A stretch of 64,000 bases of DNA from an uncultured delta proteobacterium (GCA_963760795.1 CAVXEP010000019.1:256001-320000); one strand, 5' to 3'; counted from the stretch's first letter, positions 1-64,000 are shown. Made by a program: numbers and translations. Notes: generated from the letters alone by a model not told the origin.

Positions 1-419
1 CGTCGCGTGCGAGGCTAGAGCAAATTCAGACTCAACTCGATGAGACCGTGATTAAGGCGCCGGTGGATGCGCTGGTCGAGGCTTTGGATTTGCAGCCGGG
101 GGATCTAGTCGGCGCCGGCAAGCCGGTGGCGACGCTGTTGCGCCTGGGAAGTCTTTGGGTGCGCGCCTATCTGCCGGAGGAGCGTCTGGGTTTTGTCCAG
201 CCGGGATTGAAAGTAAAAGTTCGCGTCGATTCATTTCCCAATAAGGACTTCTCCGGTGCGGTGCGGCGTGTGCATCGGCAGGGAGAATTCACGCCGCGCA
301 ATATCCAAACCCACGAAGAACGAGTGCTGCAAGTATTCCAGGTAGAAGTGGTCATCGACGATGCCGAGCATGTGCTGCGTCCGGGGATGAGTGCGGATGT
401 GACGATTCAAATACGCTAG
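1..419 (+). CDS. HlyD-family efflux periplasmic adaptor (C-terminal part, 5' truncated by window)
   Basis: IKAPVD..V..GDLV, LWVRAYLPE, VKVRVDSFP, EFTPRNIQT.EER (YbhG-like) and LRPGMSADV motifs; precedes ABC ATPase and permease. Confidence 0.85.
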   Translation, partial: SRARLEQIQTQLDETVIKAPVDALVEALDLQPGDLVGAGKPVATLLRLGSLWVRAYLPEERLGFVQPGLKVKVRVDSFPNKDFSGAVRRVHRQGEFTPRNIQTHEERVLQVFQVEVVIDDAEHVLRPGMSADVTIQIR

Positions 420-490
420 GGGCGATTCATGAGTCGCCTGCGAAGAGCGCGCCCAGCGGCAGCATTATGTGGAAGATTGGGCAATAATTC

Positions 491-1444
491 ATGAGTATCG
501 CCATTCGAGCCGACGGTATCAGCAAGAAATTTGGCGAGTTAACGGCGGTCAGCGATGTCAGTTTTACGATCGAGGAAGGTGAGATCTTCGGATTCCTCGG
601 CCCCAACGGCTCGGGCAAGTCGACGATGATTCGCATCCTCTGCGGCTTGTTGCAGCCGACCTCGGGGCGGGCTGAACTCGACGGTCTCGATGTCGTCAAG
701 CAGACCGAGGAGATCAAGAAGCGCATCGGCTACATGTCGCAGCGTTTCAGTCTCTACGAAGATCTCACGGTTGAGGAGAATATCGATTTCTACGGCGCGA
801 TCTATGGGCTGAATCGCGCCGACCTGGCGGCGCGGCGGCGCGCGGTGGTGGCTTTGGCCGGTCTGGACGACCGGCTGGAACAGATGGCGGCGACGCTGTC
901 CGGTGGTTATAAGCAGCGCCTGGCGTTGGCTTGTTCGCTGTTGCACCAGCCCAAAATTTTATTTCTCGACGAGCCGACGGCGGGCATCGATCCGGTGGCG
1001 CGCCGGGAGATTTGGGATCTGCTCTTTCGCCTCGCCGCCGAAGGCACGACGTTGTTCGTGACGACGCACTATATGGACGAGGCGGAGCGCTGCTCGCAGG
1101 TCGCCTATATTTATCTTGCCAAGCTGATCGCCATCGGCCGGCCGCAGGATTTGAAGCGGCTGCCGGAGATCACCCCGGCGGGCTGCGCCTGGGTCGAAGT
1201 CACCAGCGACGATGCCACCCAGCTGCTACCGCTTTTGCGGCGCCATGACGATGTCGTCGACGCGACCATCTTCGGCGAGGCGATCCATGCTTTAGTCCGC
1301 CAGTCCAGCGGTCCGGCGGCGCTGATCGAGTTCGCCCGCCAACAGGGCGGGGTCAACGTCGCTTGCCGCGCCGTGCCGCCGTCCCTGGAAGATGTCTTTG
1401 TCTCGTTGACGCGCATGCGCCGCAGCGCCACGGAAGGACGATAA
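491..1444 (+). CDS. ABC transporter ATP-binding protein (drug efflux type)
   Basis: Walker A GPNGSGKST, signature LSGGYKQR, Walker B LFLDEPT, H-loop TTHYMDEAE. Confidence 0.95.
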   Translation: MSIAIRADGISKKFGELTAVSDVSFTIEEGEIFGFLGPNGSGKSTMIRILCGLLQPTSGRAELDGLDVVKQTEEIKKRIGYMSQRFSLYEDLTVEENIDFYGAIYGLNRADLAARRRAVVALAGLDDRLEQMAATLSGGYKQRLALACSLLHQPKILFLDEPTAGIDPVARREIWDLLFRLAAEGTTLFVTTHYMDEAERCSQVAYIYLAKLIAIGRPQDLKRLPEITPAGCAWVEVTSDDATQLLPLLRRHDDVVDATIFGEAIHALVRQSSGPAALIEFARQQGGVNVACRAVPPSLEDVFVSLTRMRRSATEGR

Positions 1445-2547
1445 TGTTTAGCGGCCTGTGGGCGATCCTCAAAAAAGAGGTCATTCACATCAAACGCGAT
1501 CCAGCGACGCGCTTTATCTTCGCCATCCCGCTTTTCGAATTGCTGTTGTTCGGCTACGCCATCGACACCGACGTCAAGCATGTGCCGACGGTGGTGTTCG
1601 ACCTCAATCGTCAACAGGAGAGCCGCCAACTGGTGCAGGAGTTCGAGAACACCCACTACTTTCGTTTGGTCGGTGAAGTCCAGTCGGACCAAGATTTGCA
1701 CGACGCGATCATCGGCGGGCGGGCAAAAGTTGGTATTAAAATCCCGCCGGACTACTCGACCAATCTGGTCAACGGCCGGCAGGGGCAAGTGCAAGTGATC
1801 ATCGACGGTTCGGACTCGACCATCGCCACGCGCGTGCTCAACGCCAGCCAACAGTTGGGTTTCGTCAAATCGCTGGAACGGGACGGCATTTCAACCAGCC
1901 AGTTCAGCATCGATATCCGGCCGCGCTTGCTGTTCAACCCTAATCTTTTGAGTGCCAATTTTTACGTGCCGGGATTGATCGGCATCATTCTCCAGTTGGT
2001 GACAGTGTTTCTCACCGCCTTCGCCATCGTGCGCGAGCGCGAGCGCGGCACGCTGGAGCAATTACTGGTCACCCCGGTGTCCAAGGGCGGGCTGATCCTC
2101 GGCAAGCTGTTGCCCTATACCGCCATCGGTTTCGGCCAGACGGCTTTGGTGCTGTTGCTGATGGTTTTCCTGTTCGGCGTGCCGATTCACGGTTCGGTTG
2201 CCTTGCTGTTGTTTTTATCGATGGTCTTTCTCGTGTCCGCCCTCGGCATGGGTATCGTGATTTCGACCTTCGCGGGCAACCAAAGTGAAGCGATGCAGAT
2301 GTCCTTGATGACGTTGCTGCCGGCGTTTCTGCTGTCCGGCTTCGTTTTTCCCCGGGAGTCGATGCCGCTGCTGATTTATCTGATCAGTTTTCTGATTCCG
2401 GCGACCTACTATTTGGAAATTCTCCGCGGCATCATTCTCCGCGGCGCCGGTATCGTCGCGTTGTGGGATGAAGCGCTGGTGCTCGGCGCCTTCGGCCTGT
2501 TTTTTATGACCTTGAGCGTCGTGCGTTTTAAGAAACACTTGGGCTAG
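1444..2547 (+). CDS. ABC-2 type permease (YbhS/YbhR-like)
   Basis: ATG overlaps ATPase stop (TAATG); KEVIHIKRD, LLFGYA, REREXGTLEQLLVTP, LSGFVFPRESMP motifs. Confidence 0.92.
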   Translation: MFSGLWAILKKEVIHIKRDPATRFIFAIPLFELLLFGYAIDTDVKHVPTVVFDLNRQQESRQLVQEFENTHYFRLVGEVQSDQDLHDAIIGGRAKVGIKIPPDYSTNLVNGRQGQVQVIIDGSDSTIATRVLNASQQLGFVKSLERDGISTSQFSIDIRPRLLFNPNLLSANFYVPGLIGIILQLVTVFLTAFAIVRERERGTLEQLLVTPVSKGGLILGKLLPYTAIGFGQTALVLLLMVFLFGVPIHGSVALLLFLSMVFLVSALGMGIVISTFAGNQSEAMQMSLMTLLPAFLLSGFVFPRESMPLLIYLISFLIPATYYLEILRGIILRGAGIVALWDEALVLGAFGLFFMTLSVVRFKKHLG

Positions 2548-2618
2548 TCGTCCTCGCTGCGCTCGGACTTCCAGATTCACAATTCCAGATTGCAGATTTC
2601 AAACGCTGCGATGCGCCG

Positions 2619-3842
2619 TCACGATGTGTAGGTTGGGGTCGGTAGGATTTTTGCGCTGCGGGGCAATAGCAGTGCCATGAGGGCGACGCTGATAAACGAA
2701 AGAATGCCTAACATCCAGAAAATCGTCGGCAGCTCTGTGCTGACTAACAATAGCCCGACGATGGAGGTCGAGGTGGTTTTCGAGACCTGCTGGATCAATC
2801 TGTCGAAGGAGACGATACCGCCGCGCAGTTCCGCCGGCGCATTCTGTGTCAGCAGGCTTTTCTGCATGGGCGAGATCACGCCATTGGCGAGGCCGTAGAA
2901 AAACAATGCGCCGCCGATCAGCCAGACATCAGGAATGAACGGCACGGCCAAGACTGATGCGCCGCTGACGACGAAAGCGAGAAACAAGATCCTCGCCTTG
3001 TCGCGGCCAGTGGCGATGCGGCCGGCTTGGCTCGATGTCGCCATGGCACCGATCGCGAAAAAGACGTAGAGCAAGCCAGCGGTGGCGGTCGAGATGCCAT
3101 GGGTACGCACCAAGAAGAGCGGAAAATAAGTGAGAAATCCATAGTCGAGAAAAAAACGCAGGAAGCCGGCGGTGAATGCGATCATCAGTCGGGGATGGCG
3201 TGTCAAGCGCAGGATGTCGCCCACATAGTTTGCCGCCGGCTGTTTCTGCTTGCCTTTAGTCTCGGGCATGCAAAACAGCGCGACGAGACCCAAGGGAATC
3301 GCCAGGAGATAAAAGACAAAGGGCCAGAACCAGGCGATGGTTGCCAGCAGTCCGCCCAACGGTGGAAAGATGAAATAGCCGATGCGGTCGAGAAAAACTT
3401 TCAGACCCTGGCCGCTGACTTCCTTGTCGCCTTCCAACAAATCGCCGATCAAGACGATAGTCAGCGGGATCACGGCGCTGAAGCCGACGCCTTGCAGCGT
3501 GCGAAAAACCAGCAGCCAAGTATAGCTGGGCGCAAACGCCATGGCCCCACCGAACAGGCCAAACATCATTAATCCATAAGCCAGCAGCAGGCGCCGGCCG
3601 TAGAGATCGGCGATGAAGCCGAAAACCGGCGACAAGAAAATCGCCGGCGCGGTAAACAGCGTCATGATCCACGACAGTTGCGCGTCGCTCACCTGAAACG
3701 GCTGGGTGAGCGCCGGCAAAGCCGGCTGGATGAAGTTGACGCCCATCATCAGCGCCAGGCTTGCGGCGTAGACAATGCTCAACGCGCGGGCCTTTTCCGG
3801 CGCGAGTTTGTCGAGACCGAAGAAGGCCGCGATGGAGTGCAT
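2619..3842 (-). CDS. MFS transporter
   Basis: About 12 hydrophobic segments; motif A GFIADLYGRR. Confidence 0.9.
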   Translation of the reverse strand: MHSIAAFFGLDKLAPEKARALSIVYAASLALMMGVNFIQPALPALTQPFQVSDAQLSWIMTLFTAPAIFLSPVFGFIADLYGRRLLLAYGLMMFGLFGGAMAFAPSYTWLLVFRTLQGVGFSAVIPLTIVLIGDLLEGDKEVSGQGLKVFLDRIGYFIFPPLGGLLATIAWFWPFVFYLLAIPLGLVALFCMPETKGKQKQPAANYVGDILRLTRHPRLMIAFTAGFLRFFLDYGFLTYFPLFLVRTHGISTATAGLLYVFFAIGAMATSSQAGRIATGRDKARILFLAFVVSGASVLAVPFIPDVWLIGGALFFYGLANGVISPMQKSLLTQNAPAELRGGIVSFDRLIQQVSKTTSTSIVGLLLVSTELPTIFWMLGILSFISVALMALLLPRSAKILPTPTYTS

Positions 3843-3888
3843 GGAGCGAAAGTAGGCGAAGCGTCTGGGAAAGGCAAGGTGGAAGACT

Positions 3889-3950
3889 GGAGTACTGGAG
3901 TAGTGGAGTGATGGAGTGTTGGGTCGTCCGGAAACCCATCACTCCAATTC
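3889..3950. repeat. GGAGTA(C/G)T/GGAGTGAT-type short-repeat palindromic element
   Basis: ggagtactggagtagtggagtgatggag followed by the inverted catcactcca; related copy at 5865-5940. Confidence 0.7.
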
Positions 3951-4017
3951 CTGTGTTGGTCAGCGCGGCAGTGCCGTGGTATGCATTAGCCAATTCACTC
4001 GAGAGATGGAGAATCCC

Positions 4018-5448
4018 ATGGCTCAAGACATGCGCAGTTGGATCGATCAACTGGAAAAAGCCGGACTGCTGGCGCGCATTACTAAACCAGTTGACCCGCG
4101 CACGCAGATGGGCGCGCTGCTTTGGCAAGCGCGCGACCGCGGTTTGCTTTTTGAAAATTTGCCTGGCTATCCAGGCTGGCGTTGCCTTGGTCAAGCGCCC
4201 GGGGACGTGGCGTTGGCGCCGGTGGCGTTCGGCACCGAGCGCGATCAGATGATTCCCGAATTCGTCCGGCGCACGGAAAAGCTTGGCAAAACTCGGCTGG
4301 TAGAAACCGGGCCGGTGCAGCAGAAGGTTTTACTCGGCGACGATGTCGATATCACCAAGATGCCGATTCATCAGGCCGGGATTCGCGACGGCGGGCCGTT
4401 CATCGGCTCGGGGTTGATGATCACGAAGAATCCCGAGACCGGCCAGCGCAACTTGAGCTTTCACCGCTTGCAGATGAAGGGGCCGAAGAAGACCGGCATC
4501 CTGCTGTATCCGCGCCATGCCTGGGCCAACTATCAGATGTATGAAGCGCAGGATAAGCCGATGCCGGTGGCGATCATGATCGGCCACCATCCGATGTATT
4601 ACTTCGCCGCGGCGACGACGACCCAATATGGCGTCGATGAATTGGAGATCGCCTCGGCACTGCTCCAAGAAGATGTCGAGCTCGTCAAATGCCGCACCGT
4701 CGACTTGGAGGTGCCTGCTTGGGCCGAAATCGTGCTCGAAGGCGAGATTCCACCAAAGATTCGCGAGCCTGAAGGGCCGTTCAGCGAATTTCAGGATTAT
4801 TATCTAACCGGTTCGGGGCAGAATCCTATCGTCAACATCAAGGCGATCACCATGCGCAACGATGCGATCTTCAAAAACGTTCAGAACGGCACGGAGGTCG
4901 AAGGCTGCGTCTATCACAAAGTCCCGATGTCGGCGCAGATCCTGCGCCGGGCGCGCAATGTCGGCGGCCTCGCCGATGTGCGCAACGTGTTAGTCATGCC
5001 GGGAATTTTCGGCGTGGTGGTGCAGATGAAGCCGCGCTACTACGGCGAGGCGAAAAACGTCTTGATGTCGGTGCTATCGAGCGAATACCAGCATCCGAAG
5101 ATCGCCATTGCCGTCGATATCGACGTGGATATTTTCAACTACGCAGAAGTCTTGTGGTCGCTCAACACGCGGGTGAATCCGACGGAGGATATCGTCACCA
5201 TACCCGGCGCGAAGATCCATGCCATGGACCCATCCTGTCCGGAGTTCGGTCATCCCGGCGCGCCTGGCTGGCACCGCATCGGCGGCAAGATGATCATCGA
5301 CGCCACCAAACCGCCGGAGTGCGATGCTCAGCGGCGCAAGGAATTTGAAAGGCTCAAACCTGTGGGTTGGGAAACTGTGAACCTAGAGGATTTCTTGCCG
5401 GCGGGAGCGCCGCCTCTACGAATTAAACCGAAGATTCCGATGGATTAG
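4018..5448 (+). CDS. UbiD-family (prFMN-dependent) decarboxylase
   Basis: DGGPFI, RNLSFHRLQ, EIVLEGEI, EGPFSEF, VDIDVDIF..EV.WSLNTR, KMIIDATKP motifs; ATG at 4018 after GGAGA. Confidence 0.93.
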   Translation: MAQDMRSWIDQLEKAGLLARITKPVDPRTQMGALLWQARDRGLLFENLPGYPGWRCLGQAPGDVALAPVAFGTERDQMIPEFVRRTEKLGKTRLVETGPVQQKVLLGDDVDITKMPIHQAGIRDGGPFIGSGLMITKNPETGQRNLSFHRLQMKGPKKTGILLYPRHAWANYQMYEAQDKPMPVAIMIGHHPMYYFAAATTTQYGVDELEIASALLQEDVELVKCRTVDLEVPAWAEIVLEGEIPPKIREPEGPFSEFQDYYLTGSGQNPIVNIKAITMRNDAIFKNVQNGTEVEGCVYHKVPMSAQILRRARNVGGLADVRNVLVMPGIFGVVVQMKPRYYGEAKNVLMSVLSSEYQHPKIAIAVDIDVDIFNYAEVLWSLNTRVNPTEDIVTIPGAKIHAMDPSCPEFGHPGAPGWHRIGGKMIIDATKPPECDAQRRKEFERLKPVGWETVNLEDFLPAGAPPLRIKPKIPMD

Positions 5449-5454
5449 GGTTTT

Positions 5455-5532
5455 CGTTCAACGGTTCAAACGTTCAAGGTCGGAATGGAGGATAGAGTTC
5501 TGATTGAACCCTTGAACTTTTGAACCTTGAAC
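5455..5532. repeat. GTTCAA/TTGAAC short-repeat inverted element
   Basis: gttcaacggttcaaacgttcaagg...ttgaacccttgaactttttgaaccttgaac; related copies at ~17753, ~34360 and ~48978. Confidence 0.75.
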
Positions 5533-5553
5533 CAAGCGCGGCGGGCGCGGCGC

Positions 5554-5799
5554 TTATTCATCCGGCTCGCCGAAGTAGTCTCTGACGATTCTTTCCTTGA
5601 CATATTCGATGGCGCCCAGGTCTTGGATGATGTCACCGCCGGTATCGTAGAAAAAGATATCGCCATTCTTATTGCGGCCGATGGCGACCAGCCAGTCGAG
5701 CTCGTCGCGGTCTTCCAATAGATAGTTGATTGCCTGATTGGCCCCTTTGCTGGCTATAATGGTTACTTTCGGATTAGCGGTTTTTTTTACCTGGGTCAT
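5554..5799 (-). CDS. hypothetical protein (81 aa)
   Basis: ATG with AGGAGG RBS; protein-like composition; no recognised family. Confidence 0.7.
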   Translation of the reverse strand: MTQVKKTANPKVTIIASKGANQAINYLLEDRDELDWLVAIGRNKNGDIFFYDTGGDIIQDLGAIEYVKERIVRDYFGEPDE

Positions 5800-5864
5800 T
5801 GAGGGGCCTCCTGGACCAAAGAAAGTCTATAACAGTTAGGAGGGGTAAACAACTTGCGGGAGGA

Positions 5865-5940
5865 ATGGAATACTGCAGTGTTGGAGCAATGGAGTGATGG
5901 GTAATCCGGAAGCCACTACTTCACTACTCCATCACTCCAG
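5865..5940. repeat. GGAGTGAT-type short-repeat palindromic element
   Basis: ggagcaatggagtgatggg...cactactccatcactccag inverted arms between genes. Confidence 0.7.
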
Positions 5941-5952
5941 TTCTTATCCTGT

Positions 5953-8900
5953 TTACTTCATGGTGAAATCGACGCGGTTGGGTTTGCCTTTGAGCTTGGT
6001 TTGTTCCTCGTTGCTCAGCGGTTTGGCGGCGACGATGAACAGCCGGTCGGCGCCGAGGCCGCTAGCCAACAAGGCGTCGCGCACCGCTTGGGCGCGCTGA
6101 CTTGCCAATACCCCAAGGTCATCGTCAGTCGCTTTGGCATGTTGCATCATTAGTTTTTCCATCTCCGCCACCGGTAAGTCGACCGCCAGGCCGATTACGT
6201 TGCGCGGTTTGGGAAAGTTTTCTTCGCCATAGGCAGCTTTCAAATATTTCGCGTACTCGTCCTTGTCGAACTGAATGTCGTCGAGCGATCGTTGTGCTTG
6301 CCCCTGGCGCACCAGGTCGCGCAGCTTTTGCGCCTTGGCCTTGCGTTCGATGCCAACTCGCTTCAATCCTTCGAGATCGCTCACCGGATCGACCCTTCCG
6401 GTCAATTCCAAATTAATCGACGGGCGATTGTTGAGCCCCTTGGCCAGGGCGGCGATTTTAGACTGCGCGGCTTGATTCAAGTTGGCGCGGCCGTTGTCGA
6501 ATTCGACATAGCTCAACTCCTCGCCGCTGCCACCGCCGCCGCTGAACGCCGCGCCGAGCAGCGAGAAGGGCGCGGTGATGGCTCTGGTAAGTATGTTAAC
6601 GATCATGCGCCAGATAATGCCGCCGATGCTGAACTGCGGATCGTCCAGCGACCCGCTGATGGGCATATCGATGTCGATGACGCCATCGCGGTCCTTTAAC
6701 AGTGCCACGGCAAGCAGCACCGGTAGTTTAGTCGCATCGGGGCTTTCGATTCTGGGGCCGAAAGTGAGCTGGTTTAAAATGATTTTGTTTTGGGCGGTCA
6801 ACTTGCGATTCTCAAGTTTGTATTTGACGTTGAACGATAGCTTGCCTTTTTCGATACCATAACCGACGTAGCGCCCAGAATAAGGAGTCATCGGGCTCAG
6901 CTCGATCTCCTTGGCATCGGCGACTATGTCGAGAAATAAGTCTTTCGAGAGTGGGTTGAGCTTGCCTTTAATTTCCACCGGCGCGGCGTTGTCGAGCCGG
7001 GCTTTGAGGTCGATATCGCCGGGCGCCTCCGGCTTGAGCTCGGAAATCGTTCCCTGGACGCCGGTGAGATTGGCGTTGTAGTTGGGTTTGATGAAAAGGT
7101 CGCTGAAGTCAATGTTGCCGGCGGTCAAATTGATTTTACCGATGGTGATGGCTTTGTCCGTGCCGGTGGCGGGAGCACCTGCGGGGCCGGACTTTTCCGG
7201 TAATTGTTTCGCGGACTTCTCTGGCGGCGCCGAATCGTTTTTCTTTTCCTCATCCTGCGGCGTGAGTTTCTGCAGATTGATCTTACCGTCGGCGCCGAGA
7301 ATCAGCCGGGAGTAGAAATCGCCAAGATTGATCTCGCCGATGTTCAGCCGAAAAGGCTCGAGATTGAATTGGACGGCATTCAAGTTGAGGGATTTCCATT
7401 TGAGCAAGTCGCTGGAATTACTTTTTTCGACGGTCGCAAAGTCGGCGATGTCGAAGCTGCCGTCGTAATTTACTTTTGCCGGGCCGGCGCCGCTGGCATC
7501 GAAAACCAGATTGCCCTTGGTGCCAATATTGCCGCTGGTGAGCAAGAAGTGAACGCGGTCCTCTAGATAAGGCCAAAATGGCAGGACGTCGATCCCCTGA
7601 GCATCGACCTCCAGCTGAGCGGCAACGGGGCGAGTTCCAACAGTCCCGGCAAATTTCAATGTCCCTTTGTCGTTGATCGTGGCTTGGAACGTCGCTTTGC
7701 CTCGCGACTTTTCCACATTGGAAAAATTCTCGCCGCGGAGTGTTGTATTGGATACGACGATACGTGCCGGCGCCGCCAGGGATCGATCTTCGTAAACAAT
7801 TTTAAAACCGTTGAAAACCACACGCTTGGTTTCCACGGTCCAAGACGCCTGTTCGGCTTTCGCCGGCTGGTTGGTTGCGCTTTCAGAGCCGCGGGTCTTG
7901 ATCAGGCGGGCGTAGCTGATCGTCCCGTCCTTTTCCCGTTGGACATAGCCGTTGCCATCCCGGGTTTCCACGGAACCGATGACGACCGAACGCTTGCCGA
8001 CGTCGACCGTGGTGTCTTTCACGGTCAGGAGCGGAACGCGCCAAAGGGGTTCGGATTCTCCCGGCACGTCCATGCGCAATGATCGCAGGGCTGCAGTCAG
8101 CTCGGTAAGTTTTACCTCCGGCTCGTCTGCTTTCTGCGCGAAGGCGACCTGAGTCGAAAGGTCGAGAAGCCCGTCCTTGAATTCGACTCCGAGCAAGTCT
8201 TCGTAATACGGGCGGAGCTTCTTGAGTTGCAGTGCCCGGATCTCCAGTTTGCCGTCTGCCAGCAGCGGCGTCAGTTGGACGGTACCGGCATGAGAGAATG
8301 ACTCTTTTGCGTCAGAGTCAAACGACAGTTCGACATTGGCCTTTTTATCGGCTTCATTGTTGAGTCCCGTGACGTTGAGGCGGACATTGTCCAGGCGTGT
8401 CTTGTAGGGCTGCTGCGGTTGTTCGTCGTTGAAGTGGATCGTTGCGCCATCGACGGCGATCTCTGCAATTTGATACAGGAATGGCTTACCGTCGTCTTTT
8501 TTTGCCGTTTGCGGTTGCCGTTGCCGGTTGACTGTTGGTCGATGGCGTCACCAGATTGGCCAGATTGATTTCGCCCTTGCGATCGCGGCCGACGTGGAGT
8601 TCGAGGCCTTGGGACTTGATTGATTTGATCGTCGCTTTGCTGGCAAAGACGTCGAAGGATTCGACCACGACATCGAAGTTGGGCAGCTTGAGCAGCGGTG
8701 CGTCGCTTGTTTGCTGCATCTCCAACGCGTTGACGTTGAGATCGCCTGACAACGCCAGTACCGGCGCGGCTTTGGGCGCCGACTTGAAGCTTACGGTGAC
8801 CTTGCCGTTGAGTTGTCCCGAGGGCACTTTGAAATTAAGCGCCACCGGCGAGTATTCCAAAAATTTGGCGATCTCTAGTTTATCGATCTTGATCCCCAGC

Positions 8901-9592
8901 GTGCTTTCCAGGGAATCCGTGAACGGCGTAGTGGAATCGCCGGCGAGGTGGAATGGCGCGCCGTTGATCACCGCGGCGAACTCCGGTTTGATCTTGATCG
9001 CCAAGTGCGCCGGCAAGCTGGATATAAACGGCAGACCGATCTTGAGTGAAGTGACGGAGTGCTTGGTCTGCTCGGGCTGGTCGTCGAAATCGATCTTGCC
9101 GTCGATGATTTGAATATTGTGGAGGGCAAAGCGCGGCGTCGGCCCCGGCGGGCCGGAAGTAAATTCGTCGATTAAATCTTGAAAACTGTATTTGAGATCT
9201 TGCTGGCGCACCAAATTGACATAGGGCTTGACCAGGCGCAGTTCTTCGATCACTGGCGCCAGGCGAAATAGGGACTGCAATTCCAGATTGACGAACAGCT
9301 CTTCGAACGAGAGCGCGGCAGTTTGGCCTTGCTTCTCCCGCATCAGAAAGCCGCGCACCGAAACGGTGAGCGCGTAGGGATTGATCTTGATCTGCTCGAT
9401 GGTGACGGGGCGATGCAGTTTCTTCGACAGATCGCTGGCAATCTTACCGCGCAATAGTGGCGGCGCGGCCAGACCCAGAAGCACTCCGAAACCGACAACG
9501 ATCGCGGCGAGCCATATAGCTATCTTACGCGTCCGCGGATGGCGAACGATGCGGGCGGTTTTTGTGCGCAGATCGGTAGCGTCTGACGCCAT
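5953..9592 (-). CDS. DUF748 (AsmA-like) domain protein with OmpA-like C-terminus; frameshift near 8490-8500
   Basis: N-terminal anchor plus INPYALTV; LAVALLKDRDGVIDIDMPISGSLDDPQFS and LASQRAQAVRDAL...RVDF motifs; two ORFs (9592-8486 and 8196-5953) join across a T7 run. Confidence 0.85.
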
Positions 9593-9652
9593 AGCAACCT
9601 TCGTGGGACTGAAACTTGAGGTGAACCTATCGCAGGGGTAGGTGCTTGTCCA

Positions 9653-10114
9653 TCAAACTTGGCGATCTAATAAACGATCGCCCGTTTCGATGGTTTCCAA
9701 CCTGGCGATGTACGTGCTCGGCATGCGCCAATGGCGTGCGCCTTCGAGGATCAAGCGTTTGTATTCGGGGTTGGGCAGTGGCACGTCGGTTTCTATTGCG
9801 GCGACATAAACCAGGACCTGCAGCGGTGTATTGCTGTCGTCGGGCCGATAGACCGGTATCATTTCTCGGTGGTAGCCGTCTTCGAAGCCGTCCATGACGT
9901 CGAGATCGGCGTCGCTGACATCGTACACCGCGCCCCAGACTTCTCGACCCGCGGCCGCGCAAACGTTAGCGGTGCCGCAATTGCGCAGGCGCGAGTGGCG
10001 GGTGATGCCAAATTCATAGTTGGGCAGCTTGGCGATGGTGACGAACTTCGCCGAAGGGCAGCGCCGCTGCATTTGCGGCCAATGCAAATTCGATCCGTAA
10101 GCGAAATAGTACAC
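9653..10114 (-). CDS. gamma-glutamylcyclotransferase family protein
   Basis: YFAYGSNL, VWGAVY, MDGFE motifs; GGAGG RBS. Confidence 0.9.
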   Translation of the reverse strand: MYYFAYGSNLHWPQMQRRCPSAKFVTIAKLPNYEFGITRHSRLRNCGTANVCAAAGREVWGAVYDVSDADLDVMDGFEDGYHREMIPVYRPDDSNTPLQVLVYVAAIETDVPLPNPEYKRLILEGARHWRMPSTYIARLETIETGDRLLDRQV

Positions 10115-10302
10115 GACAGCCTCACCTCCCGGTTAAGCGACGATATTATGGAAAGATTTTATTATGCACAAGCTGTTGGAAAGGTTTCGAAAGCCGCGAA
10201 TCTGAGGCAGAAACGGCGCTGAATCCTTATGGATGATTGTTGCGTCTCAGGAAATACTTAAGTACAAGCGTCTTTTCCCCTGACGGGAGCTGTACACAAA
10301 TT

Positions 10303-10859
10303 ATGAAAAAATTAGCCAATTTGCTGATGTTTCTGTCGCTGGCGTTGTTACCGAGCCGAGGATTCGCAGGCGAACCAACTGCGCAACTGAGTGCGACGAT
10401 TAACGAGTTCGTGACGATAATGGTCAACACGCCGGTGTCTGAGCTGCGCACTACGGGTTTGCCCGAGAAAGCCTTGAAACTCATCCATAGCCGCTTCGAC
10501 TTTACTGAGATGACCAAGCGATCCTTGGGCCCGCACTGGAAGACTCTCGCGCCGGCGGAGCAGGGTGAGTTTGTCGATGGCTTGACCTACCGTTTGCTCG
10601 TAACCTATGGACGCACGGTGCGGACCTCGGGAGATGAGAAGGTCGTGTTCAAAAAAGAAACCTTGGATGGCGGCTACGCCAACGTCGAATCTCTTGTCGT
10701 CGGCGGCAAGTCCGACACGTCGATCGATTACCGCCTGCATGATGTGGACGGCCAGTGGCGCGTCTATGATGTGGTCATCGAGCATGTGAGCATCGTCAGC
10801 AATTTTCGCGCACTTCGGTGAAAGCGTTGCTCGAAAAGATCAAGCAGCGCCAGTCCTAG
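10303..10859 (+). CDS. MlaC/Ttg2D-family phospholipid-binding periplasmic protein; deletion/frameshift near 10812
   Basis: Signal peptide, FDFTEMTKRSLGPHW, IDYRL, WRVYDVVIEHVSIVSNFR; the C-terminal SVKALLEKIKQRQS* lies in another frame. Confidence 0.85.
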
Positions 10860-11044
10860 CATTTAGTGCAGTCCATTCGATCGTTGCCGACTTCAATCGC
10901 CTAAGCTCAGATGAGCTAAGGCCGATCTGTTTTTTGAAACGAGTGAGTTTGCCCACTGTCATTTCGCGCGCAGCGATATATCTCTCCTGAGCCAAGCCAA
11001 CCAAGCGTTGACGAACTCAGCGCGGTTCGATACTTGATCGTCCC

Positions 11045-11995
11045 ATGACCAAGCTCAAAATCACTTTGGCCCTAGGCTCCTATGACCGGCACGCGCCTTT
11101 GCTCGAAGGCTGCATCCAACACCCGGATATAGACATCGATTATATCGAGTGCGACCCGCAGCAGGGGCGCCATGAGCGGTTTTTGCAGCATTGGGAATTC
11201 GATGCCGCGGAGCTGTCCTTTTCATCGTACTGCATCGCCGTCGATCAGGGCATGCCGGTGCATGCGGTGCCGATCTTTCCGCGCCGGCTGTTCAGCCAGT
11301 CGCAAATGTACAAGAACGTTAACTGTGGTATCGCGACGCCGAAGGATTTGGTTGGTAAGCGTATCGGCTTGAGTGGTTATCAAAATACTTTAGGTGTGCG
11401 CGCCAAGGGCGACCTGATGCACTTTTACGGCGTCGATCGAAAGTCAGTGACCTGGATCACGCCAGGTAAGGAAGTGGTCGATGTCGAGTTGCCCGCCGAT
11501 TTGAAAATTGAAAGTCGCGGCAGCATGGCCGAGATCGAGCAGGAATTTGTCGACGGCAAAATTCACGCGATGTTCGTGTCGCGCCTACCCAAGCCCTTCC
11601 GCGACGGCAACAAGAACTTGGCCCGGCTGTTCGCCGATCCGCAAGCCGAAGAAGAACGCTATCTGCGCGAAGAAGGCTACTTCCCGATCATGCATGTCTT
11701 AGCGTACAAAAAAGACTTGGCCGAGAAATATCCGAAGCTTTCGCGCGCGCTTTTCGATGTCTTCGAACAAGCCCGCTCCCGCGCTACGCAGCGCTGGGTC
11801 GATCCCAACTGGTCCATGGTGATGTGGGGCAGGAAAGAGCTGGAGCGAGAGATAGAGTTGTGTAGCTTCGATCCGTGGAAGAACGGTCTAGACGCCAACC
11901 GCAAAAACATCGAACGCTTCGCACTCTACAGCTACGAACAGGGCTTGACCAAGCGGCGGCTCACGCCGGAGGAATTGTTTGTGGGAATCGAATAA
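11045..11995 (+). CDS. 4,5-dihydroxyphthalate decarboxylase-like (periplasmic-binding-fold) protein
   Basis: LALGSYDR, FDAAELSFSSY, PIFPRRLF, FPIMH, DPWKNGL..NRK motifs; no signal peptide. Confidence 0.8.
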   Translation: MTKLKITLALGSYDRHAPLLEGCIQHPDIDIDYIECDPQQGRHERFLQHWEFDAAELSFSSYCIAVDQGMPVHAVPIFPRRLFSQSQMYKNVNCGIATPKDLVGKRIGLSGYQNTLGVRAKGDLMHFYGVDRKSVTWITPGKEVVDVELPADLKIESRGSMAEIEQEFVDGKIHAMFVSRLPKPFRDGNKNLARLFADPQAEEERYLREEGYFPIMHVLAYKKDLAEKYPKLSRALFDVFEQARSRATQRWVDPNWSMVMWGRKELEREIELCSFDPWKNGLDANRKNIERFALYSYEQGLTKRRLTPEELFVGIE

Positions 11996-12015
11996 GAACG
12001 TTTTGAGTTTAGAGT

Positions 12016-13353
12016 TTACCGTTCTTCGGACAACTGAAAATTGATAACTGTCGACTCCCGCCGCGGTGGCTTTGCCAACAGCACCAAGAACGCTGAAGTA
12101 AACAGCGCACAAGAAAAAATCGTGAACGAAAGATCATAGCTGCCGGTGCGGTCATGCAGAAAACCGAAGAACGGCGCACCGCTGGCGGCGAATAGATGCG
12201 AGAACAGCATCGATAGGCCGCGCACGGTGCCGAGGGAGTTCCGGCCGAAGAAATTGGCCCAGATCACTTCGCGCAAGACGAAGCTTCCCGCCAAACCTGT
12301 GCCATAGAGAAAAAAGCCAATATAGGTGACATGAATTTGCCGACTGGTGATGGCGGTGATCAGGCCGATGCCTTGAATCAGAAACTGGATACAAGAAACT
12401 TTTCGGATATCGAATTTGTCGGCGAGCATGCCCCAGACCAGTGTCGAGCCCAGTTGCGTGATTGCGATGGTGCTCATGAACGAAGCGGCGACAAGCGGTG
12501 AGTGGCCGATGTCGGTGACATAGGAGAAAATGTGGAGATTCAAACCGGCGATGCCGACGCTGGCGATGCCGAAGGTGATGACGAGCACCCAAAATGTCCC
12601 TGACCGAATGGCCTGGGCACGAGTCCACACCGTTTCGTCAGAACTTTGTGCCGGTTGTTTTCGGCGGTCGTCGGTTCTGGATTCTCGCGGCTCTGCAATG
12701 GCGGCCAGGGGTGGATCGCCATCTGGGCGGAGTCCTAAGTCCTCGGGTTGGCGGCGCACGAAAATCAGCGCCGGGGCGACAACTAACAGCGGCGCGATGA
12801 TGCCGAAGATCGCCCAAGTGTAGCGCCAGCCGACGAGGACGAACAGCGACGCGGCGGCGATCGGGATACTCAGCTTGGCGACACCGGTGCCGAGGTTGGC
12901 GATGCCCATGGCGCGGCCGCGCTTGCGCACGAACCATTGGGCGATGGTGACGTTGATCACCAGGGAACCGAGCAGTGCTTCGCCGGCGATGACCAACGAG
13001 CAGCGCACGACGACGAACTGCCAAAAACTCTGCACCAAGCTCGAAAGTAACAGCCCCGCGCCTTCCATGAGCACGCCCAAGACAAGCACGCCACGCCCAC
13101 CATGGCGGTCGATCCACGAACCGAGCATGGGCACGATCAACGCGGCGACGCCGATCTCGAAAGTACGAATCAGCGAAAATGCGCCGCGAGTTACGCCAAG
13201 CTCTTCGGTGATCGGTTTGAGAAAAATGCTCAACGTGCTGGAAAAGGCGAAAGTGCCTGCGATGTTGACGAGAATGCCGACGGCAACGATGTACCAGCCG
13301 TAGAAGAAACGGGGCTGAATGGCGGAGCCATCCGTCTTGTGATGTGCGGTCAT
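12016..13353 (-). CDS. MFS transporter (OFA/MCT-like)
   Basis: FFYGWYIV, WFVRKRGRAMG, P.DLGLRPDG, GMLADKF motifs. Confidence 0.9.
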   Translation of the reverse strand: MTAHHKTDGSAIQPRFFYGWYIVAVGILVNIAGTFAFSSTLSIFLKPITEELGVTRGAFSLIRTFEIGVAALIVPMLGSWIDRHGGRGVLVLGVLMEGAGLLLSSLVQSFWQFVVVRCSLVIAGEALLGSLVINVTIAQWFVRKRGRAMGIANLGTGVAKLSIPIAAASLFVLVGWRYTWAIFGIIAPLLVVAPALIFVRRQPEDLGLRPDGDPPLAAIAEPRESRTDDRRKQPAQSSDETVWTRAQAIRSGTFWVLVITFGIASVGIAGLNLHIFSYVTDIGHSPLVAASFMSTIAITQLGSTLVWGMLADKFDIRKVSCIQFLIQGIGLITAITSRQIHVTYIGFFLYGTGLAGSFVLREVIWANFFGRNSLGTVRGLSMLFSHLFAASGAPFFGFLHDRTGSYDLSFTIFSCALFTSAFLVLLAKPPRRESTVINFQLSEER

Positions 13354-13420
13354 ATCTGCAGCTGACGCCCGTGATGTCTATCGAATGGCTATAGCGTTTG
13401 AGGGAAGTTCTCCGAACCCT

Positions 13421-13457
13421 GTAGGATGCGGTGAGTCTAGCGAACCGCACCAATCCT
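13421..13457. repeat. GTAG-type REP-like palindrome
   Basis: GTAGGATGCGGTGAGTCTAGCGAACCGCACCAATCCT: GTAG head plus GCGGT/ACCGC stem. Confidence 0.55.
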
Positions 13458-13512
13458 CCAACATTCCCGGCTCGCAATAGCGAAGTTCAGGACAGTGAAA
13501 TAGGCGGCAAAT

Positions 13513-14586
13513 TTACTTGGCCGCCTGCGCGACCGGTCGCAGTAACTCCGCTAAATGATGCTTCCACCACTTCGCTCTGCCGGTGGTGCCGTGGCCGGCG
13601 GTTTCGTCGCTTGCTGGGATCAGCATATATTGGCCGTGCTTCACGCGCTTAATCTCGCGTTCCATGATCCCTAGCTCGGTGGGATTTCGTTCGTCGTCGG
13701 CGGAGTTGATGGCGAGGAGGCGAGCTTTGATGCTTTCTAATTTGGCCGCGGGATTATAATCGCGGGCAGACTCGTACTGATAAATCAGATCGTTGGCGTC
13801 GGCCCTCGACGTTTGCGCTAGGCGCTGGTTGACCAGCTGATCGGCTTTTTCCCGCGTCGGCGCCGCCTTCTGAAGTGCCTGGGTGCCGCCGTTGGTGGCG
13901 ATACTAAAAAAAGTTTGCGCCAGCTGAAGGCTGCGCGGTTGTTTGGTGTAGTTGCCGCCGTTCCACTCCGGGTCGCTGCGGATCAATTCGATCATCATGC
14001 GGCGGGTTATCCAGTTGCGGCCGGCCATTTCGACCGGCATGCAGGCCATCGGCGCAAGAGCGTCCATGAAGTCCGGGTACAGAGTTCCCCAAATCCAGGT
14101 TTGCATCCCGCCGCCGGAATTTCCCATAACCAGACGCAAACGACGTACACCGAGGTGCTCGGTGGCCAGTCGATATTGCGCCCGCACTAGATCGTCGGAG
14201 TTGTAGCGGGGAAAGTTTGTCCGCAACCCATCGGATGGCTTGGATGACTTTCCGGCGCCGATAGCGTCCGGAATAATAATGAAGTAGCGAGTCGCGTCGA
14301 GGGGTTGTCCTGGACCAAACAGTTCGCCGGCGAAGTCGTTGTTCAGAAAATTCGTTCCAGCGCCGCCTGTACCGTGGAGGATCAACACCGGTTCCCCTGA
14401 GGGAGACCCTACGGTGGTGTAATGCAATCGCAGCTCCGGCAGCACTTCACCGGTGTGAAAGCGGAAATCGCGCACTGCCCAGTTTCCTTCCTTGGGCGCC
14501 GGATAGTCGGCGGCCTGGAGTGAATCAGCGATAGAAAAACCGAGCAGGCCGCAAATGACGATCGACAAGAATTTAATATGTTTCAT
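13513..14586 (-). CDS. secreted alpha/beta hydrolase, homoserine O-acetyltransferase-like
   Basis: Signal peptide; LHYTTVG, LHGTGG, GNSGGG nucleophile elbow, INSADDERNP, GHGT. Confidence 0.85.
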   Translation of the reverse strand: MKHIKFLSIVICGLLGFSIADSLQAADYPAPKEGNWAVRDFRFHTGEVLPELRLHYTTVGSPSGEPVLILHGTGGAGTNFLNNDFAGELFGPGQPLDATRYFIIIPDAIGAGKSSKPSDGLRTNFPRYNSDDLVRAQYRLATEHLGVRRLRLVMGNSGGGMQTWIWGTLYPDFMDALAPMACMPVEMAGRNWITRRMMIELIRSDPEWNGGNYTKQPRSLQLAQTFFSIATNGGTQALQKAAPTREKADQLVNQRLAQTSRADANDLIYQYESARDYNPAAKLESIKARLLAINSADDERNPTELGIMEREIKRVKHGQYMLIPASDETAGHGTTGRAKWWKHHLAELLRPVAQAAK

Positions 14587-14600
14587 ACGGCCTCCTGTTA

Positions 14601-15444
14601 TTAAGAACGGTCGCTGTTAATTTCCCACCAGTTGCCATTCAAGTCGGCAAATAGAAAAGACGCTGACTTCGTTGGATTCGCTTACTGCTTCAAGCTCGCG
14701 CAGTTGCCAACTTTCGCGATTCGCGGTGAATTCACGATGAGCGTCGTGCACCGCTGTCGGCGAGTCTAATGCGACGGTGAAACGTTGATAGCGAGACAAC
14801 CGGGGACGGTTGGGATTTTGCGCTTGAATGCAGACGATGTACCACGGCGTGTCGGCATGTTTGACGTAGCAGGAGCTGGGCCAGAGTTTGACCACTTCCA
14901 AGCCGAGGGCTTCTTTGTAGAAACGCTCGGATGCGGCGAGGTCGTCGTTCTCTAACGTTCCGTGGGTCAGCGCTTGGGGTACGTAGCCTTTGCCGGCGAA
15001 AGTTTCTGCGGCTAACGGTTTTGTCCAGTGCGGGTTGGTGGTTTTGCCCATGCCGTGCTCGACGGCGTGTTCGTAGGACTCGATCTCCCAGTAGTTGCCG
15101 CCGGGTTCGTAAAAGTGGACCGAGTAGGCGTTGTGGTTCTCGCGCGGCTTGATCACTTTGATGCCGAACTGGTTCTTGCGGCTCTCCAAATATTCCGTCG
15201 CGGTATCCACTTCGGCGTTAGTGGCGACGCGCACGCCGTAATGGTTGCGCATGGACTTGATCGGCGCGGCGGGGCCGTTGGCATGGACGACGATCTGCCA
15301 GCCGGTGTTTGGATGTTGAAGAATTTTCTCGCCGGCTTTTTCGTCAACCACGTCAAGGGCGAGGAACTCCTTGAGGATCGGCAAAGATTCGTCGAAGGAT
15401 CGGCATTCGTAATGGCCGCTTATCAAACCGGTTGGTTTTAGCAT
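14601..15444 (-). CDS. two-domain VOC/glyoxalase family protein; frameshift near 14665
   Basis: NHYGVRV, FYEPGGNYWEI, LTHGTL...FYKEALGLEV; the second-domain end FLFADLNGNWWEI* is in another frame. Confidence 0.82.
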
Positions 15445-15465
15445 CGCATCTTTCTCCAAAAAAAA

Positions 15466-16515
15466 TTAATTGGGCAGCTTCCCGCCCCACAGCTCCTTCA
15501 AAAATCCGCTCTTCTCTAGATTTTCCGCGAAGCTATTGTCGACGATCTCGTTGGCTTTCTTGCTAACTTTAGCGCCGGTTTCGCGCGCCACTTCCACGGA
15601 ATCCGCCACAGCGTTGAGCGGCACGATCAGGCGCCGGTTCACATGCTTCTTGGCATAGGCATCGTAAGAGGATTGCAACGCGTCTTCGTCGCTGACTCTG
15701 AGTATTTTCGCTACCGACGCCTTGGCCTTTTCGGGATTGTCTTCAACGAATTTGACGGCTTCCGCCAGCGCCGCGACAAACCGCTGGACGGTCTGTCGGC
15801 GCTCGCGCAGAGACTTGGCGTTGGTGTGCAACGAGCTGTATATCGCCGGCAAGCCCAAGTCATTCATATGGTAGACCAGATTGAATCCATCCTTCTTGCC
15901 GCGCGCGTCCATTGGCGGCGTGAATGGCCCGGAATCGATAACGCCTTGCATCATGGCGTTGTAGCGCTCCGGCTGGCTGCCGCCGACGGGCCGGATCTGC
16001 GTGTCACTAAGCCCGAACTTCTTCACGAAGATTCGCAGCAGACGGTAGGGCAGGCCGGCGACACTGCCGACGCCGATGGACTTCCCTTTCAAATCTTGCA
16101 CCGTGCGGATTTCCTTGCGCGCGATGATCACGTAGGGCAAACCGACCAAGGGCGAAGCGAGCAGCATGGCGTCCCGGCCCACGGCCATACCCGGCAGAGT
16201 CGAGTCGGCGGCGCAATAGAGAAACTGCACTTCGTCGGCGCCGAGGGCGGCAAGGTTGATATTCGTGCCGCCGCGGATGACGACATGCTTGATCGCGATG
16301 CCGTACTTTTCAAACAGGTTCTGGTCGAGGGCGGTATAGAGTTGGATAAACCCGCCGGAAACGGCGCAGGTGGCCACGTAAACCGTGACCGGCGCTTCGC
16401 CCGGCTTTGCCAGGTACGGATTGGCGCGCGCAAATGACGCCGCGAAAATGCATAGGACGACGACGCCGATGGATAAAAAACGTCTTACGGTCTTGGTGTT
16501 CGGGTGCAATGACAT
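15466..16515 (-). CDS. NMT1/SsuA-like ABC substrate-binding protein
   Basis: Signal peptide; DLKGKSIGV, SLHTNAKSL, C-terminal VDNSFAENLEKSGF. Confidence 0.88.
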   Translation of the reverse strand: MSLHPNTKTVRRFLSIGVVVLCIFAASFARANPYLAKPGEAPVTVYVATCAVSGGFIQLYTALDQNLFEKYGIAIKHVVIRGGTNINLAALGADEVQFLYCAADSTLPGMAVGRDAMLLASPLVGLPYVIIARKEIRTVQDLKGKSIGVGSVAGLPYRLLRIFVKKFGLSDTQIRPVGGSQPERYNAMMQGVIDSGPFTPPMDARGKKDGFNLVYHMNDLGLPAIYSSLHTNAKSLRERRQTVQRFVAALAEAVKFVEDNPEKAKASVAKILRVSDEDALQSSYDAYAKKHVNRRLIVPLNAVADSVEVARETGAKVSKKANEIVDNSFAENLEKSGFLKELWGGKLPN

Positions 16516-16557
16516 GATTCCCCTCGGCTAAAGTTGCGCGTTTCGGCTGTCCGATAA

Positions 16558-16575
16558 GACAACAGCGCTGTTGTC
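16558..16575. promoter_or_regulatory. perfect 18-bp palindrome, candidate operator between divergent genes
   Basis: GACAACAGCGCTGTTGTC equals its own reverse complement; minus-strand TTGACA at 16577-16582 is adjacent. Confidence 0.5.
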
Positions 16576-16665
16576 CTGTCAACCACTTGCTGGTCATAGC
16601 GAGCGGCTTGAAAAGCTGAACGGACAGCACTAAGAATGGCGGCGCAGGTTGCTCCGGAGGTTGTC

Positions 16666-17745
16666 ATGCTGATTCTTTCCAACGACGACATCGAAAAAAT
16701 TCTTCCGGTGGGCGCGTGCCTCGACGTGCTCGAAGAAGCGTATCGAGACCTCGGCAACGGCATGGCGGCAACGGTGCCGCGCTACGACGTTTTCAGCCCG
16801 ACGAAATCATCGAATGAGTTCTACGAGTACAAAACCATGAGCGGCGTGCTGCCCAATCGCGGCATCGCCGCGCTGCGGCTCAACTCCAGCGTGGTCAAGT
16901 GGTACGAGAAGGCGGGCGGCGTGCGCAAGGACAAACTGCCGGTGGCCGGCGGCGACCGCTACGTGGGGCTGATGATGCTGTTCAGCACCGAGACCGGCGA
17001 ACCGCTGGCGATTTTCCCCGATGGCTATGTGCAGAAGTTGCGTGTTGCCGGCGCCAGCGCAATCGCCGCGCGCTACCTGGCGCGCAAGGATTCAACCACG
17101 ATGGCGTTGCTCGGCTCGGGCTGGCAGGCGAGCGCGCATCTCGTCACGATGGCGATGATCCGTGATTTGAAACAGGTCCGAGTCTTTAGCCCGACGCCGG
17201 AGTCGCGCCGCAAGTTTGTCGAGGATTGGCGCGATAAGGTGACAGCGGAACTGATCGAATCAGCCAGCGCCGCCGAAGCGATTAAAGACGCCGACATGGT
17301 GATCTGCACGACCAACTCGATCTCGGCGTTGTTTCCCGGCGAGCTGTTGCAGCCGGGCATGCATGTGTCGTGCGTTAAGCCGTGTGAGCTCGATGCGCTG
17401 ACGTACAAGCGCGCCGATCCGCTGATCATTCACTGGCGCGAGGCGAAACCGTTTCAGATCGCCATCGGTGTCGATCCGCAGTCGATCCCCGATATTGCCG
17501 AGGGCTGGCCCCACCCGATCACGCGCGAAGACACGGCGATCTGGGATTTGCCGACGATCTCGCAGTTGGTCAATGGCCAGCATCCAGGGCGAGTTCATGA
17601 CGAGGCGATCAGCTGCTTTTGCAACAATGTCGGCCTTGGTTTGCAGTTCGCCGCCGTCGGCAGCGAAGTATTGGCGCGGGCGCGGGAGGCGCGAGTAGGT
17701 CGGGAGATTCCGACGGATTGGTTTTTGGAAGATGTGCATCCGTAA
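16666..17745 (+). CDS. ornithine cyclodeaminase/mu-crystallin family protein
   Basis: LFSTETGEPLA, LRVAGASAIAARYLAR, LGSGWQA, GLGLQFAAVG motifs. Confidence 0.9.
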   Translation: MLILSNDDIEKILPVGACLDVLEEAYRDLGNGMAATVPRYDVFSPTKSSNEFYEYKTMSGVLPNRGIAALRLNSSVVKWYEKAGGVRKDKLPVAGGDRYVGLMMLFSTETGEPLAIFPDGYVQKLRVAGASAIAARYLARKDSTTMALLGSGWQASAHLVTMAMIRDLKQVRVFSPTPESRRKFVEDWRDKVTAELIESASAAEAIKDADMVICTTNSISALFPGELLQPGMHVSCVKPCELDALTYKRADPLIIHWREAKPFQIAIGVDPQSIPDIAEGWPHPITREDTAIWDLPTISQLVNGQHPGRVHDEAISCFCNNVGLGLQFAAVGSEVLARAREARVGREIPTDWFLEDVHP

Positions 17746-17794
17746 TATTTTGTTCAAGGTTCAAACGTTCAATGTTCAAGGTCGGAAAGGCGCA

Positions 17795-18776
17795 ATGGTT
17801 GTCGCTGCTCTTTTCGTGTGGCTAGCGTTTACTTCCTATCCGCATTGCCGCGCAGACGATCAAGCTCAAGGTCGCTTATCCGACGACGGTCGGTTCGATG
17901 GCTGTGGTTTGGGTCGCCAAAGAGGCCAAGCTTTTTGAGAAGCATGGACTCGATGTCGAGCTAATTTATGTCGCGGGCAGCTCGCGTGTTGTCCAAGCAA
18001 TGCTCGCCAAGGATATCCCGATCTCGGAGATCGCCATCCCCGCGGTGATCCAGGCCAATCTCGCCGGCGCCGATCTGGTGATGCTCGCCGGACCCAATCA
18101 CAAACCGGGGCAGAAGATTATGGTCAAGCCCGAGATCAAGCGGCGGGAGGACCTCAAGGGCAAAAAAATCGCTATCAGCCGCTTCGGCACATCGGACGAT
18201 TTTCTTCTGCGCTATGTGCTCGGTCAATGGAATCTTCAGCCCGACCGTGACGTAGCGCTGATCCAAATGGGCGGCTCGCCGGAAACGCTCGCGGGCTTGG
18301 CGGCGGGCGCTGTCGACGGCGGCTTGCTCGCTTCACCGCTCCATCTCCAGGCTGCCAAGTTCGGATTCAGTTTGCTCGCCGACCTGAGCGCCATCGGCGT
18401 CGACTACCAGGGCGCCGGTGTCGTGACGACCCGTTCGTACATGCGCGAGGCGCCGGACACGGTCCGCCGTTATCTGCGCGCCTACGTCGAAGGGCTGCAC
18501 CGATTCAAAAGCGACAAAGCCTTCGCGGCGAAAGTTATCGGCAAGTATTCGCGCATGACCGATCCCGATGCTTTGGAGGAAACCTATCAGCACTATGCCG
18601 TCAAAGTGATGCCGCGCGTGCCGTACCCGACAATCAAAGGCATTCAAATGGTTCTTGACGAGATCGGCACGCGCACGCCCAAGGCCAAGAGTCTCGCGCC
18701 GGAGAGTTTTATCGACGTGAGTTATTTGAAGGAACTGGAGCAGGGCGGTTTTATCAAGAAGCTTTATGGGGATTAG
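17795..18776 (+). CDS. NMT1/SsuA-like ABC substrate-binding protein; frameshift after the signal peptide
   Basis: FEKHGLDVEL, DLKGKKIAISRFG, PYPTIKGIQ, FIDVSYLKELEQGGF; hydrophobic leader from 17795 is in another frame. Confidence 0.85.
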
Positions 18777-18807
18777 AGCCTATTCAAGAAAATACCAGGA
18801 GAATTCG

Positions 18808-20427
18808 ATGATGCGATTCAAAGGTGCAATTGTCGGATGTCTTTTGATCTCGGAGACGGTTCACGCGCAGCCGGCGCCGAAGACGGTTATAAAACTTGAC
18901 GGTTTGCCGTCTTGTTCAGAGATATTGCCAAGTAAGAAAGAAGTTGCCGGCAATAGCTCGGGGCCGGACGATTGCCGTATCCTTTCGCAGCAGAAGGTGT
19001 TCAGCATTCAAGGCCAGGTGTTCGAGCGCATGGAGCTGCGCATTAGCGGCAACGTCGAAGGTTGGGCGGTGAAGGATGGCCGGCGCGGTAATTATTTCAA
19101 CGACGCGCCGGATATTGTTTTCGCCCAGTCGGAAAATCCCGGCAAACGTTTCAAAGGTATCGCCCGATACGACGGCGGCACCGGCCATGGCATGTCGTTG
19201 TTTTTTCCGGCGGACCCGAAGCATTGGAACGGCAAGCTGTTCGTCACCGCCCATGGCGCCGGTTCCTATGGCTCGGTGGGCACGCTGTTGCCGCGCGATC
19301 CCAAGGCGGACTTCAATTCGCTGCTCAATATCAATCGTTTTGCAGGGTTGTTGATCGACAAAGGTTATGCCGTGGCGCATACGCTGCGCTCAGCCGATCG
19401 CCTCGGCGGCGACGTCGCGGCATCCCTCGAAGACGGCACGACGCTCAACGTCAACGTCAGCACCCACGCCGGTTTCATCGTCAGCTTCGCCAAGAGCGCG
19501 GAAAATATGCTGCAAGCCAAACTCGGGCGCAAGCCGCAGAAGACTTACTTCTACGGGTTTTCGGCAGGCGGTTTTCTTGGCCGGTTGGTGCAGTATCATT
19601 CAGGCTTTAACCGCGACGACGATGGCAGTGCGATGTTCGACGGTTTCATAGTGGACGATGCCGGCGGCGGCGACTGGCGACCGATTTTGCTCGCCGACGG
19701 CAAGGACACGCTGCTTACCAGCGATGACGACAAACGCCGATTCGTGCCGCAGATCGATATCACGCATCAGCTCGATGTCGGTGACAACGACAGCAGCATT
19801 CGCAAAAAACGGGAGAATGCCTTGTTGCTTAAACAAAAAGGGCTGGCGGACAAACATCGCGTCTACGAGATCAAGGGCTTGGCGCATATCGACGCCGGCC
19901 TGGTGTCGCGCGCTGACCATGTCGCGCAAGCACTGGATTTGGGCGGGATTATGGACGCCTTGGTTGACCGTTTGGATGAGTGGGTGGTCGCGGGTAAAGC
20001 GCCGCCGCCGTCACGCGCGGTAATTCCTGCGCTGGGCGGCAAGAGCGAAGCCGTCGCGATGCCGGAGGTCGCCTGCCCTTTGGGCGTCTATCATATTTTT
20101 CCAGAAGTCTTGGGCGAGTCCCTGCGCGGTAGTCAGGAAACATCTTTTGCCGCTTTCGACGGTATGAATCTCGAACCGCTGGATGCGCGCGGGAAGCTGG
20201 TCGACATGAACGGTAACGGGGCGCGGGACCAGCGTGAGACGGTGGAGCAGGCGTGGCGGCGGCTCGGATTGCTCAAGGCCAATGAAACGTTTAACCGTGC
20301 GAAGTATGTTGCCTGCGTAACCCAAGCCGCGACAGCGCTGGCAAAAGACGGGTTCCTGCCGGCGCGGGTGGTGAACCACTATGTTAGTAAGGCGCATTCG
20401 GCGCCGTTGGTTCAGATAGCTCGCTGA
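18808..20427 (+). CDS. secreted alpha/beta hydrolase-fold protein of unknown function
   Basis: Signal-like N-terminus, WNGKLFV, YFYGFSAGG elbow, RVYEIKGLAH; EF-hand-like DMNGNGARD. Confidence 0.7.
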   Translation: MMRFKGAIVGCLLISETVHAQPAPKTVIKLDGLPSCSEILPSKKEVAGNSSGPDDCRILSQQKVFSIQGQVFERMELRISGNVEGWAVKDGRRGNYFNDAPDIVFAQSENPGKRFKGIARYDGGTGHGMSLFFPADPKHWNGKLFVTAHGAGSYGSVGTLLPRDPKADFNSLLNINRFAGLLIDKGYAVAHTLRSADRLGGDVAASLEDGTTLNVNVSTHAGFIVSFAKSAENMLQAKLGRKPQKTYFYGFSAGGFLGRLVQYHSGFNRDDDGSAMFDGFIVDDAGGGDWRPILLADGKDTLLTSDDDKRRFVPQIDITHQLDVGDNDSSIRKKRENALLLKQKGLADKHRVYEIKGLAHIDAGLVSRADHVAQALDLGGIMDALVDRLDEWVVAGKAPPPSRAVIPALGGKSEAVAMPEVACPLGVYHIFPEVLGESLRGSQETSFAAFDGMNLEPLDARGKLVDMNGNGARDQRETVEQAWRRLGLLKANETFNRAKYVACVTQAATALAKDGFLPARVVNHYVSKAHSAPLVQIAR

Positions 20428-20601
20428 CAGAAATCGAAACACTCGTGCAGGCTGATTCTTGAGCGGCGTTGAAATTTCTTGGAATTCGCGAAAATACCAG
20501 ACTGATTAACAGGTCGACGGACGCGCAGCCTTTGAGATTTGTCGATTGCTGTGAGTGTAACTTTGAATCAATTTATTTTTTTATGTCGCTCAATTATCTT
20601 A

Positions 20602-20630
20602 TTGACAGAGAAAAGCCACTTTCGTAAACT
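20602..20630 (+). promoter_or_regulatory. sigma70-type promoter
   Basis: TTGACA (20602-20607), 17-nt spacer, TAAACT (20625-20630); AT-rich upstream region. Confidence 0.8.
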
Positions 20631-20662
20631 AACGATCAGCAGGGAAAGGAGGTGGTCCAGAC

Positions 20663-20704
20663 ATGATTGATTTAAGTACTGGCTGTGAGGTGGCTGAGAC
20701 TTAG
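20663..20704 (+). CDS. 13-aa small ORF MIDLSTGCEVAET
   Basis: ATG 10 nt after GGAGG of a very strong SD; TAG at 20702-20704. Confidence 0.45.
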   Translation: MIDLSTGCEVAET

Positions 20705-20772
20705 GCTCTAGGCGGCGACTCTGAATGGAGATTCGGGCCTAGAGCCTGAGAATCTCCCTCAGCCACCGCAGT

Positions 20773-20825
20773 GGCCCGCTGCACCGGTCGCGCAAGCTGC
20801 CGAGTGTAGCGGGCCTTTTATTTTT
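20773..20825 (+). terminator. intrinsic terminator
   Basis: GGCCCGCTGCAC...GTGTAGCGGGCC stem followed by TTTTATTTTT; overlaps the stop of the convergent HEAT gene. Confidence 0.8.
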
Positions 20826-21523
20826 GCAGCATTTTAAGTGCCGAATCGGCGCTCTTTTTGATCTGCCCATTGCCGTTCCGGCTCGCTTCGTTCAACGCCC
20901 GCATAAATTCTTCATCCGGCGACCCTAGACTAGCCAGGGTTACGGCGACTACGTTTTTCACGCGGTCATCTGCATCATGCAAATAAGTAGCTAGAAGCTT
21001 TTGCCGGACGGCGGCATCGACATCGGTTCTCACTTTCAGACTGGTAGCGGCGGCAACGCGCACTGTCGGTTCTTCGTCGTCCAACGCCTGCAACATTGCT
21101 AGCCGACTCTACAGCGTCGTGCAAAGCCAAGTCGCGCAGACAGTAGAGCGCCATGCGTTTCTGATTGGCGCTGCCAGTCACGCATAGTTCTACCAGTAGC
21201 GGGACCACGGCGCCTTCCTGCTGGGCGATGCGCACGAGCAGCAGGCCGTTGGCCCAGCGAATATCCGGTTCGCGGTGATCGAGGGCGTCGAGTAGTGTGC
21301 GAATCACAACTCCCGAAGGCCGGGCTTGATGGCCGAGAATGTAAGCGACCGGCCAATAGTTTCTGTGATCCGCTTCGCTGAGGCGATTATGGAGTGCTTG
21401 TCTAAGAGTTTCGGAAGTCTCGGCCAATGCGATTAGCTTGTCGACGGCGGCGCGGATCGTTGGCTTGTCGGGATGATCGAGGGCGGCGATGAGATCGGTA
21501 ATCTCGCGTGGCTCGGTGGTCAT
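20818..21523 (-). CDS. HEAT-repeat (PBS lyase-like) protein; frameshift near 21100
   Basis: Repeats LIAALDHPDKPTIRAA, LLDALDHREPDIRWA, LQALDDEEPTVRVAAA across two ORFs. Confidence 0.8.
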
Positions 21524-21554
21524 GGGCGAACTCCAACGCGAAAGGTTAGCCGAT

Positions 21555-22748
21555 TTAGATTTCTAAAAACTGCGGGCAGTCGGTCAAGTTGCGGTTGCCT
21601 TTGGGCTTGACCACGACGACATCTTCCAATCTGACGCCGCCGACGCCGATGTAATAGAGTCCCGGTTCCACGGTGACCACATGGCCGGTGCGCAAGATCG
21701 CGTCGACGGGTGCGATGCGCGGTGGCTCGTGAATGTCCAACCCCAAGCCATGGCCGGTGCCGTGGAAGAAGCCCTGCATGCGGCCATTAATTTTCCCAGT
21801 CGGGAAGCCGCGGGCTGCGAACATGTTCAAAATATTCTGGTGTACTTCTTTGCCGTTGACGCCGTCGCGGATCTGCGCGTAGCCGATTTGCTGGCCGGCT
21901 TGCACCGTGGCGTAGATCTCTTTTAATTTTTCCGACGCTCGGCCGCGCACCACGGTGCGGCTCAAATCGCCGAAATAACCATTGTGTTGCGAGCGCGGAA
22001 AGATATCGAAGATGATCGAGGTGTTCGCTTTGACCGGCCCGGTGCCTTCATGATGCGGATCGACGCATTGGTTACCGGATGAAATGATCGTGTGGCTCGG
22101 CAGCCAGCCTTGCGCCATGATTGTCGTATTGACCGCGGTCTTGAGCATTTCCGAAGTCAGCCTGGTGCCGTTGAGATAGAGATAGCCGTCGCGCTTGGTC
22201 GTGGTCCGTTTGAGCATGCGGATGCCGGCTTCCAAGCCGAGGCGGGCGATGCGCAGGGATTCGGCGATCTGTTTCACTTCGAGATTATTCTTTGTCTCGC
22301 GCCGGGGCCAGAAGGGGTCGCGCTTGATTTGCACGCTGTAGCCCTTGGCGCGCAGCTGGTCCAACAGGAGCGCGGAGAAATTCGCCGGCACGATCAGCGA
22401 GCGAATGGCGCGTTCGCGAAATATCAAGTCGACGATGTCGATGACCGCCGCCGGCGATTTGCCGAGCTTGCGCAGCTTCTTCTGATACAGGGACAAAGAC
22501 AAAGTCCGGTCGGCATGGGCTTGCTTCTTGGCGCGGTCGATCTCCAGATCGCTCATGACGATGTGGCTATGGTTCTTGTGCTGAAAAAAAATAAACGGAT
22601 CGGGCACGAAGAAGCCGGTGGCGTAAAGCATGTTGGCGTCGCCTTCGCTGGCGGCGTAAAGCAGGATCGCCTGATTCGGTTTGAGTTGGATCGATTGCGG
22701 CGCCGAGCCGCTCGATAGGTTTTTTGCTTTTGTCTTCGCTTCAAACAT
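21555..22748 (-). CDS. Xaa-Pro aminopeptidase (M24B family)
   Basis: IIFDIFP, YFGDLSRT, HGTGHGLGLDIHE, TVEPGLY, GVRLEDVV metal ligands. Confidence 0.93.
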   Translation of the reverse strand: MFEAKTKAKNLSSGSAPQSIQLKPNQAILLYAASEGDANMLYATGFFVPDPFIFFQHKNHSHIVMSDLEIDRAKKQAHADRTLSLSLYQKKLRKLGKSPAAVIDIVDLIFRERAIRSLIVPANFSALLLDQLRAKGYSVQIKRDPFWPRRETKNNLEVKQIAESLRIARLGLEAGIRMLKRTTTKRDGYLYLNGTRLTSEMLKTAVNTTIMAQGWLPSHTIISSGNQCVDPHHEGTGPVKANTSIIFDIFPRSQHNGYFGDLSRTVVRGRASEKLKEIYATVQAGQQIGYAQIRDGVNGKEVHQNILNMFAARGFPTGKINGRMQGFFHGTGHGLGLDIHEPPRIAPVDAILRTGHVVTVEPGLYYIGVGGVRLEDVVVVKPKGNRNLTDCPQFLEI

Positions 22749-22858
22749 GATTACTTGATCGCCTCGATTCGCGTTGGTTATGGTTTCTAGTAGCTCGATC
22801 AATTTAACAACTTGGCTCTGGAACTGCAAGATTTTCCTCGTGATTTCGCGCGATTCGG

Positions 22859-22886
22859 TTGACAGTAGAGAGGCTTTTGTTATGAT
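22859..22886 (+). promoter_or_regulatory. sigma70-type promoter for the carboxylase cluster
   Basis: TTGACA, 16-nt spacer, TGn-TATGAT extended -10. Confidence 0.55.
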
Positions 22887-22940
22887 GCCGCCACTCGCTG
22901 GCGAAACTATTTTGCTTTCGCGTCTAAGGAATTTCTCTCG

Positions 22941-24491
22941 ATGACGATCGCTAACAATCTCGACAAACTCCGTGAACTCAACGACAAAGCTGAAGCTGGC
23001 GGTGGCGCCGACCGGGCGCGCCGGCAGCATGAACAGGGTAAACTTCTGGCGCGTGAGCGTCTCGACATTCTGCTCGACAGCGGCAGTTTCGTCGAGATCG
23101 ACCGCCTGCGCACGCACCACAGCACTGACTTCGGCCTCGATAAACAGAGATTTTTAGGCGACGCGGTAGTCTGCGGCTACGGCGCTATCGATGGCCGGCT
23201 CGTCTATGTCTACTCACAGGATTTCACTGTTTTTGGCGGCAGCCTGAGCCGTGTGGTGGCCGACAAGATCTGCAAGGTCATGGACATGGCTATCAAGAAC
23301 GGCGCGCCGTTGATTGGCATCAACGACTCCGGCGGCGCGCGCATTCAAGAAGGCGTCGACAGCCTCGCCGGCTACGGCGATATCTTTCAACGCAACGTGA
23401 TGGCGTCCGGTGTGGTGCCGCAGATTACCGCGATCATGGGTCCGTGCGCCGGCGGCGCGGTCTATTCGCCGGCGATCACCGACTTCATCTTCATGGTCAA
23501 AACCAACAGCTACATGTTCATCACCGGTCCGGACGTGATCAAGACGGTGACCCATGAAGAGGTGACTAAAGAGGACTTGGGCGGCGCGGAGACGCATACG
23601 GGCAAGAGCGGCGTGGCGCATTTTACCGCCAATACCGAAAAGGACTGCTTGCTGATGATTCGCGAGCTGGTTAGTTTTCTACCCAGCAACAATCAGGAAG
23701 ATCCACCGTTTCGGCCGACCCATGACGATCCGCTGCGACGCGACAAGCGGCTCAAAGATATCATCCCTGATAATCCAAACCGCCCCTACGACATGAAAGA
23801 TTTGATCGGCGCGGTGGTGGATGAAGGTTACTTCTACGAAGTCCAACCGGAGTTCGCACGCAATATTCTTATCGGCTTCGCTCATATCGGCGGCCGCTCT
23901 ATTGGCATTGTCGCCAACCAGCCGAATCACTTGGCGGGCTGTCTCGACATCAATGCCTCGGTGAAGGCGGCGCGCTTTATCCGTTTCTGTGACTGTTTCA
24001 ATTTTCCCATCGTGACGTTTGTCGATGTGCCGGGTTTCTTGCCCGGCACCGAGCAGGAATATCATGGCATCATTCGCCATGGCGCGAAGTTGCTTTACGC
24101 TTATGCCGAAGCGACGGTGCCGAAAGTCACCATCGTCACGCGCAAGGCTTACGGCGGCGGCTACATCGTCATGGCGAGCAAGCACCTGCGCGGCGATGTT
24201 AACTTGGTCTATCCCACCGGCGAGATCGCAGTCATGGGGCCGGAAGGGGCGATCAACATCGTCTTCCGCGGTGAATTGGAGAAGTCGGCCGATCCGGCCA
24301 AGGCCCGCGACGAGCTGGTCAACCATTATCGCGAGACTTTCGCCAATCCATTCAAAGCCGCCGAGTCAGGCTATGTCGACGGCATCGTCTATCCCGAGGA
24401 CACCCGGCCGACCTTGATCCGCGCCTTGGAAATGCTCAAGAACAAGCAAGATCACAATCCCCCCAAAAAGCATGGGAATATTCCACTCTAA
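22941..24491 (+). CDS. pccB: acyl-CoA (propionyl-CoA) carboxylase carboxyltransferase beta subunit
   Basis: [48 protein letters not shown]. Confidence 0.93.
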
Positions 24492-24607
24492 AATGAGATG
24501 CGAGACAGAGGTTAGAGACCGAGACCGGATCGATAGGGTCGATGATCTCAATTCTCAATCTTTATTCTCTGTCTCGACTCTCGATCGCAAATCTCTGTCT
24601 GCCGACC

Positions 24608-26140
24608 ATGTTTAAGCGAATCCTCATCGCCAATCGTGGCGAAATCGCCGTGCGCATTGCGCGCGCTTGCCGTGAGCTCGATATCGAATCGATCGCGGTC
24701 TATTCGGAAGCCGACCGCGAGTCGCTGCATGTCAAATACGCCGATTACGCTTACGCGATTGGCCCGGCACCGTCTGCGCAGAGTTATCTGGTCATCGATC
24801 GTATTATCGACGTCTGCAAGAAAAGCGGCGCCGAGGCGGTCCATCCGGGTTACGGTTTCTTGGCGGAGAATGCCAAGTTCGCCCAACGCTGCAAGGATGA
24901 AGGCATCGTCTTTATCGGCCCATCGCCGGAAGTCATCGATCAGATGGGCGACAAAGTTAAAGCGCGCCAGATCATGAAAAATGCCGGCGTCCCGGTGGTG
25001 CCGGGTTCCGACGGCATTCTCACTTCCGAAGAGGAAGTGCTCCAGACCATGGAAGCGATCGGCTATCCATGCATGTTGAAGGCGGTGGCCGGCGGCGGCG
25101 GCAAAGGGCTACGGCTCGTACGCTCACGGCGCGAAGTGTCGTCGGCCTATCGCGCCGTCGGTTCGGAAGCCAAGTCGTCCTTCGGCGATCCGCGGCTGTA
25201 CGTCGAAAAGTTCATCGTCAAACCGCGTCATGTGGAGATTCAAATCCTCGCCGATGGTTACGGCCGGGTCATTCATCTCTACGACCGCGAGTGTTCGATC
25301 CAGCGGCGCCACCAGAAAGTTATCGAAGAGTCGCCTGCTCCAGGACTGGAAGACCGCACGCGCCGGCGCATCGGCCGGATCGCCATTCAAGGCGCCCGTG
25401 CTGTCGGCTACGTCGGCGCCGGGACGTTGGAGTTTTTGCTCGACAGCGAGCAGAATTTTTATTTCTTGGAAATGAACACCCGCCTGCAAGTCGAGCATGC
25501 GGTGACCGAGCGGGTGGTCGGCATCGATCTGGTCAAGGCGCAGATCGAAATAGCCGCAGGCGGTTATCTACCATGGCGCCAACGCCATATTACCCAGACT
25601 GGCCACGCCATCGAATGCCGGATTTACGCCGAAGATCCCGAGCGTGACTTCATGCCTTGCCCCGGCCGGATCGAAGGCTTACGTCTGCCCGAAGGGCTGG
25701 GCTTGAGAAACGATAACGGCGTCTACGAAGGCGCTGAAGTGTCGATCTATTACGATCCGATGATCGCCAAGTTGATCACCTGGGGTGAGAATCGCATCGA
25801 GGCGATCCTGCGCATGCGCCGGGCGCTGCGCGAGTACCAGGTGCGCGGCATCAAGACCAATATTTCGTTTCATCAATGGATCTTGCGCCACCCCCGGTTC
25901 ATGTCCGGCGACGTCAATACCGGGTTTATCGACGAAGAATTTATTCCCAAGGCCAACGAAGAAGTCTATCCGCACAAGGAGATCGCGCTCGCCTCGGCGG
26001 TCATCGCGGCGCTGCACGGCGAACATGAACGGACCATCGGCTTGCTTGCCAAGGGCGCGGCCGAACCGTCCAAGTGGCGTCAGCAGCGCGCGTCATTGCG
26101 CCGGTCGGCGACGCCCGGCAACCGCGGTTGGCGCCGTTAG
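24608..26140 (+). CDS. accC: biotin carboxylase subunit
   Basis: ILIANRGEIA, HPGYGFLAEN, GGGGKG, RECSIQRRHQK, EMNTRLQVEH, YYDPMIAKL. Confidence 0.95.
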   Translation: MFKRILIANRGEIAVRIARACRELDIESIAVYSEADRESLHVKYADYAYAIGPAPSAQSYLVIDRIIDVCKKSGAEAVHPGYGFLAENAKFAQRCKDEGIVFIGPSPEVIDQMGDKVKARQIMKNAGVPVVPGSDGILTSEEEVLQTMEAIGYPCMLKAVAGGGGKGLRLVRSRREVSSAYRAVGSEAKSSFGDPRLYVEKFIVKPRHVEIQILADGYGRVIHLYDRECSIQRRHQKVIEESPAPGLEDRTRRRIGRIAIQGARAVGYVGAGTLEFLLDSEQNFYFLEMNTRLQVEHAVTERVVGIDLVKAQIEIAAGGYLPWRQRHITQTGHAIECRIYAEDPERDFMPCPGRIEGLRLPEGLGLRNDNGVYEGAEVSIYYDPMIAKLITWGENRIEAILRMRRALREYQVRGIKTNISFHQWILRHPRFMSGDVNTGFIDEEFIPKANEEVYPHKEIALASAVIAALHGEHERTIGLLAKGAAEPSKWRQQRASLRRSATPGNRGWRR

Positions 26141-26151
26141 AGGATATCCCC

Positions 26152-26655
26152 ATGGCGTTTATCGGTAAGCTTGGCGATCAATCCTTCACCGTGGACATCG
26201 AGGAAACTGGTAAATCGGTTTACCGGGTCTCGGTGGACGGCAATGAATTTATCGTCGACGGCAAGAAGACCGGCCGGACCAACTATTCGCTGATTGTCGA
26301 CAATCGTTCCTTCGAGATCGAAGTCGATAACACCGACGATGACTACCGGGTGCTGGTCGATGGGCGCAATTACCACATCAATCTGGTCGATGAGCGGCGT
26401 GTGCGCGTCGGCGGGGCCCAGGCCGGCCTCGAACTCCAGGGACGCCAGAAGGTCACTGTACCGATGCCGGGGAAAATCATCGCTGTCCTGGTTTCCGAGG
26501 GGGAGCAGGTCGAAAAGGGCCAGGGACTGGTGATCGTCGAAGCGATGAAGATGGAAAACGAAGTGCATAGCCCCATCGCCGGCGAAGTCAAAGACATCAA
26601 AGTGAAGCCGGGAGATACCGTCGAAAGCGGCGCCCTGCTGTTGATCGTCGAGTAA
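26152..26655 (+). CDS. biotin carboxyl carrier protein
   Basis: PMPGKI and the EAMKMENE biotinylation motif. Confidence 0.93.
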   Translation: MAFIGKLGDQSFTVDIEETGKSVYRVSVDGNEFIVDGKKTGRTNYSLIVDNRSFEIEVDNTDDDYRVLVDGRNYHINLVDERRVRVGGAQAGLELQGRQKVTVPMPGKIIAVLVSEGEQVEKGQGLVIVEAMKMENEVHSPIAGEVKDIKVKPGDTVESGALLLIVE

Positions 26656-26725
26656 GCAGGATTTAATCAAGATTTTTTCACATGATTATTGTCAGCTTAT
26701 TTCTTTCATGTTATAGCAGCGCTCC

Positions 26726-27277
26726 ATGATCCCGAAGAAATGTTTTTTTACCAAAGGTGTCGGTGTCCACAAGGAAAAGTTGGCATCCTTCGAGCTCGCC
26801 TTGCGGCAAGCTGGTCTGGCCTACTGTAATCTGGTGTTGGTGTCGAGCATCTTCCCGCCTTATTGCAAGCGACTTTCCAAGGAAGAGGGCGCCAAACTAC
26901 TGCGTCCCGGGGAGGTCGTGTTCAGCGTCTATGACCGTGAGAGCACCAACGAGCCCAATCGGTTGGTGGCCGCCTCCGTGGGTGTGGCGATTCCATCGGA
27001 TGAGAGCCAATACGGCTATCTGTCGGAGCATCACTCCTTCGGCGAGACCGACGAAAAGGCCGGCGACTACGCCGAGGATCTCGCCGCCAGCATGTTGGCT
27101 ACCACTCTAGGCATCGAGTTCAATCCCGACACCGCCTGGGACGAGCGCGAGCAGCTATTCAAAATGTCCGAGAAAATTGTCCGTACTTCCAACATCACCC
27201 AGTCCGCCATCGGCAACAAAGACGGCCTGTGGACCACGGTGTTTGCCGCTTGCGCGTTCATCAACGACGATAACTAA
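26726..27277 (+). CDS. pdaD: pyruvoyl-dependent arginine decarboxylase
   Basis: [26 protein letters not shown] self-cleavage motif, GYLSEHH. Confidence 0.9.
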
Positions 27278-27330
27278 GGGTTATTCGAATTCTAAAGAAA
27301 GTGGTGTTGGCTTTGACTGACGCCCCTTTT

Positions 27331-28104
27331 TTATTCGGCGGCCCGGTCTAACCGGTTCATTCGAAAGCGCGCCAGGTAGGCGACGGCGATGCTGAGGCCA
27401 TAGAGCATTAGCAGCGGCACCATCAGCAAAATTTGCGAGATCAAATCGGGCGGCGTCAGGATCGCCGCCAAGAGCGCAATGGCGATCAGAGCGTAGCGGC
27501 TGTGGTGGATCAAAAAGCGATGGTCGATCAGGCCCACCCGGGCGGTGAAAAACGCGATCACCGGCAGCTCGAACATGGCGCCGGAAGCTAAAACCATGCG
27601 TGAGATTGTCGACAGGTAGTCGCCGACTTGAAGCATCGGTGTAACGCCGATGACCTCGTAGCGATGCAGCAAGAAACTCAGTCCATGTTGCACCACGATG
27701 GCATAACTGAAAGCCGCTCCGAGGCAAAAGCACAGTGAACCGGCGAAGACGAAGCTGCGCGTATAGCGCTTCTCATGCTCGTAGAGTCCGGGCGCGACGA
27801 ATTGCCAGCCCTGCCACAAGAGCACTGGTAGAGCGACAACCACCGCGGCGGCGAAGCCGAGTTTCATCTTGGTAAAGAACGCTTCAGTAACGCCGGTGCC
27901 GATGAGTATCAGCCCCGGGATATTGAGACGGCGCACTGGCGCGGCGAGAATCGCGAATATCGTGTCGACGTAATAGAAGCAGGCGAAGAACGCGACGGCG
28001 ACGGCGAGCAGTGATTTGACCAGCCGTGAGCGCAATTCCCCCAGGTGGGAGGTAAAGGGCATTTGGACATCGGCATGCTGCCCGTTGCCGTCTGGCGTGG
28101 TCAC
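27331..28104 (-). CDS. tatC: Tat translocase TatC
   Basis: [32 protein letters not shown]. Confidence 0.95.
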
Positions 28105-28379
28105 TTTTTTTCTGCGGCGTTGGGAAGGGGATCGGCTACCGGAGTTTCGGCGGCTTGCGCGGGTTGGGGATCGACTGTTAGCGGTTCGGCCGGCGGTGGC
28201 GGCTCGTCAAGATCGGCCTCCACTTTGCGAAACTCATCTTTGAGCTCATCGGTGGCGCGGCGAAACTCGGCCAGTCCTTTGCCTAGGGTTTTGGCCAGTT
28301 CGGGTAGTTTCTTGGGTCCAAGGACAATCAAGGCCAATCCCAAGATCATCAGTAATTCCGGCATGCCGATACCAAACAT
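28101..28379 (-). CDS. tatB: Tat translocase TatA/TatB family subunit
   Basis: [32 protein letters not shown]; overlaps the tatC start. Confidence 0.85.
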
Positions 28380-28727
28380 ACAGTTAAACTAAGCGATTTC
28401 ACTTGGCTCCGCAAGATTGCGCGATGGATATCGTTTGCTTGGCCCTGGTTGCGCGGAGCGAGACGAGATTTCTCGCTGCGCTCGAAATCACAGCTGAATT
28501 GCGCCGTAGCCAAGCAATCTAAGAAGATTCGGAATCGGAAGATTAGCGGAAACAACGCAAATCAAAATCGCCAAAGGAGGGCAGGATTGGAAACCGGCCC
28601 GCTTGATCATCACCGCAAGTAGAATACTAAGAACGTTGTCATCCCGAGTGCAGCGAGGGAGCTCGACCGAATCGAATCGCGGCGAAATCGCTTGGCAGCG
28701 CCTGGGCGTCGGTGTTAGGTTCTTTCA

Positions 28728-29757
28728 ATGGCGAAGACGGCGGTCGTAGTCGATAAAGAATATTTGAAACACCAGCCCGGCGAGTCTCATCCGGAGCGGC
28801 CCGAGCGCGTCAAAGTGTTGCTCGAATTGGCCAGTGAACTTGACGCGGCGAAGTTTCAATTACTGCCGCCCCAACCGGCCAAACGCGCCGATATCGCGGC
28901 GACCCATGGCGAAGAACACATCAAACTTATCGAAGCGACGGCGCAGCATAACCGCTACGCCTTGGACGGCGACACGATCACTTGTCGCGATTCGTACGCG
29001 GTCAGTTTATTGGCGGTGGGCGGGTTCATCGGTCTGCTCGATGCGGTCGCTGCTAAAGATTGCCGCAACGGTTTCGCTCTGGTGCGGCCACCGGGCCATC
29101 ATGCCCTGCGCAATCGCGCCATGGGGTTTTGTCTTTTCAACACCATGGCGATCGGCGCCGAGTATTTGCAGCGCACGCACGGCGCCAAGAAAATTCTCAT
29201 CATGGATTGGGACGTGCACCATGGCAACGGCACTCAGGATGCTTTTTACGCCGATCCTTCGGTACTGTTCATTTCGACCCATCAGTATCCCTATTACCCC
29301 GGCAGCGGTGCCGCTAACGAAGTTGGCAGCGGCGTGGGTGAAGGTTTCACCATCAATATCCCTCTGCCCGCTGGCTGTGCCGACGCCGAGTACGCTCAGG
29401 TATTTCACGATATCGTCGTGCCGGCGGCGGAAAAATTTTGCCCCGATTGGATTTTGGTGTCCGCCGGTTTCGACCCGCACCGGCGCGATCCGCTGGGCGG
29501 CATGGGAGTGAGCGACCAAGGCTTTGCGCTCATGGCGAGCCGGTTACTCGGACTCGCAGATAAATTCGCCGATGCCAAGATCGCCTTTCTTCTCGAAGGC
29601 GGTTACGATCTTGTGGGACTGCGCGGGTCAGTAGCGGCGGTGCTCGATACCATGCAATCGGGCGTCGCCCCGCGCGATCGAGGCGCCCAAGTTGAGTGAC
29701 AGCCGCATCGCCCCACTAGTTCGCCATATTCTACAGCTTCATGAACAATATCAGTAA
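28728..29757 (+). CDS. histone deacetylase-family (zinc-dependent) deacylase; indel near 29690
   Basis: HPERPER, RPPGHHA, GFCLFN, DWDVHHGNGTQ, SAGFD, LEGGY; last ~20 residues are in another frame. Confidence 0.93.
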
Positions 29758-29834
29758 CTTGAATTTCCTATTGATTCACCGACGAGTCTCCATTATCTTA
29801 ATGTTCCAAATTCATTAAAGATTGGTTAAGTATT

Positions 29835-31085
29835 GTGAACACAACTGAAGTACGCAGAGTTGTCGTGACCGGTATTGGTCTGGTCACGCCATTGGGAACC
29901 GGCGTCGACAAGAACTGGGACGCATTGATGGCCGGGCGCTCGGGCATCCGCAAGATCAGCCGCTTTAATGCCGACGCTTTCGCCTCGCGTATCGCCGGCG
30001 AAGTGCCCGACTTCAACGCCGAAGATTATATCGAAGCGAAAGAGATCAAAAAAATGGATCTCTTCATTCACTACGCCATGGGCGCCACGGCCCAGGCGAT
30101 GGCCGACAGCGGTCTCAAGATCGAAGGCGAATTCGCCGAGAACGTCGGCGTCATCATCGGCGTCGGCATGAACGGCCTCGATACCCTCGAAACCACCAAA
30201 GAAGCGCTGATGGCCGGCGGGCCGCGCAAGATATCGCCATTTTTCATTCCCAAAGTCATTTCCAATCTAGCCCCCGGCCATGTGGCAATTCGTTACGGCG
30301 CCAAGGGCATTAATTTTACGCCGACTTCGGCCTGTGCTTCTGGCACCCATGCGATCGGCGAGGCTTACCATATGATTCGCCGCGGTTTGCAGGATGCCGT
30401 GATCGCCGGCGGCGCCGAAGCGGCGATCACACCGCTGGGGGTGGGCGGTTTCGCCGCGATGAAAGCGCTGTCGACGCGCAACGACGAGCCCGAGCGCGCC
30501 AGCCGGCCCTTCGACAAAGAGCGCGACGGCTTCGTTATCGGCGAGGGCTCCGGCATTTTGATCCTCGAAGAACGCCAGCATGCGCTTGAGCGCGGCGCCA
30601 AAATCTACGCCGAAGTGCTCGGCTACGCGGCCAACGGGGACGCCTATCATATGACCGCGCCGGCGCCCGACGGCGAAGGAGCGGCGCGCTGCATGCGCTT
30701 GGCTTTGAAAGATGCCGGCATGGTGCCGAGCGATGTCAGTTACATCAATGCCCACGGCACGTCGACGGAGTATAACGACGCCAATGAAACCACGGCGATT
30801 AAAACTGTTTTTGGCGAAGTGGCGGCCAAGCTGGCGGTGAGCTCGACCAAATCGATGACCGGACATTTACTCGGTGCCGCTGGCGCGGTGGAAGGTATCT
30901 ATTCGGCGCTGACGCTGCATCACGGCATACTGCCGCCGACGATCAATTATGAAAATCCCGATCCGGCTTGCGATCTCGACTACGTGCCCAATCAAGCGCG
31001 CAAAGCCGATGTCAAAGTCGTGCTTTCCAACTCCTTCGGTTTCGGCGGCACCAATGCTTGCGTGATTTTCGGGAGGTGCGCATGA
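29835..31085 (+). CDS. fabF: beta-ketoacyl-ACP synthase II
   Basis: [48 protein letters not shown]. Confidence 0.96.
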
Positions 31086-32074
31086 GCCGCTCCGAACGCC
31101 GCAGCGTGATTCTCGGCACCGGCTCCGAACTGCCGTCTAAAATCATCACCAACCATGACTTGGAAAAGATGGTCGATACCAGCGACGAGTGGATCACCGT
31201 GCGCACCGGCATCAAAGAACGGCGCGTTCTCGAAGAAGGCAAGGGCAATGCCGATATGGCCTACGAAGCGGCCAGACGCGCTCTCGATGACGCTCACGTC
31301 GATCCAAAAGATCTCGATGCCATCATCATGGGCACGGTTTCCGCCGATTATCCGTTTCCCAGTTCCGCCTGCGTCCTCGAGGACAAGCTCGGCGCGCGCA
31401 ATGCTTTTTCCTTTGACGTCGGCGCCGCCTGTGCGGGGTTTCTCAATGCGCTTGCGGTGGGCGATTTATTCGTTCGTAGCGGCAAGGCTGATAAAGCACT
31501 GGTGGTCGGCTCCGACGCCCTAAGCCGCATGCTCAACTGGAAGGATCGTGGCACCTGCATACTGTTTGGCGACGCCGCCGGCGCGGTGGTGCTCGGCGCC
31601 GCCGAAAATGGTTCCGGTGTCTTGAGCACCAAGCTGCGCACCGACGGTTCGTACGTTAAGCAGCTCTACGTTCCCGCCGGCGGCTCGCTCAAGCCTCCCT
31701 GTCCGGAGACGGTGCGCAACAACGAGCACACGATCACCATGAACGGCAAAGAGGTGTTCAAGATCGCCGTGCGTTCCATGGAAGAGATCAGCCGGCAAGC
31801 CCTCGACGAAGCTTGCGTTAGCATCGATCAAGTGGCTCTAGTCATCCCACACCAGGCCAACAAACGCATCATCGTCGCGCTCGCCGAACGGCTCGGCGTG
31901 CCAATGGCCAAAGTCGTGGTCAACGTCGACAAATACGGCAACACCTCGGCGGCATCGATCCCGGTCGCCCTCGACGAAGCCAGACGCGCCGGGCGCATCC
32001 AGCCCGGCGACATTGTCTTGTTCAATGCTTTTGGCGCCGGCTTCGCCTGGGGCGCGGCGGTGGTGAAGTTCTAA
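31082..32074 (+). CDS. fabH: beta-ketoacyl-ACP synthase III
   Basis: [44 protein letters not shown]. Confidence 0.96.
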
Positions 32075-32290
32075 ATTGGCGGGCTTTGCAGGCTTCGTCG
32101 GTTCGTTGGCTGATATTCGGCCTCTTGAATCGAGTGCCGGGCGGAAGCGTCGAGTTTCCCTATGAGGCAGTGAAGGTGGAGATTCTTTTGCAAGCCGCAT
32201 AGTAGCGCGACAATCTCGCCGCACACATCGCTACAGCTGACGCCGCCACGCGACGGAGGACCATTTCTTCGGAAGAATTGTTTCACGGCG

Positions 32291-33112
32291 TTATCCAACC
32301 GCCTTCTTTAACCACTCCGTCACAATCTTCGAAACTTTGTCCTCCGCGCCGACGTAAAAGTGGTCGCAGTTGGGGATGATCGCGACTTCGCAGGGGCCGG
32401 GACAATTTTTTGCGAACTCTTCAGCCGGATAGTTTTCTTTTGGCTCTTGGTCGCCGCGGACGAAGAGCACCGGGCAGGCGATGTTTTTTGAATTCTCCAG
32501 CAGGTCGGGGGCGTTGGTCAGGCGGTCGAGGAACGTTCTCGCCGAGATTACCCACCACCAGGCGGGGATGAGCATGAGCTCTCTGGGTTTGCCTGCGGCG
32601 ATCAGTGCCTCGGCTTCCTTTTTTTGCTTTTCGACATCGCCAGCGAGTGAATAGTTACGCGCGGCGCGCTGGTGCACCATGCGGTTGCCGCCGGTGTGGG
32701 CGGACAATAAAATTAACGCCTTAGTCTCCGGATGATGCGCGACATGCTCGGCGGCGAGGACACCGCCGTTGCTGTGGCCGATGACGATCGGATTGGCGAA
32801 TCCTTTGTCGGCCAAATATTTCGCTACCAGCGCGTTGTCTTCGACGCCTTCGGCGACGGTTTGGTAGGCGCCGCCGACGCATTCGCGGCTGTCAAAAGTG
32901 CTCACCGAGTCGTGGCCGCGGCGGTTGAAGGCTAGATATTCATAGCCCAACGCGGTGATATGCGGCGCGAGAAAGCGCGCGGCGCAAACGTAAAAATTCA
33001 TCTGGTTACCGTGGCAATACATCGCCGCGCCTTTGCTCTGCCCGTCAGGCGTATAATAGGCGCCGTCGAGCGGGTGCGTTGGGGTTTCGATTCTGATAAG
33101 TTCGGTGCGCAT
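32291..33112 (-). CDS. alpha/beta hydrolase
   Basis: CHG, NRRGHD, GHSNGG elbow, CDHFY. Confidence 0.85.
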   Translation of the reverse strand: MRTELIRIETPTHPLDGAYYTPDGQSKGAAMYCHGNQMNFYVCAARFLAPHITALGYEYLAFNRRGHDSVSTFDSRECVGGAYQTVAEGVEDNALVAKYLADKGFANPIVIGHSNGGVLAAEHVAHHPETKALILLSAHTGGNRMVHQRAARNYSLAGDVEKQKKEAEALIAAGKPRELMLIPAWWWVISARTFLDRLTNAPDLLENSKNIACPVLFVRGDQEPKENYPAEEFAKNCPGPCEVAIIPNCDHFYVGAEDKVSKIVTEWLKKAVG

Positions 33113-33207
33113 TGAGTGCTCCTGTGGTTTTGAGATTGCCAGGTTAGCGTCAAAGCTCGGACAATTTCAAAGCCTCACGGCGATTAACTTGGAAATAAGG
33201 ACGTGCC

Positions 33208-34338
33208 ATGGCTGAAAGAAAACACGCCCCGTTTCGCGCCGATCATGTCGGCAGTTTGCTCCGTCCCGCCGACTTGTTGCAGGCTCGGGAGCGACGGGAA
33301 CGCAACCAGATTACCGATGCCGAACTGCGCGCAGTCGAGGATCGCTGCATTCGCGATGTTGTGAAGATGCAGGAAGATCTTGGCCTGCAGGCGGTCACCG
33401 ATGGCGAGTACCGGCGCAAGCTATGGAACGTCGACTTCGTCAAAAAATTTGCCGGTGTGGTCGTGAAAGAAGGGCTCGCCGAGGATGCGGACAAATCGTT
33501 TCAAGGCGGCGATGCTAACTTGCAGCGCTCGCCCACCCGCTTTGAAGTCACGGGCAAATTGAGCCGCGTGCGCGAGCATGAGGTCGAGAATTTCAGATTT
33601 ACTCAGTCCGCAACTAAGGTCACCGCAAAGTTGTCGATTCCATCGCCTTCGGTGCTGCATTTCCGCGGCGGCCGCGGCGCCGTGAGCGCCGCGGCATATC
33701 CTGAGATGGGAGATTTTTTCACCGACCTAGCGCGGGTTTACCGCGAAGAGATTCAAGCGCTGGCGGCGGCCGGCTGCACCTATTTGCAGATCGACGATAC
33801 CAACCTGGCTTATCTCTGCGATCCCAAGATGCGCGAAGGTGCCAAAAAAATTGGCGAAGACCCCGACCGCTTGCCTTCGCTCTACGCCAACCTGATCAAC
33901 GAGTGCATCAAAGACCGGCCTGCCCACATGGTGGTGTGCACCCACCTGTGCCGCGGTAACTTCGCCAGCGCGTGGGTGGCCGAAGGCGGCTACGATCCAG
34001 TGGCGGAAGTCCTATTCAACGAGTTGAAGGTCGACGGCTACTTCCTCGAATTCGACTCGCCGCGAGCCGGCAACTTCGCGCCGCTACGCTACCTGCCCAA
34101 AGGCAAGCGTATCATGCTCGGCTTGGTCACGACCAAGACCGGCGCGCTGGAAAACCCCGACGACCTCAAACGGCGCATCGACGAGGCCGCTAAACTCGTT
34201 CCCATCGACCAGCTCGGCATCAGCCCGCAGTGCGGCTTCTCAAGCACGGTGCTGGGCAACAAGCTGACGGTGCAAGATCAGATCGCCAAGTTGAGGCTCA
34301 TCGTGCAGGTCGCAACTGACGTTTGGGGCGCGGTTTAG
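33208..34338 (+). CDS. cobalamin-independent methionine synthase II family (YxjH-like, single domain)
   Basis: RADHVGSLLRP, TDGEYRR, HLCRGN Zn ligands, LEFD, SPQCGF. Confidence 0.92.
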   Translation: MAERKHAPFRADHVGSLLRPADLLQARERRERNQITDAELRAVEDRCIRDVVKMQEDLGLQAVTDGEYRRKLWNVDFVKKFAGVVVKEGLAEDADKSFQGGDANLQRSPTRFEVTGKLSRVREHEVENFRFTQSATKVTAKLSIPSPSVLHFRGGRGAVSAAAYPEMGDFFTDLARVYREEIQALAAAGCTYLQIDDTNLAYLCDPKMREGAKKIGEDPDRLPSLYANLINECIKDRPAHMVVCTHLCRGNFASAWVAEGGYDPVAEVLFNELKVDGYFLEFDSPRAGNFAPLRYLPKGKRIMLGLVTTKTGALENPDDLKRRIDEAAKLVPIDQLGISPQCGFSSTVLGNKLTVQDQIAKLRLIVQVATDVWGAV

Positions 34339-34448
34339 AGGCATGAGCTGTGGCGAAGTTCCTTCAACGTTCAAGGTCAACGTCGGAAACCGGACGTGCA
34401 CGTCAATAATGAAGCCCCGGAAACGGCTTCTTGCCAACATTGTCGATC

Positions 34449-35516
34449 ATGAAATTTCGCGGTGAATTTGCTTTAAAGTTTGCCCTGCAAAGCGCCAGCC
34501 AGCACAGGTTGCCTGATCTGGTTCGGCTGGCGCAGCGAGCGCATGGCGAAGGGTATAAGCAGGTTTGGGTTAACGATAATCTCGGCCAACGCAATGTCTT
34601 GGTTATGCTGACCGCCATTGCGGCGCAGGTGCCGATAAAATTAGGCACGTCGATTCTCGTGCCTTATTTTCGCAATCCTGTCGATGTCGCCGGCAGCCTG
34701 GCAGCGCTCTCGGAATTGACCGATGGGCGTGAACTGAGTGTCGGCATCGCCCGCGGCGAGGCGGCGATTGCCGGCCGGCAGATCGCCATGATCAAACCGC
34801 TGGCGATGGTGCGCGAGACGACGTTGACGCTCAGGGCTTTGCTGGGCGGCGAACCAGTCTCCTTTCGCGACTTCCCGGTATGCGCCGCCTACCACCATAT
34901 TGATCAGGAGCAAGAGTTTCGTTTGGCGTTTGCGCCGGCAGCGCCGATTCGCTTTTACTGCGGCGGCAACGCTCCCAAGATACTCAAAATTGCCGGTGAG
35001 ATCATGGATGGCGTCTTGATCGGCGACCATTACATTCCCTTGGTTCGCAGCGGCCGGCTCGATCATTTGTTGACGATTCAGCGCAGTGCGGCCGCCGAGC
35101 GCCAGCCCGGGAAGAATATGTTTGACGTTTGCGAGCTCGACATCGCTATCGCGCGTGACCGCCAGCGCGCGCTCGAATTCGCCAAACCTTTTGTTGCCAA
35201 TATTCTCCTGGGTCTCGAAGGCGCGGGATACTCGGATGACGAGCTGCGCGTCTTGGGAGTGGAGCCGACGCTCGTCAGTTCGTTGAAACAAGCGCGCGCC
35301 GCTGGCGCGACGGTTCAAGCGGTCGCGGCGCTCATTCCCGATCAAGCGGTGCAGCGTTGCTATGTGGCGGGCGGTCCGGAGGAGTGCCGCGACCAATTGG
35401 CGCCGTTGCTCGCTGAGGCAGAGCGATTGAAGTTCGGCCAGGTCGCGTTTGCCAAACTGGGCCCTGACTGGAATGAAGCGATGCCACTGCTGCGGCGGCA
35501 ACTGGATCATCTCTAA
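34449..35516 (+). CDS. LLM-class (luciferase-like/Mer-like) flavin- or F420-dependent oxidoreductase
   Basis: VWVND, LGTSILVPYFRNP, GRELSVGIARG, PKILKIAGEIMDG. Confidence 0.85.
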   Translation: MKFRGEFALKFALQSASQHRLPDLVRLAQRAHGEGYKQVWVNDNLGQRNVLVMLTAIAAQVPIKLGTSILVPYFRNPVDVAGSLAALSELTDGRELSVGIARGEAAIAGRQIAMIKPLAMVRETTLTLRALLGGEPVSFRDFPVCAAYHHIDQEQEFRLAFAPAAPIRFYCGGNAPKILKIAGEIMDGVLIGDHYIPLVRSGRLDHLLTIQRSAAAERQPGKNMFDVCELDIAIARDRQRALEFAKPFVANILLGLEGAGYSDDELRVLGVEPTLVSSLKQARAAGATVQAVAALIPDQAVQRCYVAGGPEECRDQLAPLLAEAERLKFGQVAFAKLGPDWNEAMPLLRRQLDHL

Positions 35517-35521
35517 CGAGC

Positions 35522-38500
35522 ATGAGCGATCTTACAGCACGACGCGGACTGCGCTCGCCCCAAACCTTTGTCGAGTTTGCCGCTGCCGAACTCGACCAAT
35601 CGATACACCAGCGCTTCGAGCGCCAAGTGCAGAAATACGGCGATGGCTGTGCGGTGCGCCTGCCATCCGGTGATGTCAGCTATGCGGCATTGAACGCTGC
35701 CGCCAATCGCGCCGCACGGCTGCTGCTCGCGACCGCGGAAAATGTTTCCGGCCCAGTAGCCTTGATGATGGATCAGGGCTACCAGGCCATTGTCTGGACG
35801 CTGGCGATTCTCAAAGCGGGCCTTTGCTACGCGCCGATGGACCAGCGTCTGCCCGACGCGGTGCTGAACGGCATAATCAAAGACTTGGCCCCAGGAATGT
35901 TAGTTGCCGATGGTAGGTATCTCGACCTAGCTCGAGGCCTGGCTGGAAGTGATTTCCCTGTCATCCAGGCGAATGCGGTTCGTGATGGCTTCTCTGGTGA
36001 AAATGTCGATCGACTGGTTTCACCCGATACGCTCGCCTATGTTTTCTACACGTCGGGTCCACCGGCGCGCCCAAGGGCGTCGCGGATTGTCATCGTAACG
36101 TCCTGCATAATGTTTTGCGTTATACCAATAGCCTTAAGTTCGCGCCTGGCGACGTCTTGAGTCTGGTGCAGAACCCGAGCTTCAGCGGCACGGTTTCCAG
36201 TCTGTTTGGCGCGTTGCTCAATGGCGCCGCGGTTGCGCCATTCGATCTGCAAGGTGAGGGTTTGCCGGCAATCTCGCAATGGCTGCAGCGAGCACGGGTC
36301 ACCGTGTTTCATGCCGTGCCATCGATCTTTCGCCAACTGTCGGATCCGCTAAACCGGTTTCCCGCTGTGCGGCTGATTCGACTCGAGGGTGATCGCGCGG
36401 CACCGCTGGATATCGAACATTTTCAGGCGAACTTCCAAGATAGTTGCACATTGATCAACGGTCTCGGCGCCACCGAGTGTGGCCTGGTGCGCCAGTTCTT
36501 CGTCGATAAAAAGACCACTCTCGGCGAAAACGAATCGGTGCCTGTCGGTTACCCGGTTACGGATATGACGGTGCGGGTGGTCGATGATCGGGGACATGAG
36601 CTGCCGCTCGGTGCCGCCGGTGAGATTGTCGTCGAGAGCCGCTTTTTGGCGAATGGTTACTGGCGCAACGGCGCTTTGACTGCGCAACGCTTCATTGAAT
36701 TAGATAATGGCTTGCGCCGTTATCGCACCGGCGATCTCGGCCGCATGAGCGAAGGGGGTTGTCTATTTCATTTGGGACGGGTGGATCAGCGTCTCCGCAT
36801 CGGCGGCGAGTTCGTTGCTCCGGCAGATGTTGAAAGAATCTTGCTCAGCGTTGCGGGAGTGCAGCAGGCCGCCGTCCGTGATTTCTCGGATCAGCTTGGC
36901 GAGCGCAGGCTGTGCGCTTACCTCGTGGCTGACCCGGCCGTGAGCGCCGGGGTGATTCGCGCAGAGTTGTCAGACCGCATCGCTATCTCACATTTGCCCA
37001 GCGCCTTTGTCTTTCTCGATGAGCTGCCGGTCACCAAGGATCTCAAGGTCGATTACTCGAGCTTACCGCCGCCGGGACGAAACCGTCCTCGGCTCGCCAA
37101 CGGCTACGTTGCGCCGAGCAATGAGACCGAGCAACAGATGGCGCGTGTCTGGTCGGTGGTCTTGGAGCTCGATGAGGTGGGCGTGACCGATTCCTTCTTC
37201 GATTTAGGCGGCGATTCCATCCGTGCCGCGCGCTTCGTGACCCTGTTCAAGGAGCAGCAAGGCTTAGCGATACCGGTGACGAGCGTTTACGAGCATCTGA
37301 CGATCCGCGCGCTGGTGCACGGGTTAGACGACGATCGGCCTGCTGCGCCAGAAACCGTTGCCGGCGCAAACCAAGAGAATCATGCGCTTCCCGCTCATAG
37401 CATCGCAATTATTGGCATGGCCGGGCGATTTCCCGGAGCCGATTCAATTGAACAGTTTTGGCATAATCTGCGCGCGGGCGTCGAGAGCCTGACAGTGTTG
37501 CCCCGCGAGTCTTCTGAACCAAGCCCCGCAGCTGTTCCAGACGCGGTGGCCGCCCGTGGATTGCTTGCCAATGTCGATCAGTTCGATGCCGCGCTTTTTC
37601 GCCTGACGCCGCGCCAAGCGCAGATGCTCGATCCGCAGCAACGTTTGTGGCTGGAGTGCGTTCATCGTGCGCTCGAAGACGCCGGACTGCCGGTCAGCGA
37701 GGCCGGATACGCCGGCGCTAACGCCAACATCGGTGTGTTTGCCGGTGGCAATGCAAGCACCTATCTTTGGCATCTGCTCGGCGGCAGCCGTGATGCCGTC
37801 GATGCGCTGCTGCAGCGAACCGGCGAGGAAGCCCATCAGTTGGCGATCAGCAACGATAGCGATTCGCTGGCGACGCGCACCTCCTTCGTGATGGGTTTCA
37901 CCGGGCCGAGTATCAACGTTCAGACTGCCTGTTCGACATCGTTAGTCGCAGTCGCCCAGGCCTGCCAGGCACTGAGCAGCAGACAGTGCGACATTGCCAT
38001 CGCCGGCGGTGTTGCCGTGAGGTTTCCGCAAACGGACAACGCTTCGCGCCAAGTGGGCGGGATCTATTCCCAAGACGGCCATTGCCGCGCCTTCGATGCC
38101 AGAGCGACGGGAACCGTATTCAGCGATGGTGTCGGCGTCGTCGTGTTGAAAAGGCTGGGCGATGCCGAGCGCGATGGCGACCGTGTCGATGCGCTGATTC
38201 GCGGCTGGGCGGTCAACAACGACGGTTCGAACAAAGCCAGCTTTGCCGCGCCCAGTGTCAACGGCCAGGCGGCGGTTATCGCGCGCGCCCAAGCTCACGC
38301 CAACGTGCGGCCGCGCGATGTCAGCTACGTCGAAGCGCACGGTACCGGCACTCCGGTGGGCGACCCGATTGAATTTGCCGCGCTCGCTCGCGCGTTTCGG
38401 CGCGGCGCCGGCGAGCGGTGGGTTTGCGCCATGGGTTCGGTGAAAACCAATATCGGCCACCTCGATGCCGCGGCGGGCATTGCCGGATTGATCAAAACTG

Positions 38501-41340
38501 TACTGGCGCTAAAGCACCGTGAGATTCCCGCGACGTTGCACTTCGAAAAAGCCAATCCGGAAATCGATCTGGATGCAAGTCCATTCTATATCGTTGACCG
38601 GTTGATACCGTGGCCACGGATGGGGACCGTCGGATCGCGGGCGTTTCTTCGTTCGGTATTGGCGGCACCAACTGTCATTTGGTTTTGCAAGACGCTGCGT
38701 TGGCCGCACCGCTTGCGGTTCAGACCGCGTTGCCTGCTCATCTGCTGACTTTCTCCGCTGCGTCCGCGGCCGCGTTGGATGAATTGGCCGGCAGTTACCG
38801 CCAATTTCTTGCCGAGAACCCCATGGCGGATCTGGCCGGTATCGCCGCGGCAAGTCAGAAAAGCCGATCCCATTATTCCCATCGCGCGGCGATTGTCGGT
38901 ACGTCGGTGCAGCAGTTGCGCGCGAGTTTATCGCAGGACCGAGGAGCGGGCGGAGTTGACTGGCATTGGCGCGGCAAAGCCGTGACTTCCGCCAACCCCG
39001 AGATCGGCTTTCTATTTGCCGGGCAGGGCACGCAATACGTCAATATGGGCCGAGAGATTTATCAGGCGAGCGGCGATTTTCGCAGGGTGCTCGAGCGCTG
39101 CGATAATATTTTGCGCGATCAACTGGAGCGGCCGCTGCTCGACGTCATGTTCGGTGCTTCCGGCGAACTGATTCACCGCACCGACTATGCCCAGCCGGCT
39201 CTCTTTGCGCTTGAATTCGCTTTGGCTGAACTGCTGCAATCGTGGGGCATCAAACCAAAGTTCGTCATGGGTCATAGCCTTGGCGAGTATGTCGCCGCCT
39301 GTGTCGCGGGAGTGTTCACGCTTGAGGACGGGCTGCGGTTGGCCGCCGCGCGCGGCCGGTTGATGCAGCAGCTGCCCGGTGCCGGCAAGATGCTGGCGGT
39401 CACCGCCGAGCAAACGACTCTCGATGCGCTGTTGCACAGGTTCCCGGCAGTAGCGATCGCGGCGATCAACTCGCCCAGTCAAACGGTGCTTTCCGGCGCG
39501 GCTGACGCCATCGACCGGTTGCAAGCGATGTTGCAAGCGCAAGGAACCTATTGCCGTGAACTGAATGTGTCCCATGGGTTTCATTCCGCGCAGATGGATC
39601 CGGTTTTGGCGCCGCTGCGGCAGTTAATCAGCACGACCGAGTTGCAGGCGCCGAGCCTGTGTCTGATCGGCAACTTGCATGGTCGCGCGGTCACAACCGA
39701 AGTCACCGATCCGGAATATTGGTGTCAACAGGCGCGTCAACCGGTGCAATTTGCCGCGGGATTTTGCACCATGGTGCAAGCAGGCTGCGATCTGTTTGTG
39801 GAAATTGGCCCCGATGCTGATCTTCTCCGCGCTGACCCAGGAATCCTCTGCGCAGCAAAAGCTGGATGTCGTGCCAACCCTGCGCCGGGGTGATAACGAT
39901 TGGGCGGCGTTGTTGGCAACCATAGGGCGCTTATATGTCCGCGGCGTGCAGGTGGATTGGCCGGCGTTGCAAAAGGGACAAAGCTTTCGCTCGGTATCTT
40001 TGCCGAGCTATCCGTATCAGCGTTCGCGCTATTGGTATGACGGTGCGCTGCTCAACGCCCAACATCGTGTCGCGACCGCGCCGAATCATTCGGCCGGTCA
40101 TCCTCTGCTCGGCCGGCGTTTACGCTTGCCCGGCGCGACTGAGATCCGTTTCGAATCTCGGTTCAGCCAGAGCGCGCCGCAGTTCCTTAACGATCACCGC
40201 CTTTTCGGCATCTCTTTGCCTCCGGCTGCATGCCATTTTGCCATGCTGGCCCAGGCGGCGGAATTTCTCGGCGGCACTCAAGGTGATTGCTATCGCTTTG
40301 AGGATCTTTATCTGTTGCGTCCTTTGTTATTGCCGGACGGATGCGAGCGCGATGTCCAGTTGATTTTCAAGCCGGACGCGCAGGGCTGGAGTCTGGAGCT
40401 GACGAGCGCCGGGGTTAACGAAGCGGCAATGGGCAGTGAACCCTGGACAGCGCACATGATTGGCTTGGGCCGGGCGCATGTGCCGGAGAAGACGACTCCT
40501 GCGCTGCCGACAATAGATTTGAGCGCCATCAAAGCGCGCTGCGCGGAGACGCTTTCGCGCAGCGAGTTCTATTCAAGAATCTGGGCCAATCAGGGCGGAA
40601 CCGGGTCGGCATTTCGCTGGATCGAAACGATCTGGCAGGGCGATCAGGAAGCGCTATGCCGGGCGGTCTGTCCCGCCACGATCCTTGACGCCGCGAGTTA
40701 TCGGTTGCACCCAGGTCTGATCGAAGCCGCTTGCCAGGTGCTGCACTGTTGCGCCACCATCGAGACCGAGGAGCAGCTGCGACAAAACTCGACAACCTTT
40801 GTGCCGTTTTCCCTGGATGTGCTGTCGCTGTACGACGTCAAAGCGACCTACGAGCAGGCGTGGTGCTACGCGCAACTTCGCGAGCATAGCGAAAACAATG
40901 TGCTTGCCGATTTGTCGATTATGAATAATTCCGGAGAACTGGTCGCCCAATTGGAGGGTTTTCGTCTGCGGCCGATCACCCAGCAGGGATTGGAAGCTTC
41001 GCGGCAACGAGTCACCACCCATGCCGATGGCAAATTGATATCCGGTTCGCTTCCCGGACCCATGGATGGCATCGACAAAGCGGCGCTGACCCTGCAACAA
41101 GTTGTGCGCTATCTGCAAGCGCAGTGTGCGGAACTCTCAGGCTATCCCGAATCGGCGATTTTCAGTGATCGAGGTTTCATGGCGATGGGGCTGGACTCCC
41201 TGGTTGCGATGATTCTATCCAACCGTATCCGTCAAGACTTCGGCTGCGCGGTTTCCGCCACGCAGATTTTGCTGTCCGTGAGTATCGAATCACTCGCTCA
41301 AGTCATCTGTGAAAGTGTCTCTGACACGGGTTTCTTATAG
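35522..41340 (+). CDS. hybrid NRPS/PKS, A-T-KS-AT-DH-ACP; three frameshifts (~36060, ~38625, ~39825)
   Basis: A: YTSG..PKGV, YRTGDLG; T: FFDLGGDSI; KS: DPQQR, TACSTS, EAHGTGT, KTNIGH; AT: GQGTQ, GHSLG, HGFHS; DH: HPLLG, DHRLFGISLPP; ACP: GLDSL. Confidence 0.9.
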
Positions 41341-41681
41341 TTCAAATGCCCCACTGAGTGCTCAAATGGCTGTGTGGGTTGCAACCAACGCGCAAGACAG
41401 AGCATCTAAGGATTCGGCGCGCCAGGAGGAACTTACCGAAGAGATCCATCGCACGACCTTTGAAGATCGTCCCGACCGGGTGCGGACCAATCTCCATTTG
41501 GTCTTCTCCGATTTCGGTTCGGTGCGGCAGTTGCAAGTGGAGCGGGACGTCCGGGCGGAATTGGTCCTGCGCCGGCTCGAAAGGACGGTACGAGTATTTC
41601 GCGGCGAGCTCTAGGCGGTGCAGGACTTACTCTACCGTTGGGACGTACACGGTGACATATTCAGGTGCAGCGCTGAAGCTG

Positions 41682-42710
41682 CTAAAAACTACAGCGCCCG
41701 TCTTTTTCCACTTCCGGAACTAAGGCGGCATCGACGAGATCTTGCGGTTTCATGGTTGCCGCCGAGGGGATCAGCGCTGCGGTCATTTGAATGGCGAGAT
41801 CGACGCCTTCGGGTTTCAGATAGGGCTTCGCCGGAATCACGTCGGTGATGTAAAGCTGGTAAAGATACTCGATCCCCGCCGCGTCCATGTTCCTGCCGGT
41901 CTTGGCGACGAATTCCTTGGCTTTGACCTGATCTTTTCGCGCCAGGGCGATGCCTTCGCAAATTCCGCTCATGAATTTCTTCGCGTCTTCCCGGCGATTT
42001 TTTAAAAGCACTGCCGAAATCGCATAGTCGGCGCCGCCACCGGCGTAAATCTTTAGCTGGCGATGATCGGTGAGCCGATTAAGTTTTTTGATTTGTCCGG
42101 TCTTTTCCAGGTCGTACATGGTTTCCGCGGTGATCATCATCGCGGCGACCGCTCCGGTGAGTAGGCTTTTCACCCGGTCCGTGTTCCTGCCTTCGTCGAA
42201 CGGAATTAACGTCACATCTTTGTCCGGATCGATGCCGAGCTTGCGCAGCGCTAGGCGCGTGAGCTGATCCGGCGTGCTGCCGGGCTCGCCGGTGCCGATT
42301 TTTTTGCCTTTGAGATCGGCGGCACTCTTGATCGCCGCCTCGGCGAAAAATGCTGAATAGTTGAAGCCGGTGTTGCCTACCAGCCGCATCGCTGGGCCGC
42401 CGGAGGCGTTGTTGTGCCCGATGTGGTTGGCGCTGGCGACGGCGATGTCCGCCTCGCCGTTTTTCATGGCGGCGAGCAGCTTGTCGTTGGAACCGGGATT
42501 GGTCCAGGTGATTTTCAAACCGTTGCGCTCGAAGATGCCGGCGTCGCGGGCCATGTACATCGGCAGTTTGCTGATGTTCCAGGGTGGGTAAAACAACACG
42601 CGGAGGGTGTCGGATTGGGCGGCGGCGTGGGAGCAGAATGAGAGTAGGTAGAGAATTGCAACTATCTGGCCAGCGTGCGCGTACCCACCGCCGCCCTTGT
42701 CCTCCCCCAT
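41682..42710 (-). CDS. NMT1/SsuA-like ABC substrate-binding protein
   Basis: GIFERNGL, DLKGKKIG, GIDPDKDV, PYLKPEG; start uncertain because it falls inside a repeat. Confidence 0.85.
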   Translation of the reverse strand: MGEDKGGGGYAHAGQIVAILYLLSFCSHAAAQSDTLRVLFYPPWNISKLPMYMARDAGIFERNGLKITWTNPGSNDKLLAAMKNGEADIAVASANHIGHNNASGGPAMRLVGNTGFNYSAFFAEAAIKSAADLKGKKIGTGEPGSTPDQLTRLALRKLGIDPDKDVTLIPFDEGRNTDRVKSLLTGAVAAMMITAETMYDLEKTGQIKKLNRLTDHRQLKIYAGGGADYAISAVLLKNRREDAKKFMSGICEGIALARKDQVKAKEFVAKTGRNMDAAGIEYLYQLYITDVIPAKPYLKPEGVDLAIQMTAALIPSAATMKPQDLVDAALVPEVEKDGRCSF

Positions 42711-42859
42711 CGGGAGCCTGTGTCACAGTTGGCAAAAGTCCTATTGCTGTCATCCTGAGTGCAGCGAAGGATCTCGTCTTCTCTGCCACTCATGAAGACG
42801 AGATTCCTCGGCTTCGCCTCGGAATGACAATTACGAAACAGCCTCCGACGGGGAAAGGA
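42699..42859. repeat. nested palindromic REP-like element with TGTCATCCTGAG...GAATGACA core
   Basis: Outer arms tcctcccccatcgg/ccgacggggaaagga, middle gagcctgtgtc/gaaacagcctc, inner tgtcatcctgag..cgaagga/tcctcgg..ctcggaatgaca; partial copies at ~2550, ~10957, ~28465, ~28637. Confidence 0.75.
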
Positions 42860-42918
42860 CGAATTCGGGCCGGTGTCGAATTGCTTATCCAAATTCCGAT
42901 TTGCCATTGTTGCGAGTC

Positions 42919-44638
42919 CTAATGTTTGAACGACACGATGAAATACGCCGTCGCGGAGCGCGACGCCGAGTCGCCTTGACCGACGACGATGACCGGATAG
43001 GTGCCGATGTCCTTGGTCATCTGTGCCGGCACGATGGCTTCGAGTTCGCTAGTGCCGATAAATCGGGTTTCCAGCTCCTTGCCGTTCAACATGACCTTGT
43101 GGAATTTGTCGAAGCCGCGCGGTGTGCTGATTTTCAAGGTTCCGGCTGTCCCCTGTGCCAGCGAGCGCGGCGCGATGTCAATCTCCTGCGGTGTCGAGCG
43201 CCAGGCACGAATCGCTGGAATCGGATTTTTGTAATTGGCGTGGAAGTCGCGGTCGACGACTTTTCCACCCTGCACCACCAGCTTGACGTTTTGCACGGCC
43301 CAGATGTCTTGCAGCGGATCGCCGTCGATGACGACGATGTCGGCGACTTTGCCGGCCTCGACCGTGCCGTAGTCTTTGTCCTTGCGGAACGCTTTGGCGC
43401 TGTTGATCGTGCCGGCCTGGATCGCTTGCATCGGCGTGATGCCGGCTTCGACGAACATCACCAGTTCCTGGTGCAGCCCGAGGCCAGGCAGGCCATTGTT
43501 CGGGTCGGAGCCGGCGCGCAGTAGTCCGCCGGCTTTGACATAGCGGCGCATCAAATCTTCGAGCTTCTTATAACCTTCGCGGGCATTGTTGAGCCGCTCG
43601 GGGGCGAATTTCGCGTAGCGTTCGTACTGGCCAAGCGCCTGCTCGCGCAACACGCGCGGCAGGTAGCCGGCATTTTTCTGATCGAGAATCGACAGCTCGC
43701 GCTCTTTGAATCTTGCCACGCTCGGCGACAGCGGGCGATACCAAGTGGCGATGGTCGGACTCCAGGTGATGTTTTTGTCCACCGCGGCTTTGACGACCTT
43801 GTCGAAGTTCTCCGGTTCATAGAAATAGGCGAGGTCGGCGGTGTTGATCTTGCCGGTCATGCGCCGCTCGTGCACGTCCCAGCGCTTCTTCAAATCGCCG
43901 ATGGTGGTCATGCCCATGCCCCAATGATGTTCGACGCCGGCGAAATTATTTTCCGCGGCGAGAAACACATCGAGGCAGTGGCAAGTGATCGGCAAGCCGA
44001 GTTTTTCGGCTTCCTCGGCGCCGGCTTTGATCACTTCCGGCGCGACGTACTCGTTGAACTTGATGATGTCGATGCCGGCGGCTTTTTTCTTGCGCACGAC
44101 TTCGCGCGCTTCTTCCGGAGTCTTGACCAAATAGCCGCGCTCGCCGCGTAGCGCCCAGGCGGGCGGCGGCGCCGACCAGACCGGCCGCCGGTGGACCAGA
44201 TGCGCGGGCCGCGGATCTTGCCGAGGTCGGTGCCGTGCTTTTGCGCCAGGGTCCATTCGTCGTCGTTCTGGGTGATGTCGGGGCAAGTGGTGACGCCGAG
44301 ATGGAGATAAATCTCGCCGACGAAGTCGAGCAAGTGGCAGTGGCCGTCGATGAACCCGGGCAGAATGGTTTTGCCTTTGACGTCGATCGATGCGGGCGCC
44401 GCGCGGAGATCGTCACTTCGCCGCGCTTGCCGACCGCTTTGATGCGTTCGCCTTCGATGACGATGACCGCGTCTTCGACCGGCGGCCTGTCCGGTGGCGT
44501 CGATCAGCGTGCCGCCTTGAATCACCAGCGGCGTGATTTGGGGTTGAGCCGCTGAGATTCGATACTTGCCGGCGCCAGCGCGCTGGCAACGAATAGTCCA
44601 CCCGCCAGGATGATTCTCGTAAATCCGCTGACGTTCAT
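42919..44638 (-). CDS. secreted amidohydrolase-family protein with C-terminal Ig-like (IPT-like) domain; several frameshifts at 44170-44530
   Basis: IQGGTLID.TG, ILPGFIDGHCH, GPRIW, AGSDP, GTVEAGKVADIV...GDPLQDI; signal-like N-terminus. Confidence 0.85.
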
Positions 44639-44660
44639 GCGCTTTAGTCCTCCCGCAAGC

Positions 44661-45650
44661 TTATTTATTAAGCGAATCGAAAAAGCCGCTCTTTTCCAGT
44701 TGATCGACAATCGAAAAGTCGACGAACTGTTCGGGTTTTGGCAGCGGCTTTTTCCCGGCAAATTGATTCTCAATCATAAACTGAACCGCTTTGAGCGACG
44801 GGCGCGGTGTTTTCTGCAACGTCGGCGCGTAGTCTTGCCAGGTGCCTTCCAAGATTTCCTCGTCGTTGATCTTGCCGTACTTGGCCAAAACTTTTTTGCT
44901 GTATTCTTTATCGGTGCGATAGCGCTGCATGCCGCGCGTGAAGGCGCGCATGAAGCGCAGCGCCGTGTCGCGTTGCTGGGCGACGAAAGCGCGCGTCGTC
45001 ATCACGGTGCCGTTGATGTCCTCGACACCGAGATCGGCGAAATTGACCAGCTCGCGCATGCCGCTTTTTATCGCCTTTGGATAGAGCGGATAGCTGAGCG
45101 CGGCGACCTGCACGATGCCGTTCATCAACGCAGCGAACGCCTCCGGTTGCGCGCCGAAGGTGAGCAGCGCGACATCTTTGCTGGGGTCGAGATTGAACTG
45201 CTTGAGCGCGATGCGCATGACTTGATCGGAAGTCGAGCCGAAAGTTGTGATGCCGGCTTTTTTGCCTTTCAAGTCGGACGGCTGCTTGATCTCCGGGCGC
45301 GCGATTAGACGGAAGGGCGAGACCGTACCGGTAGAACCGATGATCACGACGTCGGCGCCGGCGACGTTGGCGGTGAGCGCCGCAATGGCGCCGGCCTGAA
45401 TGATCGGCGCGCTGCCGCCGAGCATCGCCGCAACCATTCGGCTGCTGCCGCCGACGCGGACGAGTTCGACGTCGAGCCCTTCGGCACTGAAGTATCCGGC
45501 CTCCTTGGCGATCCACGCCGTCGCCCAGCTGCCGGCGAAGCTCGGGTAGAGCAAGCGCATGGATGTCAGAGTGGTCGCGCAAAATGCCGGATGCGTCAGC
45601 CGCCGATACTTAGGAATAGGACAACCAGCGCAATTCTTCTAACCGAACAT
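44661..45650 (-). CDS. NMT1/SsuA-like ABC substrate-binding protein; N-terminal frameshift
   Basis: GYFSAEGLDVEL, DLKGKKAG, VDFSIVDQLEKSGFF; GGAGGAG RBS before ATG 45650. Confidence 0.85.
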
Positions 45651-45729
45651 GGTCTCCTCCTGGATTTGTCGATGCTTGGCGTTGGCTTCTTCGGCCAACC
45701 CATTGTAGACATTGTCTCGATTTACGACG

Positions 45730-46980
45730 ATGCAGCGCGACGATACCTCAAAGACGATGGTGAATAAAAGCGCCAGCGCGGAAATTGCCGCGCCGATGGC
45801 CGCATCCGGCGCGTCATTTGGGCGGCAGGTCGCGCCGGTATTTTTTCTGACGGCGATCTTTTTTCTCAACTTCATCGCGCGGGTGATTCTCTCGCCGCTG
45901 TTGCCGACGATTGAAAAGGAGCTGGCGATCGGCCACGGCCAGGCGGGCTTTTTTTTCTTTTTGATCTCCGCCGGTTATCTTTCGGGTTTGCTCGGTTCGG
46001 GATTTCTCTCGTCGCGCACCAGCCATCGCCAGACGATTCTCCTCTCCGGCGCCGGTGTCGGACTGGCGCTGTTCCTGCTTTCCGGGTCGAGCAGCCTGTG
46101 GGCGATGCGGCTCGGGTTATACGCCTTGGGATTGGCCGCCGGACTCTACATGCCTTCGGCGATCGCGACGATCACCGCGCTGGTCGATCAACGCCATTGG
46201 GGCAAAGCGATCGCGATTCACGAGCTGGCGCCCAATCTGGCGTTTTTCACCGGTCCGTTCGTTGCTGAACTATTTCTCCGCCACTCGACTTGGCGTGCCG
46301 CCCTGGCGGTATTGGGCTGGCGCCTCGGTGCTGATCACCATGGGCTACTATCGGTATGGGCAGGGCGGCCGATTCGCCGGCGAATCGCCGGCGTCGAACG
46401 CCTTCGGTGTGCTGGTGCGCACGTCGGCGTTTTGGATCATGTTGATTCTCTTCGGCATGGGCGTCAGTTCGACCGTCGGGATTTATGCCATGTTGCCGCT
46501 CTATCTGGTTAGCGATCGCCAGGTCGAGGCGAGCTGGGCGAACACGGTGACGGCCTTGTCGCGCTCCTACGGGCCGGTGTTCGGCATGCTCGGCGGCTGG
46601 GCCTCGGACCGGCTCGGGCCGAAGCGGACCATGGTGGTGAGTTTGATCGTCACCGGCGTTTGACTTTGCTTTTGGGTTTCGTCGCCGATCAGCTGGATCA
46701 GCGCTGTGGTGATCATCCAACCGGCCCTCGCCGTGTGGTTTTTCCCGGCCGGCTTCGCGGCGCTAGCGGTGATCGCGCCGCCACAAGCGCGCAATCTCGC
46801 GGTCGGCTTCACCATTCCGTTTGGCTATTTGATCGGCGGCGGGGCGATCCCGACGTTTATCGGCATGATGGGCGACGCCGGACTGTTTGCGCTGGGCTTC
46901 ACCATCACCGGGCTCATTGATCACTGGCGCCGGCGTTCTCGCGATGTCGCTCAAGCTGCCGCGCACGATCCAAGGAGTGA
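45730..46980 (+). CDS. MFS transporter, split by frameshifts (end approximate)
   Basis: FFLNFIARVILSPLLP, WGKAIAIHE, GGWASDRLG, G.MGD motifs spread over ORFs 45712, 46055 and 46706. Confidence 0.8.
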
Positions 46981-47033
46981 TCGCACTAGTTTTCGGTTGT
47001 CAGCGGCGCACCGGCTGTTCTATAAATCGTCAT

Positions 47034-47786
47034 ATGAAGCTGGACGAGTTCGCTGCGAGGATTCGCGAGAGCGACGAGATCGTGGTTTTTACCGGCGCGG
47101 GGATCAGCACCGAGTCCGGCATCCCGGACTTTCGCAGCCCCGGCGGCATCTGGACGCGCTACCGGCCGGTGACGTTTCAAGAATACATGACCAGCGAGTC
47201 GGCGCGCATCGAGGCGTGGAAGCGCCGCCTCGACGGCTGGGAGCAATATAAAAATGCTAAACCCAACGTCGGCCATCATTTTATCCAAGCGCTAAGCTTG
47301 AAAGAAAAATTGATCGGCCTGATCACGCAAAATGTCGACGGCCTGCACAGCATGGCCGGCCTAGCCGACGACAAGATCGTCGAGCTGCACGGCTCGAACC
47401 GCAAGATTCTTTGCATGAGCTGCGCCAAGGAATTCGCACCGGAACCGATCATTAACAGTTTAGTCGGCGATTTCGTCTCGCCCAAGTGCGACAGCTGCGG
47501 CGGCATCCTCAAGTCGGCAACGGTGTCCTTCGGCCAAGCGATGCCCGAGCAGGCGATGCGTGTAGCACAGGAATGGACCGAGCAAGCGGAAGTTTTCATC
47601 GTCATGGGCTCATCATTGCAAGTGCAGCCCGCGGCGTCGTTTCCGGTCATGGCGAAACGCAATGGCGCGCTGTTGGCGATTATCAACCGTGAAGCAGGGC
47701 CGCTCGATGACTCGGCGGATTTCGTCCACAACGGCGCGATCGGCGAGTTCTGCGGCAAATTCGGCGAGATGATCGCCGATGGATGA
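47034..47786 (+). CDS. cobB: NAD-dependent protein deacylase (sirtuin)
   Basis: TGAGISTESGIPDFR, ITQNVDGLH, ELHGS, CxxC...CxxC, GSSLQVQPAA, IINRE. Confidence 0.95.
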   Translation: MKLDEFAARIRESDEIVVFTGAGISTESGIPDFRSPGGIWTRYRPVTFQEYMTSESARIEAWKRRLDGWEQYKNAKPNVGHHFIQALSLKEKLIGLITQNVDGLHSMAGLADDKIVELHGSNRKILCMSCAKEFAPEPIINSLVGDFVSPKCDSCGGILKSATVSFGQAMPEQAMRVAQEWTEQAEVFIVMGSSLQVQPAASFPVMAKRNGALLAIINREAGPLDDSADFVHNGAIGEFCGKFGEMIADG

Positions 47787-47804
47787 CGCGGATGCGGACT
47801 GTTG

Positions 47805-47925
47805 GCCGCAAAGAACGCAAAAGGCGCAGAGTTAAAACACGGTAATTCACCACGAAGGACACGCAGATCACGAAGGTCGGAAGAGTAATTATCCGAACTC
47901 TTCGTGCCGTGAACTTCGTGGTGAT
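47805..47925. repeat. CACCACGAAG/CTTCGTG-type intergenic repeat
   Basis: caccacgaaggacacg...ttcgtgccgtgaacttcgtggtg; larger related array at 62793-63135. Confidence 0.7.
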
Positions 47926-47962
47926 ACGACCGAGACTTCCTGGCGACGAAAGGAGCAAATTT

Positions 47963-48967
47963 ATGGCTGACTGGAAGATGATCGATGCCGATGGGCATAT
48001 TCGCGAGGTCGAGAGCGATGTCTACGAATATCTGCCGGATTATTACAAAGCGCGGCGCGAGGCGGTGATGTATTTCCCGTTGCTGCCGCATCATGGCTGG
48101 CACCGGCAGGCGGGCCGGGCGGGGATCGGCGCGTCATTCTTGATCCCCACGTTGCAGGATTGGCAGCAGGCGTTGGATCTCGGAGAGCTCGAAGCCGCGG
48201 TGGTTTATCCGACCCGCTTCATGCATATCGGCCAGGTCGGCATGGCCGACTTCGCGGTGGATTTGAGCAGGGCTTACAACGATTATCTGCACGATCGCTT
48301 CCTGCGCCACGAGCCGCGCTTGAAAGGCATCGCCATTCTGCCGATGCAAGATGTTCCAGCGGCCGTCGCCGAGCTGCGCCGGGTCGTCAAAGACTACGGC
48401 ATGGTCGGTGCGGTGTTGCCGGCCGACGGTTTGCCGCGGCCATTGGGCCACCCGGAGTTTCACCCAGTCTACGAAGAGGCCAATCGCTTGGGCTGCATGC
48501 TCGCCGTGCATTCGCAGAATTCCTTGCGCAACAATGATCTGTTCATGTGGCGCGGCGAGGCGGCGACCCTGGCCCATGTCTGGCCGCAGATGCGCCAGTT
48601 CACCAACTTCATGTTTTCCGGAGTGCTCGGCCGGCTGCCGGATTTGAAAATTGCTTTCTTAGAGGCCGGCTGCGGCTGGGTGCCTTATTTGATGAGCAAA
48701 ATGGGCAACCGCATGGGCGAGGCGCTGCCGCCGGCGAAGCTGATCGAGCGCGGGCAGATTTATTTTCAATGCGGCGAAGAGATGACCACCGGCCGCGATT
48801 TAGAATTGCTCGGCGACGAGTGTTTGTTCTGGGCGTCCGACTTTCCCCACGAGGGCATCGTCAGCATGAAGAAAGCCGTCGATGAGTTTCTCGAGCGCGA
48901 CGATATCCCGGCGGCAGCGAAGCGCAAGATCAGCTACGACAATCCGAAAAGGCTTTACGCTCTCTAA
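47963..48967 (+). CDS. amidohydrolase_2 family protein
   Basis: IDADGH, AYNDYL, LAVHS, AFLEAGCGW, WASDFPH, DNPKRLY. Confidence 0.9.
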   Translation: MADWKMIDADGHIREVESDVYEYLPDYYKARREAVMYFPLLPHHGWHRQAGRAGIGASFLIPTLQDWQQALDLGELEAAVVYPTRFMHIGQVGMADFAVDLSRAYNDYLHDRFLRHEPRLKGIAILPMQDVPAAVAELRRVVKDYGMVGAVLPADGLPRPLGHPEFHPVYEEANRLGCMLAVHSQNSLRNNDLFMWRGEAATLAHVWPQMRQFTNFMFSGVLGRLPDLKIAFLEAGCGWVPYLMSKMGNRMGEALPPAKLIERGQIYFQCGEEMTTGRDLELLGDECLFWASDFPHEGIVSMKKAVDEFLERDDIPAAAKRKISYDNPKRLYAL

Positions 48968-48977
48968 GCTCAAACTC

Positions 48978-49077
48978 GTTCAAATAGTTCAAAATGTTCA
49001 AGCCGTTCAAAACGTCGTCGGAATCGCAACTCCGGAAACCACTTGAACGGCTTGAACTATTTGAACGTTTTGAACGA
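48978..49077. repeat. GTTCAA/TTGAAC 9-mer inverted repeat array between convergent genes
   Basis: Four gttcaa units followed by four ttgaac units, forming a long imperfect hairpin. Confidence 0.8.
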
Positions 49078-49081
49078 GTTC

Positions 49082-49471
49082 TTATGCTTTCGCGAACTCT
49101 TCTTGAACCTTCTGCCGGACATCTTTGCGCGTGACGTAATCGATGATCTGGATATTCTCCGACGGGCCGGAGCGGTTGCCCATCATGATCATCGGTTGGT
49201 CGCTGGCATTTTCCAGCTGATAGAACGAGCCGCCGGTGATGGTCGCGGCCATGCCGGGTTTGAGCACGGCTGTGCCGCCGTCGGGGAAGCGCATGGTGCA
49301 TTCGCCGTCGATGACGTAAAAAGTTTGGTCGGCATTGTGGCAGTGCATCTCGTCCTTGTGGCCGGGTTTGTAATAGTGCATCCAGGCGTGGAAGCGCGGC
49401 GTGTTGAAAATTTCTTTGCGCTTTTTTTCCTGATGGGCGAAATCGACCATGTCGATAATTTCGATGGGCAT
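49082..49471 (-). CDS. cupin domain protein
   Basis: MHCHNADQTFYVIDGE, LKPG, YQLEN; AGGAGG RBS. Confidence 0.88.
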   Translation of the reverse strand: MPIEIIDMVDFAHQEKKRKEIFNTPRFHAWMHYYKPGHKDEMHCHNADQTFYVIDGECTMRFPDGGTAVLKPGMAATITGGSFYQLENASDQPMIMMGNRSGPSENIQIIDYVTRKDVRQKVQEEFAKA

Positions 49472-49500
49472 TGGTGTGTCCTCCTGTTTTGGGTTTTGGA

Positions 49501-49883
49501 TTAGAGTACTGCGATCACTTCGATTTGAAACAAATTGTTGCCGCGCAGATCGACTTTGACGGCGTGGCGCGCCGGGCGGTCATGTTCATCGGGAAACATT
49601 TTCAGCCAGGCCTTGTTGACCGTGTCGCGCAGCTTTTCGTCTTTCAAATAGACTTTCATGTAGGCGATTTGGTCCGGCGTCCCTCCGCGCGGTTTCCATG
49701 AAACAGTCGAAATTTCGGAACATCGCTTCGGCCTGCTCGTCGGGATCCGTCGACAGCACGCCGGTCTTGGCGTCCTTGCCGGACGATCGCCGAGGAGAAA
49801 ACCATGTTGCCGATCACCACGCCGTTGGGGATCGGCGCGCCATGTTCCATGCCGGGAATATGAATGCTCTTGCGTTTTGCCAT
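49501..49883 (-). CDS. RidA/YjgF family protein; frameshifted
   Basis: HGAPIP.G..IGNMVFSS in one frame; WLKMFPDEHDRPARH..FQIEVIAV in another; AAGGAGG RBS. Confidence 0.85.
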
Positions 49884-50028
49884 ACGTCACCTCCTTGTCC
49901 GACTCGTTGCCTTTCTCATAGCACGGCGCCGAATGTGGGTCTACCGCGCCAAGTGGTCACTGGCGCTGTGAAAAAATCGGTGCTATGGGAAAGATCAACC
50001 CTATACACCCAAGCCGAAGGAGTCGCTC

Positions 50029-51435
50029 ATGGAAGCACTCGCGCAAACTGATAATGGCCGGACGTTGACCGAGCTCGAGGCCTACTTCAAAAAATACTCG
50101 GACATGCCGCGCGAGGTGGTGCTCAAGCATGACCTGTTGCGTGACGGCCATTGGTTTACCGATGCGGCGTTGGAGCTGGCGTCGGACGCGTTGGTGAAGT
50201 CCTACCGGCTGTTTTCCTACGATCTGATGCCGATGAAGGACATGAAGCGCAAGGAGCATCGCAAGATCACCGAGTGGTTCATGATGCGCGGCGGGCCTTA
50301 TGGGTTGCGGCCGGTGACGGTGCAGACGACGTTGAATTCAAATTCGCCGTACCTGATCGATGCGGTCGATGGCAAACCGAAGCTGTTTCTTCAAGGTAAG
50401 GAAATTTGCGACGTGGCGTTTCCCCCGCCGCTCAAATATTACACGCGCAAGTTCGCCGACGGCACGGCCTATCACGAGATCATCGCTTACGGTTACTTCG
50501 TCACGGCATTCCGCAATTGCCAATATTGGGGGCCGGATGAGGAGTGCCGCTTCTGCGACATCAATATCAATGCCCGGCAGATGAAGGACTCGCAAGACTT
50601 CACCTTCAATCCGCCGGTGAAGCCGCTGGACTATATGGTCGAAGTGGCGCGTTCCATCGAGCAGGACGCCACCGACGAGGTCGGTTTTACGCCGCTGATC
50701 GACTATCTCATCACCGGCGGGACGATTACGAAAACGCTGCACGGCAAGGATGAGGACACTTTTTATGCGGAATACGCTTCGGCGCTCAAGTGGAGCGGCC
50801 ACCGTCGCCATGTTTATCTACAAACCAACGCCAAGGATAAGGAAGCGCTTAAACGTTACCGTGCCGCCGGCGTCGATGGCCATCACGCCAACATGGAGGT
50901 GTGGGATCGCAAATTGTTTGAATGGATCAATCCCGGCAAGAACCGCCGAATCGGCTGGGACAACTGGGTGCAAGGCATGGTCGATGCGGTGGATGTATTC
51001 GGCGAGACCAATGTCCGGCCCAATTTCGTCAGCGGCGTCGAGATGGCGCGCCCCTACGGCTTCGACAACGTGGGGGATGCGGTCAAATCGACTAGCTCTG
51101 GATTCGACTTCATGATGAAACATGGCATCTTCCCGCGGCTCAACCAGTGGCGTCGCGAGCCCGGTTCTAATCTAGTGTCGAATCAGCCGCAGCCGACGAT
51201 CCCGTTGGAGTTCTATTTGGAGCTGATGGCCAACTATTACGCCACCTGGAAGAAATACAGCTTGCCGATAGCGCCGCATAACAGCGTCCATCCCGAGACC
51301 CGCATCATGGGGCGCGGCCATGGCACCTACGATGACATCATCCTGCTCAATGAAGTGGCTGACTACGAAGAGAGGGTTGACGACGCGCTGAAAAATGGTT
51401 TGAAGGCGTGCGTGCACGGGCATGCGAATGCATGA
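50029..51435 (+). CDS. radical SAM protein with CX8CX2C motif
   Basis: CQYWGPDEECRFC, ITGG, NMEVWD..LF..I.PGK, PNFVSGVE. Confidence 0.85.
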   Translation: MEALAQTDNGRTLTELEAYFKKYSDMPREVVLKHDLLRDGHWFTDAALELASDALVKSYRLFSYDLMPMKDMKRKEHRKITEWFMMRGGPYGLRPVTVQTTLNSNSPYLIDAVDGKPKLFLQGKEICDVAFPPPLKYYTRKFADGTAYHEIIAYGYFVTAFRNCQYWGPDEECRFCDININARQMKDSQDFTFNPPVKPLDYMVEVARSIEQDATDEVGFTPLIDYLITGGTITKTLHGKDEDTFYAEYASALKWSGHRRHVYLQTNAKDKEALKRYRAAGVDGHHANMEVWDRKLFEWINPGKNRRIGWDNWVQGMVDAVDVFGETNVRPNFVSGVEMARPYGFDNVGDAVKSTSSGFDFMMKHGIFPRLNQWRREPGSNLVSNQPQPTIPLEFYLELMANYYATWKKYSLPIAPHNSVHPETRIMGRGHGTYDDIILLNEVADYEERVDDALKNGLKACVHGHANA

Positions 51436-51457
51436 GCGATTGAGGTCGTTTAAGAAA

Positions 51458-52441
51458 ATGGCTGTCGTTCGAATCGGTCTTTTGATCGCCCTCGCGTTGG
51501 TTCTGGCTGCGACAGGGCCGGCAAATGGCGCGGATAAGCTGCGCATCGGCTACGGCGCGCCGTCGGTGACGATGGCGCCGCTGTGGATTGTCCAGGAAGG
51601 AAAAATATTCGCCCGCAACGGTTTGGACGTTGAGGTGCTCTATCTAGAAAGCGCTCTGGTGCAGCGGGCGTTGATCGCCGGGGAGATTTCTTTTGGCGAG
51701 ATGACCGGCGCGCTGCTGTCGGCGCCGCGTTTGCAAGGCGCGGATGTGACCATGGTCTTGGGCTTCGTCGACCGCCTGCTGTTTCGCCTGGTGGCGCGCG
51801 GCGATATCAAGACCGCCGCCGACCTCAAAGGCAAACGGATCGGCACGTCGCGTTTCGGCGCGGCGCTCGATCGCGCCGCGCGCTTGGCTCTGCCCAAGCT
51901 TGGCGTCAATCCCGACAAGGACGTGATCTTCGTGCAGATCGGCAGCGAAGCGACTTTGTTGACGGCGTTGCTCGGCAAGTCGGTGGATGCGACGTTGTTG
52001 CAACCGCCCCGTTTCAAGCGGGCCGTGGACGCCGGCATGAACGTGCTGGCAAATTTAGAAGAAATGAATATCCCGTTCCAACACACCGGCTTGGTGACCA
52101 CCCAACGGTATATCGCCAAGAACCCGGATGTGTCGCGGCGAGTGGTGAAGTCGTTCGTCGACGGTATTCATCTGATGCGCACCAATCCCGAAGTGGCCAA
52201 GAAAGCGATCAACCGCTATATGCGCCTCAACGATGAGCGCGAGCTCGAAGAAACTTATCAATTGCTCAAGCGCGTCACGTTGATCAAACCGTATCCCTCT
52301 TTGGAAGGGATCAAAACTATTCTCAACGATCTCGTCGATCAGATTCCCGCGGCAAAAACCGCCGACCCAAAGGACTTTGTCGACACTCGATTCCTCGAAG
52401 AGCTGGACAAGTCCGGTTATATCGACAAATTGTACCGCTAG
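51458..52441 (+). CDS. NMT1/SsuA-like ABC substrate-binding protein
   Basis: Signal peptide, IFARNGLDVE, DLKGKRIG, PYPSLEG, FVDTRFLEELDKSGYI. Confidence 0.9.
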   Translation: MAVVRIGLLIALALVLAATGPANGADKLRIGYGAPSVTMAPLWIVQEGKIFARNGLDVEVLYLESALVQRALIAGEISFGEMTGALLSAPRLQGADVTMVLGFVDRLLFRLVARGDIKTAADLKGKRIGTSRFGAALDRAARLALPKLGVNPDKDVIFVQIGSEATLLTALLGKSVDATLLQPPRFKRAVDAGMNVLANLEEMNIPFQHTGLVTTQRYIAKNPDVSRRVVKSFVDGIHLMRTNPEVAKKAINRYMRLNDERELEETYQLLKRVTLIKPYPSLEGIKTILNDLVDQIPAAKTADPKDFVDTRFLEELDKSGYIDKLYR

Positions 52442-52562
52442 TCGCCAGCGACACTTCATCCGCGATGGGAATCGTGGCAATCGAGGGATCGCCCGGCCCC
52501 TGAGCGCTTGATAAAGCAACCGCGCCCTAGTTTATCATCCCCGTAAGACCTAGTATCCGCCG

Positions 52563-52718
52563 ATGGATTTACGGGCAACGCTGGCCCTTATCTTTGGCGT
52601 GGTTCTCCCCATTCTTTTCGTTGTCTATATTGGTTCTTCGTATAGAGCGGGCGCCGAGCCCGAAGACCCGGTGCCGAAATGTTTAGGCCCGCGGGTAGGT
52701 GGCAACAGTGGTTGGTAA
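52563..52718 (+). CDS. possible 51-aa single-TM small protein
   Basis: MDLRATLALIFGVVLPILFVVYIGSSYR...W*; one hydrophobic helix; no clear RBS. Confidence 0.35.
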   Translation: MDLRATLALIFGVVLPILFVVYIGSSYRAGAEPEDPVPKCLGPRVGGNSGW

Positions 52719-52738
52719 GTAGGGAACGCCAGGAGTGT

Positions 52739-53167
52739 TCAGTAATCAACTGGTAAGTTCAGACAACGAATGACCGTTAGTTTGTATTTCTTCATCCCAA
52801 CGAAATCACCGCCGTGCACGCTGTTGCTAAGAGCGATGAGGGCGTTAGATGCGGCAATTACTGAGGCGAATGTTGGGATACGGTTGGGAAGGATACGAGC
52901 AAGCAAGCTGTAGAAGTTAATACAATAAGCCTTGGAACGAAGCAACGCAGCCTTGTCTCGGAGCGCCTTTGCAGCCTCATCTTGTAATTCCCTTCGGCTA
53001 CGCTCGGACACATTGTCATAGTAGACGAGCGCGTGAGCAACTTCGCCGACAGTTTTTCTATAGTCTTGGTATGGATCAATGATTAATTTGCTGACGTATA
53101 GTCCGATAACGTAGACAATGACGCTGCCGATTATTGTGAGAACCGCTGTAATAATTGGAACTGTCAC
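52739..53167 (-). CDS. hypothetical membrane-anchored protein, lower GC than neighbours
   Basis: GTG start at 53167, N-terminal TM followed by helical domain; the upstream in-frame part of the track ORF belongs to the esterase remnant. Confidence 0.6.
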   Translation of the reverse strand: MTVPIITAVLTIIGSVIVYVIGLYVSKLIIDPYQDYRKTVGEVAHALVYYDNVSERSRRELQDEAAKALRDKAALLRSKAYCINFYSLLARILPNRIPTFASVIAASNALIALSNSVHGGDFVGMKKYKLTVIRCLNLPVDY

Positions 53168-53239
53168 GATGTTCAATCGGCAATGAAATTTGACCAGCCC
53201 GCTCGAATCAAGCAAGTTCGGGTAGAGACGGCGCGATCG

Positions 53240-53810
53240 GCGCCTGAATGCTTCGGTAAGCGCATCATAATTTGCGATAATCTCTTCCAAGCCGATGCGC
53301 CAATGGAATCATGCATCCGTACCGCAGGCGGGATTGGTAATCAAGAACTGACGTAGCGTCGGTTCCGGAATGTTTCCTGCGTGCGCCCGGTCGGCGTCGC
53401 TGAAGGTCTAACCGCTAGCGAGCGCAAGCGCCTCTAGCGCGGCAAGCAAGGGCTTATGCGCCGGCGGGGCTTCGGGCGCGATGTCGACTACGACTAGCCC
53501 ATTGATGGAACTGGCGTTGACCGCGGCGCATTGCCGGGCCACCTTGCCGACCATGGAGTGGCCGCATAGATGGGCACGATCGAGATTCTCGCTGGCAAAA
53601 AAGTCTCTCACATCCTTCGCCATGGCGCATGATGCGTCACCGGATTATGCGGCGAGGCGCCGTGATTTCTTAAATCTAAATCATAGACTTTGAAGTAGAC
53701 AGCGAGCCGCTTGCCCATAGTGCGCGCATTGTCGGACGCGCCGAGAAAGCCTGCAGGGTGATTCTCGGGAAACCGATCCCTTGGACTTGGAAGTTGAGAC
53801 GGATGGTTTC
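53240..53810 (-). pseudogene. YbfF-like esterase remnant
   Basis: Fragments GFLGASDN, DLRNHGASPH, GHSMVGK, VVVDIAP, EPTLRQFLITN, WRIGLEEIIANYDAL in several frames; C-terminal catalytic region absent. Confidence 0.7.
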
Positions 53811-53984
53811 TGGTTGTGGCGGGCGGCCGACGAAACTCTGCCAAGATCGGGAGACAAGGGAAAGCGCTTCGCGAGGCGCTTTAAGAGAGTTGCGAAGGAA
53901 TCGTTGAGGTGGGTGGTAAAAACGCGCTGGCGATCGCAATGGAGAGTACCGCTAGTATGTCGGTTGCCGTGAAACGAGCTGTGA

Positions 53985-55544
53985 TCAGCCGCCGACTCGC
54001 GCCACGGCGTCGCCGCGGATATATCCTGGCGGCCGGCCATGTTTGGAGTGAATCTCCAGCCAGCCATCGCGCGAGTTGACGACGTTTACTTTAAGGCCGG
54101 CTTCGATCTCGCCCAGTTGCTGGGCAAACTCTGTAGGCGCGGCGAAGACCCGGGTGCTGCGAGTGACTTCGTAAGTGCCCGCGGCTGCGTCCGGCTGTAT
54201 TTTGGTTTGTCTTGCCGGTTGCGCCGCCGCTGTCTCGTCGGCCTTGCCGACCGGGGTCGCCGAAGCGACCGCGTCGCCAGCGCGCTTCAGTTGGACCGGC
54301 GTCGGCGCGGCTTTTTTCTCCGGACCGGCTAGCGCCAACGGTTTGGCGGCATGGATAACCGGCTGCTCGCCGCTCTGGCTCCAGAACAGCGCCGCCATGG
54401 CACCGCACACCACCAGGGCAATCAAAGCGTGGAAGATACCGAGGCCGCGCTTGGCCTGGGGTGCTAATTCTTCGTTGACGGGGTCGGTACGGACCGATGT
54501 CGTCGCGGCAGGGTGGCTGTCGCTGCCGTCGTTTGACGCCGCCATGTGCAGCAACGCTGCCGGCGCTGCCGTGTCCTGCTCGGATTGGAGATCGAATAAT
54601 GTCGGCGCGGCAATGGTGCCGTCGTGGGACGCCGAGAGAAATTGCGCGAAGGCTTTTAGCTCGCCATGATAGGCGCGTTGATGCTCGATGATCGAGCTTT
54701 GTTTGGCGACCAGCTGATCGAAAACCGGCTGCAGGGCGAGCAGGCGATGCTTGATTTCTTCGCTGGCGGCGATCCGCTCTTGCCATTGAGGAATCTCATC
54801 CTCGCGCCGCCGCAGTGAGTCGCGCAGCTCGCGCTCCAGCTTCTCCGATTCGCGGATGCGCTGCTGCAGAGTGTCGAGCTGGCGGGTGATTTCGGCGCCG
54901 GCGCGCAAGTCGTTTTCCAACTCGGCGATTCTCGCCTGGAGCCTTTGGCTTTCTTCCTGGTGGCTGGCTTCGTTGGCGCTCGCATCGGCCACGGGTGTAG
55001 GCGAGTTTTCCAGTTGGCGAACTTTTGACTGGCTTTTTTCCAATTGCTGTTTCAAATCGATGAGCGCGTTTTCCAACTGCGTCTGCCGTTCGCCGGCGCC
55101 ACTGTCGACGACGCTGGCATTCTGGACTTTAGCTTCGCTCTCCTGCAGCTGGCGGCGCAGCTCTTGCACTCGAGCGTCGAGTTGGGTGTTGGCGCTGCGT
55201 AACTGTTCCACCTGGGCGAGTGTCGTGTCGTTTTCGGCCGCGGGCTTGCCGGTGCGAAGTTCGTCGATGGCCCGGTGGGCGGCTTCCAAATCGTCTTGCA
55301 ACAAGGCCATTTCTTTTTTCAGCTCTTGGTTATTGGCGCGCAGGCCGGTGACCTCGGCGCCGTTGCCGCCGGCTTCGCTGCTCGCCGGGGCGGACGCCAT
55401 TGGGGCGTCTTCCAAGCGGGTCAAAAGGTCGTTGATTTCGCCGCGTTTTTTCTTGAGCTCTTTCTCGGACGCGACCAAGAATAGGCCGAGCAACAGTACC
55501 GTCGCTCCTGAAAACAATACGATCCAGAGGAACATGCTCTCCAT
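53985..55544 (-). CDS. coiled-coil membrane protein with C-terminal SH3b-like domain
   Basis: N-terminal TM, long heptad Q/E/L region, second TM, then VNVVNSRDGWLEIHSKHGRPPGYI. Confidence 0.75.
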   Translation of the reverse strand: MESMFLWIVLFSGATVLLLGLFLVASEKELKKKRGEINDLLTRLEDAPMASAPASSEAGGNGAEVTGLRANNQELKKEMALLQDDLEAAHRAIDELRTGKPAAENDTTLAQVEQLRSANTQLDARVQELRRQLQESEAKVQNASVVDSGAGERQTQLENALIDLKQQLEKSQSKVRQLENSPTPVADASANEASHQEESQRLQARIAELENDLRAGAEITRQLDTLQQRIRESEKLERELRDSLRRREDEIPQWQERIAASEEIKHRLLALQPVFDQLVAKQSSIIEHQRAYHGELKAFAQFLSASHDGTIAAPTLFDLQSEQDTAAPAALLHMAASNDGSDSHPAATTSVRTDPVNEELAPQAKRGLGIFHALIALVVCGAMAALFWSQSGEQPVIHAAKPLALAGPEKKAAPTPVQLKRAGDAVASATPVGKADETAAAQPARQTKIQPDAAAGTYEVTRSTRVFAAPTEFAQQLGEIEAGLKVNVVNSRDGWLEIHSKHGRPPGYIRGDAVARVGG

Positions 55545-55862
55545 AGCGATCTCCCGTCGAGTTTGAGGCTGAATTTGATGACTGAATAACGCTAAACTCA
55601 TGCCACTTGACGCAAGGCTAGTTACCTAGAGACAAGCAAGGTAGTTCCGGAGATCATTCGATACTTTGCCAGACAGTTTTCCGGGTATTCCGGCTGAACA
55701 GAGCTGCACAAATCGGTGAATCGTTACGAAAACTGTTTAGCTATGTCTGCGTTGGCCGCGGCAGCAGCGCTGGTTCCGAGAAAAAAAACCCGCATCGTCT
55801 GGCAGATCGCTGGCGCTATGAGCGTCGTTGGGCTAAGAAAAATTACCCCAAGATGTCCTTCC

Positions 55863-57284
55863 ATGATCCCGCAATCTCAAACCGCCACGCCGCCAAAGAA
55901 TCTATCCATCGCCGAAGAGCGGGCGATCCTTTCGGTGACCTGTCTGGCGGCTTTTCTATTCTTCAACAGTTTTGGCAGCATCAGCGTCGCCCTACCGGCG
56001 ATTCAGAAACAATTTGGCAATAGTTTGCCGGAGATTCAGTGGGTCACGCTGATGGGCGTGGTGACGATCTCCAGCTTGTCGTTCTGTTTCGGCCGTGCCG
56101 GCGGTATTCTCGGCCAGCGCCGGCTCTACAAGATCGGTGTGGCGCTTTATGCCGTCGGCGCCGGCTTGGGCGCGCTGGCGCTGTCGTTTCCACAGCTGCT
56201 GATCGCGCGCGCGGTGATGGCGGTTGGGCTGGCGATGGCGCTGCCGATGTCGACGGCGTTGTTGGCCGGCAGTTTCGCCGCCGCGCGGCGCGGCCAGGTG
56301 CTGGGCACCTTCGCCTCGGCTATCGCCGTCGGGCGCATGTCTGGGCCGACCGTCGGCGGCTTGCTCTTACAAATGGGCGGCTGGACCTGGATCTTCTGGA
56401 TGAATTTTGTCGTCGGCTTGGCGGTGACGTTGGCGGTGGTGGAAATTTTTCGCGGCGCCGGCGAGCAACGGCCGGCGAAATTCGACATCTGGGGCTCGTT
56501 GGCCTTACTGCTTGGCTATCCGTCGCTGTTGATCGGCTTGAGTTTTGGCGCCCGCCTCGGTTGGAGTTCGTTGCCGGTGATCGTGTGCTTTGCCGTTGCC
56601 ACGGTTGGGCTGGTGGGTTTCGTTGGCATCGAACTGCGCACCGCGAAGCCGTTGGTCGATGTGGCGATTTTTCGCAATAAAATGCTGTCCGCGGCTATCG
56701 TCGCGCTGATCCTCAGTCATATGCTCCACAATCCGATCGCCTTGGCGGCGCCGCTTTATTTGCAAAACGTGCTTGGCGCCAGCGCGGTTGCCGCTGGATT
56801 CCTGCTGGCGATCTTACCGCTGTCGACGGCGTTGGCGGCGCTGCTGAGCGGTCGCTTGGCCGATCGCTTCGACGCCTCGTCAGTGGCGGCGGTCGGGATC
56901 GGTTTAATCGTTGCCGGCATCGCCAGCTACGCCTGCTTGGGTGTCGACTCCGATTTCGCGTCGGTCGGCGCGGTCTTGGCCTTGCTCGGCGCCGGTATCG
57001 GATTTTTTACCCCGGCCAATCAGAAGCTCGCCTTCGCTTCAGTCGCCAAGGAAGACTACGGCGTGTTGGCGGCGATGTTGAGCTCCTTCGGCACCGCCGC
57101 CGGGACCATCGGCACTACCATAACGGTGGCGCTAATGGAGGTGTCCGGCGGCGACGAGATCTGGCAATCTCAAGCGGTGTTCGCCGGCGCACAGCAATTT
57201 GCATTTGCCTGGTTGGTGCCAATTGGGCTAGTAGCCATATTCATGGCATTGCGTGCTCCATCTCGCGCCGGCGAAATCACTTGA
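55863..57284 (+). CDS. MFS transporter, DHA2 (14-TM) type
   Basis: SVALPAIQ, GRAGGILGQRR, GPTVGGLL, W.WIFWMN, PLVD..IF. Confidence 0.9.
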   Translation: MIPQSQTATPPKNLSIAEERAILSVTCLAAFLFFNSFGSISVALPAIQKQFGNSLPEIQWVTLMGVVTISSLSFCFGRAGGILGQRRLYKIGVALYAVGAGLGALALSFPQLLIARAVMAVGLAMALPMSTALLAGSFAAARRGQVLGTFASAIAVGRMSGPTVGGLLLQMGGWTWIFWMNFVVGLAVTLAVVEIFRGAGEQRPAKFDIWGSLALLLGYPSLLIGLSFGARLGWSSLPVIVCFAVATVGLVGFVGIELRTAKPLVDVAIFRNKMLSAAIVALILSHMLHNPIALAAPLYLQNVLGASAVAAGFLLAILPLSTALAALLSGRLADRFDASSVAAVGIGLIVAGIASYACLGVDSDFASVGAVLALLGAGIGFFTPANQKLAFASVAKEDYGVLAAMLSSFGTAAGTIGTTITVALMEVSGGDEIWQSQAVFAGAQQFAFAWLVPIGLVAIFMALRAPSRAGEIT

Positions 57285-57304
57285 GCGAACGAAAGGAAGC
57301 AAAC

Positions 57305-58269
57305 ATGGTTGTCGATTTTCAACATCACTATATTCCGGTCGAACTGGCGAAAAAGCGCCGACTCTATTCCGACACGGGTAGAACTTTGTTGCAGGAAGGC
57401 GGACTGCCGGCGACGACCATTCATCAGCGGCTGTATAACTTGGAGTTGCAACTCAAAGACATGGACGAGGCGGGAGTGAATGTTTCGGTCTTGTCTTGTC
57501 TGCTCGGTTGGTCGGCGCCGCTGGACGAATGCCGCTTCATCAACGACGATTTGGCGGCGATTCAGAAAAAATATCCACGCCACTTCATTGGTTTGGCACA
57601 GGCGCCGGTTCTCGAGGGGAAATCCGCCATCGCCGAACTGCGCCGGGCGCTCGCCGACTTGGGGCTGCGCGGCCTGACGATCACCTCACAGGTGGGCGGT
57701 CTCTCCCTTGATGCGCTGAAGGTTTACGACTTGTACGAATTGGCCTGCGAGCTCGACGTGCCGGTGTTCGTCCATCCGGCCTTGGTGCCGACCGGCTATG
57801 AACATCTCAAGGATTACGATCTGCCGCGCGTGTTGGGCCCCGAAGTCGACTTGACCGTGGCAACGACCCGCTTGATCGCCGGCGGAATTTACGACCGTTA
57901 TCCCAACTTGAAAATCGTCATGGCCCATTTCGGCGGCGGTATCGCCGCCGTGAAGGACCGGCTGGTGGCTAAGGGTTACCGCTTCGGCACGCTCAAGAAA
58001 CCCTTCGGCGAATATTACGACATGGTGCTATTTCGACATGGCCGGCTTTGAGGGTGGCACCACCGCGCTCAACTGCGCCCTCGAAGGGATCCGTCCCGAG
58101 CGTCTAGTTTTCGCCAGCGACTATCCGCAGGACTTCACCGACGTTAACACCGACACGGGAAAAGGGATGACCGAGCTGCGCAACTATGTCGAAGTGGTGC
58201 GCCAGTTGCCGCTCAGCGAGAAGCACCGCGAAGACATGCTCGGCGGCACGCCAAGTTGTTGAAGTTTAG
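57305..58269 (+). CDS. amidohydrolase_2 family (ACMSD-like) protein; frameshifts near 58030 and 58250
   Basis: VDFQHH, MDEAGV, VFVHP, MAHFGG, FASDYP. Confidence 0.87.
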
Positions 58270-58293
58270 TGGCGCCGAGGGATTCCGGTGCGA

Positions 58294-58851
58294 CTATTCG
58301 TTTACCGGTTTAGCCAAACTCGAATCAACGTAGCCGGGTTTGTTGCCGCGCTTGGATTCGACTTTCAACCAGCCTTTTTCTTCATCGACGACGTTGAGCT
58401 TGGTGCCTTTAGCGATATCGGCCAGGGCCGGATAGTGCAGTCCCGGACCGCCGCGCACCTGGGTATCGGTCATCGCTTCGTATCTGCCTTCGACTCGGCG
58501 CGCTTCGCCGAATTCCGGCTTCTCGTTTCCGCTTTCGCTGGGTTTGACCGCGGCCAATTCGACAAATCCTGGAGCATTGCCTTTCTTTGAGACGATCAGC
58601 GCCCAGTCGCCGTCGCGGCCGACGACATAGACCTTGGCGTTAGCCGGTATATCCGCGATGCCGCGAAACTGTGGGCCGGGGCCAATGCGCACCTTGGCAT
58701 TTTCTACGGTCAAATAGGGGCGTGTTTGTTTGTTCAAGTCGGGCAGATCATCAGGGCTCGCGACCTGCTCAGCTTTTTTGCAGGCTGTTACGAGTAAGAG
58801 GATCGCCAATGCGACGGTCCAGCAATTCGATCTTTTGCCGCGAGATTTCAT
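58294..58851 (-). CDS. lipoprotein with two SH3b domains
   Basis: Lipobox VTAC; two VRxGPG..(F/Y)...GW repeats. Confidence 0.85.
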   Translation of the reverse strand: MKSRGKRSNCWTVALAILLLVTACKKAEQVASPDDLPDLNKQTRPYLTVENAKVRIGPGPQFRGIADIPANAKVYVVGRDGDWALIVSKKGNAPGFVELAAVKPSESGNEKPEFGEARRVEGRYEAMTDTQVRGGPGLHYPALADIAKGTKLNVVDEEKGWLKVESKRGNKPGYVDSSLAKPVNE

Positions 58852-58947
58852 GGAATTCCTCCCACACTATATCTACTACTGGAGACTATAACACAATCGA
58901 CAATCTTGGGTTGGGGATGCTGCACCGCGTCGGTAAGCATACGGGTT

Positions 58948-59367
58948 TCAGTGAATCTCTTTCCAAACTTTGGCGAGGCTCTCGCCGTACACGCTCAAAT
59001 CCCACTCGCAGAAATAACCGAAGGGCGTGGTCCAGACTTGGTAGCCGGTTTCGCCCAAACGTTGCTGCAATGTGCCCATGATAGACTCGGCTAGCTCCGC
59101 GGGAGCGGTGACGCCGCCAAGATGGGTGAAGGAATGGAGCACGATATTTTTCAACCCGCGCTTGTTGGCAAGCCATTTGATGTGTTTCAAGCTCTGGCGC
59201 AGCACCGCGGCGCTTCTTTCGATGTCGCCGTCGGCGGCTTCGGCGTGGAGAAACACGACGACGGTTTCGCCCACTTCCTGGTCGAGATCTTGATCGGCTA
59301 CTTCGGGCAGGGTCTTTGAATGAGTCTTCCAGCGAAAGCGCTTGGCTTGGAAGCAGAGCAACTTCAT
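58948..59367 (-). CDS. free-standing archaeal-type threonyl-tRNA synthetase editing-domain protein
   Basis: MKLL, VVVFLHAE, IVLHSFTHL, TPFGYF, GESLAKV motifs of the tRNA-Thr_ED family. Confidence 0.82.
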   Translation of the reverse strand: MKLLCFQAKRFRWKTHSKTLPEVADQDLDQEVGETVVVFLHAEAADGDIERSAAVLRQSLKHIKWLANKRGLKNIVLHSFTHLGGVTAPAELAESIMGTLQQRLGETGYQVWTTPFGYFCEWDLSVYGESLAKVWKEIH

Positions 59368-59370
59368 GAT

Positions 59371-59938
59371 TCAGCCGCGGTCCAAGAAATTCTTTAACAG
59401 CTTCTTGCCTTCTTCGGCAAGGATCGATTCCGGATGAAACTGCACGCCTTCGACCGGGAAAGTCCTATGGCGCACGGCCATGATGACGCCGTCGTCGGTT
59501 TGGGCGCTGACGACTGAGTTCCGCCGGTAAACTCTGCGGATCGATCACCAGGGAATGATAGCGCATGGCGGCGAAGGGGTTTTTCAAGCCATGGAAAATC
59601 GTCTTGGCGTCGTGGCTTACGTCCGACAGTTTGCCATGCATGATCGACGGCGCGCGGACGATCTTGCCGCCGTAGGCGGCGCCGATGGACTGATGGCCGA
59701 GGCAGACGCCGAGAATCGGCGTCTGCGCGCCGAAGCGCTTGATGACATCGCAGGAAATGCCGGCTTCCTTCGGCGTGCACGGGCCCGGCGAGATGACGAT
59801 TTTTTCCGGGCGCAGCGCGGCGATTTCGTCAAGGCTGATTTTGTCGTTGTAGACCACCCGCACCTCGGCGCCGAGCTCGCCCAGATAGTGATACAGGTTG
59901 TAGGTGAAGGAATCGTAGTTATCGATGAGCAGGATCAT
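59371..59938 (-). CDS. trpG: anthranilate synthase component II (glutamine amidotransferase); frameshift near 59515
   Basis: [29 protein letters not shown]; GVQFHPES lies in another frame. Confidence 0.92.
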
Positions 59939-61423
59939 CGCTTCCTCCACTGCTCGGCGAGCTCCACGGCGCGCAACATGGCGCGGGCTTTGTTCAAGGT
60001 CTCCTGGTATTCAAGCGCCGGATCGGAATCGGCGACGATGCCGGCGCCGGCGTTGATAAATAATTTCTTGCCTTTCATGACAATGGTGCGGATGACGATG
60101 CAGGTGTCGAGATTGCCATTATAGCCGAAGTAGCCGATGGCGCCGCCGTAGAGGCTGCGCTTTTGCGGTTCCAGTTCGGCGATGATCTGCATGGCGCGGA
60201 TCTTCGGCGCGCCGGAGAGCGTGCCGGCGGGAAAGGCCGAGACGAAAAGATCGAAGGGGGTTTTGTCCTGGGCCAGTTTGCCGCGCACGTTGGAGACGAT
60301 GTGGATCACATGGGAATACCGTTCGATGGCCATGAGCTCGTTGACTTCGACGCTGCCGATGGCGGCGACCCGGCCGACATCGTTGCGGCCGAGATCGACC
60401 AGCATGATATGCTCGGCGCGTTCTTTCGGGTCCGCCAGTAGTTCGGCTTCGAGCTCGCGTTCTTCTTCCGCCGTGGCGCCGCGCCTGCGCGTGCCGGCGA
60501 TGGGGCGAAGCTCGATGGTATCGCCGGTGAGCCGCACCAGGGTTTCCGGCGACGAGCCGATGACCCGCAGATCGTCCAGCTCCAAGTAATACATGTAGGG
60601 CGACGGATTGACGAATCTTAGGGCGCGGTAGATTTCAAACGGATCGCTGTCGGTTTCGCTTTCCAGTCTTTGGCACAGCACGGTCTGAATGATGTCGCCG
60701 GCTTTGATATATTCCTTGGCCCGGTTGACCGCCTGGTGAAATGCTTTTGCGGCTCAAATTGGAGCGGAATTTGCGTTTGCCGCTGGCCGGGCTCAAGTCG
60801 CGCGGTTCGATGCCGCGCGGTTTTTTCTGTAGCGTCGAGATGACCTGATGAATTCGCTTCACCGCGCCGTCGTAGGCCCGGCGCAAATTCTTGCCGGGTT
60901 CGATCTGGATGTTATCGATAACTTTGATGGTGTGCTTCAGATTGTCGAAGGCGATCAGGGTTTGCACGAACAAGAAAAAGATCTCGGGCATGCCGAGCGG
61001 GTCTTTCTTGTGGTTGACGATACCATGAAATTGCTCGACGGCATCGTAGGCGACGTAGCCCAAGGCGCCGCCGAAAAAGGGCGGAACACCGGGCACCGGC
61101 ACTGGCCGGTAATCCTTCAGCAGTTCTTCCAGCGCTTTTAGCGGCGTGTCGGTTTGCCATTTCCTGACCTTGCCGTTGTCGATGATTTCGACTTGGTTGC
61201 CGCGCGCTTTGAAGATCCGCTGCGGCCGGGTGCCGAGAAACGAGTAGCGCGCCCAGCGCTCGCTGCCTTCGACGCTTTCTAAAATGAACGCGTAGCGGTC
61301 GCGCTCGAGACGCTTGAAAAACGACAGCGGCGTTTCCAGATCCATCAGGAGCTCTTGATAGATCGGTACTAAGTTGCCCTGCTTGGCGAGCCGGCAGAAT
61401 TCTTTGAAGCTTGGTTGGATCAT
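59935..61423 (-). CDS. trpE: anthranilate synthase component I; frameshift near 60680-60750
   Basis: ILESVEG..RWARYSF, NPSPYM, GSSPE, PIAGT, EHIMLVDLGRND, FPAGTLSGAPK, AGAGIVADS. Confidence 0.93.
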
Positions 61424-61435
61424 TGCGGATAAATT

Positions 61436-61470
61436 AAAAGGGCCATAAGTGATTCACCTATGGCCCTTTT
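61436..61470 (-). terminator. trp attenuator terminator hairpin
   Basis: Minus strand AAAAGGGCCATAGGTGAATCACTTATGGCCCTTTT just upstream of trpE. Confidence 0.8.
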
Positions 61471-61494
61471 GTCAGGTTAGATCGACGGACGTAT

Positions 61495-61569
61495 TCAGCC
61501 ATGGTGCTGCTGCTGGTTCCAATACCAGCGCCGCCAGCAGGCCAAATATTAATTCTCAATGCGCGTCAT
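61495..61569 (-). CDS. trpL: trp operon leader peptide region
   Basis: Frame reads MTRIEN*YLACWRRWYWNQQQHHG*: three Trp codons, with an in-frame TAA or alternative TTG start at 61545. Confidence 0.65.
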
Positions 61570-61576
61570 GACCGGC

Positions 61577-61605
61577 ATAGTGCCGCATAGATGATGAGGC
61601 GTCAA
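61577..61605 (-). promoter_or_regulatory. sigma70-type promoter of the trp leader
   Basis: TTGACG, 17-nt spacer, CACTAT; ATG 8 nt downstream. Confidence 0.55.
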
Positions 61606-61974
61606 GGGCGCTGCACCGTGTGGCAAGTAAGCGGTTGCGGTTGCCGGGAGCCCCGCTGGGTCGCCCTTGGCCGTCGCGCCAACTCGCCGCGACGCAGCAT
61701 TCGATAAAAGGATTTCACTTCGGTGCAATCGTCACAGCGAAATCGGTCCGGTTTGTCCGCTTCGTCAGGGCCAATTTGCGACATCGGTTGATTATCGATC
61801 GATAATTTTACGACCAATGACCAGGCATGGACTGGGTTATTACGGCGCTGGGACCTCGCCTCGCATGGTTTGACAAGTTCTGTGGGTTAGCTTAAAACGC
61901 CATGTCTGGCCGGATTATCTCAATGGCTCTGGATGACAGCCGGCAGGCGGTCCTTGTCGGTGCATGGAGGCAAC

Positions 61975-62758
61975 ATGGTTCGGCGCGAGAAAGCTAATTA
62001 CGTCATTCAATCGGTGTCCCATGCGCTCGATGTCTTGGAGCAGTTCAGTGGCAACGTCGACGAGATCGGCGTCACCGAACTCAGTAAGCGCTTGAAGCTG
62101 CATAAGAACAACGTGTTTCGCCTGTTGGCGACCCTCGAAGCGCGCGGCTATATCGAACAGAATAAGTCCTCGGAAAACTATCGCCTGGGACTCAAGTGTC
62201 TGCAAGTCGGCCAGACCTACATTCATCAGATGGGGTTGCTGATGCAGTCTCGGACGATCCTTGAATCGTTGGCGAAATCGACCAGAGAAAGCGTTTATGT
62301 CGGTATCCGCAAGGGCGGCTGTCATCATGCCCCTGGATTTTGTCGAGCCGCAACGTGCCGTGCGGGTGGTGTCGTTCTTGGGCACGGCGTTGCCGGCCCA
62401 TTGCACGGCGGCGGGAAAGATTCACTTGGCATTCGAAGCCGACGGCGCGTCTGCGCCAGACCCTCGCCGAACGGCTTGAACGTTTCACCGACAAGACGAT
62501 CGTCGAGCGCACGCGTTTTGGATGAGCATATCGGCGCAGATCGTCTCGACCGGTTACGCCGTCGAGAAAGGTGAGTTTACCGAAGAGGTGAACTCGGTGG
62601 CGGTGCCGATCCGCGACTATACGCGCACGTTGGTCGGCACGCTGGCCGTGGTGGGTCCGAGTCAGCGGCTAATCGATGAGGCGATCGACAATGATATCAC
62701 GCCGAGCTTGCTGCGTGCCGGCGATGAGTTGTCGCGCCGTTTGGGCTTTGCTGCGTAA
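61975..62758 (+). CDS. IclR-family transcriptional regulator; frameshifts near 62320, 62450 and 62520
   Basis: IQSVSHALDVLE, GVTELSKRLKLHKNNVFRLLATLE, PAHCTAAGK, SVAVPIRD. Confidence 0.9.
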
Positions 62759-62792
62759 TTGTCTCTGAGCGACAGCGAACTAGGGATAGGCT

Positions 62793-63135
62793 TCACCACG
62801 AAGGTCCTAGCGCGGCGCAGGCGCAACCAAAAGAAAGATTTGGAATCGGATAATTCACCGCAAGAGGCGCAAAGAACGCAAAATTCGGCAAGGACAGCTC
62901 ACCACGAAGGACACGAAGAGCACGAAGGAAGAGACTTAACTTCCGAACCTTCGTGTCCATCGTGCCTTCGTGGTGAGCACTTCTTATGCCCATGAAGTAG
63001 CTACCGTCGAAGACGCTAAAATTTACGCCAGCCGCGCAAACTTGCAATGCAGCTATAGCAGTACGAAGGACACGAGGACCTCCTCGGGGCGTAAGATTTT
63101 ACGCCCCGACATTTGGCTTTCTGTCCTTTGTGGTG
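62793..63135. repeat. array of CACCACGAAG-type repeats
   Basis: Several caccacgaag/cacgaag units with inverted cttcgtg...cttcgtggtga. Confidence 0.7.
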
Positions 63136-63310
63136 AAATTGGGAGTTTTCAATGAGCTTAGGGCTTTAACACAGCCGGCTACGGTCGCGCTAAATTGTGG
63201 TGGGGTGGCGGGGGAGTTGCCGCGCCAGTGATAATTTCTCGCCGAGTATTTTGACAAACTCGTCCTGTCAACGTTAAGTAAGGATTGAAACGGAGGGCGT
63301 CTGCACCGCG

Positions 63311-64000
63311 ATGTTGACGACACTTGAAAAGATCATCGTTTGTTTTGCTCGCCGCCGGCTCGCTTTACTACGGCGGCAGAGGATTTACGACGTTTACCGG
63401 GCCATCGCCCGGGGCAAGCCGGATGCACGCTTCGACAATCTGGCGGACCGCATCCGCCGTGCCCTGTGGATCGTTCTAACCCAACAAAGCGTGTTCAAGA
63501 AGCGGCCGGTGGTGTCGTTGCTCCACGCGATGATCTTTTACGGATTTATATTTTACTTCCTGGTTAATCTTGTCGATGTTCTGGAAGGCTTCTTCGGCAT
63601 CCATGCCCGCGGCGGTCTCTGGAATTTATTTAATATCGCCGGCGATCTGCTAACCGCCAGTGTGCTGACGGGCATGGTCGGCATGGTGATTCGCCGTCTG
63701 CTGGTTAAGCCGCAGGATTTCGCCTTTGCCGAGAATACTCCGGTGCAACCGGAAGTGCGCGCCGGTATATTTCGCGACTCGACGTTTGTCGCGTCCTTCA
63801 TCATCTTTCACGTCGGCTGCCGGCTGCTGTTCAAGGCGACGCAGCTGGCCCAGCAGGGCGACGATCCGTTTCAGCCGGTGAGTTCGCTGTTCGCCGGACT
63901 CTTTACTGGCTTCGCTCCCGGCGTCCTCGAAGTCCTCAATCATTTTTATTGGTGGGGCGCGCTGGGTTCGATCTTGCTGTTCATTCCCTACTTCCCGCGC
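63311..64000 (+). CDS. FadF/HdrD-like membrane Fe-S protein, N-terminal part (frameshifted, 3' truncated)
   Basis: MLTTLEKI, RFDNL..RI, HAMIFYGF..YFLVNLVDVLEG, IRR...P, RDS..V..FIIFHVG, YWWG.LG..L.FIPYFP; GGAGG RBS. Confidence 0.7.
   Translation, partial: MLTTLEKIIVCFARRRLALLRRQRIYDVYRAIARGKPDARFDNLADRIRRALWIVLTQQSVFKKRPVVSLLHAMIFYGFIFYFLVNLVDVLEGFFGIHARGGLWNLFNIAGDLLTASVLTGMVGMVIRRLLVKPQDFAFAENTPVQPEVRAGIFRDSTFVASFIIFHVGCRLLFKATQLAQQGDDPFQPVSSLFAGLFTGFAPGVLEVLNHFYWWGALGSILLFIPYFPR

Follow-up and report, generated by a model that had tools for sequence, protein, structure and literature searches.

A Probable Binatia-Type Homologue of Ms_IGR-5, a Small RNA with a Conserved Mini-ORF and Covarying Helices

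Results

The Locus and Its Predicted Transcript

The stretch of DNA analysed here as a whole, referred to as the window, comprises 64,000 nt from an uncultured delta proteobacterium (GCA_963760795.1, CAVXEP010000019.1:256001-320000). In it, an ORF for an alpha/beta-hydrolase ends at position 20427, and the next genes after the unit described below are convergent (minus strand), the first encoding a HEAT-repeat protein and the second an M24 peptidase. The flanks of the unit contain no same-strand gene, in agreement with the preliminary description of the locus as a stand-alone unit serving no larger gene.

All features of the unit are on the plus strand. It opens with a promoter comprised of a -35 hexamer, TTGACA (20602-20607), a 17-nt spacer, and a -10 hexamer, TAAACT (20625-20630). 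With 10 of 12 matches, this is the sole promoter-like site that the promoter scan returned in 20000-21500, and the TTGAC of the -35 hexamer is invariant in all 20 order-level homologues. The predicted transcript is about 188 nt long (20638-20825); its start was set by the -10 hexamer and by position 1 of the Rfam model RF02471, which aligns to 20638-20822, and its end is the U tract. The fold of 20637-20825 has an energy of -96.7 kcal/mol (z -6.5), and none of 200 shuffled sequences folds as well.

The 5' end of the transcript, GCAG (20639-20642), is one strand of a helix, P-A, whose other strand is CUGU (20683-20686), overlapping the 'Cys' codon of a short ORF. It is followed by a block complementary to the 3' end of 16S rRNA, that is, an extended Shine-Dalgarno (SD) sequence at 20643-20660 with a conserved core at 20644-20657; the sequence of 20644-20660 is GAAAGGAGGTGGTCCAG. 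The end of this block overlaps the 5' strand of hairpin P0, CCAGAC (20657-20662), which in the fold pairs with GU.CUGG (20676-20682) and leaves the start codon in the loop. The mini-ORF (20663-20704) starts with ATG at 20663, has 13 codons encoding MIDLSTGCEVAET, and ends with TAG at 20702-20704. Its codons 9-12 form the 5' strand of helix P1, GGUGGCUGAG (20689-20698), whose 3' strand, CUCAGCCACC followed by GCAG, occupies 20758-20771; on both strands the fold is accompanied by compensatory changes across the family. CUGU at 20683-20686 has two alternative partners, as it can pair either with 20639-20642 in P-A or with GCAG at 20768-20771, the latter being an extension of P1 that is present in the minimum-energy fold, so that 20683-20686 and 20689-20698 together pair with 20758-20771. 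The stop codon lies within the 5' strand of helix P2 (20700-20713, pairing with 20737-20750). Between P2 and P1, the 3' strand has a 7-nt bulge facing the stop codon, AAUCUCC (20751-20757), which is unpaired in the fold, aligns across phyla, and is kept there as RAAUYCC.

The unit ends with an intrinsic terminator with a stem at 20773-20815 and a U tract at 20816-20825 (TTTTATTTTT). The long stem was absent from the output of a simple terminator scan and is visible in the fold alone; a similar hairpin with a U run was seen in the homologues inspected. The promoter, anti-16S stretch, ORF, hairpin, and terminator thus all occur where the preliminary description had placed them, with helices almost exactly as it named them.

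Complementarity to 16S rRNA

The 16S gene of the same genome ends in ...CTGCGGCTGGATCACCTCCTTTCT (given also as ...CTGGATCACCTCCTTTCT). Therefore, 20643-20660 can pair with it over 18 contiguous nt, including two G.U pairs (20643 and 20655), slightly more than the match of about 17 nt with one wobble noticed initially. Presumably, pairing of the last CAG of the block would require opening the base of 16S helix 45. Invariance across the order is confined to 20644-20657 (GAAAGGAGGTGGTC), which is unchanged in 20 of 20 order-level homologues; by arithmetic, the expectation for a given 14-mer is about 5e-4 occurrences per 64 kb, counting both strands. A 12-mer, AAGGAGGTGRTC, has five sites in the genome, including one in the unit and one antisense to the 16S gene, with about 1.6 expected by the same kind of calculation.

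The 16S-complementary block was found in all loci retrieved, and its invariant 13-14 nt begin 6-7 nt from where the RNA is predicted to start and are separated from the start codon by 5-8 nt. Measured otherwise, the start codon follows 2-8 nt, mostly 5-7 nt, past the end of the conserved block (...GGTC), and mostly 10-12 nt from the GGAGG core, which is a long spacing unless the entire block pairs with 16S rRNA. In the predicted ensembles of 80 transcripts the SD core was not systematically free, its median unpaired probability being 0.41 compared to 0.36 over the full-length RNA. The SD (GAGGUGGUC) and the conserved block of the ORF (GAGGUGGCU) are near-repeats, and hence the 3' strand of P1 (CCACC) could pair with either one. 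Pairing of CCACC with the SD would explain why the latter has G and not the A that would match 16S rRNA perfectly; this swap was seen in just 5 of 17 representatives in constrained folds with the ribosome placed at the stop codon.

Relation to Ms_IGR-5

At the gathering threshold, a search of the window against Rfam gave no hits. In a scan by E-value, 20638-20822 aligned to all 184 positions of RF02471 (Ms_IGR-5) with a score of 42.0 bits, which misses the 45-bit cut-off by 3 bits; the E-value was 3e-8 on 501 nt and 9.3e-8 on the 6.58-Mb genome, where this is the sole copy. A homologue from the same genus passes the cut-off (46.2 bits). Loci with the same blocks score 175.8 bits in Mycobacterium, 117 in Gordonia, and 62-84 in three other actinobacteria; two MAGs of Ignavibacteriales are also over the cut-off (48.6 and 47.5), and the loci from Terriglobales, Bryobacterales, Blastocatellia, Nitrospirota, and Leptospira are below it. 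Actinobacterial, Binatia-type, acidobacterial, and Ignavibacteriales copies could be joined in one alignment (A2) with four shared helices.

Ms_IGR-5 of Mycobacterium smegmatis (IGR-5, ncMSMEG15794c) and the unit have the same order of blocks, namely a paired 5' end, GGAAGGAGGUGGUCC, a short frame, GUGAGGUGGC, a variable hairpin, GAAUUCC, CAGNCACC, and a terminator, and both have one copy per genome; the unit, with a promoter and a terminator of its own, is predicted to be a stand-alone transcript as well. The unit differs in that its P2 is a 14-bp helix and in that its host is not an actinobacterium; the latter bears on the description of RF02471 as an 'Actinobacteria sRNA' rather than on the RNA. 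The unit is therefore a homologue of RF02471 that falls just short under the current model and is no formal member, and probably a divergent Binatia-type homologue of Ms_IGR-5 present once per genome. Accordingly, the RNA is not undescribed, as had been proposed initially: a full-length match to a known family exists in substance, although not at the gathering threshold.

Other candidate identities were discarded. A match to CC2171 (13.2 bits) and the miRNA matches in the window were taken as chance, ncRv0810 concerns another element, and a tmRNA- or tRNA-like reading of the GAAUUCC...CACC segment, made by eye, was dropped as the unit has no Rfam tmRNA or tRNA hit.

The name IGR-5 reportedly comes from the paper of Li et al. 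of 2013. A later study calls this RNA 'validated but yet uncharacterized', places it between MSMEG_5794 and MSMEG_5795 in M. smegmatis, and reports that it is NAD-capped with a +1A (bioRxiv 10.1101/2021.12.14.472595; PMC10454040); the passages of the bioRxiv text consulted here mention no ORF or 16S match for IGR-5. Among Streptomyces, expression of homologues is reported for S. lividans and S. avermitilis (PMC8079986, PMC8780764), and a one-sentence remark in another paper has homologues ribosome-protected in M. abscessus and M. smegmatis (PMC4974804). The locus does not come up in the main text of Shell et al. (2015). In the article texts covered by our literature search, no function, ORF, or 16S match was found for Ms_IGR-5; supplementary tables may list the ORF.

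Distribution Across Bacteria

Among 41 relatives, 35 have an RF02471 homologue, one copy each. In control scans, the Caulobacter and Thermus genomes produced matches at E ≤ 1 and none at E ≤ 0.01. To cover a broader range, we scanned 185,579 species genomes with the pattern AAGGAGGTGGTC, a 20-50-nt gap, and TGYGAGGTGRC, which yielded at least 120 loci. By record label, the matches listed include 94 from Actinomycetota, 9 from Acidobacteriota, 2 each from Nitrospirota and Ignavibacteriales, and 1 from Leptospira weilii. Ten more of the matches listed have the sequence type of the window and come from Candidatus Binatia or from MAGs labelled Deltaproteobacteria or Syntrophobacter(ales). One of the matches listed is from a 'Gammaproteobacteria' MAG and has a Mycobacterium-type sequence, this MAG being likely mis-binned; another (L073) is a chance match inside a gene.

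The density of the family was then assessed in the groups around individual loci. A homologue is present in 108 of the 151 genomes sampled from the class to which a Mycobacterium locus belongs, 107 of these over the cut-off; in the genus around the Leptospira locus, all 22 genomes have one; and in the class around a Terriglobales locus, 39 of 201 genomes have one under the strict pattern. In the phylum of the window itself, just 4 of 151 genomes have a homologue, and 3 of the 4 are within its class. Hence the family is patchy, yet present in at least five phyla and nearly always single-copy within groups. The counts include genomes flagged as unpublished, on which no conclusion rests: G004, one of the hits in the 35 relatives and the source of locus L028, which enters the ORF counts; G192, the genome of L037, which is one row of alignment A2; and G421, G429, G438, G444, G450, and G457, which provide six of the 108 hits in the class around the Mycobacterium locus.

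No neighbouring gene was shared across phyla. This is a weak negative, since a greedy choice of ORFs left many high-GC ORFs without a Pfam hit.

Conservation of the Mini-ORF

The first set used to assess the ORF contained 120 distinct stretches from the SD to the stop codon. In 119 of them, a frame-0 start codon (ATG in 51, TTG in 54, GTG in 14) lies 7-13 nt after GGAGG, with the frame open to the conserved block, and no such start was found in frames 1 and 2. In all 120, a stop codon is positioned six codons after the 'Cys' codon, where P1 and P2 meet (TAG in 106, TAA in 6, TGA in 8), with none in the two shifted frames. The encoded peptides have 11-19 residues, and among the relatives changes in length preserve the frame, giving 11, 12, or 13 codons.

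As the first pattern forced TGY at the 'Cys' position, we took a second set with a pattern forcing GAGGTGRC alone. It comprised 40 homologues, 36 acidobacterial and 4 from the Leptospira genus, after exclusion of G330 (contig edge), G259:C19 (unrelated-looking), G308:C150 (duplicate), and G192 and G194 (already included). The frame-0 start and the fixed stop were both present in 40 of 40, and one sequence had a start in frame 2. In both sets together, an in-frame start behind the anti-16S block is found in 159 of 160 distinct homologues and the fixed-codon stop in 160 of 160.

The peptide itself is largely free to vary. In the second set the codon before GAG is AGT in 10 sequences, TGT in 7, CGN in 16, GGT in 4, CAG in 2, and AAC in 1, that is, in 33 of the 40 homologues found without forcing it the 'Cys' position encodes Ser, Arg, Gly, Gln, or Asn. 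The only residues common to the peptides of this set, which reach 20 residues in length, are Glu-Val-Ala/Thr. Their codons are the 5' strand of P1, and selection at the RNA level and at the peptide level are inseparable here, both genome patterns having forced GAGGTGRC. No codon is conserved outside helix strands, and there are no repeated control codons.

Covarying Helices

In P-A, the first bases of the RNA (ACACA, ACGCA, or CACUG; GCAG in the window) pair with the 'Cys' region (UGUG, UGCG, or CAGUG; CUGU in the window). Across 72 distinct combinations, the third base of the 'Cys' codon forms A:U in 36, G:C in 21, and G:U in 6 cases, and is without a partner in 9; A/C never occurs. The observed length of this helix was not reached by any of 1000 partner shuffles.

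P0 joins GGUCC, at the 3' end of the anti-16S block, to a GGAC or GACC that directly precedes the 'Cys' codon. A stem of at least 5 bp between the SD extension and the 11 nt preceding the 'Cys' codon is possible in 79 of 120 sequences, compared to 15.5% of shuffles. The 3' end of the partner strand occurs in all three codon registers, and the codons found before Thr, for Trp, Arg, or Gly, all supply the GG that pairs with CC of the SD extension. Since the 5' strand of P0 is constant while its partner varies, this strand probably serves both P0 and the invariant 16S tail.

P1 is formed by GGUG and the next 5-6 nt (codons Val-Ala-x-x) with ...CAGNCACC, and its variants include CUGAG/CUCAG, CUGCG/CGCAG, CUACG/CGUAG, CUGCC/GGCAG, CCACC/GGUGG, CUUUCC/GGAAG, and CUCG/CGAG. 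In a duplex-energy test against whole downstream regions, the mean for matched strands was -20.7 kcal/mol compared to -18.9 for mismatched ones, with 25 of 91 in the best tenth and 2 of 91 beating every mismatched partner. As this test is noisy, we relied on one in which the 3' strand was located via the adjoining RAAUYCC motif, independently of pairing. Here, P1 extends by at least 5 pairs in 38 of 58 haplotypes, compared to 27.6% of mismatched partners, and the observed mean was reached in none of 2000 shuffles. In P2, which holds the stop codon, 7 of 8 pairs change on both sides.

The joint count of the four helices took a single sequence for each P1 haplotype, 50 in all; of the 58 haplotypes, L049, L050, L055, and L139 had been dropped because of an uncertain anchor and L036, L052, L070, and L123 as very long. 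Paired cells amount to 85.0%, compared to 78.5% in shuffled alignments (none of 500 reaching the observed value) and 26-40% in slid ones; the homologues are mutually related, so that all shuffle controls overstate the significance. Changes on both sides are seen in 14 of 26 pairs, and the covariation score is 0.255 vs 0.160. Binatia-type rows are one column out of register and were counted as unpaired, which makes the figures conservative for these rows.

Each conserved codon is thus accounted for by a strand of a covarying helix. The preliminary description had placed the 3' half of the ORF and its stop codon inside a hairpin, and that part of the RNA does lie in a covarying helix. The anti-16S block and the boundaries of the ORF, too, are conserved well beyond what chance would give.

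Expression

Parts of 20560-20860 are contained in 24 public runs from 16 studies. Sixteen of the runs are recorded as RNA, from soil, rhizosphere, ice, sediment, and mine drainage, and the query shares in the RNA runs, 0.60-0.68, correspond to the part of the query taken up by the unit. In one RNA run, no larger than 46.5 million letters, the depth reached 35. We mapped one RNA run from each of four studies on 20450-20950, and every run gave a single contig, at least 99% alike. The contigs begin at 20646-20648 and end at 20819 (followed by unrelated sequence), 20832, 20846, and 20900; in these four runs 20450-20636 and 20909-20950 are uncovered, the contigs proving neither ends nor absence. 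Because such contigs cannot fix the ends or the strand of an RNA, they give only a hint on boundaries, but they are good evidence for a discrete, abundant RNA. Overall, the unit is a real, expressed, and conserved RNA.

Discussion

Several known systems share individual features with this RNA. STAB-SD of Bacillus thuringiensis cryIIIA is an SD-like complement of the 16S 3' end near the 5' end of an RNA that is not known to start translation. The 16S complement of the unit is likewise near the 5' end, but it precedes a conserved start codon, frame, and stop, which speaks against a role without translation. The dual-function sRNAs SgrS/SgrT, RNAIII/hld, and SR1/SR1P are translated small RNAs whose peptides are conserved as peptides, whereas in the Ms_IGR-5 family only helix-strand codons are conserved. 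In contrast to trp and his leader-peptide attenuators, no structural genes on the same strand follow the terminator of the unit, and there are no control codons for one amino acid. rnTrpL of Sinorhizobium meliloti, an attenuator-derived RNA with a leader ORF, can act in trans away from its own locus (PMC6614838). It is a small terminated RNA with a translated mini-ORF over alternative helices, an arrangement that the unit would share; yet rnTrpL comes from an operon leader and senses Trp codons, while the unit has neither a downstream operon nor conserved control codons. As a structural precedent, a study on Staphylococcus aureus describes extended, start-codon-proximal SD pairing as a genome-wide rule for ordinary mRNAs (PMC13009471). 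In the unit, the SD pairing also extends towards the start codon (extension GGUGGUC); unlike the S. aureus mRNAs, it involves one invariant block of 13-14 nt in a stand-alone RNA, the 3' end of the block doubling as a strand of P0.

The reading that we tentatively prefer, at somewhat less than even confidence and from sequence comparison, is that the RNA is a ribosome-engaging, translation-gated riboregulator or sensor, in which the act of translation would be selected and the peptide would not. The 30S subunit would dock on the extended SD (GGAGG), invade P0, and free the start codon held in its loop; the translating ribosome would then unzip P0, P-A, and P1 in turn and terminate at the junction of P1 and P2, facing the RAAUYCC bulge. 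If the ribosome unzips the helices in each round, the RNA would toggle between a closed and an open form. The open form may affect the stability of the RNA itself, for example, by exposing its 5' end to decay, or it may expose the bulge and the 3' strand of P1 for pairing in trans.

It is the combination of a kept frame with a free peptide that the other explanations have to accommodate. The RNA could be a sponge for ribosomes or 30S subunits, or a stabiliser of the STAB-SD type, with the SD holding a 30S subunit near the 5' end and an incidental ORF, so that it would either sequester ribosomes or shield a non-coding base-pairing sRNA from 5' decay. We consider this unlikely. The block of 14-18 nt complementary to the cell's own 16S tail, invariant across the order, present in all loci found, and starting 6-7 nt from the predicted 5' end, fits such a role, as do the detection of the RNA in runs as small as 17 and 47 million letters and the identity of GAAAGGAGG to the STAB-SD of cryIIIA. 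But an incidental ORF explains neither a frame-0 start in 159 of 160 homologues, compared to 1 in frames 1 and 2 combined, nor a stop that keeps its place while being written with all three stop codons. Those same observations, conserved start, frame, and stop, would be natural for a micropeptide gene whose product of 11-20 residues is functional and whose helices merely tune its synthesis. The constant Glu-Val-Ala/Thr, the N terminus MIDL, which the window's peptide shares with the translated Rfam consensus for Mycobacterium, and the extra Cys codons common in some lineages point the same way. Nevertheless, we regard a functional peptide as improbable, and the initial suggestion of a structure-regulated micropeptide mRNA is weakened: beyond Glu-Val-Ala/Thr, and thus beyond helix-strand codons, nothing in the peptide is kept, not even its length; the 'Cys' residue is mostly replaced where it was not forced; Trp, Arg, and Gly before Thr share the helix-pairing GG, which faces CC of the SD extension, in a partner strand whose register relative to the codons varies; and the synonymous third base of the Cys codon covaries with the 5' end of the RNA.

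A local role, either as a leader-type attenuator or, through read-through, as an antisense RNA to the convergent HEAT-repeat gene, seems very improbable. The HEAT-repeat gene adjoins the unit in every related locus examined, one RNA contig continues 75 nt beyond the terminator into the 3' end of this gene, and the order of short ORF, hairpin, and terminator is reminiscent of an attenuator. Against this, there is no same-strand gene downstream to be attenuated and no repetition of control codons, the unit faces the HEAT-repeat and Cu-oxidase_4 genes in opposite orientations in different families of the order, and no neighbour is common across phyla.

Returning to translation-dependent gating, a broader and more doubtful version is that RNAs of the Ms_IGR-5 type are an old cross-phylum class of 'ribosome-gated' RNAs, a housekeeping sensor of translational status. 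Such a sensor would combine a universal handle, the complement of the 16S tail, with an obligatory mini-ORF whose sole job would be to let the ribosome unzip three helices. If this were true, the conformation of the RNA, and hence its stability or its surface for trans-pairing, would report the capacity for initiation, elongation, or termination, and the RNA would be neither a condition-specific sRNA nor a coding gene.

Since 2013, Ms_IGR-5 has been classed as an actinobacterial sRNA without an assigned function. The same RNA is present in Binatia-type bacteria, Acidobacteriota, Nitrospirota, Ignavibacteriales, and Leptospira, and it turns up commonly in metatranscriptomes of soil, sediment, and ice, which suggests that both the RF02471 model and its description need widening. 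As far as our searches reach, the cross-phylum spread, the peptide-free conserved mini-ORF, and the explanation of the conserved codons by helices appear to be unreported. The architecture is unusual in that a mini-ORF keeps its start, frame, and stop while RNA helices explain every conserved codon. It offers a concrete, testable hypothesis for an RNA of model organisms, among them M. smegmatis, Streptomyces, and Leptospira biflexa, namely that translation may act here as a structural switch.

Possible alternative pairing around P2

The 14-bp helix P2 of the RNA unit (20700-20713 with 20737-20750), which contains the stop codon of the mini-ORF, has a possible competitor in the window. GGAGAUUC (20728-20735) is able to pair with GAAUCUCC (20750-20757), and the latter includes the conserved bulge between P2 and P1. 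This pairing can form as an alternative to P2. A hairpin of this type, CGGAAUUGA...UCAAUUCCG, is the only one that exists in the order's high-GC family.

The apical part of P2 in several mycobacterial homologues, that is, copies of the Ms_IGR-5-type RNA (e.g., at loci L040, L043, L096, and L112), carries GGAAUCACCUGC. By eye, AUCACCU is common to GGAAUCACCUGC and the 16S 3' tail, and GGAAUCACCUGC could pair with AGGUGGU of the same RNA in these homologues.

Genomic surroundings and assembly

A Mycobacterium-type copy with the peptide LVDLWTCEVAAS was found in a record titled as a gammaproteobacterial MAG (L076); its flanks look mycobacterial, and the contig is probably mis-binned. In the genome of the window, two contigs (C12:372788, locus L152, and C29:329220, locus L153) match each other exactly over 110 nt or more surrounding GATCACCTCCTT. 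This repeat is either a duplicated gene or redundancy in the assembly, which has 6% contamination.

The homologue is flanked by a tmRNA gene on one side and a tRNA gene on the other at two Terriglobales loci (1024-1385 and 4832-4903 in L037; 60-421 and 1646-1717 in L044). The tmRNA gene is ∼0.9-3.1 kb upstream of the homologue on the opposite strand, and the tRNA gene starts ∼350 nt past the SD block, the stretch complementary to the 16S 3' end. A c-di-AMP riboswitch (RF00379, 53.3 bits) is located at 2909-3111 in an Intrasporangium locus (L148), ∼3.6 kb away from the homologue.

In the window, the RNA unit is convergent with a HEAT-repeat gene on the minus strand (20818-21523), which is split into two ORFs that overlap and are read in different frames: one spans 20818-21096 (92 aa) and the other 20975-21523 (182 aa). 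As relatives have a single ORF of ∼260 aa instead, the split points to a frameshift, which is real or else an error of the assembly. The stop of this gene overlaps the U tract of the RNA unit's terminator, and hence the terminator hairpin may provide termination on both strands.
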